The notes beneath the pieces were generated by a model. That model saw only the letters and a program-made list of their open reading frames with translations. It was not told where the DNA came from and searched no databases. This document shows positions 1 to 7,940 of a stretch of 7,940 nt of DNA, one piece after another. Source of the stretch: a virus. Its lineage: Duplodnaviria; Heunggongvirae; Uroviricota; Caudoviricetes. Numbering within the stretch: the first letter of the stretch is position 1; each line of letters opens with the position of its first letter. The stretch lies in the IMG/VR virus record IMGVR_UViG_2778261527_000012; one strand, given 5' to 3'. A program made the position numbers and the translations under genes.

Positions 1-543
1 ATCAAACGACGATGTGGTTTTCGTCCCCAAATCCGTACTGGATGCGCTGGCGCTGTGGGTATGCGATTTAATGCCGTCCTGTTCCTGAGACAATACGGCC
101 CGACCACTGGCAGGTTTGCCCTTAATCGTCCAGCCACGCATATCAGGGATCACGCCTGACGGATAAGCCGCTGCAAGTTTCGGGTATGCAGATTTGTCAA
201 AAGTCTGCCCCTGCATCAGGGCATAGCCAGACGGAACGGTATCTGATGGCCACGGGATTGGTGCACCGACTGGATAAAACTCTGCAGGAGGATGAGCCGA
301 GGTGTAAAGCTGCGCCCACGGCGACCAGTTTGCGTCGGTCGTATCCCGTCGTGAACGAATAAATGCCGGAGCATGAGCACCGCTTGTACCACTCCAGCCG
401 ATGAGTAACTCACCTTCGCCAACGGCTGTCATCCCTTTCAGGTGAATGATATTTCCATACGCTGTTGGATATCCGTTGTTATACACCTCGTATAAGTCAG
501 AACTTTGTCCGGTCGCCCGTGAGTCAGAATAAAGGCGCAAAAA
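1..543 (-). pseudogene. Side tail fibre protein fragment (lambda Stf / StfR-like), 5'-truncated; continues beyond window start
   Basis: The minus-strand frame is open from 543 to 1, so it is absent from the ORF track because it has no stop in the window. It translates to ...[157 protein letters not shown], which matches my recollection of the distal part of lambda-type side tail fibre proteins (PIPWPSD...[34 protein letters not shown]). An in-frame TGA at 546..544 lies immediately upstream and there is no RBS-preceded start (only TTG 540, GTG 486, ATG 432), whereas intact Stf proteins have several hundred residues N-terminal to this region. The 68-aa ORF 216..422 in the track is an alternate frame of this region. 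Confidence 0.6.
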
Positions 544-546
544 TCA

Positions 547-1335
547 TCACGCATATTCCTCCTCCCCGCCATGCATGATCTCCACCATGCGCTGCGTCAT
601 TCGGACAAATCCATTTTCAATAGCCTGCTGATAATCAATGATCACCAGCGCCGACTCCTCGAAAAGGCACTGAATTTCAGCGGGGGCATGAGCGTAATAG
701 TCCGCAATTCTGCTGAAATTAAACACTGTGTGACGTTCTGCCGCACACAGGAGGAATTTCTCAATATCAGGATCAAGGGACGCCGAACGTATCCGGCTGA
801 TCAGCTCCTGAGTTTTCGTATCGTCGTACAGTTCACTGATATCCGGTTTACCGCCCGACGGCTCATAAACAGGCGTATCAATTTTCGTCGTATACGGCTC
901 CTCCTCATTTCCTGTACCGGGCAAAACATCCGTCAACAGTTCATCAATTTCTGTCGGGATGAAGCCTGTCAGGGAGACATCAAAATCAGCATTGATTAGG
1001 TCCGACAGCTCCATCCGCAACAGATCTTCATCCCAGCCAGCATTCATCGGCAGGCGATTATCTGCCAGGCGGTACGCCTTTTTCTGCTCATCCGTCAGGC
1101 CAGACAGAACAATGACCGGAACAGAATCCATTTTGAGCATTTCAGCCGCCATAACACGACCGTGACCCGCAATAATTTCGCCCTTTTCGTCAATCAGCAC
1201 CGGATTAGTCCAGCCGAATTGCTTAATACTTTCTACCAGTTGTGCCACCTGCTCAGTACTGTGCGTCCTGGCATTGTGCGCATACGGTGACAATTCTTGT
1301 AATGGGCGATAGACTATCTTTAATTTCTCGCTCAT
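547..1335 (-). CDS. ParB-like nuclease domain protein (ParB N-terminal / sulfiredoxin-fold), 262 aa
   Basis: Complete ORF with ATG start and a weak AAGG Shine-Dalgarno 5 nt upstream. The N-terminal ~95 aa follow the ParB N-terminal domain pattern (YRPLQELSPYAHNAR ... IIAGHGRVMAA ... LADNRL; GxGR-type motif), followed by an acidic C-terminal half. The gene ends in tandem stops TGA-TGA (549..544). Such genes usually sit just upstream of terminase genes in lambdoid phages. Confidence 0.85.
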   Translation of the reverse strand: MSEKLKIVYRPLQELSPYAHNARTHSTEQVAQLVESIKQFGWTNPVLIDEKGEIIAGHGRVMAAEMLKMDSVPVIVLSGLTDEQKKAYRLADNRLPMNAGWDEDLLRMELSDLINADFDVSLTGFIPTEIDELLTDVLPGTGNEEEPYTTKIDTPVYEPSGGKPDISELYDDTKTQELISRIRSASLDPDIEKFLLCAAERHTVFNFSRIADYYAHAPAEIQCLFEESALVIIDYQQAIENGFVRMTQRMVEIMHGGEEEYA

Positions 1336-1349
1336 ACAGCCTTGCTTTA

Positions 1350-1386
1350 TGAATAAAACGCACCCCAGCAGCCAGTGCTACTGGGG
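1350..1386 (-). terminator. Possible intrinsic terminator between trkG and the ParB-like gene
   Basis: Minus-strand RNA would form CCCCAG-(12 nt)-CTGGGG followed by GCGTTTTATT. The stem is imperfect, the loop long and the T-tract interrupted, so this is weak. Confidence 0.25.
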
Positions 1387-1472
1387 GCGGAGGTGTTGCT
1401 GGTAAAGTTAGGTATTGGATCAATGAGTGAGTCAACATAATATTAAACTCACAATTATAAATCAGCCATATA

Positions 1473-2930
1473 TTAGGAGCGCCAAAAAAAACCTGAAAAC
1501 AATATAATAACAGGATAAATTTCAAGGCGACCAAGAATCATAGCTATGCACATTAAATATTTTGCAATGTCATTAAGCACTCCGAATGACGATGCAGTAG
1601 CCCCAAAACCTAATCCCATATTATTAATACATGCAGCCACTGTTGCAAATGATGTAAGAAAATCATATCCCATACCATTTAACACCAGTATAAAAAACAC
1701 CGTGAAGAGAGTATAAAGAAAAAAGAAACTCCATACAGACCTCATTACACGATCTGTAACTATCTTCCCTCCTACATTTACACTTAACAACGCTCTGGGA
1801 TGAGAAAGTTGATTTATCTCGTGTTTGCTTTGTTTGAAAAGTATAAGAAATCGAAGTGACTTAATTCCACCACAGGTTGAACCGATACATCCCCCAAAGA
1901 AACTTGACAACAGCAAAAACACTATCGTGTGCGTGGGCCAGTTTGCATAATCCTGCGTAGCTAAACCATTATCAGTGAGCATGGAGCTGGCAAGAAAAAA
2001 CGAATGAATAAAACTTCCATGCAAGTCATACATACCTATATGCCAGACCTGGAAAGAGGTAACAATGATCACCCCTAAGGCTATTAACAGAAAGAAACGA
2101 AGTTCAATATCTCTGATTAAAGGTTTTATCGTTTTTCTGCTAATAACAATATACCAAAGAGTGAAGTTGAAAGCCGATAGCAGGGAAAAAGAACCAGCCA
2201 CCAGCTCAACCAAATAGTTATTAAAATATCCGATACTCTCGCTATGAGTTGAGAAACCACCAAGCGAAACTGTGGAAATCCCGTGACAAATAGCATCAAA
2301 CAAAGACATTCCTGCAAGTCTATAACAGACAATACAAGCAATACCTAATAAAGAATAAGTTATCCACAGTGTCCGTGACGTATCGGCCAGGCGGGGAGTG
2401 AGTTTGTCATCCTTAAATGGCCCCGGCATTTCTGACTGATAAAGCTTTGCACCACCAATACCCAATAATGGCAATACAGCAACCGCCAGAACAATAACTC
2501 CTAAACCACCTATAAAATTTAACTGTGACCGATAGTACAAATATGCCCGAGGTAATGAACTAACATCATCAATTACAGTTGCTCCTGTTGTTGTTATTCC
2601 AGAAACCCCTTCAAACAGAGCATCAATGAACGTTAAATTAAGTTCTGAGTCAATCCATAAAGGGAATGCACTAATAACAGAAAACAAAATCCAAAACATT
2701 ACAATTATAATAAACCCATCACGGGTACGTAATTGAATGCCAGATTTCTTAGTTGTATACCACGCTCCGCCACCAATGCAAAAAAATATAACGAAAGTTA
2801 TAAAGAAAACGAACAGGCTTTTTTCTTTATAAAACAATGCTACAACCATTGGTGGCAACATTGAAAGACTATAGAGCCAAACCAAGAACCCACACATATG
2901 AGTAACAACTCTTACATGAGATGTATTCAT
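1473..2930 (-). CDS. trkG: TrkG/TrkH-family potassium uptake membrane protein (485 aa from MNTSHVRV)
   Basis: Long multi-span hydrophobic ORF with repeated glycine-rich selectivity-filter-like segments (GVSGITTTGATV, LGGFSTHS, GGCIGSTCGGIK, NMGLGFGATAS) typical of TrkH/KtrB transporters. It is near-identical to what I recall of E. coli Rac-prophage TrkG, which begins MNTSHVRVVTHMCGFLVW. The ORF track starts 6 codons earlier (ATG 2948), whose AAGGTGG motif is about 14 nt upstream; start choice is uncertain. The gene is visibly more AT-rich than its neighbours. Confidence 0.93.
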   Translation of the reverse strand: MNTSHVRVVTHMCGFLVWLYSLSMLPPMVVALFYKEKSLFVFFITFVIFFCIGGGAWYTTKKSGIQLRTRDGFIIIVMFWILFSVISAFPLWIDSELNLTFIDALFEGVSGITTTGATVIDDVSSLPRAYLYYRSQLNFIGGLGVIVLAVAVLPLLGIGGAKLYQSEMPGPFKDDKLTPRLADTSRTLWITYSLLGIACIVCYRLAGMSLFDAICHGISTVSLGGFSTHSESIGYFNNYLVELVAGSFSLLSAFNFTLWYIVISRKTIKPLIRDIELRFFLLIALGVIIVTSFQVWHIGMYDLHGSFIHSFFLASSMLTDNGLATQDYANWPTHTIVFLLLSSFFGGCIGSTCGGIKSLRFLILFKQSKHEINQLSHPRALLSVNVGGKIVTDRVMRSVWSFFFLYTLFTVFFILVLNGMGYDFLTSFATVAACINNMGLGFGATASSFGVLNDIAKYLMCIAMILGRLEIYPVIILFSGFFWRS

Positions 2931-3067
2931 ATCTAAATATTCTTTCAATTATAACCACCTTGCTGCAATATTATGATTATACTGTATAAAATTTAACTCC
3001 TCTTAGATCTTACTTCACTGTTCCTTATGAAACAATCATCAAAATGAATCATATTGTAGTTAAGATT

Positions 3068-3532
3068 TTACTTTAAACACTGCTCGGTTATGTATTGCTG
3101 AGCACCTTCAAGTTGGGCCTGCATCATTACCAGTCGTTCCCGGAGGGTGAAATAATCCCGTTCAGCGGTGTCTGCCAGTCGGGGGGAGGCTGCATTATCC
3201 ACGCCGGAGGCGGTGGTGGCTTCACGCACTGACTGACAGACTGCTTTGATGTGCAACCGACGACGACCAGCGGCAACATCATCACGCAGAGCATCATTTT
3301 CAGCTTTCGCATCAGCTAACTCCTTCGTGTATTTTGCATCGAGCGCAGCAACATCACGCTGACGCATCTGCATGTCAGTAATTGCCGCGTTCGCCAGCTT
3401 CAGTTCTCTGGCATTTTTGTCGCGCTGGGCTTTGTAGGTAATGGCGTTATCACGGTAATGATTAACAGCCCATGACAGGCAGACGATGATGCAGATAACC
3501 AGAGCGGAGATAATCGCGGTTACTCTGTTCAT
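3068..3532 (-). CDS. Rz: Rz i-spanin (inner-membrane spanin subunit), 154 aa
   Basis: [102 protein letters not shown]... is near-identical to lambda Rz as I recall it: N-terminal TM anchor followed by a coiled-coil periplasmic domain. The ATG at 3532..3530 overlaps the R stop in an ATGA arrangement. The track's GTG start at 3544 is an upstream extension. Confidence 0.92.
3127..3312 (-). CDS. Rz1: Rz1 o-spanin (outer-membrane lipoprotein spanin subunit), 61 aa, embedded in Rz in the +1 frame
   Basis: [57 protein letters not shown]... has a lipoprotein signal peptide with lipobox VVGC and a proline-rich mature part, near-identical to lambda Rz1. It lies entirely inside Rz in another frame, the classic embedded spanin arrangement. 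Confidence 0.9.
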
Positions 3533-4026
3533 TGCTGACCCCACAAACAGATTTCACGCTCAATCTCACGACGAGTCATGAGACCTTTCCATTGCTTACC
3601 GCCAGCATATGTCCAGCGACGTAGCTGATCACATGCGCCTTTGATATCGCCCTGGTTTATTTTGCGAAGAAGCGTCGATGTTCTGAAATTGCCAGCACCC
3701 ACGTTGTAAACGAATGAGTAAAGAGCGCCGCGCGTTGTTTCCGGTATATCGACTTTGATGTACGGGTTAATTTGTCTGGCGACAGTGGCAAGGTCTTTAT
3801 TCAAGAGTGTTTTGCATTCTGCTTTGGTATACGTTTTACCGAGCATGATGTCTTTTCCTGTATGCCCGTGACATACAGTCCATACACCAACAATATCTTT
3901 GTATGGTATGTAGCTGACACCTTCCAGACCATCGTTACCACTTGGGCCAGTGATTAACACTGATGCTATAGCAATTGCTCCGCCACCAATAGCAGCAGCA
4001 ACGGCTTTTCGTAATGATGGAGGCAT
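3529..4026 (-). CDS. R: SAR endolysin (phage-21 R-type lysozyme with N-terminal signal-arrest-release domain), 165 aa
   Basis: The N-terminus [27 protein letters not shown] is a Gly/Ala-rich weakly hydrophobic SAR segment, followed by a T4-lysozyme-like catalytic region ([24 protein letters not shown]; E-x8-D-x5-T pattern). The sequence matches my recollection of phage 21 R almost residue for residue. Its start overlaps the S stop (TAATG at 4028..4024). Confidence 0.93.
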
Positions 4027-4241
4027 TATTCACCTCTCGCAGCCTTGCGCTTATCTTCTTTAATCTTGAAATAAAGGTTTGTCAGGTACGTCAGCAGGCC
4101 AAATACCAGACTACCCAGCACACCGATTGCAGCCCACTGTGACGGAGTTACTCTATCGAGCAACTGTAAAAACCAGTAGCCAGCACTGCCTGCGGAGGTG
4201 CCGTAGGCAATGCCTGTTGAAATTTTGTCCATGGATTTCAT
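4026..4241 (-). CDS. S: Class II pinholin, phage-21 S-type, 71 aa, with dual-start motif (antiholin from M1, holin from M4)
   Basis: [71 protein letters not shown] has two TM segments and a charged C-terminus. The Met-Lys-Ser-Met dual start (ATG 4241 and ATG 4232) is as in S21. A GGAGGTGAGG Shine-Dalgarno lies 4-13 nt upstream of ATG 4241. The track's 90-aa version (start 4298) is a spurious upstream extension. Confidence 0.9.
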
Positions 4242-4340
4242 AGCCTCACCTCCGCACGGAACGGATGGCATAGTTATTATGTGTAGGCTTTCAGACACAT
4301 CAATCAGAGCCTTAATTGATATATATGCTGGAGACGATGC

Positions 4341-4367
4341 AATATAAAAAGCTCGCCGTAGCGAGCT
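4341..4367 (-). terminator. Rho-independent terminator downstream of the second TolA-like lipoprotein gene
   Basis: Minus-strand RNA: AGCUCGC-UACG-GCGAGCU (7-bp GC-rich stem, 4-nt loop) followed by UUUUUAUAUU. On the plus strand the hairpin is followed by TAATAAAAT, so it is effectively unidirectional for minus-strand transcripts. Confidence 0.6.
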
Positions 4368-4492
4368 AATAAAATGTATTTCTCTGATATTATGTTTATT
4401 TGTATTAGCTCAGACTTGACATCACAGGTTTCGTATATAGAACATCATCAAATCTGTCAGTTTGCTATGAATGAGATATAGTAATTGAAGAG

Positions 4493-4888
4493 CTAACCTC
4501 GCATGTCAAAGCCAGATTTCTGAAAATCTCTGTAGACTTCCGGATTGTTGAAGGCCGGAAATTTGGCTTTATGAGCTGCGGACTTTATCGCTTCGCAATA
4601 GGCTTTATCACCGTTACTGGTAGATATTTTTAACGCCGTGCCATCCTGAGAGAATTCCATATGCAACCTGCATTTTTTCCCTTTCCAGTTATGCGGCTCA
4701 TCAAGTTTGGCATTAATTGCAGCTCTGATTCCCCGCGCTTGCGCCCCCCATTCATCCTGATCATCCCAGCGTCCTGAACTGCAACTACCTGTAGCAGTAG
4801 TTTTGTGGCAATCTGAAGGGTGTAAAGGTGTGCATCCCGCAACAAAACCGACCCAAAAAGTCAACATAACGATTTTCTTTAATCCCAC
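4493..4888 (-). CDS. Lipoprotein with TolA C-terminal (domain III)-like domain, 131 aa (paralog 2, more divergent)
   Basis: GTG start preceded by a GAGGAG Shine-Dalgarno. Signal peptide MGLKKIVMLTFWVGFVAGC with lipobox VAG-C. The C-terminal ~80 aa (GIRAAINAKLDEPHNWKGKKCRLHMEFSQDGTALKISTSNGDKAYCEAIKSAAHKAKFPAFNNPEVYRDFQKSGFDM) align in pattern with the other paralog and with the C-terminus of TolA as I recall it, including the two conserved Cys. There is an extra Cys-rich linker (CTPLHPSDCHKTTATGSCSS). Confidence 0.7.
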   Translation of the reverse strand: MGLKKIVMLTFWVGFVAGCTPLHPSDCHKTTATGSCSSGRWDDQDEWGAQARGIRAAINAKLDEPHNWKGKKCRLHMEFSQDGTALKISTSNGDKAYCEAIKSAAHKAKFPAFNNPEVYRDFQKSGFDMRG

Positions 4889-5038
4889 TTCTTGCTCCTC
4901 AATCCATTAAAATCTCAGCAATAGTAGTTGTTACGTCCGCCACTGGCTCAGAGCTGACTATCCGCTAAATTTAGCTCAGTGCCGTAGCTGTGTCAGAACA
5001 AACCTAAGCCGAAACCGTTTATTACAAAACAATAAATA

Positions 5039-5467
5039 TCAGGGTTTAAAATCCAGCACCCCATTTTGAAATACTTTATATACTTCCGGCGAAGGGGGGG
5101 CAGGTATATCAGCATTCTTTATCGCATTCATCGCTTCACGACATAAATCGAGGTCTCCACTTTCTCTTTTAACCTCCAGTAGAAGGCCATTCGGGGCCAT
5201 ATGCATTCTCAGTGTACACTCTTTTCCTGAATACTTACTCGCATCCCCGAACTGTTTTTCGATGGCGCTCTTGATTTGATGGGCATACAGACGGATATCC
5301 TCACTAACATCAGAAGTACGTTCAGATGAACTCACATACTGTGTCTCTATTGCTTTATCGGAGTAATATGATGTACGGTCATGATAATTTGTCGATACAG
5401 CATCAGTGCACCCGATAATAATCCCACTAATAATCAACGTAAGAATTGATGCGCTACGAAAACCCAT
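5039..5467 (-). CDS. Lipoprotein with TolA C-terminal (domain III)-like domain, 142 aa (paralog 1)
   Basis: ATG start with a GAGGAAAA Shine-Dalgarno 5 nt upstream. Signal peptide MGFRSASILTLIISGIIIGC with lipobox IIG-C. The C-terminal domain YAHQIKSAIEKQFGDASKYSGKECTLRMHMAPNGLLLEVKRESGDLDLCREAMNAIKNADIPAPPSPEVYKVFQNGVLDFKP closely parallels the E. coli TolA C-terminus as I recall it (...YAGQIKSAIESKFYDASSYAGKTCTLRIKLAPDGMLLDIKPEGGDPALCQAALAAAKLAKIPKPPSQAVYEVFKNAPLDFKP). The identity is from memory and not computed. Confidence 0.8.
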   Translation of the reverse strand: MGFRSASILTLIISGIIIGCTDAVSTNYHDRTSYYSDKAIETQYVSSSERTSDVSEDIRLYAHQIKSAIEKQFGDASKYSGKECTLRMHMAPNGLLLEVKRESGDLDLCREAMNAIKNADIPAPPSPEVYKVFQNGVLDFKP

Positions 5468-5496
5468 TTTTCCTCACATATGTCATATAGTAAAGG

Positions 5497-5526
5497 ATTA
5501 TATATACCGTTGTTTTGGACGCTCAA
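5497..5526 (-). promoter_or_regulatory. Candidate sigma70 promoter for the TolA-like lipoprotein cassette
   Basis: Minus strand: TTGAGC (plus 5526..5521), an 18-nt spacer, then TATAAT (plus 5502..5497) within a TATATATAAT run, about 30 nt upstream of the lipoprotein-1 ATG. The 18-nt spacing is slightly long; alternative registers give 16-17 nt. Confidence 0.45.
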
Positions 5527-6055
5527 ACAGCGAATCAGATCAAATAAAACGCACATTTGTTAACATTTACACAAAGTCTGCGTGGGATATTCTGAAAGAA
5601 TATCCATAATGTGGAGAGAATCTATTGAAGTGCATGGTGCCGGGTGCCTCCCGGTGAACAAAATGTTCGTGATACCTGTCGGCGACAGAAAAGGTTAATG
5701 GTATCACCCCACCGCACAGGGGGATTCACCATGCAGGAGTTTTCTTAGCAAACTCACTGCGCGCCCGGCAACTCCCAACCACATAAAATGCGGAGTTTGT
5801 GGTATTTATGCATATAACTCGCAGGAATTATCTTAAAAAACTGATGTCGATCCGGATTAAAAAGAAGCAGGTCATCATCAGATGACTGGAAAAAAGGAAA
5901 ACAAAAAATACTCATCATACAGTTTTGATTGCAGGGATGAGCCTGCTATGCACAATATGCAGAATATAAGCAAGATAAAAATATGCAGGCATATTATTTC
6001 GGATTTTGTTATTAACACAACCTTTTTAATAATCATTTGGCATACAATAAACCAG

Positions 6056-6084
6056 CCCAAAAAGAACCGCCTAAACAGGCGGTT
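6056..6084 (-). terminator. Rho-independent terminator (minus-strand transcripts)
   Basis: Minus-strand RNA: AACCGCC-UGUUUA-GGCGGUU (7-bp stem) followed by CUUUUUGGG. The plus-strand reading lacks a T-tract. Confidence 0.6.
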
Positions 6085-6404
6085 GGTCAATACAAAGGAT
6101 GCTTCGTCTTTATTATAGTAATCTGAGGCGTCGGGTGTCTTGTATCAGACAACATATTGTCCCGCTAAACAGCGAATTACAAACCACCCTGCAATGATCT
6201 CTCATCTCATTTTATATGAGTTGACGACATCAGGATAACGCATCATCAGCCCCTGCCAAGAAATATCAAAACTCCCGCCAGCAATGTGTTATCACAATAT
6301 TGTAAAAAAAACACAGCACCGAAACTATAACTGGTCTCTGTTATAATTTGGAGCAGAAAGACCAGTTGCCCAACTAGCAGCATTCTCCCCTGCTTTCCTG
6401 ACGT

Positions 6405-6431
6405 AAAAAAACCGCATTAAGCGGTTTTTTT
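6405..6431. terminator. Symmetric bidirectional intrinsic terminator about 80 nt downstream of the Q stop (candidate tR'-type terminator)
   Basis: AAAAAAACCGC-ATTAA-GCGGTTTTTTT: a CCGC/GCGG stem flanked by A7 and T7, so either strand gives a hairpin followed by a 7-U tract. Confidence 0.65.
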
Positions 6432-6511
6432 ACGATGTCCATGTCTGCAATCCGCCTCGCGATACAGCTTTGCGAAGCATAGCAAAATTGAAGCAGTTTA
6501 TACGTAAGAAA

Positions 6512-7054
6512 TCAAGCCATTTTCTCAGCAAATGATTCACGCATGGGAATATATAGGGCATACTCAGCAACAGCTAACCAATTAGCAATCCGTTTTTCGC
6601 ATGTGCTAAAACACCACTCTGGGTGTGCATCATTTAGCAATTCAGCCATTTTGCGCTTAGTCATCCCCCGCCCTTCATAGCGTTGCCGGAGAATGCAAAT
6701 CAATCCTGGATGCTCTGCCAGCACCTCACTTATGACTCGATCAATACATAACGCCTCTGCATCAGTACAATGCGCCAGCCAGCTCTTTTGCTTGCCGTTG
6801 ATCATCTCTCGCAAAAACGCTTCCAGCTCAGCTTTCTCTATTCCCGCTTTTTTCATTCTGCGCAGGGCTTCATTAATGGCTGTTTTCGTCAGTTTTTTGG
6901 ATGCCAACAACTGATTGAACATATTCCCTGACCTGCCACCGCCAATATACGACCAGCGCCCCCACATACGTAGTTTTCCCTGAATCCAGACACTTTCCAG
7001 CGTGGTGAGGCGAAGGTGTTCTCCGCTTTTTCCTGTATTCGTTGGGTAAATCAT
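6512..7054 (-). CDS. Late-gene antitermination protein Q-like, 180 aa
   Basis: It is the last gene of the nin-type operon and directly precedes the terminator and lysis region, which is the canonical Q position in lambdoid genomes. Size is right and it has a C-terminal Cys cluster (HCTDAEALC ... WCFSTCEKR) compatible with a Zn-binding element. Its start overlaps the upstream gene's stop (ATGA at 7054..7051). The call rests on position plus general resemblance, not a verified alignment; which Q family (21, 82 or lambda type) is undetermined. Confidence 0.65.
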   Translation of the reverse strand: MIYPTNTGKSGEHLRLTTLESVWIQGKLRMWGRWSYIGGGRSGNMFNQLLASKKLTKTAINEALRRMKKAGIEKAELEAFLREMINGKQKSWLAHCTDAEALCIDRVISEVLAEHPGLICILRQRYEGRGMTKRKMAELLNDAHPEWCFSTCEKRIANWLAVAEYALYIPMRESFAEKMA

Positions 7055-7341
7055 AAATGACCTTTCTTTCTCCAGATTTCTTGTGTGCGAAAAACCCCTT
7101 CAGCATGCATCAGGCGCAGTTCTTCTTTGGTGTAATCGCTGGTTTTTACCCGCCCGTCGATTAGATCGTGGCATGAGCTACAGGCTATCGCCGCCTGCAT
7201 ATCGTGTGGTTTTGTCGCTGTTCCGCACGTCCCCGCCAGCCTGTAATGCGCCAGCACAGAGGTTTCGGGATTGTGATTGCAGTAGCCAGGGATTCTGATC
7301 TGGCACATCTGGCCTTTAGCCGCTTTACGTAAATTCACCAT
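7051..7341 (-). CDS. DUF1364 family protein (YbcO-like, putative Zn-binding nuclease), 96 aa
   Basis: MVNLRKAAKGQMCQIRIPGYCNHNPETSVLAHYRLAGTCGTATKPHDMQAAIACSSCHDLIDGR... closely resembles E. coli DLP12 YbcO as I recall it (CQVRIPGVCNGNPETSVLAH ... IACSACHD), with conserved Cys/His positions. It is translationally coupled on both sides (TAATG with the upstream gene, ATGA with Q). Confidence 0.8.
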   Translation of the reverse strand: MVNLRKAAKGQMCQIRIPGYCNHNPETSVLAHYRLAGTCGTATKPHDMQAAIACSSCHDLIDGRVKTSDYTKEELRLMHAEGVFRTQEIWRKKGHL

Positions 7342-7940
7342 TACGCAAACTCCAGTAGTTGTGCGGCCACATTTTCAACTTCCTCCTGAGAGGAGAATTT
7401 ACGAAACAGAATCCAGTTCCACAGCACATTCAGTACAGATTTATAAACCTGCTGAAACTCGACTTCGTCCATATTCGCAAAAGCGATGGATTTTGCCCGA
7501 CGCCCACGGCTACCGTCCGGATAAATATGCTCGGTGTAAAATCCGGCCTGAATGGTTACCCACTCGCGGAAAGCCTCAAACGACTTTAGCAACGCCGTAT
7601 CCCGGGTTCTACGAGTCGCAACGGTGTTAAGGTATTGCTCTGCGGCATCACTCAGGGCTGGCGTGTGTTCCCGACCAACTGATTCGCACAGGTAATCAAC
7701 GAAACCAGACAGCAGTTCTCGTTCGCGAGGCGTGATCGCCCCACCGACCGGAGTCCAGTAATCGAATCCCAGTTGCAGGAGTTTGAAAAAACGCTTGTGG
7801 AATGCGTAGTTACGCACACGCTTAAAGTCTGCGTGTATCCACTCACCTATTTTGATTTGATGCAGAAAATCGCAACTCTCCGGCGTCGCCGGGAGAAGTA
7901 AACCAGAAGAAGTTTGTTTGACCAGTTGTATATGCGCCAT
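7341..7940 (-). CDS. Lambdoid nin-region protein, probably DUF1367 family (YdfU-like), at least 199 aa
   Basis: Long ORF with typical E. coli codon usage whose stop overlaps the start of the DUF1364 gene. The ATG is formed by the last three bases of the window, so the true start may lie beyond the window. Family assignment is from recollection of gene order in Qin/Rac-type prophages, not from a verified alignment. Confidence 0.55.
   Translation of the reverse strand: MAHIQLVKQTSSGLLLPATPESCDFLHQIKIGEWIHADFKRVRNYAFHKRFFKLLQLGFDYWTPVGGAITPRERELLSGFVDYLCESVGREHTPALSDAAEQYLNTVATRRTRDTALLKSFEAFREWVTIQAGFYTEHIYPDGSRGRRAKSIAFANMDEVEFQQVYKSVLNVLWNWILFRKFSSQEEVENVAAQLLEFA

Follow-up and report, generated by a model that had tools for sequence, protein, structure and literature searches.

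A probable single 23.7-kb deletion joins ynaK-proximal sequence to the 3' part of the tail fibre gene in an Escherichia coli Rac-type prophage

The stretch of DNA analysed here (7,940 nt, referred to throughout as the window) places the end of the gene ynaK close beside part of a side tail fibre gene, stf, which raises the question of whether a deletion brought the two together and, if so, where its ends lie and how they were joined. All genes in the ORF list of the window lie on the minus strand and are read from 7940 toward 1 in transcription order. These ORFs, the Pfam assignments of the called genes and the way in which nearly or 100%-identical E. coli loci are annotated in RefSeq identify the window as the late region of a Rac-type lambdoid prophage from E. 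coli. The late-region synteny of this prophage type is present on the minus strand: a DUF1367 gene (7341-7940), a YbcO/DUF1364 gene (7051-7341), the gene of a Q-like DUF1133 protein (6512-7054), holin (4026-4241), RrrD lysozyme (3529-4026), Rz with an embedded Rz1 (3068-3544), trkG (1473-2930) and ynaK (547-1335), accompanied by two minus-strand genes with TolA-C domains (5039-5467 and 4493-4888). The cargo gene trkG, which matches PF02386 (TrkH), encodes a K+ transporter at its intact length of 485 aa and is a marker of Rac-type prophages. The product of ynaK is a full-length 262-aa protein with a ParB/Srx N-terminal domain: residues 23-90 match PF02195 (ParB_N) with 29.3 bits, above the gathering cut-off of 26.3, and its relatives carry ParB/Srx annotation in RefSeq. 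The Q-like gene, the lysis genes, trkG and ynaK are all intact ORFs in the window.

To locate the join, the window was compared with a 38-kb reference stretch (L004) of strain WP8-S17-ESBL-05 (NZ_AP022215.1), whose intact Rac-like prophage is about 55 kb long, lies at ttcA and carries intR, xisR, recET, immunity and replication genes and a cargo block. Window positions 493-7940 form a 100.0% one-piece match to strains S21, H14 and C2; on the ynaK side, S21 runs on into terminase, portal and capsid genes, and WP8-S17-ESBL-05 runs on into the entire head and tail module. Positions 1-495 match the stf gene of many strains at 100%, WP8-S17-ESBL-05 among them. A script placed window 1-495 at L004 3571-4065 and window 493-1500 at L004 27787-28794, on the same strand and with 0 mismatches, so that two pieces account for every base of window 1-1500 and leave a gap of 23,724 bp (L004 4066-27789). 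An earlier note, made from the sequence of the window, had proposed alignment to intact Rac-type prophages as a check on its reading of the locus as a large internal deletion, with the head-tail module missing and the regulatory, lysis and cargo genes kept; the alignment located the breakpoint, placed both flanks in the same orientation within one reference and upheld that reading, since both flanks are 100% identical to NZ_AP022215.1 and stand 23,724 bp apart in it. Because this intact reference is identical to both flanks, it fixes both breakpoints, the shared bases at the join and the set of lost genes exactly.

The deletion junction occupies positions 493-495, a 3-bp microhomology (TAA) common to both parents, with the stf parent matching through 495 and the ynaK-side parent matching from 493. 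The stf homology stops at 495, or at 499 if one mismatch is accepted, and the microhomology has an imperfect extension, TAA(C/G)TCA, in which 6 of 7 positions match. Microhomology of at least 3 bp was present in 5.3% of 200,000 random junctions between both regions (P = 0.053), so the TAA is suggestive rather than strong. No IS sequence, IS end, target duplication, filler or extra base was found at 493-495. The breakpoint had originally been placed at 540-550, about 50 nt from where the alignments put it, and a search there for microhomology or IS remnants had been suggested; microhomology does exist, at 493-495, and an IS remnant does not. Among 5,426 complete E. coli genomes, megablast returned no single-piece match for window 1-1500, and a 121-nt query centred on the scar likewise gave none; a junction 25-mer was not found in the GTDB species representatives. 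The population context of this junction, absent as it is from these complete genomes and representatives, is therefore thin.

Between ynaK and the join lies a short segment that belongs to neither ynaK nor stf. As the earlier note had stated, ynaK (ORF 547-1335, PF02195) ends in tandem stops: its last residues, EEEYA, are followed by TGA at 549-547 and by a second in-frame TGA at 546-544 (feature 544-549, minus strand). Both stops are native and identical in the intact prophages L003 and L004; they therefore do not belong to the scar. The next gene after ynaK in intact phages encodes a homologue of TAGT (TET-associated glycosyltransferase), whose intact 310-aa product matches PF20691 (TAGT) with E = 5.5e-35. 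Its ATG at 554-552 overlaps the ynaK stop (ATGCGTGATGA), a native arrangement kept in the window, and both TGAs lie within the TAGT reading frame. A 5' remnant of this gene, 20 codons plus 2 nt of 310, occupies 496-554 on the minus strand (identical to L004 27790-27848) and makes TAGT a third gene at the scar, truncated there and absent from the earlier reading. The join had been described as lacking both an intergenic spacer and a ribosome-binding site. Neither description survived the alignments: positions 496-554 are contiguous native sequence in every intact relative and belong to TAGT, and a Shine-Dalgarno sequence, GGAGGAGG, lies at 558-565 on the minus strand, inside the 3' end of ynaK and 3 nt upstream of the TAGT ATG, where it serves the TAGT gene and is native, as in L004. 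The run of the ynaK frame into stf was borne out in part, in that no stop interrupts this frame between 543 and base 1 and its distal part encodes tail-fibre sequence with a Collar domain, but positions 496-546 are native TAGT sequence and stf begins only at 495. The residues that the ynaK frame specifies over the remnant are an out-of-frame reading of TAGT and not Stf. That stf shares the frame of ynaK is a coincidence, with two stop codons between them, and a literal in-frame join of the ynaK stop at 547 to stf, without spacer, is refuted by the alignments, leaving it almost no probability.

On the other side of the join, positions 1-495 (minus strand) carry a 3' fragment of stf, from codon 722 to about codon 886 of 1023, that is 100% identical to L004 3571-4065. 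Beyond base 1 the gene goes on as far as its normal stop, and tfa comes after it. The protein encoded by 1-495 matches the Phage Tail Collar domain over residues 77-124 (PF07484, E = 6e-13), whereas the N-terminal domain PF08400, PF03406 and the fibre repeats are not encoded in the window, as they sit in the 721 deleted codons. Because the Collar is the sole Stf domain encoded there, the window holds an Stf fragment and not a tail-fibre gene. Two alternatives raised earlier did not hold. The module has not been rearranged in place, as stf reaches its normal stop, tfa comes next and no morphogenesis genes occur within 10 kb beyond base 1 of the window; nor is the stf-frame ORF a complete short protein, being an internal fragment of the 1023-aa gene.

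The join also creates a chimeric ORF of 38 aa (438-554, minus strand), composed of 21 TAGT residues and 17 out-of-frame stf residues and ending in a TGA at 440-438, which is probably translated from the native TAGT ribosome-binding site. Five nucleotides past its stop lies the ATG of Stf Met743 (430-432, minus strand), the first in-frame ATG of the retained fragment. Gene callers begin a 281-aa product at Met743, an internal methionine of the intact protein; its role as a start codon is a predicted one, and re-initiation there is conceivable. A consensus scan of the scar gave no convincing terminator or promoter. The C-terminal 302 codons of Stf that the scar leaves appear to lack a start signal.

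As annotated in RefSeq for the intact reference, 22 genes were lost in their entirety, beginning with lom and ending with the small gene adjoining the small terminase subunit. On the tail side these are lom, J, the tail assembly gene I, the C40 peptidase gene K, L, M, the tape measure gene, two small genes including ydaY, and the tail tube and tail terminator genes. Next, separating the tail terminator from the capsid gene, come five small genes annotated only as hypothetical (probably head-tail connectors), then the genes of a P22-type major capsid protein, DUF6651, a minor head protein and a DUF4055 portal, and those of the large and small terminase subunits together with one small gene; a scaffold-like protein is among the products of the lost interval. 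Both edge genes were cut: stf lost codons 1-721 of 1023 and kept its Collar-containing C-terminal 302 codons, and TAGT lost all but about 20 of 310 codons. A prophage with these losses would be unable to build virions.

The long arrangement appears to be the ancestral one. Both edge genes of the window are truncated forms of complete genes (TAGT, 310 aa; Stf, 1023 aa), the functional phages mEp460_ev081 and PhiR26_1 carry the stf breakpoint region uninterrupted, and an intact reference exists; taken together, these observations identify the window form as the product of a deletion. As both flanks are 100% identical to intact relatives, the event was probably recent. The same junction occurs elsewhere: gene calls in at least three NCBI assemblies (GCA_904810055.1, GCA_904809585.1 and GCA_904810445.1) include precisely the 38-aa product of the join. 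A search with a 44-aa version of the junction ORF found nothing useful. The junction-bearing contigs are 227-433 kb long and differ in their right-hand flanks, one of them carrying a 5.9-kb insertion; two junction loci differ from the window at 2 of 7,940 positions, and the loci from the junction-bearing assemblies extend as far as an MFS cargo gene. Recurrence of one junction in at least three assemblies with varied surroundings indicates an allele inherited within a lineage and not an artefact of assembly.

We also observed that a second position in stf is a recurrent breakpoint in lambdoid prophages. This site, termed S, lies at L004 4109/4110, between GCGCGG(T/C)TA and CCCGACC and 41-45 bp beyond the stf breakpoint of the window, and at least 18 different junctions, found in remnants of Rac, Qin and other lambdoid prophages, have one end there, exact to the nucleotide. 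Thus S is joined to J 7310 in PCP06171, to J 9738 in EC2001, to TAGT 27763 in MSHS 472 (L002), to TAGT 27372 in 2018-05-2CC, to ynaK 28209 in LR-64-1, to the 3' end of nohA in K-12 Qin, to sequence upstream of ynfO in WG5 and to a ClpP-like protease gene in VTB96926v; in FT130 the partner is stf 3712, and here a deletion within stf has retained the opposite side of S. A scan of IMG/VR with the 20-mer left of S returned 105 loci, of which 91 continue into intact stf after the TA and the other 14 show 12 different, unrelated sequences after S; the alignment ends of the 105 loci cluster at 4106-4115, and the following 550 bp contain none. In 8 of the 9 cases with a known intact partner, that partner has TA at the crossover, and the bases after the partner TA favour (A/C)CCG, a half-site of the near-palindrome CGGT-TA-CCCG. 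We found no link of S to Pin, an IS element, an att site or a strong hairpin: a DNA hairpin at S reaches only -6 kcal/mol over 81 nt, the terminal inverted repeats of a putative stfC-tfa-pin 'cassette' amount to a 6-mer that is not significant, and no inverted partner of S is present near pinR. Literature searches for an stf or nohA hot spot gave no paper describing S. A second fixed site, in nohA, was considered and proved to be spurious, an effect of taking K-12 for the reference, as the loci concerned carry an intact Nu1 and part of gene A.

The scar is very probably a single deletion of 23,724 bp inside an E. coli Rac-type lambdoid prophage; this confidence attaches to the simple deletion, and how its ends were joined is less certain. 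One breakpoint falls after TAGT codon 20, immediately 3' of ynaK, and the other at stf codon 722 of 1023, and the ends meet at the 3-bp TAA, with neither filler nor IS; they were probably brought together through RecA-independent illegitimate joining, be it microhomology-guided break repair or a template switch. Such illegitimate, microhomology-guided joining seems the best-supported mechanism, and the join appears to be neither site-specific nor IS-mediated. That the junction is instead an assembly chimera, built from collapsed repeats of prophage sequence, we regard as extremely unlikely. The stf C-terminal sequences are indeed repeated among the prophages of one genome (median 1, up to 6 places per genome), and the absence of the junction from all 5,426 complete E. 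coli genomes examined would fit an artefact, but the junction lies within those contigs of 227-433 kb from at least three assemblies, in differing surroundings, the TAGT-side sequence is not repeated, and recurrence at an identical 3-bp microhomology is not expected of a chimera. Action of a mobile element or a site-specific recombinase, whether adjacent deletion by an IS, the PinR invertase or a prophage integrase, is hardly more probable. IS elements are common in related scars (IS1, IS3, IS5-family and ISKpn26), yet an adjacent deletion mediated by one is contradicted by the junction, where no IS sequence or end and no additional base occurs. The gene pinR lies 1.6 kb beyond stf, and PinQ and PinR are reported to act on the pix sites of e14 (PMC12529663). 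A search for pix/gix-type sites (AAACC-NN-GGTTT) gave 0 matches in the 38-kb L004 stretch even with mismatches allowed, however, although the e14 pix sites were readily recovered from K-12; the counterpart of P1 cix is found in stf some 510 bp farther upstream. A prophage integrase is disfavoured in that the region adjoining the breakpoint bears no similarity to the Rac att core.

The more serious competitor to a one-step random deletion is an origin at S. The stf breakpoint of the window lies 41-45 bp from S, and only 27 bp separate its TAGT breakpoint from the site to which S is joined in MSHS 472; both were counted against a random deletion, as such closeness to S-type sites is unexpected of an independent random event. 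The scar could have come from S along two routes. Either a break at S was resected by 41 nt into stf and then joined to TAGT, or a deletion like that in MSHS 472, with S fused to TAGT 27763, came first and slippage from TAACTCA to TAAGTCA then took out another 69 bp, the latter as a two-step route in an unsampled background. In favour of such an origin, at least 18 different junctions use S and alignment ends cluster there, and a second scar, in KL53 (L020), ends 65 bp inside S. MSHS 472 keeps both copies of TAA(C/G)TCA 69 bp apart, and a deletion between them would yield exactly the junction of the window. In RecA-independent deletion, slippage between short repeats is far likelier over 69 bp than over 23.7 kb, which was counted for this origin as well. 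Against it, the alleles in the flanks of the window are those of the intact reference. Between 1 and 1500, 19 positions distinguish the window from MSHS 472, among them 429 and 507 (507 is 12 bp from the junction), and at every one of the 19 the window agrees with the intact reference rather than with the MSHS 472 lineage. Descent from the MSHS 472 allele itself is disfavoured by the SNPs at 429 and 507. No S-type junction in a background identical to the window was found among the 5,426 complete E. coli genomes, a search of JGI metagenomes for the MSHS-type junction gave one chance match only, and breakpoints other than S (4045 and 3917) occur within the same 300 bp. The stf side of the window ends at L004 4065 and not at GCGCGG(T/C)TA, which sets it apart from the S class; the sequence of S has been deleted and, as nothing of it is retained, the window bears no direct trace of S. 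On balance, the one-step deletion is the leading reading, and an origin of the scar at S, by either route, is possible and on the unlikely side. Slightly less likely again is the fuller proposal that the scar is the resected or trimmed product of a site-specific break at S, where a nuclease or recombinase repeatedly strips prophages of their virion module. If that were true, lambdoid prophages would have been stripped repeatedly, with Tfa, Pin and the C-terminal part of Stf left behind each time. A published study, in which adsorption of T2 was blocked by StfE2, a chimeric Stf protein, suggests that such a module can act in anti-phage defence (PMC12529663).

Set beside other defective prophages, the deletion allele of the window has close relatives but no exact counterpart among the complete genomes. 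The Rac prophage of K-12 (trkG-ynaK-ydaY-ynaA/tmpR-lomR-stfR-tfaR-pinR) belongs to the same prophage family, has the same late-region synteny and is likewise defective through loss of packaging and head genes downstream of ynaK. It arose, however, by two other deletions, which joined L004 28376 to 16818 and 15059 to 6690, so that in K-12 ynaK is cut to 87 aa; ydaY survives, as do part of the tape-measure gene, lomR (split by IS5) and stfR at full length. The window, in contrast, keeps the whole of ynaK together with the Q-like and lysis genes that K-12 lacks, and lost everything from TAGT through stf codon 721, probably in one step. The nohA-stfQ join of K-12 Qin resembles the scar in that a packaging gene is fused directly to about 320 aa from the C terminus of Stf, with tfa and pin next in line, the entire head-tail module is absent, and the retained stf is 97% identical to that of the window's prophage. 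Qin is nevertheless another prophage with a cos-type Nu1/nohA partner, and its breakpoint falls exactly at S (GCGCGGTTA followed directly by TATTCAC), 41 bp upstream of that in the window. Five Rac deletion alleles of natural E. coli (MSHS 472, 2018-05-2CC, EC2001, PCP06171 and LR-64-1) bring ynaK or its neighbourhood to within 0.1-0.7 kb of the same stf fragment and retain tfaR and pinR. They differ from the window in that their stf side ends at S and their partners are others, some of them keeping small J fragments.

Decay of prophages by deletion, with structural genes lost and cargo, regulatory and lysis genes kept, is well documented (PMC6379469). From grounded or defective prophages in general the window does not differ in kind, although its case is unusually clean, an intact parent-like reference 100% identical to both flanks being still in existence, and therein lies its practical value. 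The scar is ordinary, one more deletion allele of a well-studied defective prophage, and it explains why this Rac copy would form no particles although its lysis genes, trkG and ynaK are kept. The only surprising item is S, which lies outside the scar itself: a single dinucleotide in lambdoid stf that is the endpoint of many independent head-tail deletions, the nohA-stfQ junction of K-12 Qin included.

The stf genes of lambdoid prophages contain a deletion hot spot, S, that is exact to the nucleotide (...GCGCGG(T/C)TA|CCCGACC). S falls at position 4109/4110 of L004, the intact reference locus of WP8-S17-ESBL-05 (NZ_AP022215.1 2538108/9), and lies outside the window, 41 bp past the stf sequence kept at window position 495. 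Besides L004, the hot spot concerns L001, L002, L005, L012, L015, L017, L018, L019 and L029, as well as 14 IMG/VR loci. It has been joined to no fewer than 18 distinct partner sequences, the K-12 Qin nohA|stfQ junction among them, and most of the partners show TA at the crossover. None of the features looked for, namely a pix/cix site, an IS end, similarity to att or a strong hairpin, turned up to account for S. Separate IS insertions, which are independent events, lie on both sides of S, each no more than about 55 bp away: an IS3 element in L021, around L004 4053-4056 (4-bp overlap), and an IS5-family element in L013, around L004 4146-4154 (9-bp overlap).

On the other side of the scar, window 496-554 is the remnant of a gene that is intact at L004 26916-27848, a little upstream of the gene for the small terminase subunit. 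In intact Rac-like phages, this gene encodes a 310-aa homologue of TET-associated glycosyltransferases (PF20691, E = 5.5e-35) and is coupled in translation to the ParB/Srx gene ynaK, and the pair may form a DNA-modification module. RefSeq labels the glycosyltransferase homologue only as 'hypothetical' or 'GREB1-related'. For ynaK itself (window 547-1335), the RefSeq (PGAP) entry in many genomes is a 258-bp pseudogene 'missing C-terminus'. This holds even for genomes such as S21, whose ORF is intact over all 262 aa and matches that of the window at 100% identity, and is probably a result of using the truncated 87-aa K-12 protein as the naming reference.

Assemblies that carry the same scar differ elsewhere. 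One of them (GCA_904810445.1, contig CAJGHK010000003.1) has a 5.9-kb insertion at L008 3010-8923 that encodes a DarT/NADAR (DarTG-like) pair along with two tyrosine integrases. Window 1097-1631, which covers the 3' end of trkG and ynaK's 5' part, is repeated on both sides of this insertion as a 535-bp direct duplication. Two others diverge downstream of stf (L006 10968-13040 versus L007 10968-12497): one goes on, like Rac, to tfaR and pinR, while the other has a tfa that is 98% identical, followed by cybB and zinT in place of pinR. This difference suggests later recombination or inversion via a copy of tfa in another prophage.

In the window, two adjoining genes for TolA C-terminal-domain proteins (PF06519; 131 and 142 aa; window 4493-5467) separate the Q-like gene from the holin gene, whereas in MSHS 472 (L002) the same position is occupied by tRNA-Gly and tRNA-Thr genes.

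Follow-up and report, generated by a model that had tools for sequence, protein, structure and literature searches.

The AT-rich transporter gene trkG as a highly probable moron-like cargo of a Rac prophage variant that keeps its lysis genes

Why does a gene for a potassium transporter lie directly beside the lysis genes of a tailed phage, and did it originate with that phage? We examined this question in IMG/VR record IMGVR_UViG_2778261527_000012, using a stretch of 7,940 nucleotides that is here called the window. We consider it highly probable that the gene, trkG, is a single-gene, moron-like cargo of the lambdoid prophage Rac, foreign in origin and retained by the host, and that the window stems from a variant of Rac in which the lysis genes were kept. 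The trkG feature is real but already described, as its low GC content, its location in Rac, its horizontal origin and its partial repression by H-NS have been published; annotation pipelines already name every gene of the window, and as a discovery the locus carries little weight.

The mechanical open reading frame at 1473-2948 on the minus strand was intact, belonged to the TrkH family and started at TTG. We placed the start of trkG at the ATG at 2930, so that the gene (1473-2930, minus strand) encodes a K+-translocating subunit of the Trk system of 485 amino acids. The TTG at 2948, which is preceded by AAGGTGG, is a possible alternative start and would give a product of 491 amino acids. The trkG product matched Pfam TrkH (PF02386) at full length, over profile positions 3-500 of 502 (E = 7e-144, 480 bits, cut-off 27), and scored 414 bits against TIGR00933 (cut-off 331), which places it in the TrkH/TrkG family. 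Its score against NF008020, the NCBIfam TrkH equivalog, was 451.9 bits and thus below the 866-bit cut-off, excluding TrkH and identifying the window transporter, by profile score, as the TrkG paralogue. Moreover, it was identical to K-12 TrkG at 482 of 485 amino acids without gaps (the differences being P209S, S330N and C458Y), with 99.2% identity at the nucleotide level, and in hundreds of genomes PGAP gives the name trkG to an identical gene. Members of the family carry four pore loops with a selectivity-filter glycine and a GGCxGSTCGGIK intramembrane loop. In an alignment of 13 sequences of the TrkG clade, GITTTGAT, SLGGFS, TDNGLA, NNMGLGFG and GGCIGSTCGGIK were all invariant; the first four are glycine motifs which we take, from knowledge of TrkH structures, to be the pore loops. 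The best-matching structures were the TrkH entries 4j9u/3pjz (E = 1e-121). K-12 TrkG mediates Na+-dependent uptake of K+ (and Na+) together with host TrkA (PMC9898762), and TrkA-dependent K+ uptake by the window allele is assumed from its 99% identity to that protein.

On the same strand, trkG is preceded by a lysis cassette of the phage-21 type. It consists of the holin S (essD-type, 4026-4241, 71 amino acids with an MKSM dual-start motif; Pfam Phage_holin_2_1, E = 5e-35), the rrrD-type lysozyme R (3529-4026; Phage_lysozyme, E = 2e-45), the i-spanin Rz (3068-3532, 154 amino acids; Phage_lysis, E = 4e-53) and the o-spanin lipoprotein Rz1, which lies inside Rz in another frame (3127-3312; Pfam Rz1, E = 2e-19). 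All four open reading frames, arranged S-R-Rz with Rz1 inside Rz, were intact and matched their families. The hydrophobic N-terminus of lysozyme R suggests that it may be a SAR endolysin. In a genome with 100% identity, the annotation lists S, R and Rz as intact coding sequences and omits Rz1; rrrD is likewise intact in identical genomes. Judged by its reading frames, the cassette appears intact and putatively lytic. The initial annotation had placed trkG downstream of an intact S-R-Rz/Rz1 cassette and Q. This held for the cassette, while the Q-like late-gene regulator (6512-7054, minus strand) is a DUF1133 gene with only a borderline match to Phage_antitermQ, and S follows it only after 2.2 kb and two TolA-C genes; the phage-record annotation calls the Q-like gene antitermination protein Q. 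A tRNA scan of the window found no tRNA genes.

On its other side, trkG is followed by ynaK (547-1335, minus strand), a full-length gene for a ParB/Srx N-terminal-domain protein of 262 amino acids (Pfam ParB_N, E = 9e-7) that is annotated as an intact, 100% identical coding sequence in strain C2. The packaging-side module begins with ynaK, and in phages c5, X29 and R20L its homologues adjoin the terminase at the left end of the genome. A deletion scar follows 50 nt beyond ynaK. The junction at 493-499 (CGTATAA joined to GTCAGAAC; the two sides share about 3 nt) fuses, at ~496, a tail-fibre remnant (1-496, minus strand) to the initial ~20 codons of what is, in complete Rac copies, the next gene after ynaK; the terminase, portal, capsid and tail genes have all been lost at this point. 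The remnant derives from the tail-fibre region on the Rac side, as positions 1-308 were 93.8% identical to an internal segment in the C-terminal third of K-12 stfR, and positions 1-499 matched a shortened 'phage tail protein' pseudogene region in strains ET729 and APEC_AN-25. The proposed position of trkG between the spanin genes and the packaging region therefore applies to strain C2, where the order is Rz-trkG-ParB-terminase; the window itself carries no packaging genes.

Base composition sets trkG apart from these neighbours, as had been claimed. Its GC content was 37.8%, compared with 42-52% for the other nine genes of the window (~48% together; chi-square p = 1.2e-11); with 1336-3067 left out, the window has 46.7%. 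It also had the lowest codon adaptation index in the window under both reference sets (0.174 with Sharp-Li weights and 0.547 with the host-flank reference that served as a cross-check). A two-change-point likelihood fit delimited an AT-rich block at 1403-3096 with 36.2% GC, as against 49.6% in its flanks. This block runs between the Rz stop codon and a strong hairpin terminator, and the compositional step matches gene boundaries; next to it, ynaK (49% GC) and Rz (52%) have a backbone-like composition. The block is the compositional footprint of the trkG cargo, and GC content, codon adaptation and change-point fit agree that the gene is compositionally foreign. Elsewhere in the window, AT-rich spots occur in the intergenic region 4299-4492 (33% GC) and at 5800-6100 (about 34%).

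The initial annotation further described trkG as bracketed by short AT-rich intergenic regions with TATAAT-like elements. The upstream region (2931-3067, minus strand) fits this description: its GC content is 25.5%, an exact TATAAT occurs twice on its coding strand (at 2976-2981 and at 2948-2953), and one promoter-like site reaches 9/12. The downstream region (1336-1472) is AT-rich only in part: 1387-1472 has 34.9% GC and a TATAAT at 1454-1459, and 1336-1386 has 52.9% GC and contains a GC-rich hairpin. The hexamers are present but not enriched in the window, where we counted nine against 6.4 +/- 2.6 expected (40 of 200 shuffles reached nine), and a generic promoter scan of the whole window gave 17 sites against 16.2 expected. 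Such hexamers prove nothing alone, as they are expected by chance in DNA this AT-rich. Since both counts are near expectation, promoter claims rest on published reporter work in K-12 and not on the motif. In that work, a trkG promoter fragment of K-12 BW25113 drove a luciferase reporter, and trkG transcription was partly repressed by H-NS (PMC9898762); the window sequence 2931-3067 is 100% identical to that of K-12. The downstream hairpin (1353-1386, minus strand), 87 nt 3' of the trkG stop codon, resembles an intrinsic terminator: its GC-rich stem spans 10-13 bp and is followed by a GCGUUUUAU tail. Its predicted fold has -25.2 kcal/mol (z = -4.0), and none of 200 shuffles was as stable. No terminator-like site was seen between Rz and trkG.

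Alignment to K-12 Rac showed the expected synteny with rzpR-rzoR-trkG-ynaK and bore out the residence of trkG in that prophage, as stated in the initial annotation. Positions 1082-3512 of the window corresponded to NC_000913.3 1423200-1425630 with 99.1% identity and no gaps, and K-12 Rac, in which trkG is b1363, has the same flanks over this interval, the same orientation and gene order and the same upstream region. Relative to fuller Rac copies, K-12 lost ~8.2 kb on the upstream side, a deletion that took the 3' end of ydaW, the ninB-like gene, ybcO, the Q-like gene, S, R and the first Rz codons; only remnants of the lysis genes are left, as the initial annotation had it. The two TolA-C genes of the window are also absent from K-12 Rac, and rzpR is a pseudogene without a start, whereas Rz in the window is intact. 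On the downstream side, K-12 lost ~11.6 kb with packaging and head genes and kept only the first ~85 codons (about one third) of ynaK, with the breakpoint at 1082, whereas the window holds the full-length gene. Thus K-12 retains a 2.4 kb island around trkG between the two deletions, and this exact account of its losses is one descriptive yield of the analysis. In the other direction, ydaY, a tape-measure fragment, lomR and full stfR are retained in K-12 Rac but all lost from the window copy.

We then asked whether the window belongs to Rac or to a relative of it. Both ends of the element lie outside the window. Strains ET729, C2 and APEC_AN-25 carry a block 99.5-100% identical to the window's between ttcA/intR on one side and pinR/uspF on the other, as a check of the chromosomal flanks for the Rac attachment site had called for. 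Because these near-identical blocks occupy the Rac attachment site, the window element is, as judged from those strains, most probably Rac itself and not merely a relative. The suggestion of a less decayed relative of Rac needs to be adjusted on this point; its late-regulation and lysis module is less decayed than that of K-12, but its structural module is more decayed. The near-complete Rac of strain C2 (NZ_CP010117.1) was 100% identical to positions 493-7940 and shares with the window the order ninB-like gene, ybcO, Q-like gene, two TolA-C genes, S, R, Rz, trkG and ParB. In near-complete copies (C2 and 'Escherichia phage vB_EcoS-683R6', ON470595.1) the order continues as Rz-trkG-ParB-terminase-portal-capsid with the tail genes, whereas the window stops ~50 nt after ynaK; 683R6 differs in carrying two tRNA genes at the site of the window's TolA-C genes. 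No complete E. coli genome was found to be colinear with the whole window, and the 35-nt junction sequence was absent from GTDB species representatives. The left-hand match of APEC_AN-25 runs 40 nt past ~499 and rejoins the window at 915, and that of ET729 continues into lom/J fragments. A recombination hot spot at ~499, which is a boundary in both of these strains, was considered and rejected, as the two continue differently. Because the end points differ between strains (three end points in three strains), the deletions of morphogenesis genes are, on this comparison, independent events. That strains dropped these genes by independent deletions and always kept trkG is a further descriptive yield.

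A trkG-bearing Rac with lysis genes is a common Rac variant. We found trkG in 1,550 of 5,426 complete E. coli genomes, with 1,512 records at 99% identity or more, and the lysis cassette was still attached in 691 of the 1,550. The differences between the window and K-12 genes comprised nine synonymous and three non-synonymous changes, giving an omega of ~0.10 from only 12 substitutions; against the E. fergusonii copy, synonymous sites were saturated and dN/dS had no value. The survival of trkG through independent deletions, its identity of at least 99% and the low omega together indicate that it is retained by selection for the host. In addition, trkG and recE are the best-conserved Rac genes (PMC5700373). 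A search of 5.8 billion proteins yielded no near-identical low-GC source of trkG. Instead, the homologues in Enterobacterales formed a graded series of 87, 79, 77, 76 ... 61% identity; the nearest outside E. coli were from E. albertii (87%, partial), E. fergusonii (79%) and Citrobacter (77%), and none combined high identity with 38% GC. Homologues in Enterobacter, Serratia and Xenorhabdus lie in non-prophage chromosomal contexts that differ between the genera, and their GC contents follow those of their hosts (56.7/57.3%, 53.2/56.3% and 44.8/42.7% for gene and host). TrkG-clade genes are thus native, chromosomal and of host composition in several other Enterobacterales, which is a third descriptive yield.

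The low GC content of trkG could be explained without a foreign origin, either by the Phe, Ile, Leu, Tyr, Asn and Lys codons of a hydrophobic membrane protein or by local mutational drift in the prophage. GC1 (41.6%) and GC2 (39.5%) are indeed low, in part through amino-acid composition, and the other AT-rich stretches of the window agree with drift. Yet GC3, at 32.3%, is well below the 48% of the pooled neighbours (chi-square p = 1.6e-9), proteins of the same clade with 63-70% identity are encoded in Serratia and Enterobacter at 53-57% GC and 69-72% GC3, E. coli trkH has 53% GC (PMC9898762), and the compositional step falls on gene boundaries. This explanation is already largely refuted and very improbable. 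We give still less credence to the idea that the window represents a functional, inducible temperate phage in which trkG serves lysogenic conversion. In favour of it, the reading frames of the Q-like gene, S, R, Rz and Rz1 are intact, and GenBank 'phage' records such as vB_EcoS-683R6 hold the same block together with terminase, portal, capsid and tail genes; but the window passes from ynaK through the scar to a tail-fibre remnant and lacks genes for packaging, head or tail, the host flanks ttcA, dbpA and zntB mark the 683R6 record as a prophage region and not a virion genome, and the large terminase gene of the near-complete C2 copy has an internal stop. Such a phage is extremely improbable.

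A possible, though rather unlikely, alternative is that trkG is an old integral part of the Rac late region, captured once before present Rac diversity, perhaps together with ynaK and the Rz end, leaving no recoverable event. We searched for an empty site with a query in which trkG was removed (window 547-1400 joined to 3001-3900), and among the 5,426 complete E. coli genomes none had Rz adjoining ynaK, that is, matched at least 80% of the query in one place. Because no empty site was found, the insertion event and its limits are inferred from composition only. The near invariance of trkG (at least 99%) in about 1,500 genomes and a diverged allele in E. albertii (87% protein identity) beside prophage-type genes also fit an old capture, and homology to other lambdoid S-R-Rz phages stops at 3143, inside Rz and Rz1, not at the Rz stop codon. 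On the other hand, the compositional step is sharp and limited to trkG and its upstream spacer, with ynaK and Rz both backbone-like, and a Rac-family prophage at the same attachment site has other cargo in the slot and lacks trkG. This alternative concerns timing, not nature, and is compatible with trkG being a foreign cargo.

For the cargo reading of trkG, we propose the following arrangement. The gene occupies its usual place in Rac, where the lysis module (S-R-Rz/Rz1) gives way to the packaging module (ParB-like ynaK, followed by the terminase), and it probably came from a source outside both phage and host, because its GC content is about 10-13 points below theirs, its GC3 is very low and its relatives are host-like. 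It may be expressible from the repressed prophage, since it has its own AT-rich upstream region, identical to that of K-12, from which a trkG promoter fragment is active, and a strong hairpin terminator; TrkG would then take up K+ (and Na+) in a Na+-dependent manner together with host TrkA. As Rz and trkG have no terminator-like site between them, late transcription modified by Q in a complete Rac would presumably also read through trkG into the packaging genes. In the window's Rac variant, the Q-like gene and the phage-21-type lysis cassette survive and the morphogenesis genes were deleted just after ynaK; K-12 Rac lost other pieces on both sides of trkG. In complete Rac phages, trkG might even do more than serve lysogenic conversion. 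With no terminator-like site intervening, trkG, which lies directly 3' of the pinholin/SAR-endolysin cassette, would be co-transcribed late, and a K+/Na+ flux through TrkG could help to sustain cytoplasmic K+ and membrane potential up to the triggering of the pinholin, or alter susceptibility to superinfection. We regard this as improbable; if true, the phage itself would benefit from trkG, and the choice of the lysis-packaging slot would be explained.

Among known systems, TrkH of the E. coli core genome and of V. parahaemolyticus (3PJZ, 4J9U) shares its fold family and four pore-loop architecture with TrkG, but E. coli TrkH is only ~41% identical to the window protein. Lambdoid morons are reportedly single genes of deviant composition with their own promoter- and terminator-like signals at module boundaries of the late operon. 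A moron in the classical definition is present in one phage and absent between the same two genes of a close relative. The trkG gene resembles them in its deviant composition, with sharp edges at 1403 and 3096, in its signal-like sequences, namely predicted promoter-like sites upstream and a hairpin with a U-tract downstream (z = -4), and in its position at a module boundary. It differs in that the complete E. coli genomes yielded no sister phage that has the same flanks but lacks trkG, and in that the cargo is a transporter of the housekeeping type and not a virulence or exclusion factor. The closest parallel for the slot is Rac-SA53 (KU052037.1), a member of the Rac family at the same attachment site, which carries LT-IIa toxin genes between endolysin and terminase in place of trkG.

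Every long ORF of the window lay on the minus strand, with transcription running from 7940 to 1. Using Pfam and NCBIfam for family assignment, we identified, in transcription order, a DUF1367 (ninB-like) gene cut by the window end (7341-7940), ybcO/DUF1364 (7051-7341), a Q-like gene of the DUF1133 family (6512-7054), an ORF-poor stretch of about 1 kb, two ORFs with a TolA C-terminal domain, a phage-21 type holin S (4026-4241), lysozyme R (3529-4026), Rz (3068-3532) with Rz1 embedded in it (3127-3312), trkG (1473-2930), a hairpin terminator (1386-1363), the ParB-like gene ynaK (547-1335) and, last, a tail-fibre remnant of about 500 nt. All window genes are annotated by PGAP.

The initial annotation described trkG as markedly more AT-rich than the flanking phage genes, and the composition data agreed. 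Its GC content was 37.8% (GC3 32.3%), compared with 42-52% for the nine other window genes and 46.7% for the window minus 1336-3067, and the difference in base composition was significant by chi-square (p = 1.2e-11 for all bases, 1.6e-9 for third positions). The codon adaptation index of trkG was the lowest in the window with both references, namely 0.174 with Sharp-Li weights and 0.547 with a reference set taken from the chromosome on either side of Rac in E. coli strain ET729; the Q-like gene had similar values (0.184 and 0.576). When a two-change-point likelihood model was fitted to 500-4300, the AT-rich block fell at 1403-3096 (36.2% GC within, 49.6% outside), with its limits near the Rz stop codon (3068) and at the hairpin edge. 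The description of AT-rich, TATAAT-bearing spacers on both sides held in full only upstream, where 2931-3067 had 25.5% GC and its coding strand carried TATAAT twice without mismatch; this 137-nt spacer is identical to that of K-12. The downstream spacer was AT-rich in its first 86 nt (34.9% GC, one TATAAT) but GC-rich beyond, at the hairpin, which was strong (-25.2 kcal/mol, z = -4.0). TATAAT was not enriched across the window (9 observed versus 6.4 +/- 2.6 expected), and a generic promoter scan of the window found sites no commoner than in shuffled sequence. Thus, the hexamers near trkG are present but are no evidence by themselves.

The trkG product is a full-length TrkH-family transporter (PF02386, 480 bits; TIGR00933 cut-off exceeded), and solved TrkH structures matched it at E 1e-121. 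The protein has the glycine motif of each of the four pore loops as well as the GGCxGSTCGGIK loop, none of which varied in a 13-member alignment of its clade. Given that the protein fell far below the TrkH equivalog cut-off (452 versus 866 bits) and was identical to K-12 TrkG at 482 of 485 residues, we identified it as TrkG. Nine synonymous and three non-synonymous changes separated the two genes, giving an omega of about 0.10 from these small counts. Translation may start at TTG 2948 in place of the annotated ATG 2930, as AAGGTGG lies 6 nt upstream of the TTG and no obvious Shine-Dalgarno sequence precedes the ATG. The resulting product would be 491 aa, and many homologues (70-76% identity) are likewise annotated six residues longer, at 491 aa, the length of this N-terminal extension being conserved and its sequence not.

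K-12 Rac aligned with the window only over 1082-3512 (99.1%, 0 gaps), corresponding to rzpR'-rzoR-trkG-ynaK', plus a 308-nt stfR match at the left end, which establishes the synteny with Rac. In ET729, the trkG block of the window (99.5%) was flanked by ttcA/intR/xisR/recT and tfaR/pinR/uspF, which is the Rac attachment site, and the block was found at the same site in E. coli strains APEC_AN-25 and C2 (NZ_CP010117.1). Near-complete Rac prophages are present in C2, which is 100% identical to the window over 493-7940, and in the GenBank record 'Escherichia phage vB_EcoS-683R6' (ON470595.1; 683R6 below), which covers a prophage region together with flanking host DNA. Their gene order is int-xis-ralR-recT-recE, immunity, replication, and then ninB-like, ybcO, Q-like, TolA-C genes or tRNAs, S-R-Rz, trkG, ParB, terminase, portal, capsid and tail. 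Aligned with 683R6, K-12 retains a 2,431-bp island around trkG between two deletions, one of about 8.2 kb that begins within ydaW, ends near codon 7 of Rz and removed the Q-like gene, S and R, and another of about 11.6 kb from inside ynaK to ydaY, which removed terminase, portal, capsid and tail tube. In C2, the replication genes are separated from the ninB-like gene by about 7 kb of metabolic-type cargo (28262-35574) encoding a BCCT transporter, DUF2254, a LysR regulator, gamma-glutamylcyclotransferase, an MFS transporter and DUF1971; APEC_AN-25 carries this block as well, and in ET729 the MFS gene is truncated and joined to part of recE.

The suggestion that the locus is less decayed than K-12 Rac was upheld for late regulation and lysis, the Q-like gene, S and R being kept, but this prophage is itself defective, and no packaging region was found in the window. 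About 50 nt past the ynaK stop, the sequence changes from the post-ynaK gene of C2 to tail-fibre-side DNA. The junction at 493-499 (...CGTATAA joined to GTCAGAAC..., about 3 nt common to both sides) connects the tail-fibre remnant to the start (~20 codons) of the post-ynaK gene, and this exact junction was in no complete E. coli genome of the collection. APEC_AN-25 and ET729 have lost the same genes with different deletion end points, indicating that the morphogenesis genes were lost by independent deletions in different strains. trkG was retained through each of them.

Four lines of evidence support trkG as cargo. The compositional step is sharp and limited to trkG and its upstream spacer. 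In Enterobacter, Serratia and Xenorhabdus, the TrkG-clade gene stands alone on the chromosome, outside prophages and in a different, unrelated neighbourhood each time, and has host-like GC (56.7 versus 57.3%, 53.2 versus 56.3% and 44.8 versus 42.7% in the flanks, respectively), so amino-acid composition cannot account for the 38% GC. trkG carries promoter-like and terminator-like signals of its own. Finally, in Rac-SA53 (KU052037.1), another Rac-family prophage at ttcA, the endolysin-terminase slot holds LT-IIa enterotoxin genes. YnaK-type ParB genes are also found beside terminase at the very left of phage genomes, which places trkG at the joint of the lysis and packaging modules. Against a demonstrable insertion event, no empty site with Rz and ynaK adjacent was found in 5,426 complete E. 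coli genomes, and a search of 5.8 billion proteins found no donor of this allele. The capture was probably single and old. The E. fergusonii copy (L004 8001-9458, 79% identity), likewise an ordinary chromosomal gene, lies in a locally AT-rich region (~43% GC) and adjoins two porin genes.

The tandem TolA-C ORFs (5039-5467 and 4493-4888), between the Q-like gene and holin S, encode only the TolA C-terminal domain (Pfam TolA, E 2e-23 and 1e-14, respectively), each preceded by a signal sequence of lipoprotein type (...IIGC, ...VAGC); a terminator-like hairpin comes after them (4367-4350). They look like another cargo unit, since this slot is occupied by tRNA genes in 683R6 and by a pertussis-like toxin in Rac-SA53. 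Speculatively, their products might serve as decoys for filamentous phages or for colicins that depend on TolA; our literature search found no paper on the function of such ORFs. The ORF-poor stretch contains a full-length Rfam match to STnc100 (5578-5764, minus strand; 86.6 bits against a gathering score of 47). This sRNA family is known to be associated with prophages, and a 2026 preprint relates it to PasD. Some 370 nt past the Q-like gene, at 6141-6053 (minus strand), we noted a promoter-like site with 10/12 matches (AAGACA-18-TATAAT) and, about 30 nt further downstream, a terminator-like hairpin (AACCGCCTGTTTAGGCGGTT and a T-run). Judged by sequence, the pair resembles the late promoter of lambdoid phages and the terminator on which Q acts (pR'/tR').

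In K-12, TrkG takes up K+ in a Na+-dependent manner, along with some Na+, uses the same TrkA as TrkH and can replace TrkH; a trkG promoter fragment was active in a reporter, and H-NS and StpA lower trkG transcription without silencing it (PMC9898762). In the window, trkG would be expressed from the repressed prophage through its own promoter, with the transcript ending at the hairpin. Because a scan of the window found no terminator-like site between Rz and trkG, a complete Rac would also allow Q-dependent read-through from S-R-Rz across trkG into the packaging genes.

trkG was present in 1,550 of the 5,426 genomes, nearly always as a single copy at at least 99% identity; it was still attached to S-R-Rz in 691, and at least 80% of the whole window occurred in one place in 427. 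The state seen in the window is ordinary. trkG also matched 15 places on plasmid-labelled records of the collection, and the 'Salmonella phage SPF_0923' record (ON032529.1) encodes a TrkG 99.8% identical. The initial annotation interpreted the feature correctly. It is real and already known, and adds nothing to published knowledge: the Rac location of trkG and the 38% versus 53% GC contrast have been stated, crediting Schloesser et al. 1991 (PMC9898762); Rac content is highly variable among strains, with trkG and recE the best-conserved genes (PMC5700373); a review points out that other strains have a more complete Rac than K-12 (PMC6379469); and full-sized Rac-like prophages are mentioned in Jobling's letter (PMC5917428).

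Follow-up and report, generated by a model that had tools for sequence, protein, structure and literature searches.

The window (the whole stretch of 7,940 nucleotides analyzed here, to which all coordinates refer) carries a phage-21-type lysis cassette within a truncated Rac prophage of Escherichia coli. In all probability the ~23.7 kb that this prophage lacks was lost very recently, in a single microhomology-mediated deletion, and the time elapsed since has been too brief for neutral decay, which would explain why the cassette is still intact. A deletion so young makes the intactness of the cassette uninformative about any benefit to the host. The genes of interest all lie on the minus strand, and their positions are collected in Table 1. 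The type of cassette, its mechanism, the Rac prophage itself, and the idea of working lysis modules surviving in defective lambdoid prophages are all already known.

Table 1. Features of the window, listed in the order in which the minus strand is read
Feature	Position	Strand	Score or remark
DUF1367/NinB-like gene	7940-7341	-	
YbcO-like gene	7341-7051	-	
DUF1133 gene, Q-like late antiterminator candidate, 180 aa	7054-6512	-	PF06576, 356 bits; PF06530, 26.1 bits
~60-nt block adjoining the Q-like gene, presumed late promoter and Q target	6453-6511	-	
Strong hairpin with U-run, tR'-like, first terminator after the Q-like gene	6430-6405	-	dG -19.7 kcal/mol, z -5.8
Weaker terminator-like hairpin, second	6084-6065	-	z -2.1
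STnc100 sRNA family match	5764-5578	-	RF02076, 86.6 bits
Lipoprotein with TolA C-terminal domain, first	5467-5039	-	
Lipoprotein with TolA C-terminal domain, second	4888-4493	-	
Third terminator-like hairpin, T-run, ~110 nt upstream of S	4367-4350	-	dG -13 kcal/mol, z -4.9
S, phage-21-type pinholin, dual start	4241-4026	-	PF04971, 120.9 bits
R, SAR endolysin (GH24 lysozyme), 165 aa	4026-3529	-	PF00959, 154.8 bits
Rz, inner-membrane spanin subunit, 154 aa	3532-3068	-	PF03245, 179.5 bits
Rz1, outer-membrane lipoprotein spanin subunit, 61 aa	3312-3127	-	PF06085, 69.5 bits
trkG, low-GC cargo gene marking Rac-type prophages	2948-1473	-	119 nt downstream of the Rz stop
ynaK, full-length ParB-like, 262 aa, last intact gene before the deletion	1335-547	-	PF02195, phrog_620
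44-aa remnant ORF made by the deletion	438-572	-	
Deletion junction, 7-bp microhomology TAAGTCA	493-499		
Stf-type tail-fiber gene fragment, without start codon, running off the window end	1-492	-	

Identity of the prophage and age of the 23.7-kb deletion

The window is 99.4–100% identical to Rac loci flanked by intR and ttcA and stops short of the attachment site. On the strength of this match, the element is the E. coli Rac prophage, marked by trkG, a gene with a GC content of 0.35–0.40 as compared with 0.47–0.53 in the neighboring phage genes. Positions 493–7940 are colinear with the complete Rac prophage of strain S21 (CP010230), with 3 mismatches in 7,448 bases, and positions 1–499 correspond to the 3′ third of the tail-fiber gene of the same prophage, 23.7 kb away. 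The tail-fiber fragment of the window is 98.4% identical to positions 6395–6893 of locus L009, inside a 1,024-residue gene, and positions 1–492 represent part of the C-terminal fragment (the last ~305 residues) of the tail fiber. The complete S21 prophage has the same Q-like gene, cargo, cassette, trkG, and ynaK as the window; there, ynaK is followed by terminase, portal, a P22-like capsid, a lambda-like tail, J, Lom, the 1,024-residue tail fiber, and Tfa, and none of the structural genes is flagged as a pseudogene. Relative to this prophage, ~23.7 kb (879702 to 903394 of the record) are missing from the window, the deletion having removed terminase through most of the tail fiber. A preliminary description of this DNA had stated that the structural genes are deleted, and the two matches, adjacent here and 23.7 kb apart in the complete prophage, establish that this is correct for the locus.

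Seven base pairs (TAAGTCA) are common to the two matches, and at this overlap codon ~20 of the gene following ynaK is joined to the tail-fiber sequence, an arrangement that looks like the product of one microhomology-mediated deletion. Among 5,426 complete genomes, none contained the exact junction as an uninterrupted match; the closest junctions, in MSHS 472 and two other genomes, span 69 nt more across the junction. The remnant ORF at this point consists of the first ~20 codons of the 310-residue gene that follows ynaK, continued out of frame into tail-fiber sequence.

The cassette of the window differs from that of the complete S21 Rac at 2 of 1,174 positions; one difference is synonymous and the other affects R residue 8, where the window has the common residue. 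No change private to the window was present in the cassette among the twelve trkG-linked cassettes compared. The divergence from the complete prophage is ~4 × 10−4 per site, which corresponds to ~0.5 substitutions expected across the cassette, so that an intact cassette is the neutral, or null, expectation. "Recent decay" is therefore sufficient to account for the intact cassette, and selection is not needed. For the preservation of the lysis module the preliminary description had proposed either recent decay or selection for controlled lysis that benefits the host. The first explanation is supported by the near-identity to the complete prophage and by the lack of private changes; nothing at this locus supports the second, and the deletion being too young, the host-benefit half of that reading is unsupported here. 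A prophage must have been truncated long ago for its intact cassette to count as evidence of domestication, and the time depth in this case is essentially zero. A test for relaxed selection based on private substitutions in lineages that lack structural genes was set aside: these substitutions are dominated by clustered synonymous blocks, which point to allele exchange, and the window has none of them, leaving the test powerless.

Many wild E. coli have a Rac prophage that is structurally far more complete than the one in K-12. The K-12 Rac prophage (rzpR′ pseudogene, rzoR, trkG, and ynaK, with relatives at ttcA) has a nearly identical 3′ part of Rz, Rz1, trkG, and ynaK but has lost Q, S, R, and the 5′ part of Rz, while keeping some tail remnants; the window, in contrast, keeps the whole segment from Q to Rz and has lost terminase through most of the tail fiber. 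Records such as vB_EcoS-683R6 and its relatives were considered as isolated phages of the Rac type and rejected, since the source paper describes prophages predicted with PHASTER; as predicted prophages, they provide no evidence that Rac makes infectious particles. The ynaK gene is open over 262 codons in the window and in many other strains, and PGAP often confines its annotation to the first ~86 codons and labels the gene a truncated pseudogene. These calls are apparently modeled on the 87-residue YnaK of K-12, which is itself a truncated form.

The lysis cassette

Positions 3068–4241 of the minus strand comprise a complete cassette of the phage 21 type, namely S, R, Rz, and the embedded Rz1. 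The four genes match their Pfam families at 70–180 bits, as compared with curated cut-offs of 22–28, and the PHROGs assignments are concordant with Pfam, S falling in a holin phrog and Rz matching phrog_13 across its whole length. Neither a frameshift nor a premature stop was found in any of the cassette genes. The S and R genes overlap by TAATG and the R and Rz genes by ATGA, the ATG of Rz lying on the stop codon of R. The gene order, the overlaps, the MKSM dual start, and the placement of Rz1 within Rz are all shared with phage 21 (curated genome OL657228).

The S match to PF04971 (cut-off 26) extends over profile positions 1–63 of 64. The N terminus, MKSMDK, is the same as that of S21 and provides a dual start at Met1 and Met4, downstream of the Shine-Dalgarno sequence GGAGGTGA; the start at Met1 gives a 71-residue antiholin and the start at Met4 a 68-residue holin, as do S21-71 and S21-68 in the curated phage 21 annotation. 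Residues 1–26 are identical to those of S21, and 64 of the 71 residues are identical overall. Six of the seven remaining residues are those of the working phage 434, and the seventh, Arg30, is at a position that varies between Gln, Lys, and Arg. The 64 identities suggest that S, like S21, would form small holes that depolarize the membrane without passage of the endolysin. R differs from the crystallized R21 (3HDE) only by A73T and M98T, or 2 of 165 residues, and from RrrD of DLP12 (4ZPU) only by A73T and V158I. Its residues 1–72, which include the N-terminal SAR region, are the same as in R21, and the catalytic triad, Glu35, Asp44, and Thr50, is kept. From this near-identity, R is predicted to be released from the membrane and activated when the membrane potential collapses.

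Rz has an N-terminal membrane helix. Rz1 lies wholly within Rz in a different reading frame and has a lipobox with its acylated cysteine, LVVVG|C, and a proline-rich stretch; the periplasmic cysteines, Cys29 of Rz1 and Cys99 and Cys152 of Rz, are kept. The C termini of Rz and Rz1 co-vary as one allele, which is also carried by rzpR/rzoR of K-12, whereas phage 21 has a different co-varying allele, the main difference between its two spanin proteins and those of the window. The preliminary description had listed a complete cassette with intact starts, overlaps, and motifs, a dual-start pinholin, a SAR domain together with a catalytic region in R, and an embedded Rz1 with a lipobox, and each of these features is present as described. 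Alignment to S21 and R21 revealed no inactivating substitution, and no change was seen in catalytic, SAR, lipobox, or cysteine residues. The cassette is 97.5% identical to deposited genomes of lambdoid phages, some with laboratory hosts recorded (for example, PhiR11_1 and mEp332), and its pN/pS relative to phage 434 is 0.10. It is apparently a working lysis set of the ordinary phage 21/434/DLP12 type, as judged from these comparisons.

The Q-like gene and the region upstream of S

The protein encoded by the DUF1133 gene scores 26.1 bits against the Q21 family profile (PF06530), a borderline value relative to the cut-off of 26, and is matched at 2e-79 by phrog_753, annotated as "anti-termination protein Q-like." When a profile built from 29 sequences was compared with the Protein Data Bank, Q21 was the sole significant match (4.9e-5). 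The AlphaFold2 model of the protein is weak (pLDDT 58.5, and below 50 in the N-terminal third), and its fold matches were used only to back the profile result; with this model the top 11 Foldseek matches were all Q21 (probability 1.0, TM 0.45–0.60) and nothing else credible was found beyond the Q21 chains. These results point to the DUF1133 protein as a distant homologue of the Q21 family of antiterminators, with a predicted antitermination activity.

In phage 21, pR′ and its Q-binding element come after the Q gene and lead to a pause element and then a terminator. The order in the window is parallel, but the antiterminator is only distantly related to Q21, and where phage 21 has tRNAs between Q and S, the window has 2.2 kb of cargo made up of an sRNA-like element and two TolA-like lipoproteins. 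The window contains no tRNA genes, whereas relatives carry tRNA-Thr and tRNA-Gly at the corresponding position. Three terminator hairpins separate the Q-like gene from S. About 60 nt after the Q-like gene are kept even between loci whose Q genes have diverged to ~90% DNA identity; past this block homology breaks, and both versions of the locus go on to a hairpin with a U-run. A candidate late promoter, TTGATT-17-TTCAAT at 6515–6487, was read by eye; the consensus promoter scan did not call a late promoter downstream of the Q-like gene. Inspection by eye of the ~60-nt block revealed no Q-binding repeats like ATTGAGCA/AATGAGCA, the Q21-type repeats of the phage 21 binding element were not found in the window, and a Q-binding or pause element could not be identified downstream of the Q-like gene.

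The Q-like gene and the terminators named in the preliminary description are thus real. The complete Q-gated switch that it assembled from them is a different matter: a distant relative of Q21, the hairpins, and the layout speak for such a switch, but no binding or pause element is identifiable and 2.2 kb of cargo precedes S. Control of the cassette by Q is plausible and well motivated, and the region is best regarded as a candidate switch by analogy with phage 21.

From the near-identity of the lysis proteins to characterized ones, we infer the following course of events. On derepression of the prophage, the Q21-family protein would act on RNA polymerase that initiates a short distance past the Q-like gene, allowing transcription to read through the three terminators into S, R, and Rz/Rz1. 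R would pass through the Sec system and, anchored by its SAR helix, stay inactive in the inner membrane. The 68-residue pinholin, delayed by the 71-residue antiholin, would then form small holes, and the membrane potential would collapse; R, once freed, would cleave the murein, leaving the Rz-Rz1 spanin to fuse the inner membrane with the outer one.

It is very unlikely that the cassette is inert, whether from a failure to make Q, a dead late promoter, or a disabling substitution. The result of the consensus scan and the three terminators before S are in keeping with an inert module, and the early region lies beyond the window, which stops at the start of the DUF1367 gene; in addition, A73T of R is absent from R21, RrrD, and phage 434. 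However, structurally complete Rac prophages have A73T and the same S, Rz, and Rz1 alleles, the functional residues of the cassette are unchanged, and a cluster of 1,220 member sequences matches the Q-like gene at 99% identity.

In some relatives of this Rac prophage, ~8 kb of cargo, in part convergent, lies upstream. A cargo hotspot separates the Rac replication genes from DUF1367 (loci L001, L014, L015, L017, L020, and L021); depending on the strain, it contains a block of genes for an MFS transporter, γ-glutamylcyclotransferase, and a LysR protein, the IteA/IteS anti-phage system, QueH, KilA-N, or hokD. Some of the hotspot genes are convergent on early transcription and could affect whether Q is expressed.

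At the first terminator, a match to the isrK family of Rfam (21.6 bits as compared with a threshold of 50, E 0.26) was set aside; the terminator hairpin by itself probably accounts for it. The sub-threshold match, at 6405–6478 of the minus strand, coincides with a presumed short leader RNA that would extend from the candidate promoter to the first terminator. The STnc100 match, located in the interval from the Q-like gene to the TolA-like genes, is full-length and well above the gathering score of 47; the element is also found in phage mEp460, and the family has been related to PasD sRNAs (2026 preprint).

The two TolA-like lipoproteins are paralogous, with 29% identity to each other, and both belong to PHROG 5772, which has no known function. 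The first aligns to domain III of E. coli TolA (E 5e-28). The pair is 99.9% shared with phage mEp460, and PGAP often flags one of the two genes as a truncated tolA pseudogene. The analogue in phage 21 is a gene with a TonB C-terminal domain that is located downstream of bor, past the lysis genes. A search of the literature on prophage TolA-domain lipoproteins found nothing relevant; as a speculation, the two proteins might be decoys for TolA-binding colicins or for g3p of filamentous phages.

Retention of the cassette among Rac prophages

Among the 5,426 complete genomes, 1,550 have trkG, 667 have the full 21-type cassette joined to trkG, and 857 have the junction between ynaK and terminase. 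With these numbers of genomes for the last two arrangements, Rac would be suited to a phylogenetic test of lysis-module retention. Cassettes were compared in 14 evenly spaced, non-laboratory, trkG-positive genomes, a sample in which the requirement for trkG, 119 nt from Rz, inflates the apparent retention of the cassette. Head genes were kept in 8 of the 14, and the cassette was intact in seven of these, the eighth having a frameshifted Rz. In the other six, head genes had been lost at different junctions; five cassettes were intact and one had been lost through an IS3-associated deletion. The rate of intact cassettes was therefore similar with (7/8) and without (5/6) head genes.

The same data bear on the proposal that the segment from Q through S, R, and Rz is kept by selection after loss of the structural genes, its controlled or low expression aiding the host through murein turnover, vesicle control, biofilm formation, or release of goods, as has been proposed for DLP12. 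The lysis operon of DLP12 is reported to be transcribed and to influence vesicle production, cell wall maintenance, and biofilm, and host benefit has been put forward in print as the reason why this defective lambdoid prophage keeps a working lysis operon (PMC7918800). The DLP12 cassette of K-12 (essD-rrrD-rzpD/rzoD), which is identical in phage 434, is 95.6% identical in nucleotide sequence to that of the window over S, R, and most of Rz; PGAP (NCBI) gives genes of the window type the names essD, rrrD, and rzpD. As in the window, the cassette is intact in a prophage that is unable to make particles. Several independent head and tail deletions, in the window and in ET729, MSHS 472, FORC_081, BL12, E1316, E105, and EC12, spare the cassette, and the five intact cassettes in six headless elements of the sample would also fit selection.

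Against selection, the deletion in the window is too recent and has been followed by no private changes, whereas DLP12 is an old remnant. The upstream regions of the two are unrelated beyond ~15 nt before the S start, and the Q gene of DLP12, quuD, is of a different type; a host-responsive promoter of DLP12, if there is one, is therefore not shared, and the regulatory evidence from DLP12 is not transferable to the window, where a terminator is located directly upstream of S. In the survey, conditioning the sample on trkG excludes by construction the deletions that enter from the trkG side, the intact rate is alike with and without head genes, and the K-12 Rac and ETEC1739 have lost the cassette despite keeping trkG. 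Selection of this kind is accordingly an improbable explanation for the window. The broader proposition, that Rac elements without virion genes repeatedly keep Q, S, R, and Rz because the host uses the module, is also one that we regard as unlikely; the use could be regulated autolysis, murein turnover, vesicle control, or a suicide response on derepression. If it were true, Rac would be a second and much more widespread case of lysis-module domestication beside DLP12.

The cassette might instead persist because it lies beside trkG, a potassium transporter gene that may be useful to the host, with deletions that take out head and tail genes tolerated only if they stop before trkG, a limit that would also shield the adjacent cassette. 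All of the deletions seen end in or just after ynaK and spare trkG, and 1,512 of the 1,554 records that match trkG do so at 99% identity or more. The trkG-ynaK block, with the adjoining Rz, is also found in lambdoid prophages at the lambda (L016 and L018, bio/ybhC region) and icd (L022) attachment sites; its presence at several sites, and not only in Rac at ttcA, identifies trkG as part of a mobile cargo module. However, sampling required trkG, so that its universal retention is circular, selection on trkG in the sampled strains is an assumption, and the cassette would be protected from one side only. We consider the chance that this proximity accounts for the cassette to be low, and the recent date of the deletion remains the preferred explanation.

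At the boundary between R and Rz (window ~3532–3536), three unrelated sets of holin and endolysin genes are joined to one Rz/Rz1-trkG segment in different strains (loci L012, L013, L016, L019, and L023). The sets are the 21-type, a class II holin with YdfR and a lysozyme, and a lambda-type holin with a GH24 enzyme. Homology to the window begins in these loci at cassette position 706–710, which indicates that the R/Rz boundary is a recurrent recombination breakpoint.

Follow-up and report, generated by a model that had tools for sequence, protein, structure and literature searches.

How are two small TolA-like genes that lie between the late antiterminator gene and the holin gene of a lambdoid prophage transcribed, and what might their products do? 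An original prediction, made from the sequence alone, had described the pair as a self-contained cassette with a sigma70-like promoter, a terminator behind its second gene, and a further terminator that insulates it from upstream transcription, so that the two lipoproteins would be made in the lysogen and not only during late lytic transcription. We followed up this prediction in the window, by which we mean the whole stretch of DNA that was analysed (7,940 nt), together with sister prophages and more distant relatives of the two genes, which are designated by L numbers where they need to be told apart. Whether the pair is an independent unit, and what its proteins resemble, can be addressed separately, and we take up its genomic setting, its proteins, and its transcription signals in turn. 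The features on which the analysis rests are collected in Table 1.

Table 1. Annotated features of the window, listed in minus-strand order
Feature	Position	Strand	Evidence or remark
Whole window	7,940 nt		Rac/DLP12-like lambdoid prophage of E. coli, read on the minus strand
Q-like late antiterminator gene (DUF1133 family)	6512..7054	-	Pfam DUF1133 2.5e-107, plus weak Phage_antitermQ
Candidate late promoter beside Q, TTGATT-17-TTCAAT	6487..6515	-	8/12; below promoter-scan threshold; inferred
Terminator T1 (A7-CCGC-TTAAT-GCGG-T7), probable tR' of the late promoter	6403..6433	-	dG -19.7 kcal/mol, z -5.8
Promoter-like AAGACA-18-TATAAT, directly upstream of T2	6112..6141	-	10/12; no better than chance
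Terminator T2 (the predicted insulating terminator)	6056..6084	-	Stem 6084-6065, 8 pairs (5 GC), CTTTTT tail; z -2.0
STnc100-like sRNA element	5578..5764	-	Rfam RF02076, 86.6 bits (gathering score 47), E 4.6e-19, model positions 1-206
Promoter-like TTGAGC-18-TATAAT, upstream of gene 1	5497..5526	-	10/12 matches
Gene 1, 142-aa lipoprotein with TolA domain III	5039..5467	-	Pfam TolA 2.4e-23
Weak promoter-like CTGACA-17-TAAATT in the gene 1-gene 2 spacer	4968..4996	-	9/12
Gene 2, 131-aa lipoprotein with TolA domain III, GTG start	4493..4888	-	Pfam TolA 1.3e-14
Terminator T3	4341..4367	-	Stem 4367-4350 plus TTTTTAT, 7 pairs, dG -13 kcal/mol, z -3.5
S21-type pinholin gene essD, dual start MKSM	4026..4241	-	Pfam Phage_holin_2_1 4.5e-35; annotated essD in RefSeq

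A cargo insert in the slot between Q and holin

On the minus strand the gene order is NinB, YbcO, the Q-like antiterminator, the TolA-like cassette, the pinholin, a SAR endolysin, Rz/Rz1 and trkG; the window contains no tRNA genes. The Q-like protein matches PHROG 753, 'anti-termination protein Q-like', at 2e-79. A connection to the solved Q21 structures was considered and set aside, the only match being a faint N-terminal one (E 0.27). As the start codon of the pinholin we took the dual-start ATG at 4241 and rejected a GTG at 4298, on the strength of the RefSeq essD annotation and of a homology boundary at 4268-4252.

In sister prophages with identical flanks, the slot between Q and holin (6450-4252) is replaced wholesale. 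Two such types of locus, L170 and L005/L006, share the flanks of the window (on the left as far as 6450-6453, on the right from 4252 or 3532) and have other content in between: tRNA-Thr/Gly takes the place of the cassette in L170, and another gene together with a lambda-type holin does so in L005 and L006. Elsewhere the same slot holds a porin gene (CFT073), TerB and an esterase (O157), or a methylase and tRNAs (L004). The cassette, in turn, is found behind two unrelated types of Q, and matches to it occur in 1371 of 5426 complete E. coli genomes, that is, in about a quarter of them. The insert is ordinary moron-type cargo: it is present or absent at one position among close relatives, its base composition is unlike that of the neighbouring phage genes (41.6% GC, against 49.1% for NinB-Q and 49.1% for holin-Rz), and it is followed by what its sequence indicates is a factor-independent terminator of its own, T3.

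The original prediction also proposed to compare homologous prophages for the presence or absence of the promoter, genes and terminator as a block. That block is indeed absent from L170 and L005. The segment that moves is a different one, however, for it extends from 5658, a junction that lies within the STnc100-like element (by comparison with mEp460-type prophages), to a junction at ~4268-4252, and it includes holin sequence. Other essD alleles are homologous only from 4268-4252 on, and the near-identical cassette always comes with the same holin, in that every cassette locus uncut by a contig end runs through the pinholin gene.

Two lipoproteins with a complete TolA domain III

In each of the two proteins, a lipobox signal peptide is followed by 25-35 disordered residues that form a linker, and then by TolA domain III in full. 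Translation would begin behind a Shine-Dalgarno sequence in both cases: GAGG at 5475-5472, 4 nt ahead of the ATG at 5467, for gene 1, and GAGGAG at 4900-4895, 6 nt ahead of the GTG at 4888, for gene 2. The GTG start of gene 2 is backed by homologues in other genera and on plasmids, which begin at the same codon, be it GTG or ATG. A tandem duplication that had been seen by eye upstream of gene 2 was unconfirmed by a repeat search, and we dropped it.

Residues 55-142 of protein 1 align end to end with residues 334-421 of E. coli TolA at 59% identity; protein 2 is 34% identical to the same domain. Against Pfam PF06519 (cut-off 25 bits, 96 profile positions), protein 1 scores 82.6 bits over positions 4-96 and protein 2 scores 54.6 bits over positions 10-92. 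The AF2 models have a domain pLDDT of ~90 for both proteins and deviate by 0.6 A rmsd from 2X9A_B (protein 1) and by 1.1 A from 3QDP (protein 2), and the top Foldseek matches are E. coli TolA III, with TM 0.85-0.94 and rmsd 0.6-1.7 A. Both models run through the order of elements of TolA III (helix, helix, strand, strand, helix, helix, strand) and contain its cysteine pair; in an alignment of both families, the disulfide cysteines and the lipobox Cys are invariant. Membership in TolA proper was assessed with the NCBIfam equivalogs PRK09510 / TIGR02794. The PRK09510 scores, 107.8 and 53.7, fall short of the cut-off of 213, and only profile positions 293-386 of 387 are matched. Despite their RefSeq name, genes 1 and 2 are not TolA orthologues.

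Lipoboxes were read directly from the sequences, using the pattern [LVI][ASTVI][GAS]C with a residue other than Asp after the Cys. Protein 1 has IIGC at residues 17-20 and protein 2 has VAGC at residues 16-19, each followed by Thr (MGFRSASILTLIISGIIIGC/T and MGLKKIVMLTFWVGFVAGC/T, respectively). From the +2 rule we infer that both lipoproteins are sorted to the outer membrane. As to their function, both fall in PHROG 5772, 'unknown function'; PADLOC returned no defence-family match for the cassette proteins, and the searchable literature on TolA-like lipoproteins of prophages and plasmids, including mEp460, yielded no relevant study and no expression data for carrier strains.

The two families are distributed differently. 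Genes of the gene-1 family always lie between Q and holin, at the position that stx2 takes relative to the tRNAs and STnc100 (see also PMC12370729); outside the present context they occupy the stx slot of Stx-like prophages, and in L004 and L195-L202 a member stands between Q and holin alone. Members of the gene-2 family stand by themselves, either behind nikB (IncI1/B/O plasmids and pO157) or at varied chromosomal sites in Citrobacter, Enterobacter, Klebsiella, Raoultella, Kluyvera and Pantoea, and homologues are present on ~600 E. coli and Shigella plasmids. About 45 nt of the 5' region of gene 2, along with the start codon, are conserved across genera.

Promoter-like sites and terminators

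The elements named in the original prediction, namely the promoter hexamers, the Shine-Dalgarno sites, T2 and T3, are all present on the minus strand where it had placed them. The sigma70-like promoter at 5526-5497 nevertheless does not stand out from chance. Shuffling the 153 nt upstream of gene 1 yields an equally good site 6.7% of the time, and the window as a whole has 17 promoter-like sites where 16.2 are expected, 2 of them with at least 10/12 matches where 2.45 are expected. A 91%-identical relative of gene 1 (L200) has the -10 altered to TGTAAT; relatives at 66% (L195, L004) have an unrelated upstream region, and beside the gene they show no site of at least 9/12. In 38 near-identical haplotypes the -10 does not vary, the -35 has two rare variants and T3 has two, which is too little variation to show constraint. 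A sigma-70 promoter should have hexamers that exceed chance and are conserved at homologous loci; judged by its sequence, the site at 5526-5497 is at chance level and is unconserved in relatives. More generally, the upstream regions of diverged gene-1 and gene-2 loci are either unrelated or conserved over ~45-90 nt, and convincing hexamers were not found in them. As for the weak site between the two genes, the region ahead of the pO157 homologue shares its CTGACA hexamer and the bases around it, but lacks its -10.

The terminators, unlike this promoter-like site, do exceed chance as hairpins. T3 has a stability equalled in 0 of 200 shuffles and lies 126 nt past gene 2 and 100 nt ahead of the pinholin start, and the claim that a clean terminator follows gene 2 is thereby borne out. 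T2 is weaker than T3, and a T2-like hairpin (ccaaccgccatatttggcggtttttttt) is also present in the cassette-free slot of L170. T1, which is stronger than T2, was not picked up by the initial terminator scan. It lies 80-110 nt past the Q stop codon and is conserved in three other prophages (L170, L005, L008) with compensatory changes in the stem (ACCGC/GCGGT to CCCGC/GCGGG). Given T1, T2 is neither the sole nor the main barrier to transcription from upstream; the insulating hairpin exists, but a stronger one, linked to Q, had been overlooked.

L170, L005 and L008 (a 76%-identical O157 Q module) all conserve the block that follows the Q stop codon, as far as ~6450; this block probably contains the late promoter and Q-binding site, adjoining Q, although the best hexamers there reach only 8/12. 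Since T1, T2 and T3 all lie between Q and holin, late transcription should cross the cassette whatever the state of the lysogen; and because the cassette is placed between Q and the pinholin behind T1, Q-modified polymerase must traverse it in order to reach the lysis genes. The cassette is thus accessory cargo with a terminator before the holin, as had been claimed, but rather than being self-contained it sits within the Q-dependent late operon, between Q and the pinholin.

Weighing the explanations

Taking these results together, we favour, with a probability of roughly 55%, the view that the Q-to-holin slot has here received moron-type cargo which is crossed by late transcription and which encodes TolA III lipoprotein decoys. 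During lytic growth, Q-modified RNA polymerase coming from beside Q would pass T1 and T2, transcribe the cassette, pass T3 as well, and go on into the genes for the pinholin, the SAR endolysin and the spanins, so that the lipoproteins would be made late in any case. In the lysogen, T1 and T2 would halt unmodified polymerase, and any cassette transcript would therefore have to start locally, either at 5526-5497 or at the STnc100-like element, which lacks a U tail; T3 would then halt such a transcript ahead of the holin. Separate expression of the cassette in the dormant prophage is plausible, and the original interpretation as a whole is partly supported.

Local initiation may, of course, not occur. 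The cassette could lack a functional promoter of its own and be transcribed only in the Q-antiterminated late operon, with T2 and T3 as two of the many terminators that silence the lysis genes in lysogens; the lipoproteins, appearing late, would then titrate TolB and loosen the outer membrane, and during the burst they would promote lysis, the release of vesicles, or exclusion. The chance-level, unconserved site at 5526-5497 favours such an arrangement, and so does the position of the cassette directly upstream of the pinholin gene, to which it is always linked. The cassette-free slot of L170 is likewise full of terminators, one of them just ahead of the holin, so that capping a lysogenic transcript need not be what T3 is there for. 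We also count here the finding that cells in which TolA-TolB contact is lost become leaky (PMC4339652). On the other hand, the lone gene-2 homologues on chromosomes and plasmids have neither Q nor a late promoter, which suggests that at least the gene-2 family is expressed alone, and a 10/12 site with a perfect TATAAT does lie at the right distance from gene 1. Exclusively late expression is, in our judgement, possible rather than probable. A different start point is offered by the STnc100-like element: if the cassette mRNA began at the promoter of this element, the latter, having lost its U tail, would form a structured 5' leader instead of an sRNA in its own right, and the hexamers at 5526-5497 would be irrelevant. 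The match to STnc100 is full-length, its 3' hairpin (5605-5585, z -4.1) has a gap and CAC in place of the consensus UUUUU, and the variant is kept directly upstream of the cassette in both Q contexts; moreover, vesicle preparations from STEC have been found to contain STnc100 RNA (PMC12370729). But the -35-like TTGACA found upstream of good STnc100 copies is degraded to TTGGGA here, and polymerase may still pause at the hairpin or be stopped there in part. We consider a leader of this kind quite unlikely.

It is also conceivable that the pair is not one operon but two single-gene inserts that came to lie in tandem, a lambdoid late-region gene (gene 1) and a travelling orphan with signals of its own (gene 2). 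Each family does stand alone elsewhere, gene 1 between Q and holin and gene 2 on plasmids and in the chromosomes of other enterobacteria; the conserved 5' region and start codon of gene 2, and the weak site at 4996-4968, would fit with signals that travel with it. Yet the spacer between the genes has no terminator (fold z +0.58), so that read-through from gene 1 is expected, and the site at 4996-4968 has only 9/12 matches and a -10 that the plasmid copy does not share. With their separate histories, the genes may be two units and not a single operon. We think two independent inserts unlikely; in any event they are compatible with the explanation we favour, not opposed to it. Finally, the genes could be decaying, functionless fragments of a captured tolA, and in L001 and L007 the PGAP/RefSeq annotation does treat gene 1 as a pseudogene of tolA ('incomplete, missing N-terminus'). 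Both open reading frames are intact, however, with a start codon, Shine-Dalgarno site, signal peptide and lipobox, and length, cysteines and core residues are kept across relatives at 65-100% (gene 1) and 78-99% (gene 2), with models that are confident over the whole domain. Contradicted by this conservation and by the intact frames, the pseudogene reading of gene 1 is rejected, and decay of the pair is highly improbable.

A decoy proposal

Returning to the favoured explanation, we propose that both proteins are most likely decoys for the ligands of TolA, on the basis of their homology, their lipoboxes and the +2 rule. Anchored in the outer membrane on its inner side, the domains would present a beta-3 edge strand, which reads LDFKP in protein 1 and FDMRG in protein 2; on TolA, beta-3 is the common site at which TolB, phage g3p and colicin N all bind (PMC4339652; PMC7391070). 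As unenergised decoys, the proteins could intercept Tol-dependent colicins or filamentous phages, or they could modulate Tol-Pal.

A more general and tentative suggestion, which we would sooner doubt than accept, is that mobile elements of the Enterobacteriaceae repeatedly carry outer-membrane-tethered TolA III as motor-less decoys for group A colicins and filamentous-phage g3p, and so might give the host tolerance without a tol defect. TolA-binding segments would be captured while emerging under the outer membrane, and pilus-bearing hosts of plasmids in particular would gain tolerance. The carriers of TolA III lipoproteins comprise lambdoid prophages (in the stx slot), IncI plasmids, pO157 and Klebsiella IncF plasmids.

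A CFT073 prophage contains a small TonB-family gene, which hints at the same trick against TonB-dependent invaders.

As a statement about transcription units, our analysis changes little: among the variable slots of lambdoid phages this one is known best, and the cassette is a further insert in it. The proteins could be of wider concern: TolA-III lipoproteins are common, yet they are misleadingly annotated as 'TolA' or as pseudogenes, and if they do serve as decoys for colicins or filamentous phages, then they would represent a new class of mimicry-based exclusion factor.

Comparison with known systems

The moron is a concept of Juhala and Hendrix. Like the lambdoid morons (bor and lom of lambda, stx1/stx2 of Stx phages, and the nmpC/lc porin of DLP12 and PA-2), the cassette consists of extra genes in a syntenic backbone, with a lower GC content than its flanks and a trailing terminator. 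It differs from them in that its predicted promoter is unconserved, in that it comprises two paralogous genes with separate histories, and in that the exchanged unit is larger than promoter-to-terminator, the holin being included. The slot itself is shared with stx, porin genes and tRNAs; as with stx, the cassette is part of the late transcript, so that expression is expected also once Q has acted.

The region just past Q resembles the PR'-6S RNA-tR' arrangement of lambda and the short transcripts of the StxS/IsrK type that arise close to Q, for here too a conserved post-Q block ends in a strong terminator ~100 nt downstream. The T-run of T1 is also where a weak full-length match to isrK (6478-6405) comes to an end; it scores 21.6 bits, far below the gathering score of 50. 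In contrast to the PR' system of lambda, however, the present Q is of the DUF1133 family and not of the lambda, 82 or 21 type, and the promoter hexamers are poor.

With respect to E. coli TolA III (residues 334-421; 1TOL, 2X9A, 3QDP/3QDR, 1S62), both proteins keep both disulfide cysteines, and the LDFKP of the beta-3 strand is identical in protein 1, whereas the FDMRG of protein 2 is a conservative replacement. Unlike TolA, the cassette proteins have neither the transmembrane domain I nor the long helical domain II, and hence no link to the TolQR motor; in their place are a lipoprotein signal and a short disordered linker.

Small lipobox accessory lipoproteins are familiar from temperate phages and conjugative plasmids, for example Cor of phi80 and N15, Llp of T5, TraT of F, and Bor/Iss; proteins of this type mask an outer-membrane receptor and so block the entry of competitors. 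The cassette proteins are likewise small accessory lipoproteins, with no sequence relationship to this group, and they would differ in their mode of action, which may be mimicry of a periplasmic import hub.

Organization of the region

The window is part of a Rac/DLP12-like lambdoid prophage of E. coli; its genes, all on the minus strand, make up the region for late control and lysis. The two TolA-like genes are cargo of the moron type, inserted in the classic slot between Q and the holin. Of 5426 complete E. coli genomes, 449 cover at least 80% of 6200-4300 and 1371 contain parts of it; a Shigella flexneri chromosome (L172) carries an identical copy, and in phage mEp460_ev081 other sequence lies upstream of the cassette. 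The lysis genes (3068-4241, minus strand) are of the phage-21 type.

Gene order in the window
Feature	Position	Strand	Remarks
NinB/DUF1367	7940-7341	-	
YbcO/DUF1364	7341-7051	-	
Q-like antiterminator, DUF1133 family	7054-6512	-	PHROG 753 'anti-termination protein Q-like', 2e-79
Non-coding stretch	between Q-like gene and gene 1		1 kb
TolA-like gene 1	5467-5039	-	
TolA-like gene 2	4888-4493	-	
S21-type pinholin	4241-4026	-	dual start MKSM
SAR endolysin	4026-3529	-	N-terminal SAR-like hydrophobic segment
Rz / Rz1	3544-3068 / 3312-3127	-	Rz1 embedded in Rz
trkG and ParB-like ynaK	beyond Rz/Rz1	-	cargo genes, arranged as in Rac

Promoter-like site and start signals

The layout described in the original prediction is real, in that every feature it named lies where it was placed; the lysogen-specific, self-contained expression deduced from that layout is only partly supported. 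The sequence TTGAGC-18-TATAAT is found at 5526-5497, and Shine-Dalgarno sites precede both genes (GAGG, 4 nt 5' of the gene 1 ATG; GAGGAG, 6 nt 5' of the gene 2 GTG). As a promoter, the site does not rise above chance, and it is altered or absent in diverged relatives. We observed 17 promoter-like sites in the window versus 16.2 expected and, in a separate re-scan, 2 sites with at least 10/12 matches versus 2.45 expected; shuffling the 153 nt upstream of gene 1 yields a site of the latter kind in 6.7% of cases. At L200, where gene 1 has 91% amino acid identity and the upstream region is homologous, the -10 element reads TGTAAT and fails the scan. At L195 and L004 (gene 1 at 66% identity) the upstream sequence is unrelated, and no site with at least 9/12 matches adjoins the gene. 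No special constraint on the signals is seen among 38 distinct near-identical haplotypes, a comparison of very low power. Homologues support the GTG start of gene 2: on plasmids and across six other genera, the same codon, GTG or ATG, stands behind the same GAGGAG.

Terminators between Q and the holin

Both terminators of the original prediction were recovered on the minus strand as hairpins with T-runs, T3 at 4367-4341 (dG -13 kcal/mol, z -3.5) and T2 at 6084-6056 (z -2.0). Another, T1 (6433-6403, minus strand; A7-CCGC-TTAAT-GCGG-T7, dG -19.7, z -5.8), is absent from that prediction and from the consensus terminator scan, which probably missed it because the A run pairs with the T run, so that no unpaired T tail is left. 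Its stem shows a compensatory change, ACCGC/GCGGT to CCCGC/GCGGG, in three other prophages; with its A7/T7 arms it also looks bidirectional. T1 closes a block just 3' of the Q stop codon that is conserved in the cassette-free sister prophages L170 and L005 and in the O157 prophage L008, where the Q gene shares just 76% identity. The T-run of T1 is also where a full-length but weak match to isrK (6478-6405) stops. By position and shape, 6403-6515 (minus strand) probably represents the late promoter and tR' used with DUF1133-type Q proteins; its best hexamers, TTGATT-17-TTCAAT (6515-6487, 8/12), are a candidate only.

Three terminators thus separate Q from the pinholin. T2, proposed as the insulator of the cassette, would help to block unmodified polymerase, but as the second barrier rather than the main one. 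Within 6056-6141 (minus strand) a 10/12 promoter-like site is followed by T2 at a distance of ~30 nt or less, for a predicted transcript of ~45 nt, and in L170 (3040-3125) a T2-like hairpin lies 3' of an STnc100-core-like motif. Access to the lysis genes of lambdoid phages is restricted to Q-modified polymerase, which here would necessarily traverse the cassette on its way to them. The cassette is therefore not self-contained in lytic growth, since it sits between Q and the pinholin with three terminators in that interval. Hairpin folding found no terminator between genes 1 and 2 in the window, so co-transcription is expected; their spacer holds a 9/12 site (4996-4968), shared only in part with the plasmid copy. 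The window promoter scan found hexamers only at chance level between T3 and the holin; one of these (4276-4303, minus strand; TTGATG-16-CATAAT, 9/12) would, if active, bypass all three terminators.

Exchange of the slot among prophages

The original prediction proposed comparing homologous prophages for gain or loss of the promoter-gene-terminator block. The cassette is indeed swapped out in sister prophages, but the exchanged unit does not run from promoter to terminator. On the same backbone, the entire 6450-4252 slot is swapped: L170 has tRNA-Thr, tRNA-Gly and several terminators, homology returning 11 nt 5' of the essD ATG, and in L005 and L006 the replacement consists of a 190-aa gene together with a lambda-type holin and a different lysozyme, homology returning at 3532. 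Elsewhere the cargo is a porin gene (CFT073), TerB, DUF3927 and a SASA esterase (O157), or lipocalin, YbgA and an HTH gene (L169). The cassette itself is found at 99% identity behind two unrelated Q types. Of 160 IMG/VR loci, some show no upstream break and the rest have it exactly at 5658; downstream, all copies not cut by a contig end continue across the pinholin as far as 4039-4025 or beyond; the exchanged unit is therefore ~5658-4025, comprising half an sRNA element, two genes, T3 and the holin. For other essD alleles, homology begins only at 4268-4252.

Distribution of the two genes

Genes 1 and 2 differ in their histories. Relatives of gene 1 (65-100% identity) come almost entirely from E. 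coli and Shigella; a Q gene, of either DUF1133 or lambda type, invariably lies on one side of them and a holin on the other, and gene 2 need not accompany them. One variant, P0023, has an N-terminal half like the 66% subfamily and a C-terminal domain identical to that of the window protein, a chimera that indicates recombination within gene 1. In one IMG/VR prophage (L055 3506-4699 / L095 1728-2921) an insertion of ~1.19 kb separates genes 1 and 2, flanked on both sides by window bases 4961-4968.

Gene-2 relatives are widespread (78-99% identity), occurring on ~600 E. coli and Shigella plasmids and as lone genes at varied chromosomal sites in Citrobacter, Enterobacter, Klebsiella, Raoultella, Kluyvera, Pantoea and others. 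On both plasmids examined (L203 4965-5396, IncI1/B/O; L003 3995-4426, pO157) the nikB relaxase gene lies directly 5' of the homologue, at ~68 nt, which suggests co-transcription with the relaxase operon. A third small TolA-III family, 35% identical to gene 2, occurs on ~300 mostly Klebsiella plasmids, including IncF; in the one inspected (L204 3812-4246, K. pneumoniae IncF) the gene adjoins a thioredoxin-fold gene. A CFT073 prophage (L171 5491-5817) encodes a 108-aa 'TonB family protein' adjoining an iss/bor lipoprotein gene, possibly the TonB counterpart of such TolA-domain capture.

The TolA-like proteins and their possible role

Each protein opens with a basic n-region and a hydrophobic core, then a lipobox (IIGC in protein 1, VAGC in protein 2) with Thr as the next residue, and the lipobox Cys is invariant across both families; by the +2 rule, both proteins should reach the outer membrane. 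RefSeq/PGAP labels gene 1 a truncated tolA pseudogene (L001 6902-7162; L007 6188-6448) and gives gene 2 an internal ATG as its start (124 aa), so that in each case the signal peptide and lipobox are hidden. The pseudogene label was rejected by family comparison of gene-1 relatives.

Protein 1 matches E. coli TolA 334-421 through its residues 55-142 in an ungapped alignment (52/88 identical), and protein 2 aligns over 79 residues, 27 of them identical. In AF2 models the linker is disordered and the domain confident, superposing on the solved E. coli TolA III at 0.6-1.7 A. Strand addition to the TolA beta-3 edge strand (415-420) is how g3p-N1, colicin N and the TolB N-terminus bind, D418 and K420 being critical (PMC4339652; PMC7391070). 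The corresponding strand is LDFKP in protein 1, as in TolA, and FDMRG in protein 2. Unlike E. coli TolA, both proteins are missing domains I and II and thus have no coupling to TolQR; on sequence grounds they are not TolA orthologues.

From this architecture and homology we infer that an outer-membrane-tethered TolA III without a motor would compete with the real TolA for ligands emerging just under the outer membrane. Made in small amounts in the lysogen, it might serve as a decoy for group A colicins and filamentous phages, which plasmids that encode pili might well benefit from; made in large amounts late in infection, it might sequester TolB and so weaken the outer membrane. The promoter would decide between these two regimes.

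An STnc100-like element upstream of the cassette

Rfam STnc100 is matched over the full model at 5764-5578 (minus strand; 86.6 bits versus a gathering score of 47), with the consensus U run gone from the terminal hairpin (5605-5585). This tail-less element just upstream may open a second candidate route to Q-independent transcription of the cassette. The junction of the two cassette contexts, 5658, falls within it: mEp460 has a different STnc100 variant in the same place, and identity with the window copy starts at 5658. At L004 and L195 the gene-1 homologue comes after tRNA genes (tRNA-Ile/Arg, annotated in L004), and ~100 nt 3' of that homologue is a good copy of STnc100 whose terminator is intact; the L004 late region has five tandem copies. 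In Stx2 phages, STnc100 lies 75 nt 3' of stx2B (PMC12370729). Lying between tRNA genes and STnc100, as stx2 does, the gene-1 family thus occupies the place of stx.

Follow-up and report, generated by a model that had tools for sequence, protein, structure and literature searches.

Two predicted prophage lipoproteins with a TolA domain III, possible decoys for Tol-dependent colicins and filamentous phages

From sequence comparison and structure models, each of two adjacent genes of an E. coli prophage, here called A and B, is predicted to specify a true TolA domain III that follows a lipoprotein signal peptide and a disordered linker. We postulate, at a probability of roughly 45%, that their products are unenergized decoys, tethered to the outer membrane, for Tol-dependent colicins and filamentous phages. 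The genes lie in a window (the whole stretch of DNA that was analyzed) of 7,940 nucleotides, and the list of open reading frames confirms both, on the minus strand, where an initial annotation had placed them:

4493-4888, minus: gene B, 131 aa, predicted outer-membrane lipoprotein, GTG start
4832-4834, minus: codon for Cys19 in the lipobox of B (VAGC; PS51257 rule)
Linker of B: conserved and Cys-containing, PLHPSxCHKTTATGSCSSGRWDDQDEWG
4496-4768, minus: TolAIII-like domain of B, residues 41-131 (AF2 pLDDT >90)
5039-5467, minus: gene A, 142 aa, predicted outer-membrane lipoprotein, C-terminal end ...PEVYKVFQNGVLDFKP
5408-5410, minus: codon for Cys20 in the signal peptide and lipobox of A (IIGC; PS51257 rule)
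Linker of A: residues 21-51, Ser/Thr/Tyr-rich and disordered (AF2 pLDDT <50)
5042-5314, minus: TolAIII-like domain of A, residues 52-142 (AF2 pLDDT >90)

Gene A starts with ATG, with GAGGAAAA ahead of the start. GAGGAG lies ahead of the GTG of gene B, and the plasmid orthologue of B has ATG at the same codon.

The initial annotation had claimed that both proteins are homologous to TolA domain III, and PF06519, phmmer against PDB sequences and Foldseek all agree that they are. The profile search and structure superposition that it had proposed gave significant matches (rmsd 0.6 Å for A and 1.1 Å for B). PF06519 (TolA C-terminal; gathering cutoff 25) matches residues 49-140 of A (E=2.4e-23, 82.6 bits) and residues 44-125 of B (E=1.3e-14, 54.6 bits). 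With gene A, phmmer found E. coli TolA residues 334-421 (E=5e-28). Identity to E. coli TolA domain III (TolAIII) is 60% over 86 aa for A (TolA 334-421) and 34% over 77 aa for B. The top Foldseek match of the AF2 model of A is TolAIII 2x9a_B (rmsd 0.6 Å, TMt 0.95), and those of the B model are E. coli TolAIII structures (rmsd 1.0-1.1 Å, TMt 0.85-0.89; for 3qdp, rmsd 1.1 Å and TMt 0.89); TonB C-terminal domains rank far below TolAIII for both models. The three helices, three-stranded sheet and Cys pair of E. coli TolA domain III (1TOL, 2X9A, 3QDP/3QDR, 1S62) recur in A and B. As the initial annotation had noted for the two copies, the spacing of the Cys pair is the same, 25 residues in A (C84/C109), B (C73/C98) and TolA (C363/C388); the pair is invariant in the family alignment. 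Both proteins also match the PHROG 5772 HMM, a phage protein family with no assigned function, at full length (A, E=1.6e-62; B, E=6.7e-65).

The claimed lipoprotein signals were likewise recovered. PROSITE PS51257 describes a positive n-region, an uncharged h-region and the lipobox [LIVMFWSTAG](2)-[LIVMFYSTAGCQ]-[AGS]-C with its Cys at 15-35, and both N-termini match it, at Cys20 (A) and Cys19 (B). The lipobox Cys is invariant in 19 family members. By the Lol rule of E. coli, lipoproteins with no Asp at position +2 are sorted to the outer membrane. This residue is Thr in A and B, and no family member has Asp there, which predicts outer-membrane sorting of both proteins.

By sequence, A and B are not TolA proper, as they have neither its N-terminal membrane anchor nor its long helical domain II. 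Both score below the cutoff of 213 for the TolA equivalog model NF007065 (A, 107.8; B, 53.7). For TIGR02794 (cutoff 59.45), B scores 47.2 and A scores 75.6, passing solely through a C-terminal local match, and the matches in these tests are confined to model positions 293-386 and 304-382 of 387. The tolQRA-tolB-pal operon context is absent as well, A and B having a Q-like gene on one side and phage lysis genes on the other. Pfam found only TolA/TonB-type domains in A and B. No family among the PADLOC-DB v2 models matched either protein at E<=1, and a known anti-phage defense system was rejected on that basis.

Domain III of host TolA is the tip of an inner-membrane arm driven by the proton-motive force. 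Group A colicins and the g3p of filamentous phages must catch this domain by beta-strand addition to enter the cell. As cargo (moron) genes, A and B would each put a stand-alone TolA C-terminal docking domain on a flexible linker of ~20-30 residues beneath the outer membrane. In TolA, the transmembrane domain I and the helical domain II give coupling to TolQR and the proton-motive force; A and B are without both and thus would not be coupled to TolQR. They also differ from TolA in their lipoprotein signal, their predicted outer-membrane anchor and their location in a prophage rather than the tol-pal operon. We propose that A and B could capture incoming translocation domains as soon as these have passed the outer membrane, and lock them into an unenergized, dead-end complex. 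A lysogen would thereby be tolerant to Tol-dependent colicins, and possibly also to Ff/If1-type phages. We infer expression in the lysogen from a promoter-like site of the module's own and from a terminator that would shield the holin gene.

The binding edges of TolAIII bear on the decoy proposal, and A and B differ in how far they keep them. ColN, g3p-N1 and TolB all bind strand beta3 of TolAIII (A415-K420), with backbone hydrogen bonds at D418 and K420 (PMC4339652). This strand is essentially identical in A (VLDFKP) and the host (PLDFKP); in B (GFDMRG), the Asp and a basic residue are kept and there is no proline. The ColA site consists of beta2 (L375-P380) together with K368, K379 and K396 (PMC3365938). 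For beta2, A reads LLEVKR and B reads ALKIST; the three lysines correspond to H, K and K in A and to E, S and H in B, so ColA binding is probably kept by A and not by B. Judged by its residues, A retains the beta3 edge to which g3p, ColN and TolB bind (near-identical, LDFKP) and most of the ColA site, including a near-identical beta2 edge. Beta-strand addition depends mostly on the backbone, and conserved side chains are thus weak evidence for retained binding. Parasitic ligands bind TolAIII at ~1-15 µM and its physiological partner TolB at 40-250 µM (PMC7391070, PMC3365938, PMC4339652), a gap that favors a selective decoy. The initial annotation also had TolAIII engaging Pal, but this is disputed, since the two do not bind each other when purified (review, PMC7391070).

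The surroundings of A and B agree with the cargo slot between Q and the lysis genes that had been proposed for them, with a DUF1133 Q-like gene upstream and genes for an S21 holin, lysozyme, Rz and Rz1 downstream:

3068-4298, minus: phage-21-type lysis cassette, downstream of the A-B module
3068-3544, minus: Rz (PF03245, E=3.7e-53)
3127-3312, minus: Rz1, embedded in Rz (from the ORF list)
3529-4026, minus: lysozyme with a hydrophobic N-terminus (PF00959, E=1.8e-45)
4026-4298, minus: S21 holin, probable start 4241 (PF04971, E=4.5e-35)
4340-4367, minus: intrinsic-terminator-like hairpin between gene B and the holin gene, AGCTCGC-TACG-GCGAGCT then TTTTTAT
5497-5526, minus: sigma-70 promoter-like site, TTGAGC, 18-nt spacer, TATAAT, ~30 nt upstream of the gene A start
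5578-5764, minus: STnc100-family prophage sRNA element (Rfam RF02076, 86.6 bits against a gathering cutoff of 47, E=4.6e-19)
6056-6084, minus: terminator-like hairpin ~25 nt past the 6112-6141 promoter-like site (consensus scan)
6112-6141, minus: promoter-like site, AAGACA, 18-nt spacer, TATAAT (consensus scan)
6512-7054, minus: Q-like antiterminator candidate (DUF1133; PF06576, E=2.5e-107)

RefSeq uses the names essD and rrrD in the lysis cassette. The DUF1133 protein matches PF06530 (Phage_antitermQ) weakly, at 26.1 bits (cutoff 26). By analogy with lambdoid phages, 6056-6141 is a candidate late promoter and terminator of the pR'/tR' type, and A and B would then sit within the Q-dependent late transcript. 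However, the hairpin between B and the holin gene and the promoter-like site ahead of A suggest Q-independent expression. The 5497-5526 site, a candidate moron promoter, has 10/12 consensus matches in a consensus scan, and two other prophages with different antiterminators (L008 and L009) retain it save for a single change in the -10 hexamer. The 4340-4367 hairpin was called from a terminator scan and direct reading of the sequence, as a consensus match only. The STnc100-family element directly upstream of gene A moves together with it; STnc100 is a prophage sRNA related to PasD (bioRxiv 10.64898/2026.05.13.724894).

Comparison with other phages indicates that A-B is an insertion between conserved phage modules with visible boundaries, as for a lambdoid moron. 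Other prophages have gene A but not B, and the homology with them stops exactly at the stop codon of A. The segment 5038-5844 (A and its upstream element) is common to the A-only prophages at 94% and recurs behind two unrelated types of antiterminator, DUF1133 and PF03589. In phage mEp460_ev081 (L211), the A-B block follows a 273-aa protein annotated there as antitermination protein Q. Copies of the module with an identity of at least 99% occur in 786 records, and about 1 in 7 complete E. coli genomes (772 of 5,426) cover 80% or more of it.

The two genes appear to have separate histories. The initial annotation read them as tandem paralogs that had diversified in place, but A is nearer to host TolA (60% identity to TolAIII) than to B (only ~28%), A is found without B, and B belongs to a separate lineage. 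The same identities and the occurrence of A alone elsewhere rule out a recent tandem duplication. Gene B shares 88% identity with its orthologue on IncI-complex plasmids, which there directly follows the relaxase gene. The B lineage is present on ~600 such plasmids, is widespread on enterobacterial chromosomes, in at least 10 genera, and is strongly conserved (370 clusters at 78-89% identity). The chromosomal neighborhoods are non-syntenic between genera and have no visible link to bacteriocins or phages; a search for a conserved neighborhood of B found only a glutathione-peroxidase gene that recurs, in 4 of 33 genomes.

A and B belong to a large and diverse family of short TolA-C proteins (520 matches at E<=1e-3 in a profile search), and 41 of 71 short representatives pass the strict lipoprotein rule. 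A related gene is on ~1,300 of 72,556 sequenced plasmids, and the family is enriched on bacteriocin plasmids, including small ones, on conjugative plasmids and in prophages. A Klebsiella tRNase-klebicin plasmid carries a stand-alone TolA-C lipoprotein gene in an operon with a gene for a secreted TonB_C-only protein. This pair is present on ~380 plasmids. A TonB_C and TolA-C pair is seen again on an unrelated 275-kb plasmid, and two Klebsiella plasmid types have a stand-alone TolA-C lipoprotein paired with a secreted TonB-C-only protein. An Enterobacter plasmid for a pore-forming bacteriocin has another such lipoprotein. Like A and B, these Klebsiella and Enterobacter proteins have a lipobox, a short linker, a TolA-C domain and mobile carriage; their identity to B is ~27-35% over 61-69% of B (tblastn). 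In contrast to A and B, they are tied to bacteriocin operons, in two cases with the secreted TonB_C partner, and the window has no such partner. One paper noted stand-alone TolA-C and TonB_C plasmid proteins without interpretation (PMC10269471). The initial annotation knew of no characterized function for such proteins, and our search of the full-text literature agrees, having found incidental annotations and no functional study.

Several lines of evidence argue for the decoy reading. The fold of A and B is predicted to be that of the host domain, and in A the binding edges appear to be the same. The relatives lie on bacteriocin plasmids and adjoin secreted TonB-C-only proteins, and the obvious property common to TolA-C and TonB-C is that both are docking domains hijacked by bacteriocins and phages. 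The orthologue of B adjoins the relaxase gene of IncI-complex plasmids, and TolA-C is the coreceptor of the I-pilus phage IF1 (PDB 2x9a). The apparent moron anatomy, in which a promoter-like site precedes A and a terminator-like hairpin separates B from the holin gene, the purifying selection and the invariant lipobox Cys are all consistent with this reading. Exported TolAIII reportedly gives colicin tolerance. In addition, g3p-N1 in the periplasm sequesters TolA and causes resistance to colicin A and phage (PMC10424213). Against the decoy reading are the chromosomal genes of the B lineage in unrelated neighborhoods, the loss of the ColA contact lysines from B, the strongly conserved Cys-rich linker of B, which a simple decoy leaves unexplained, the lack of a PADLOC model for A or B, and the promoter and terminator calls, which are consensus matches only.

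We speculate, more tentatively, that stand-alone TolA-C domains (as outer-membrane lipoproteins) and TonB-C domains (as secreted proteins) might form a widespread, unrecognized class of mobile-element defense. These would be receptor mimics that trap bacteriocin translocation domains or phage pilot proteins in the periplasm before they reach the energized host machinery. Instances would be the A-B pair, the IncI-complex plasmid gene that adjoins the relaxase gene, and the TolA-C/TonB-C operon of the klebicin plasmid, with A covering beta2 and beta3 ligands and B covering beta3 ligands only.

The main rival is that A and B interfere with Tol-Pal to aid lysis or release, which we consider unlikely. 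Made mainly from the late transcript, they would vie with host TolA for the N-terminus of TolB, weaken the attachment of the outer membrane to the cell wall through Pal, and so make it easier for spanins to breach the outer membrane or boost the release of vesicles and phage; for the relatives on bacteriocin plasmids, toxin release would benefit in the same way. The genes immediately precede the holin-endolysin-spanin cassette and follow the pR'/tR'-like element, the beta3 edge of A, where TolB binds, essentially matches that of TolA, and the bacteriocin plasmids that bear TolA-C genes also bear release (lysis) genes. Furthermore, tol mutants hyper-vesiculate (PMC7391070), and engineered TolAIII in the periplasm perturbs Tol function and leaves E. 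coli leaky, with release of periplasmic proteins (PMC6195910). This leakiness implies that a constitutive copy could be costly, which counts against a decoy, and fits interference with Tol-Pal equally well. However, the B lineage is frequent where lysis genes are absent, on chromosomes and on conjugative plasmids, the elements around A-B suggest expression independent of Q, binding of TolAIII to TolB is weak (40-250 µM), and the pairing with secreted TonB-C proteins is left unexplained. If this rival were true, A and B would be accessory phage genes whose products weaken Tol-Pal at the time of lysis.

It is less probable still that A and B are accessory envelope lipoproteins of a housekeeping type. 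In many Enterobacterales they would be normal outer-membrane partners of a periplasmic protein, whether TolB or another, and might for instance tune Pal mobilization or outer-membrane stability under stress; the prophage and plasmids would carry them as host-fitness genes. The chromosomal spread and conservation of the B lineage, the size and diversity of the short TolA-C family, many of whose representatives pass the lipoprotein rule, and the conserved linker of B, which points to a specific partner, all fit such a role. Yet the non-syntenic chromosomal neighborhoods fit an accessory mobile gene, and the enrichment of the family on mobile carriers (bacteriocin and conjugative plasmids, and prophages) also speaks against this role.

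The coding sequences of both genes indicate purifying selection, with dN/dS of 0.09-0.34 for the domain of A and 0.08-0.14 for B against its plasmid orthologue. RefSeq/PGAP marks A as a pseudogene ('tolA, incomplete, missing N-terminus'), and NF007065 matches only its C-terminal part, but it is hardly credible that A is non-functional debris, a host tolA fragment acquired by the phage: the 142-aa ORF is intact and is equipped with both a ribosome-binding site and a lipoprotein signal; length, lipobox and Cys pair are unchanged in variants that are 91% and 66% identical; the 60% identity of A to TolAIII is well outside the 77-87% between E. coli TolAIII and the two closest full-length TolA representatives; and the module is conserved across many genomes. 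The dN/dS values, conserved length and conserved lipobox thus rule out a tolA pseudogene. Whichever function is correct, RefSeq is due for two corrections, the pseudogene call for A and the start codon of B.

The decoy reading has partial precedents. Prophage Cor and Llp, which block FhuA, and plasmid TraT are small cargo lipoproteins of mobile elements that protect their carrier from phages or DNA. They have no sequence relationship to A and B, and Cor and Llp target an outer-membrane receptor and do not copy a periplasmic host domain. Engineered TolAIII fused to the RBP signal (Wan & Baneyx 1998; Levengood-Freyermuth 1993) is likewise a free TolAIII domain exported to the periplasm, but it is artificial, soluble and over-expressed, whereas A and B are natural, diverged, predicted to be lipid-anchored and under selection. 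Exclusion by g3p also blocks Tol-dependent colicin and phage entry by occupying the interface between TolAIII and its ligands (PMC10424213). The logic is opposite: g3p masks the host receptor, and A and B would trap the invader by imitating that receptor. If A and B are decoys, they could be a common and overlooked cause of tolerance in natural isolates to group A colicins, klebicins and filamentous phages. This would be relevant to bacteriocin and phage therapeutics, to competition between strains in the gut and to the self-protection of plasmids from pilus-specific phages, and defense by copying a host periplasmic domain would join the known exclusion strategies.

Two other features were sought in this region. 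No tRNA genes of the kind found in Stx phages were found in the gap between Q and S, and an isrK-like RNA after Q was rejected, since its matches (21.6 and 20.1 bits) are below the gathering cutoff of 50 and fall on a simple hairpin. In one relative (L006), an A-type gene is followed by nanS-like esterase, DUF1378 and DUF826 genes, which are familiar from Stx phages and fit the cargo slot between Q and the lysis genes.

The window is a segment of a lambdoid prophage of the Rac/DLP12/Qin mosaic type, with every gene on the minus strand. The interval that the initial annotation had assigned to two lipoproteins corresponds exactly to genes A and B (A, the closer of the two to Q, is its 'paralog 1').

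Genes of the window, in transcriptional order
7341-7940, minus strand, DUF1367 gene
7051-7341, minus strand, YbcO-family protein gene
6512-7054, minus strand, Q-like DUF1133 protein gene (Phage_antitermQ match borderline)
Between the Q-like gene and gene A, ~1 kb without convincing ORFs
5039-5467, minus strand, gene A
4493-4888, minus strand, gene B
3068-4298, minus strand, S21-type holin, lysozyme, and Rz with embedded Rz1
1473-2948, minus strand, TrkG gene
547-1335, minus strand, gene for a ParB-like YnaK homologue

As had been proposed, both proteins carry a domain like TolAIII, the C-terminal domain III of host TolA. They match the Pfam TolA C-terminal model at 82.6 (A) and 54.6 bits (B), with a cutoff of 25. 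A aligns without gaps to E. coli TolA residues 334-421 (E=5e-28); identity to E. coli TolAIII is 60% over 86 residues for A and 34% over 77 residues for B. AlphaFold2 models have pLDDT >90 for residues 52-142 of A and 41-131 of B, and the N-terminal linkers of both are disordered. In each case E. coli TolAIII is the top structural match (A with 2x9a_B, rmsd 0.6 Å, TMt 0.95; B with 3qdp, rmsd 1.1 Å, TMt 0.89), and TonB C-terminal domains match only at E >0.01. The proposed lipoprotein signals were also borne out: both N-termini fit the PROSITE rule, at Cys20 (A) and Cys19 (B). Under the sorting rule for E. coli lipoproteins, Thr after the lipid Cys predicts an outer-membrane anchor. This residue is Thr in both A and B, and thus both are predicted to be anchored in the outer membrane. 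A and B have every feature tested for the TolA C-terminal domain family, and neither qualifies as TolA proper in architecture, NF007065 equivalog score or operon context.

We propose, with a probability of about 0.45, that A and B are unenergised decoys tethered to the outer membrane. TolAIII is a periplasmic hub. The N1 domain of g3p, ColN and the TolB N-terminus all bind its strand beta3, through beta-strand addition that the backbone drives at D418 and K420 (PMC4339652; PMC7391070). ColA instead uses strand beta2 (L375-P380) and makes cation-pi contacts with K368, K379 and K396 (PMC3365938). TolA residue numbers minus 279 give those of A, and minus 290 those of B. Strand beta3 reads PLDFKP in host TolA, VLDFKP in A and GFDMRG in B; beta2 reads LLDIKP, LLEVKR and ALKIST, and the three lysine positions are K/K/K, H/K/K and E/S/H, respectively. 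From this comparison, A is predicted to keep both ligand edges. In B, beta3 is proline-free and retains the Asp and a basic residue, and the ColA-type contacts are lost. Both proteins lack TolA domains I and II and so would transmit no force from TolQR. With linkers reaching ~7-11 nm at full extension, they could intercept Tol-dependent colicins and the pilot proteins of filamentous phages.

Exported TolAIII is said to make cells colicin-tolerant (Levengood-Freyermuth, 1993). Periplasmic g3p-N1 sequesters TolA and confers resistance to colicin A and phage (PMC10424213). Parasitic ligands bind TolAIII at ~1-15 µM and TolB binds at 40-250 µM (PMC7391070; PMC3365938; PMC4339652), and thus a mimic at modest expression could catch invaders preferentially without fully titrating TolB. 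The nearest functional analogues are the phage exclusion lipoproteins Cor and Llp and g3p-mediated masking of TolA, but none of these copies a host periplasmic domain. On this reading, A and B would be cargo conferring exclusion or tolerance. Our full-text literature search found no functional study of A/B-type proteins; databases already name them 'TolA C-terminal domain-containing protein' and PHROG 5772 (function unknown).

The regulation suggested for A and B is drawn from consensus scans for promoters and terminators.

Candidate regulatory elements around A and B
6405-6430, minus strand, hairpin with A-run and T-run immediately past the Q-like gene, at the site of weak isrK matches below threshold
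6112-6141, minus strand, promoter-like site
6056-6084, minus strand, short terminator-like hairpin ~25 nt past that site
5578-5764, minus strand, full-length STnc100-family prophage sRNA element (Rfam RF02076, 86.6 bits) just upstream of A
5497-5526, minus strand, second promoter-like site ~30 nt upstream of A, nearly conserved in prophages with an A-type gene and no B (A-only prophages)
4340-4367, minus strand, clear predicted terminator between B and the holin gene

The 6056-6141 unit resembles a late pR'/tR' unit. The STnc100 element is co-inherited with A in prophages having different antiterminators, and the scan found no terminator in the A-B interval. A terminator at 4340-4367 would be expected were A and B transcribed in the lysogen independently of Q, because read-through into the lysis genes must then be blocked; in lytic growth, Q-modified polymerase would read through it. 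Expression in both the lysogen and lytic growth is therefore plausible from the sequence. This leaves some probability for the main, less likely alternative, that A and B interfere with Tol-Pal and thereby aid lysis, vesiculation or toxin release. In its favour are the adjoining lysis cassette and the leakiness of cells exporting TolAIII (PMC6195910). However, the TolA-C family (stand-alone versions of the domain) also occurs in non-lytic contexts and is paired with TonB-C proteins.

Judging from profile matches, A and B belong to a broad family of stand-alone TolA-C lipoproteins. Searching 1.8 billion representative proteins with a profile gave 520 matches at E<=1e-3. About half (71) of the best 150 are 105-170 aa long, and 41 of these 71 short proteins fit the strict lipoprotein rule, none with Asp at +2. 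Several relatives are on bacteriocin plasmids. For example, a 10,060-bp Klebsiella ColRNAI plasmid (L018, NZ_CP031718.1) carries tRNase klebicin, immunity and lysis genes and, at 1512-2245, a divergent two-gene operon with a 4-bp overlap, whose products are a TolA-C lipoprotein with the lipobox LTAC and a TonB_C-only protein that is secreted. This pair is on ~380 plasmids. On an unrelated 275-kb Klebsiella plasmid (L206, 3574-4393), a secreted TonB_C protein gene again immediately precedes a TolA-C gene, here a B-like one, and a 6.4-kb Enterobacter plasmid has a TolA-C gene as well as that for a pore-forming colicin-like toxin. 'TolA' and companion genes were also seen on a cloacin-like plasmid and left uninterpreted (PMC10269471). 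For the TolA-C/TonB-C pairing on mobile elements and the presence on bacteriocin plasmids, the best explanation is a role linked to the two uptake pathways hijacked by bacteriocins and phages. In an IncR plasmid of Klebsiella (L019, NZ_CP141857.1, 5217-6246), a secreted thioredoxin-fold (DsbA/TraF-like) protein is encoded ahead of a TolA-C lipoprotein, an arrangement that may have a bearing on the conserved Cys pair. Some 300 large Klebsiella plasmids have an L019-type TolA-C protein at 60-80% identity; the thioredoxin-fold pairing was seen in the one inspected.

The B lineage comprises 370 clusters at 78-89% identity and is on ~600 IncI1/B/O/K/Z plasmids. On these plasmids the orthologue (L001/L002, 5004-5435) lies ~70 nt downstream of the annotated nikB-type relaxase gene, shares its strand, converges on trbC, and may be co-transcribed with relaxosome genes. 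Its presence there would fit protection against I-pilus filamentous phages, whose g3p uses TolA-C (PDB 2x9a). Chromosomal members occur in Enterobacter, Citrobacter, Klebsiella, Raoultella, Leclercia, Kluyvera, Yokenella, Buttiauxella, Pantoea, Rouxiella and Serratia. Their neighbourhoods are not conserved, and thus B behaves as an accessory gene. The B linker (residues 20-40, window 4769-4831), CxPLHPSxCHKTTATGSCSSGRWDDQDEWG, is predicted to be disordered, has two extra Cys, and is near-invariant across genera in the family alignment (A2); partner binding or a disulfide loop is a possible role. Chromosomal spread and this conserved linker could also point to a housekeeping-type envelope lipoprotein carried by mobile elements as a fitness gene, but the missing synteny and enrichment on mobile elements make this improbable. 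In Serratia marcescens (L015-L017, 7001-9736), a B-type gene adjoins GmrSD-family and HEPN-domain genes, in what looks like a defence-island context.

The view of A and B as tandem paralogs did not hold. They are ~28% identical, less than A is to host TolA. A occurs alone in other prophages, behind a DUF1133 or PF03589 antiterminator and ahead of an S21-type holin, and homology of the window to A-only prophages runs from 5844 to exactly the A stop codon (5038). Thus, B was apparently acquired separately, at a site downstream of A. In the A-only prophages L008-L010 (6430-7895), no gene is called in the ~1.4 kb that follows A. Once formed, the A-B pair is stable. A and B have 127 and 125 IMG/VR matches, mostly on the same contigs, and in phage mEp460_ev081 the block lies behind a different Q. 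At least 80% of the 1.4-kb A-B stretch is present in 772 of 5,426 complete E. coli genomes, and 786 records match it at >=99% identity.

RefSeq/PGAP (L003, 9194-10000) treats A as a tolA pseudogene missing its N-terminus, with only 261 nt kept, and starts B at a later ATG, removing most of the signal peptide; both calls look like annotation errors. A-type variants at 91% and 66% identity retain the full length of 142 codons as well as the lipobox Cys and the Cys pair, with dN/dS of 0.09-0.34 over the domain, which effectively refutes A as a pseudogene or debris. For B against the plasmid orthologue, dN/dS is 0.08-0.14 at dS ~0.5. The true start of B is the GTG at 4888, which has a ribosome-binding site (GAGGAG) and an n-region of MGLKK; the plasmid orthologue has ATG at the same codon. 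The RefSeq start leaves a leader of just 11 residues with no charged residue ahead of the Cys.

The potassium transporter gene trkG (1473-2948, minus strand), of low G+C (0.33-0.40), is a second cargo gene, between Rz and the ynaK homologue, and is placed as in the Rac prophage.

Follow-up and report, generated by a model that had tools for sequence, protein, structure and literature searches.

The locus raises a simple question, i.e., what occupies the roughly 1 kb (5468..6511, minus strand) that separates a Q-like antiterminator gene from the next gene on the same strand. The window, by which we mean the whole 7,940-nt stretch of DNA that was analysed, is shared at 100% identity by many E. 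coli chromosomes; it represents the late region, running on the minus strand, of an E. coli prophage remnant of the Rac-like lambdoid kind. The genes that frame the gap are the following:

7940..7341, minus strand: DUF1367 gene, first in the late-region order
7341..7051, minus strand: YbcO gene, after the DUF1367 gene
7054..6512, minus strand: Q-like antiterminator gene (DUF1133), 180 aa, a putative distant Q21 relative
5467..5039, minus strand: first TolA C-terminal-domain lipoprotein gene (PF06519, E 2.4e-23; phrog_5772), the first gene 3' of the gap
4888..4493, minus strand: second TolA C-terminal-domain lipoprotein gene, after the first

Beyond the lipoprotein genes come a phage-21-type holin gene, a lysozyme gene and Rz/Rz1, then trkG and a ParB-like gene. 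As host genes lie directly past the DUF1367 gene in NZ_CP075062, the early region of the prophage has been lost. We find that the gap is largely explained by known kinds of elements and holds no new element class; it is probably a composite of a late promoter-terminator unit, an AT-rich mosaic spacer and a copy of the STnc100 RNA.

The first-pass annotation saw no convincing gene between Q and the promoter of the lipoprotein genes, and this holds: no CDS is annotated in the identical stretch of NZ_CP075062, and all the stop-to-stop frames of at least 35 aa gave nothing significant against Pfam and PHROGs (best E 0.02). Homologous copies of the gap are separated by 1-2-nt, frame-breaking indels. 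Hidden or decayed coding sequence was rejected on both grounds, i.e., frames free of family matches and indels in diverged homologues. No tRNA genes were found. Promoter-like matches are not enriched overall (11 observed vs 7.2 +/- 2.8 expected in a sigma-70 consensus scan), and one of them lies just before the lipoprotein genes:

5497..5526, minus strand: promoter-like TTGAGC-N18-TATAAT, 10/12 consensus match, 5' of the lipoprotein gene

The identity of the Q-like protein is supported by the agreement of Pfam, PHROGs and a fold search. It matches PF06576 with 356 bits and PF06530, the Q21 family, with 26.1 bits at a cut-off of 26, i.e., a marginal pass, and belongs to phrog_753 ('anti-termination protein Q-like'). 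Both Pfam matches recur in most of the 120 homologues listed, some of which are named antiterminator or late gene regulator. With an AF2 model of low confidence and modest quality (pLDDT 61), the four best Foldseek matches in the PDB are all Q21 (probability 1.0, TM 0.51-0.63), the next match having a probability of 0.13. The protein shares with the phage 21 Q (PF06530, PDB 6P18-6P1C) the N-terminal W..G.L..WG.W motif as well as these best fold matches, but identity to it is only 15-18%. We accept it as a putative distant Q21-type antiterminator, the family assignment being a marginal pass. No experimental study of a DUF1133-type Q was met in the literature consulted for related questions, and nothing useful was found on the late promoter of LT-II/Rac prophages.

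A candidate late promoter unit directly 3' of Q

That the gap would contain pR', a Q-utilisation region and tR' had been expected from its position; a comparison of Q relatives in six lineages (E. coli, Rac-SA53, Salmonella, Klebsiella, Providencia, and Edwardsiella) now places these at 6515..6402, a location supported by the conservation of sequence and spacing. The proposed parts are:

6510..6515, minus strand: candidate pR' -35 TTGATT, overlapping the Q stop codon TGA, placed from relatives
6487..6492, minus strand: candidate pR' -10 TTCAAT, 17 nt after the -35, placed from relatives
6476..6481, minus strand: TATGCT, a further -10-like hexamer spanning about -1..+5, candidate sigma-dependent pause element
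6454..6478, minus strand: 7-bp hairpin GCUUCGC...GCGAGGC in the minimum-energy fold, 5' end of the predicted short late RNA
6402..6434, minus strand: tR' intrinsic terminator, bidirectional in form, recognised from its inverted repeat and fold

Of the 89 loci compared, the majority retrieved by way of this Q, the promoter-block motif is present in 76, and the 185 nt around it come in 24 distinct full-length versions. Among close relatives of this Q the block that runs from the stop codon as far as about 6453 (6511..6453) is nearly invariant, and the 5' hairpin lies inside it. The first 59 nt past the stop codon also occur without the rest of the gap, together with this Q, in phages with unrelated downstream DNA. 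A terminator follows the conserved block after 20-25 variable nucleotides, and the terminators found there are of at least four kinds, unrelated in sequence; sequence replaced while position is kept is strong evidence for a promoter-terminator unit. In the window the terminator, given before as 6405..6431, is a perfect 14-nt inverted repeat (6402-6415/6421-6434), and the whole 82-nt late unit folds at -30.4 kcal/mol (z -4.6).

The same order, i.e., -35, N16-17, -10, N5-7, TAnnnT, leader, and terminator, recurs in more distant relatives of the Q protein (Rac-SA53 at 76% identity, Klebsiella 61%, Providencia 43%, Edwardsiella 31%). The -35 slot reads TTGAyw or TTGCAA in all six lineages (e.g., TTGACT in Providencia, TTGACA in Edwardsiella) wherever the stop codon falls, and where Q stops sooner, as in one Salmonella variant, TTGCAA keeps its 17 nt from TTCAAT. 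The -10 slot holds TATAGT or TATATT in Providencia, TAGTAT in Edwardsiella, TATCTT in Rac-SA53 and TTGAAT in Klebsiella; near-consensus pairs exist in Providencia (TTGACT-N16-TATAGT) and Edwardsiella (TTGACA-N16-TAGTAT). In the window the two hexamers match consensus at only 8/12 positions and were not listed by the consensus scan, the weak match being due to TTCAAT having T for A at position 2 (-11). The T-A-N-N-N-T element, 5-7 nt past the first -10, is invariant in the six lineages (TATGCT, TACGCT, TAGGCT, TACACT, TAAGAT). Hairpins with compensatory changes can be recognised by eye at the equivalent place in Providencia and Edwardsiella.

The hexamers, their spacing and their conservation are seen directly; the transcription start, the pause and the dependence on Q we infer from them. 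In the mechanism that we propose, a sigma-70 pR' (TTGATT/TTCAAT) directly 3' of Q would start late transcription, and sigma would hold RNA polymerase at TATGCT (about +1), a promoter-proximal pause that would let Q load. Without Q, a transcript starting near 6480 and some 75 nt long would end at 6434..6402; with Q, the polymerase would read through tR'. A -10-like hexamer at about +1..+6 is the layout of the sigma-dependent pause element of lambda pR'. Such -10-like pause elements have a role in Q loading (10.1101/651190). What counts against a functional late unit is that the prophage is a remnant, with a Q gene parted from its early operon. As for Q itself, the Q21 binding element lies within -40..-1 of its promoter (10.1101/651190), and no 8-bp direct repeat of that kind was identified at this locus; the promoter spacer TTTAC(G/C)..A(A/T)AAA is unusually conserved, which is compatible with the position of the Q21 element in its promoter (10.1101/651190) and is the only lead toward a candidate Q-binding element.

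The first-pass annotation had proposed TGCTATGCT just downstream of Q as an extended -10. Given the upstream -35/-10 pair at fixed geometry in all lineages, we consider that TGCTATGCT is more likely a promoter-proximal pause element than a -10. The alternative, to which we give a smaller though real share of belief, takes TGcTATGCT (6484..6476) as the extended -10 of pR', with a start at about 6470 and an RNA of about 65 nt, and TTGATT-N17-TTCAAT as no promoter at all. It is retained because the -10 of the window is weak, without the key A at -11, and because TG stands one base 5' of the T-A-N-N-N-T hexamer in the window and again in Klebsiella (TGaTAGGCT), so that TATGCT, the best -10-like sequence beside Q in the E. 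coli lineage, or the Klebsiella TAGGCT could itself be an extended -10 promoter. Against this, many close relatives have other letters (CCGGTATGCT, CCGGTACGCT, CCAGTACGCT) in place of the TG and are otherwise unchanged, no -35 hexamer lies 17 nt 5' of TATGCT, and in Providencia and Edwardsiella, with their near-consensus pairs upstream, the TAnnnT would fall at about +1..+7.

The mosaic spacer

The middle part of the gap, some 640 nt (about 6400..5765), is an AT-rich mosaic. At the DNA level it has no match among phage records; pieces of it occur in other E. coli Q-to-lysis intervals, patchily and at 66-85% identity, beside tRNA, esterase or tolA-like genes. Four features were considered:

6329-6337/6359-6367, minus strand: inverted repeat AACTGGTCT/AGACCAGTT, real, with no functional support
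6112..6141, minus strand: promoter-like AAGACA-N18-TATAAT, best sigma-70 consensus match in the region (10/12)
6056..6084, minus strand: second intrinsic terminator, stem 6065-6084 followed by a T run
5765..6055, minus strand: AT-rich non-coding spacer (27-43% GC), 5' of STnc100

The inverted repeat, placed before at about 6335..6373 and read together with a T8 run, is real but lies about 6 nt away from those positions and gains neither comparative nor thermodynamic support. It stays outside the minimum-energy fold (z -1.1), its 5' arm is missing in the homologous segment of AST240, and it is no canonical terminator, as the T8 run (6305-6312) is 17 nt away. We rejected it as a terminator or RNA element, the pair being neither conserved nor formed in the minimum-energy fold. 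In other prophages, sequence 66-85% identical to the 3' portion of the spacer (5765..6055) precedes their STnc100 copies; the differences include frame-breaking indels, and some 70 nt present in these homologues are missing from the window.

The second terminator is present as described earlier, and a terminator occurs at the equivalent position in two diverged homologues (SK6988 and strain 317); the stretch is not unusual in fold when taken alone (z -1.8). Q-modified polymerase would also ignore it. AAGACA-N18-TATAAT had been a further candidate for pR', and while it is indeed the best consensus match of the region, its pairing with the terminator at 6056..6084 is not linked to Q. It is unlikely, in our view, that this promoter (6141..6112) and the terminator (6084..6056) make up a separate gene for a tiny RNA, some 45 nt long: the -10 column (TATAAT or TAAAAT, about 40 nt 5' of the terminator) and the terminator are both kept in the two diverged homologues and the promoter match is the top one, but the candidate has no Rfam match, its fold z is only -1.8, the AAGACA -35 is not conserved, only three lineages are at hand, and the terminator of strain 317, coming after tRNA genes, may have no other role than to end these.

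The STnc100-family RNA

The excess length of the interval had been taken as a hint of a functional RNA, and a search with RNA-family covariance models, suggested at the same time, returned a curated family, STnc100 (RF02076), exactly at the GC-rich segment (86.6 bits, E 4.6e-18). The match is full-length (model positions 1-206) and on the minus strand only, i.e., sense to the late genes, between the Q-like gene and the holin gene. The window copy is a member of this curated family and so is not new. Its parts are:

5742..5771, minus strand: candidate promoter of its own, TTGCCG-N18-TAAGAA with TG at 5750-5749 (7/12)
5578..5764, minus strand: STnc100-family RNA (RF02076), Rfam 86.6 bits (gathering score 47; E 4.6e-18)
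5631..5735, minus strand: structured core (fold z -4.1)
5735-5727/5639-5631, minus strand: P1, the 9-bp closing helix, overlooked before
5723-5720/5710-5707, minus strand: P2, a core helix
5706-5700/5676-5670, minus strand: helix a:a', enclosing a hairpin at 5688-5677
5668-5656, minus strand: core hairpin, 3' of a:a'
5654-5650/5644-5640, minus strand: P6, a core helix
5585..5605, minus strand: AU-rich 9-bp hairpin with no U tract, in place of the family terminator, followed by CACGCAG

The nested repeats noted earlier in 5636..5705 are thus borne out, within a larger domain closed by P1 (5631-5639/5727-5735). The Rfam model begins about 30 nt 5' of the predicted start of the STnc100 transcript.

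With the 201-nt element of the window as query, blastn matched 363 phage records, mostly Stx phages, and in five annotated phage loci (Min27, AU6Stx1, PhiR12_4, mEp460, and Kp4875-4) the element lies in sense orientation between Q/stx and the next late gene. Tandem arrays exist, with up to four copies per interval, each matching the full-length family model. Among 109 distinct copies collected with their flanks, 85 have a promoter-like pair of at least 8/12 whose -10 ends 8-11 nt before P1, the N18 geometry recurring across lineages (e.g., TTGACA-N18-TAAATT, TTGTCT-N18-TAAAAG), and 70 have an intrinsic terminator that starts 20-70 nt past the core. A promoter-like pair and a terminator in most copies are what one expects of an autonomous sRNA gene in which a variable, unpaired stretch precedes the terminator. 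The literature agrees with an sRNA: outer membrane vesicles were found to contain a copy that lies 75 nt 3' of stx2B (PMC12370729), there is overlap between STnc100 and the Hfq-bound EcOnc27/sRNA103 of EHEC (PMC12711010), and PasD1/PasD2 of EPEC, regarded as its relatives, depend on Hfq and have numerous partners in RIL-seq (PMC8550237; 10.64898/2026.05.13.724894).

The ends of the family core do not vary, and its middle does. Its invariant hairpins, CCCC..GGGG and CCGGG-AGGCA-CCCGG, are identical in the window and in 66 distinct family cores, the search pattern that gathered these cores itself prescribing part of the same blocks. Pairing between the loop of the P5 hairpin and the segment that follows P2 would make a pseudoknot in most copies; at least 12 compensatory versions exist, strand-swapped ones included (CCAGU/ACUGG vs ACUGG/CCAGU). 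For a set of 32 sequences, chosen by a pattern in which parts of P1, P2, and P6 are fixed, 81.7% of the cells are paired, and sliding the partners by 1-3 columns leaves 37-47%; the covariation score is 0.249 vs 0.124 in shuffles (reached by 0/500), and all six pseudoknot pairs as well as all six P5 pairs change on both sides. A single alignment register does not fit all STnc100 subfamilies. A first chimera control was weak (7.0 vs 6.4), since many copies share a CCAG/CUGG core, and a stricter one gave 6.66 vs 4.74. The covariation, seen directly in the alignment, argues for a pseudoknot in the family core, one that the printed RF02076 consensus, with nested pairs only, does not contain.

The window copy departs from this design. 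The pseudoknot of most family copies is absent, and its middle domain is nested instead, with a UGAUACC/GGUAUCA helix (a:a') closing around a small hairpin. It also lacks the U-tract terminator, which is the Hfq-binding module of the Pas/STnc100 sRNAs: none of the seven distinct copies of the window type has a terminator within 140 nt, vs 70 of the 109 elements overall, and the next terminator found on the minus strand is at 4367..4350, past the second lipoprotein gene. Its score is among the lowest compared (86.6 vs up to 207.7, with three copies lower), and the window type is near-identical in 445 E. coli genomes.

Transcript fate and kinship with known systems

As a plain hairpin replaces the U-tract terminator, a leader rather than a discrete, terminated sRNA is the reading that we prefer, and we infer that the window STnc100 RNA is probably the 5' part of a two-gene lipoprotein moron transcript or of the Q-driven late transcript. 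The P1-closed multi-hairpin scaffold, with its own candidate promoter, would then run on into the TolA-like lipoprotein genes. We see a lesser chance that the copy is an inactive relic, unable to yield a stable Hfq-bound sRNA without the U tract, that persists as a recombination joint between phage modules. The uniform lack of a terminator in the window type and the low Rfam score are as a relic would have them, a terminator-less PasA variant, suggested to be a pseudogene (10.64898/2026.05.13.724894), offers a parallel, and chimeras in which a Stx-type core is joined to a window-type 3' flank have their junctions precisely at the conserved blocks. Against decay, the subtype keeps all its helices (one A-U pair becomes G-U in a diverged copy), is near-identical across the 445 genomes and has an intact core in the phage mEp460 neighbourhood, SK6988, and 317, where the flanks are 66-85% identical.

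Two further readings assign the core itself a role in cis. That it would be a riboswitch-like sensor, attenuating readthrough into the downstream genes, is very improbable: the layout (promoter, P1-closed pseudoknotted domain, linker of about 30 nt, terminator, genes) is suggestive, and the terminator of the E. coli Stx type is able to use its 5' arm for pairing with the 3' arm of P2, but the 31 terminator types have no conserved alternative pairing and disrupting the terminator costs 6-19 kcal/mol. In addition, arrays of four tandem copies, with own promoters and terminators across the family, fit trans-acting genes better, and relatives are reported to bind Hfq and to have many targets in trans (PMC8550237). 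With no conserved antiterminator/terminator pairing across the 31 types, riboswitch-type switching was rejected. We would give somewhat better, still slim, odds to the pseudoknotted scaffold being a dedicated protein- or ligand-binding module in the late or moron transcript (e.g., for processing, stability, or Rho protection).

Set beside known systems, the window element is the same as STnc100/PasD1/PasD2/EcOnc27 in its above-threshold full-length match, in the invariant P1, P2, and P6 and in its sense location between Q and the lysis genes. It differs in standing directly before TolA-like lipoprotein genes, whereas other STnc100 copies have a nanS-p esterase or stx context. The candidate late unit resembles the pR'-qut-6S RNA-tR' arrangement of lambda, as it comes right after Q with a candidate promoter, a -10-like element near +1..+6, a short leader and an intrinsic terminator before the late genes; unlike lambda, its Q belongs to the DUF1133/Q21 superfamily and its promoter hexamers are weak. 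The late leader of lambda measures 194 nt, compared with a predicted 75 nt or so in the window. A further likeness is with IsrK of Salmonella Gifsy-1 (RF01394), which is encoded just 3' of a Q-like gene and some transcripts of which read into downstream genes (PMC4825925); like the predicted late RNA of the window it is short, with a 5' hairpin and a terminator. IsrK membership was rejected (21.6 and 20.1 bits vs a gathering score of 50), and since no isrK was found beside the Salmonella loci with this Q type, the likeness is architectural only.

The analysis provides a predicted map of late promoter, pause element and terminator for the DUF1133 type of Q, which is widespread in prophages of Escherichia, Salmonella, Citrobacter, Klebsiella, Providencia, and Edwardsiella. 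The putative STnc100/PasD pseudoknot and the tandem arrays bear on the folding and diversification of virulence-linked sRNAs of Stx phages. Were the binding-module reading true, STnc100 would be more than the 5' end of a base-pairing sRNA that depends on Hfq, and the terminator-less subtype fused to TolA-like lipoprotein genes would be its cis-acting form. That subtype may serve as an mRNA leader.

Structure, copy number and neighbourhood of STnc100

The family-wide alignment of STnc100 (Rfam RF02076, a prophage sRNA family) revealed a pseudoknot in most copies, in which the segment 3' of helix P2 pairs with the P5 hairpin loop, whereas the Rfam consensus as printed holds nested pairs only. 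Numerous compensatory variants of this pairing are present among the copies. Single loci can hold several STnc100 copies: strain 317 has four consecutive ones, with tRNA genes on one side and an esterase gene on the other, and the strain SK6988 locus has five matches in all (three of them within 2936-4293). In the Stx2 phage Min27, AsxR (RF02703), an anti-sRNA, lies antisense directly past the STnc100 terminator, and the two RNA genes therefore abut tail to tail.

STnc100 features in the compared loci (L numbers)
A3 alignment columns 36-41 with 60-65 (L003, Min27, example about 4045-4110): pseudoknot
L335 (strain 317) 2810-3925: STnc100 copies
L334 (SK6988) 817-1030 and 2936-4293: STnc100 copies
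L003 4196-4248, minus strand of locus: AsxR

Spacer and late genes of the window

Directly past tR', the intrinsic terminator after the Q-like gene, lies a 45-aa hydrophobic ORF (MLLVGQLVFLLQ...) that is probably not a gene; its ribosome-site spacing is poor, it gave no family match, and the homologous segment of AST240 carries frame-breaking indels. Owing to a direct repeat, GTAAAAAAAACACA / GTAAAAAAACCGCA (6302-6315 and 6403-6416), the T8/A8 run at the first of these positions resembles one half of tR' and is possibly a decayed second terminator. Further downstream, two paralogous lipoproteins each contain a TolA C-terminal domain (PF06519, phrog_5772), and a strong terminator (4350-4367) closes the pair immediately ahead of the holin gene. 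The gene pair and terminator form a moron-like unit, and it is conceivable that the lipoproteins are decoys against Tol-dependent phages or colicins. Rz/Rz1 are followed by trkG, which encodes a potassium transporter, and by a gene for a ParB-like protein, an arrangement shared with the K-12 Rac prophage, although the Q-to-lysis region, intact in the window, is presumably missing there.

Window features (all minus strand)
6246-6383: 45-aa hydrophobic ORF
5039-5467 and 4493-4888: TolA C-terminal-domain lipoproteins
1473-2948 and 547-1335: trkG and ParB-like gene

Exchange after tR' and chimeric copies

Salmonella and phage 683R6 have Q and the promoter block as in the window, but two tRNA genes in place of its spacer, a replacement which shows that the slot after tR' is exchanged freely.

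Loci with exchanged or chimeric segments
L356, L358 3392-3542; L007 (683R6) 2854-3004: two tRNA genes after the Q/promoter block
L002 (mEp460) 3992-4292; L227 3624-3850: chimeric STnc100 copies

In the chimeric copies, a pseudoknotted core of the Stx type is fused to a 3' flank of the window type and to the TolA-like gene. The point of fusion coincides with the conserved end block, an observation suggesting that the invariant STnc100 blocks serve as recombination joints between phage modules.
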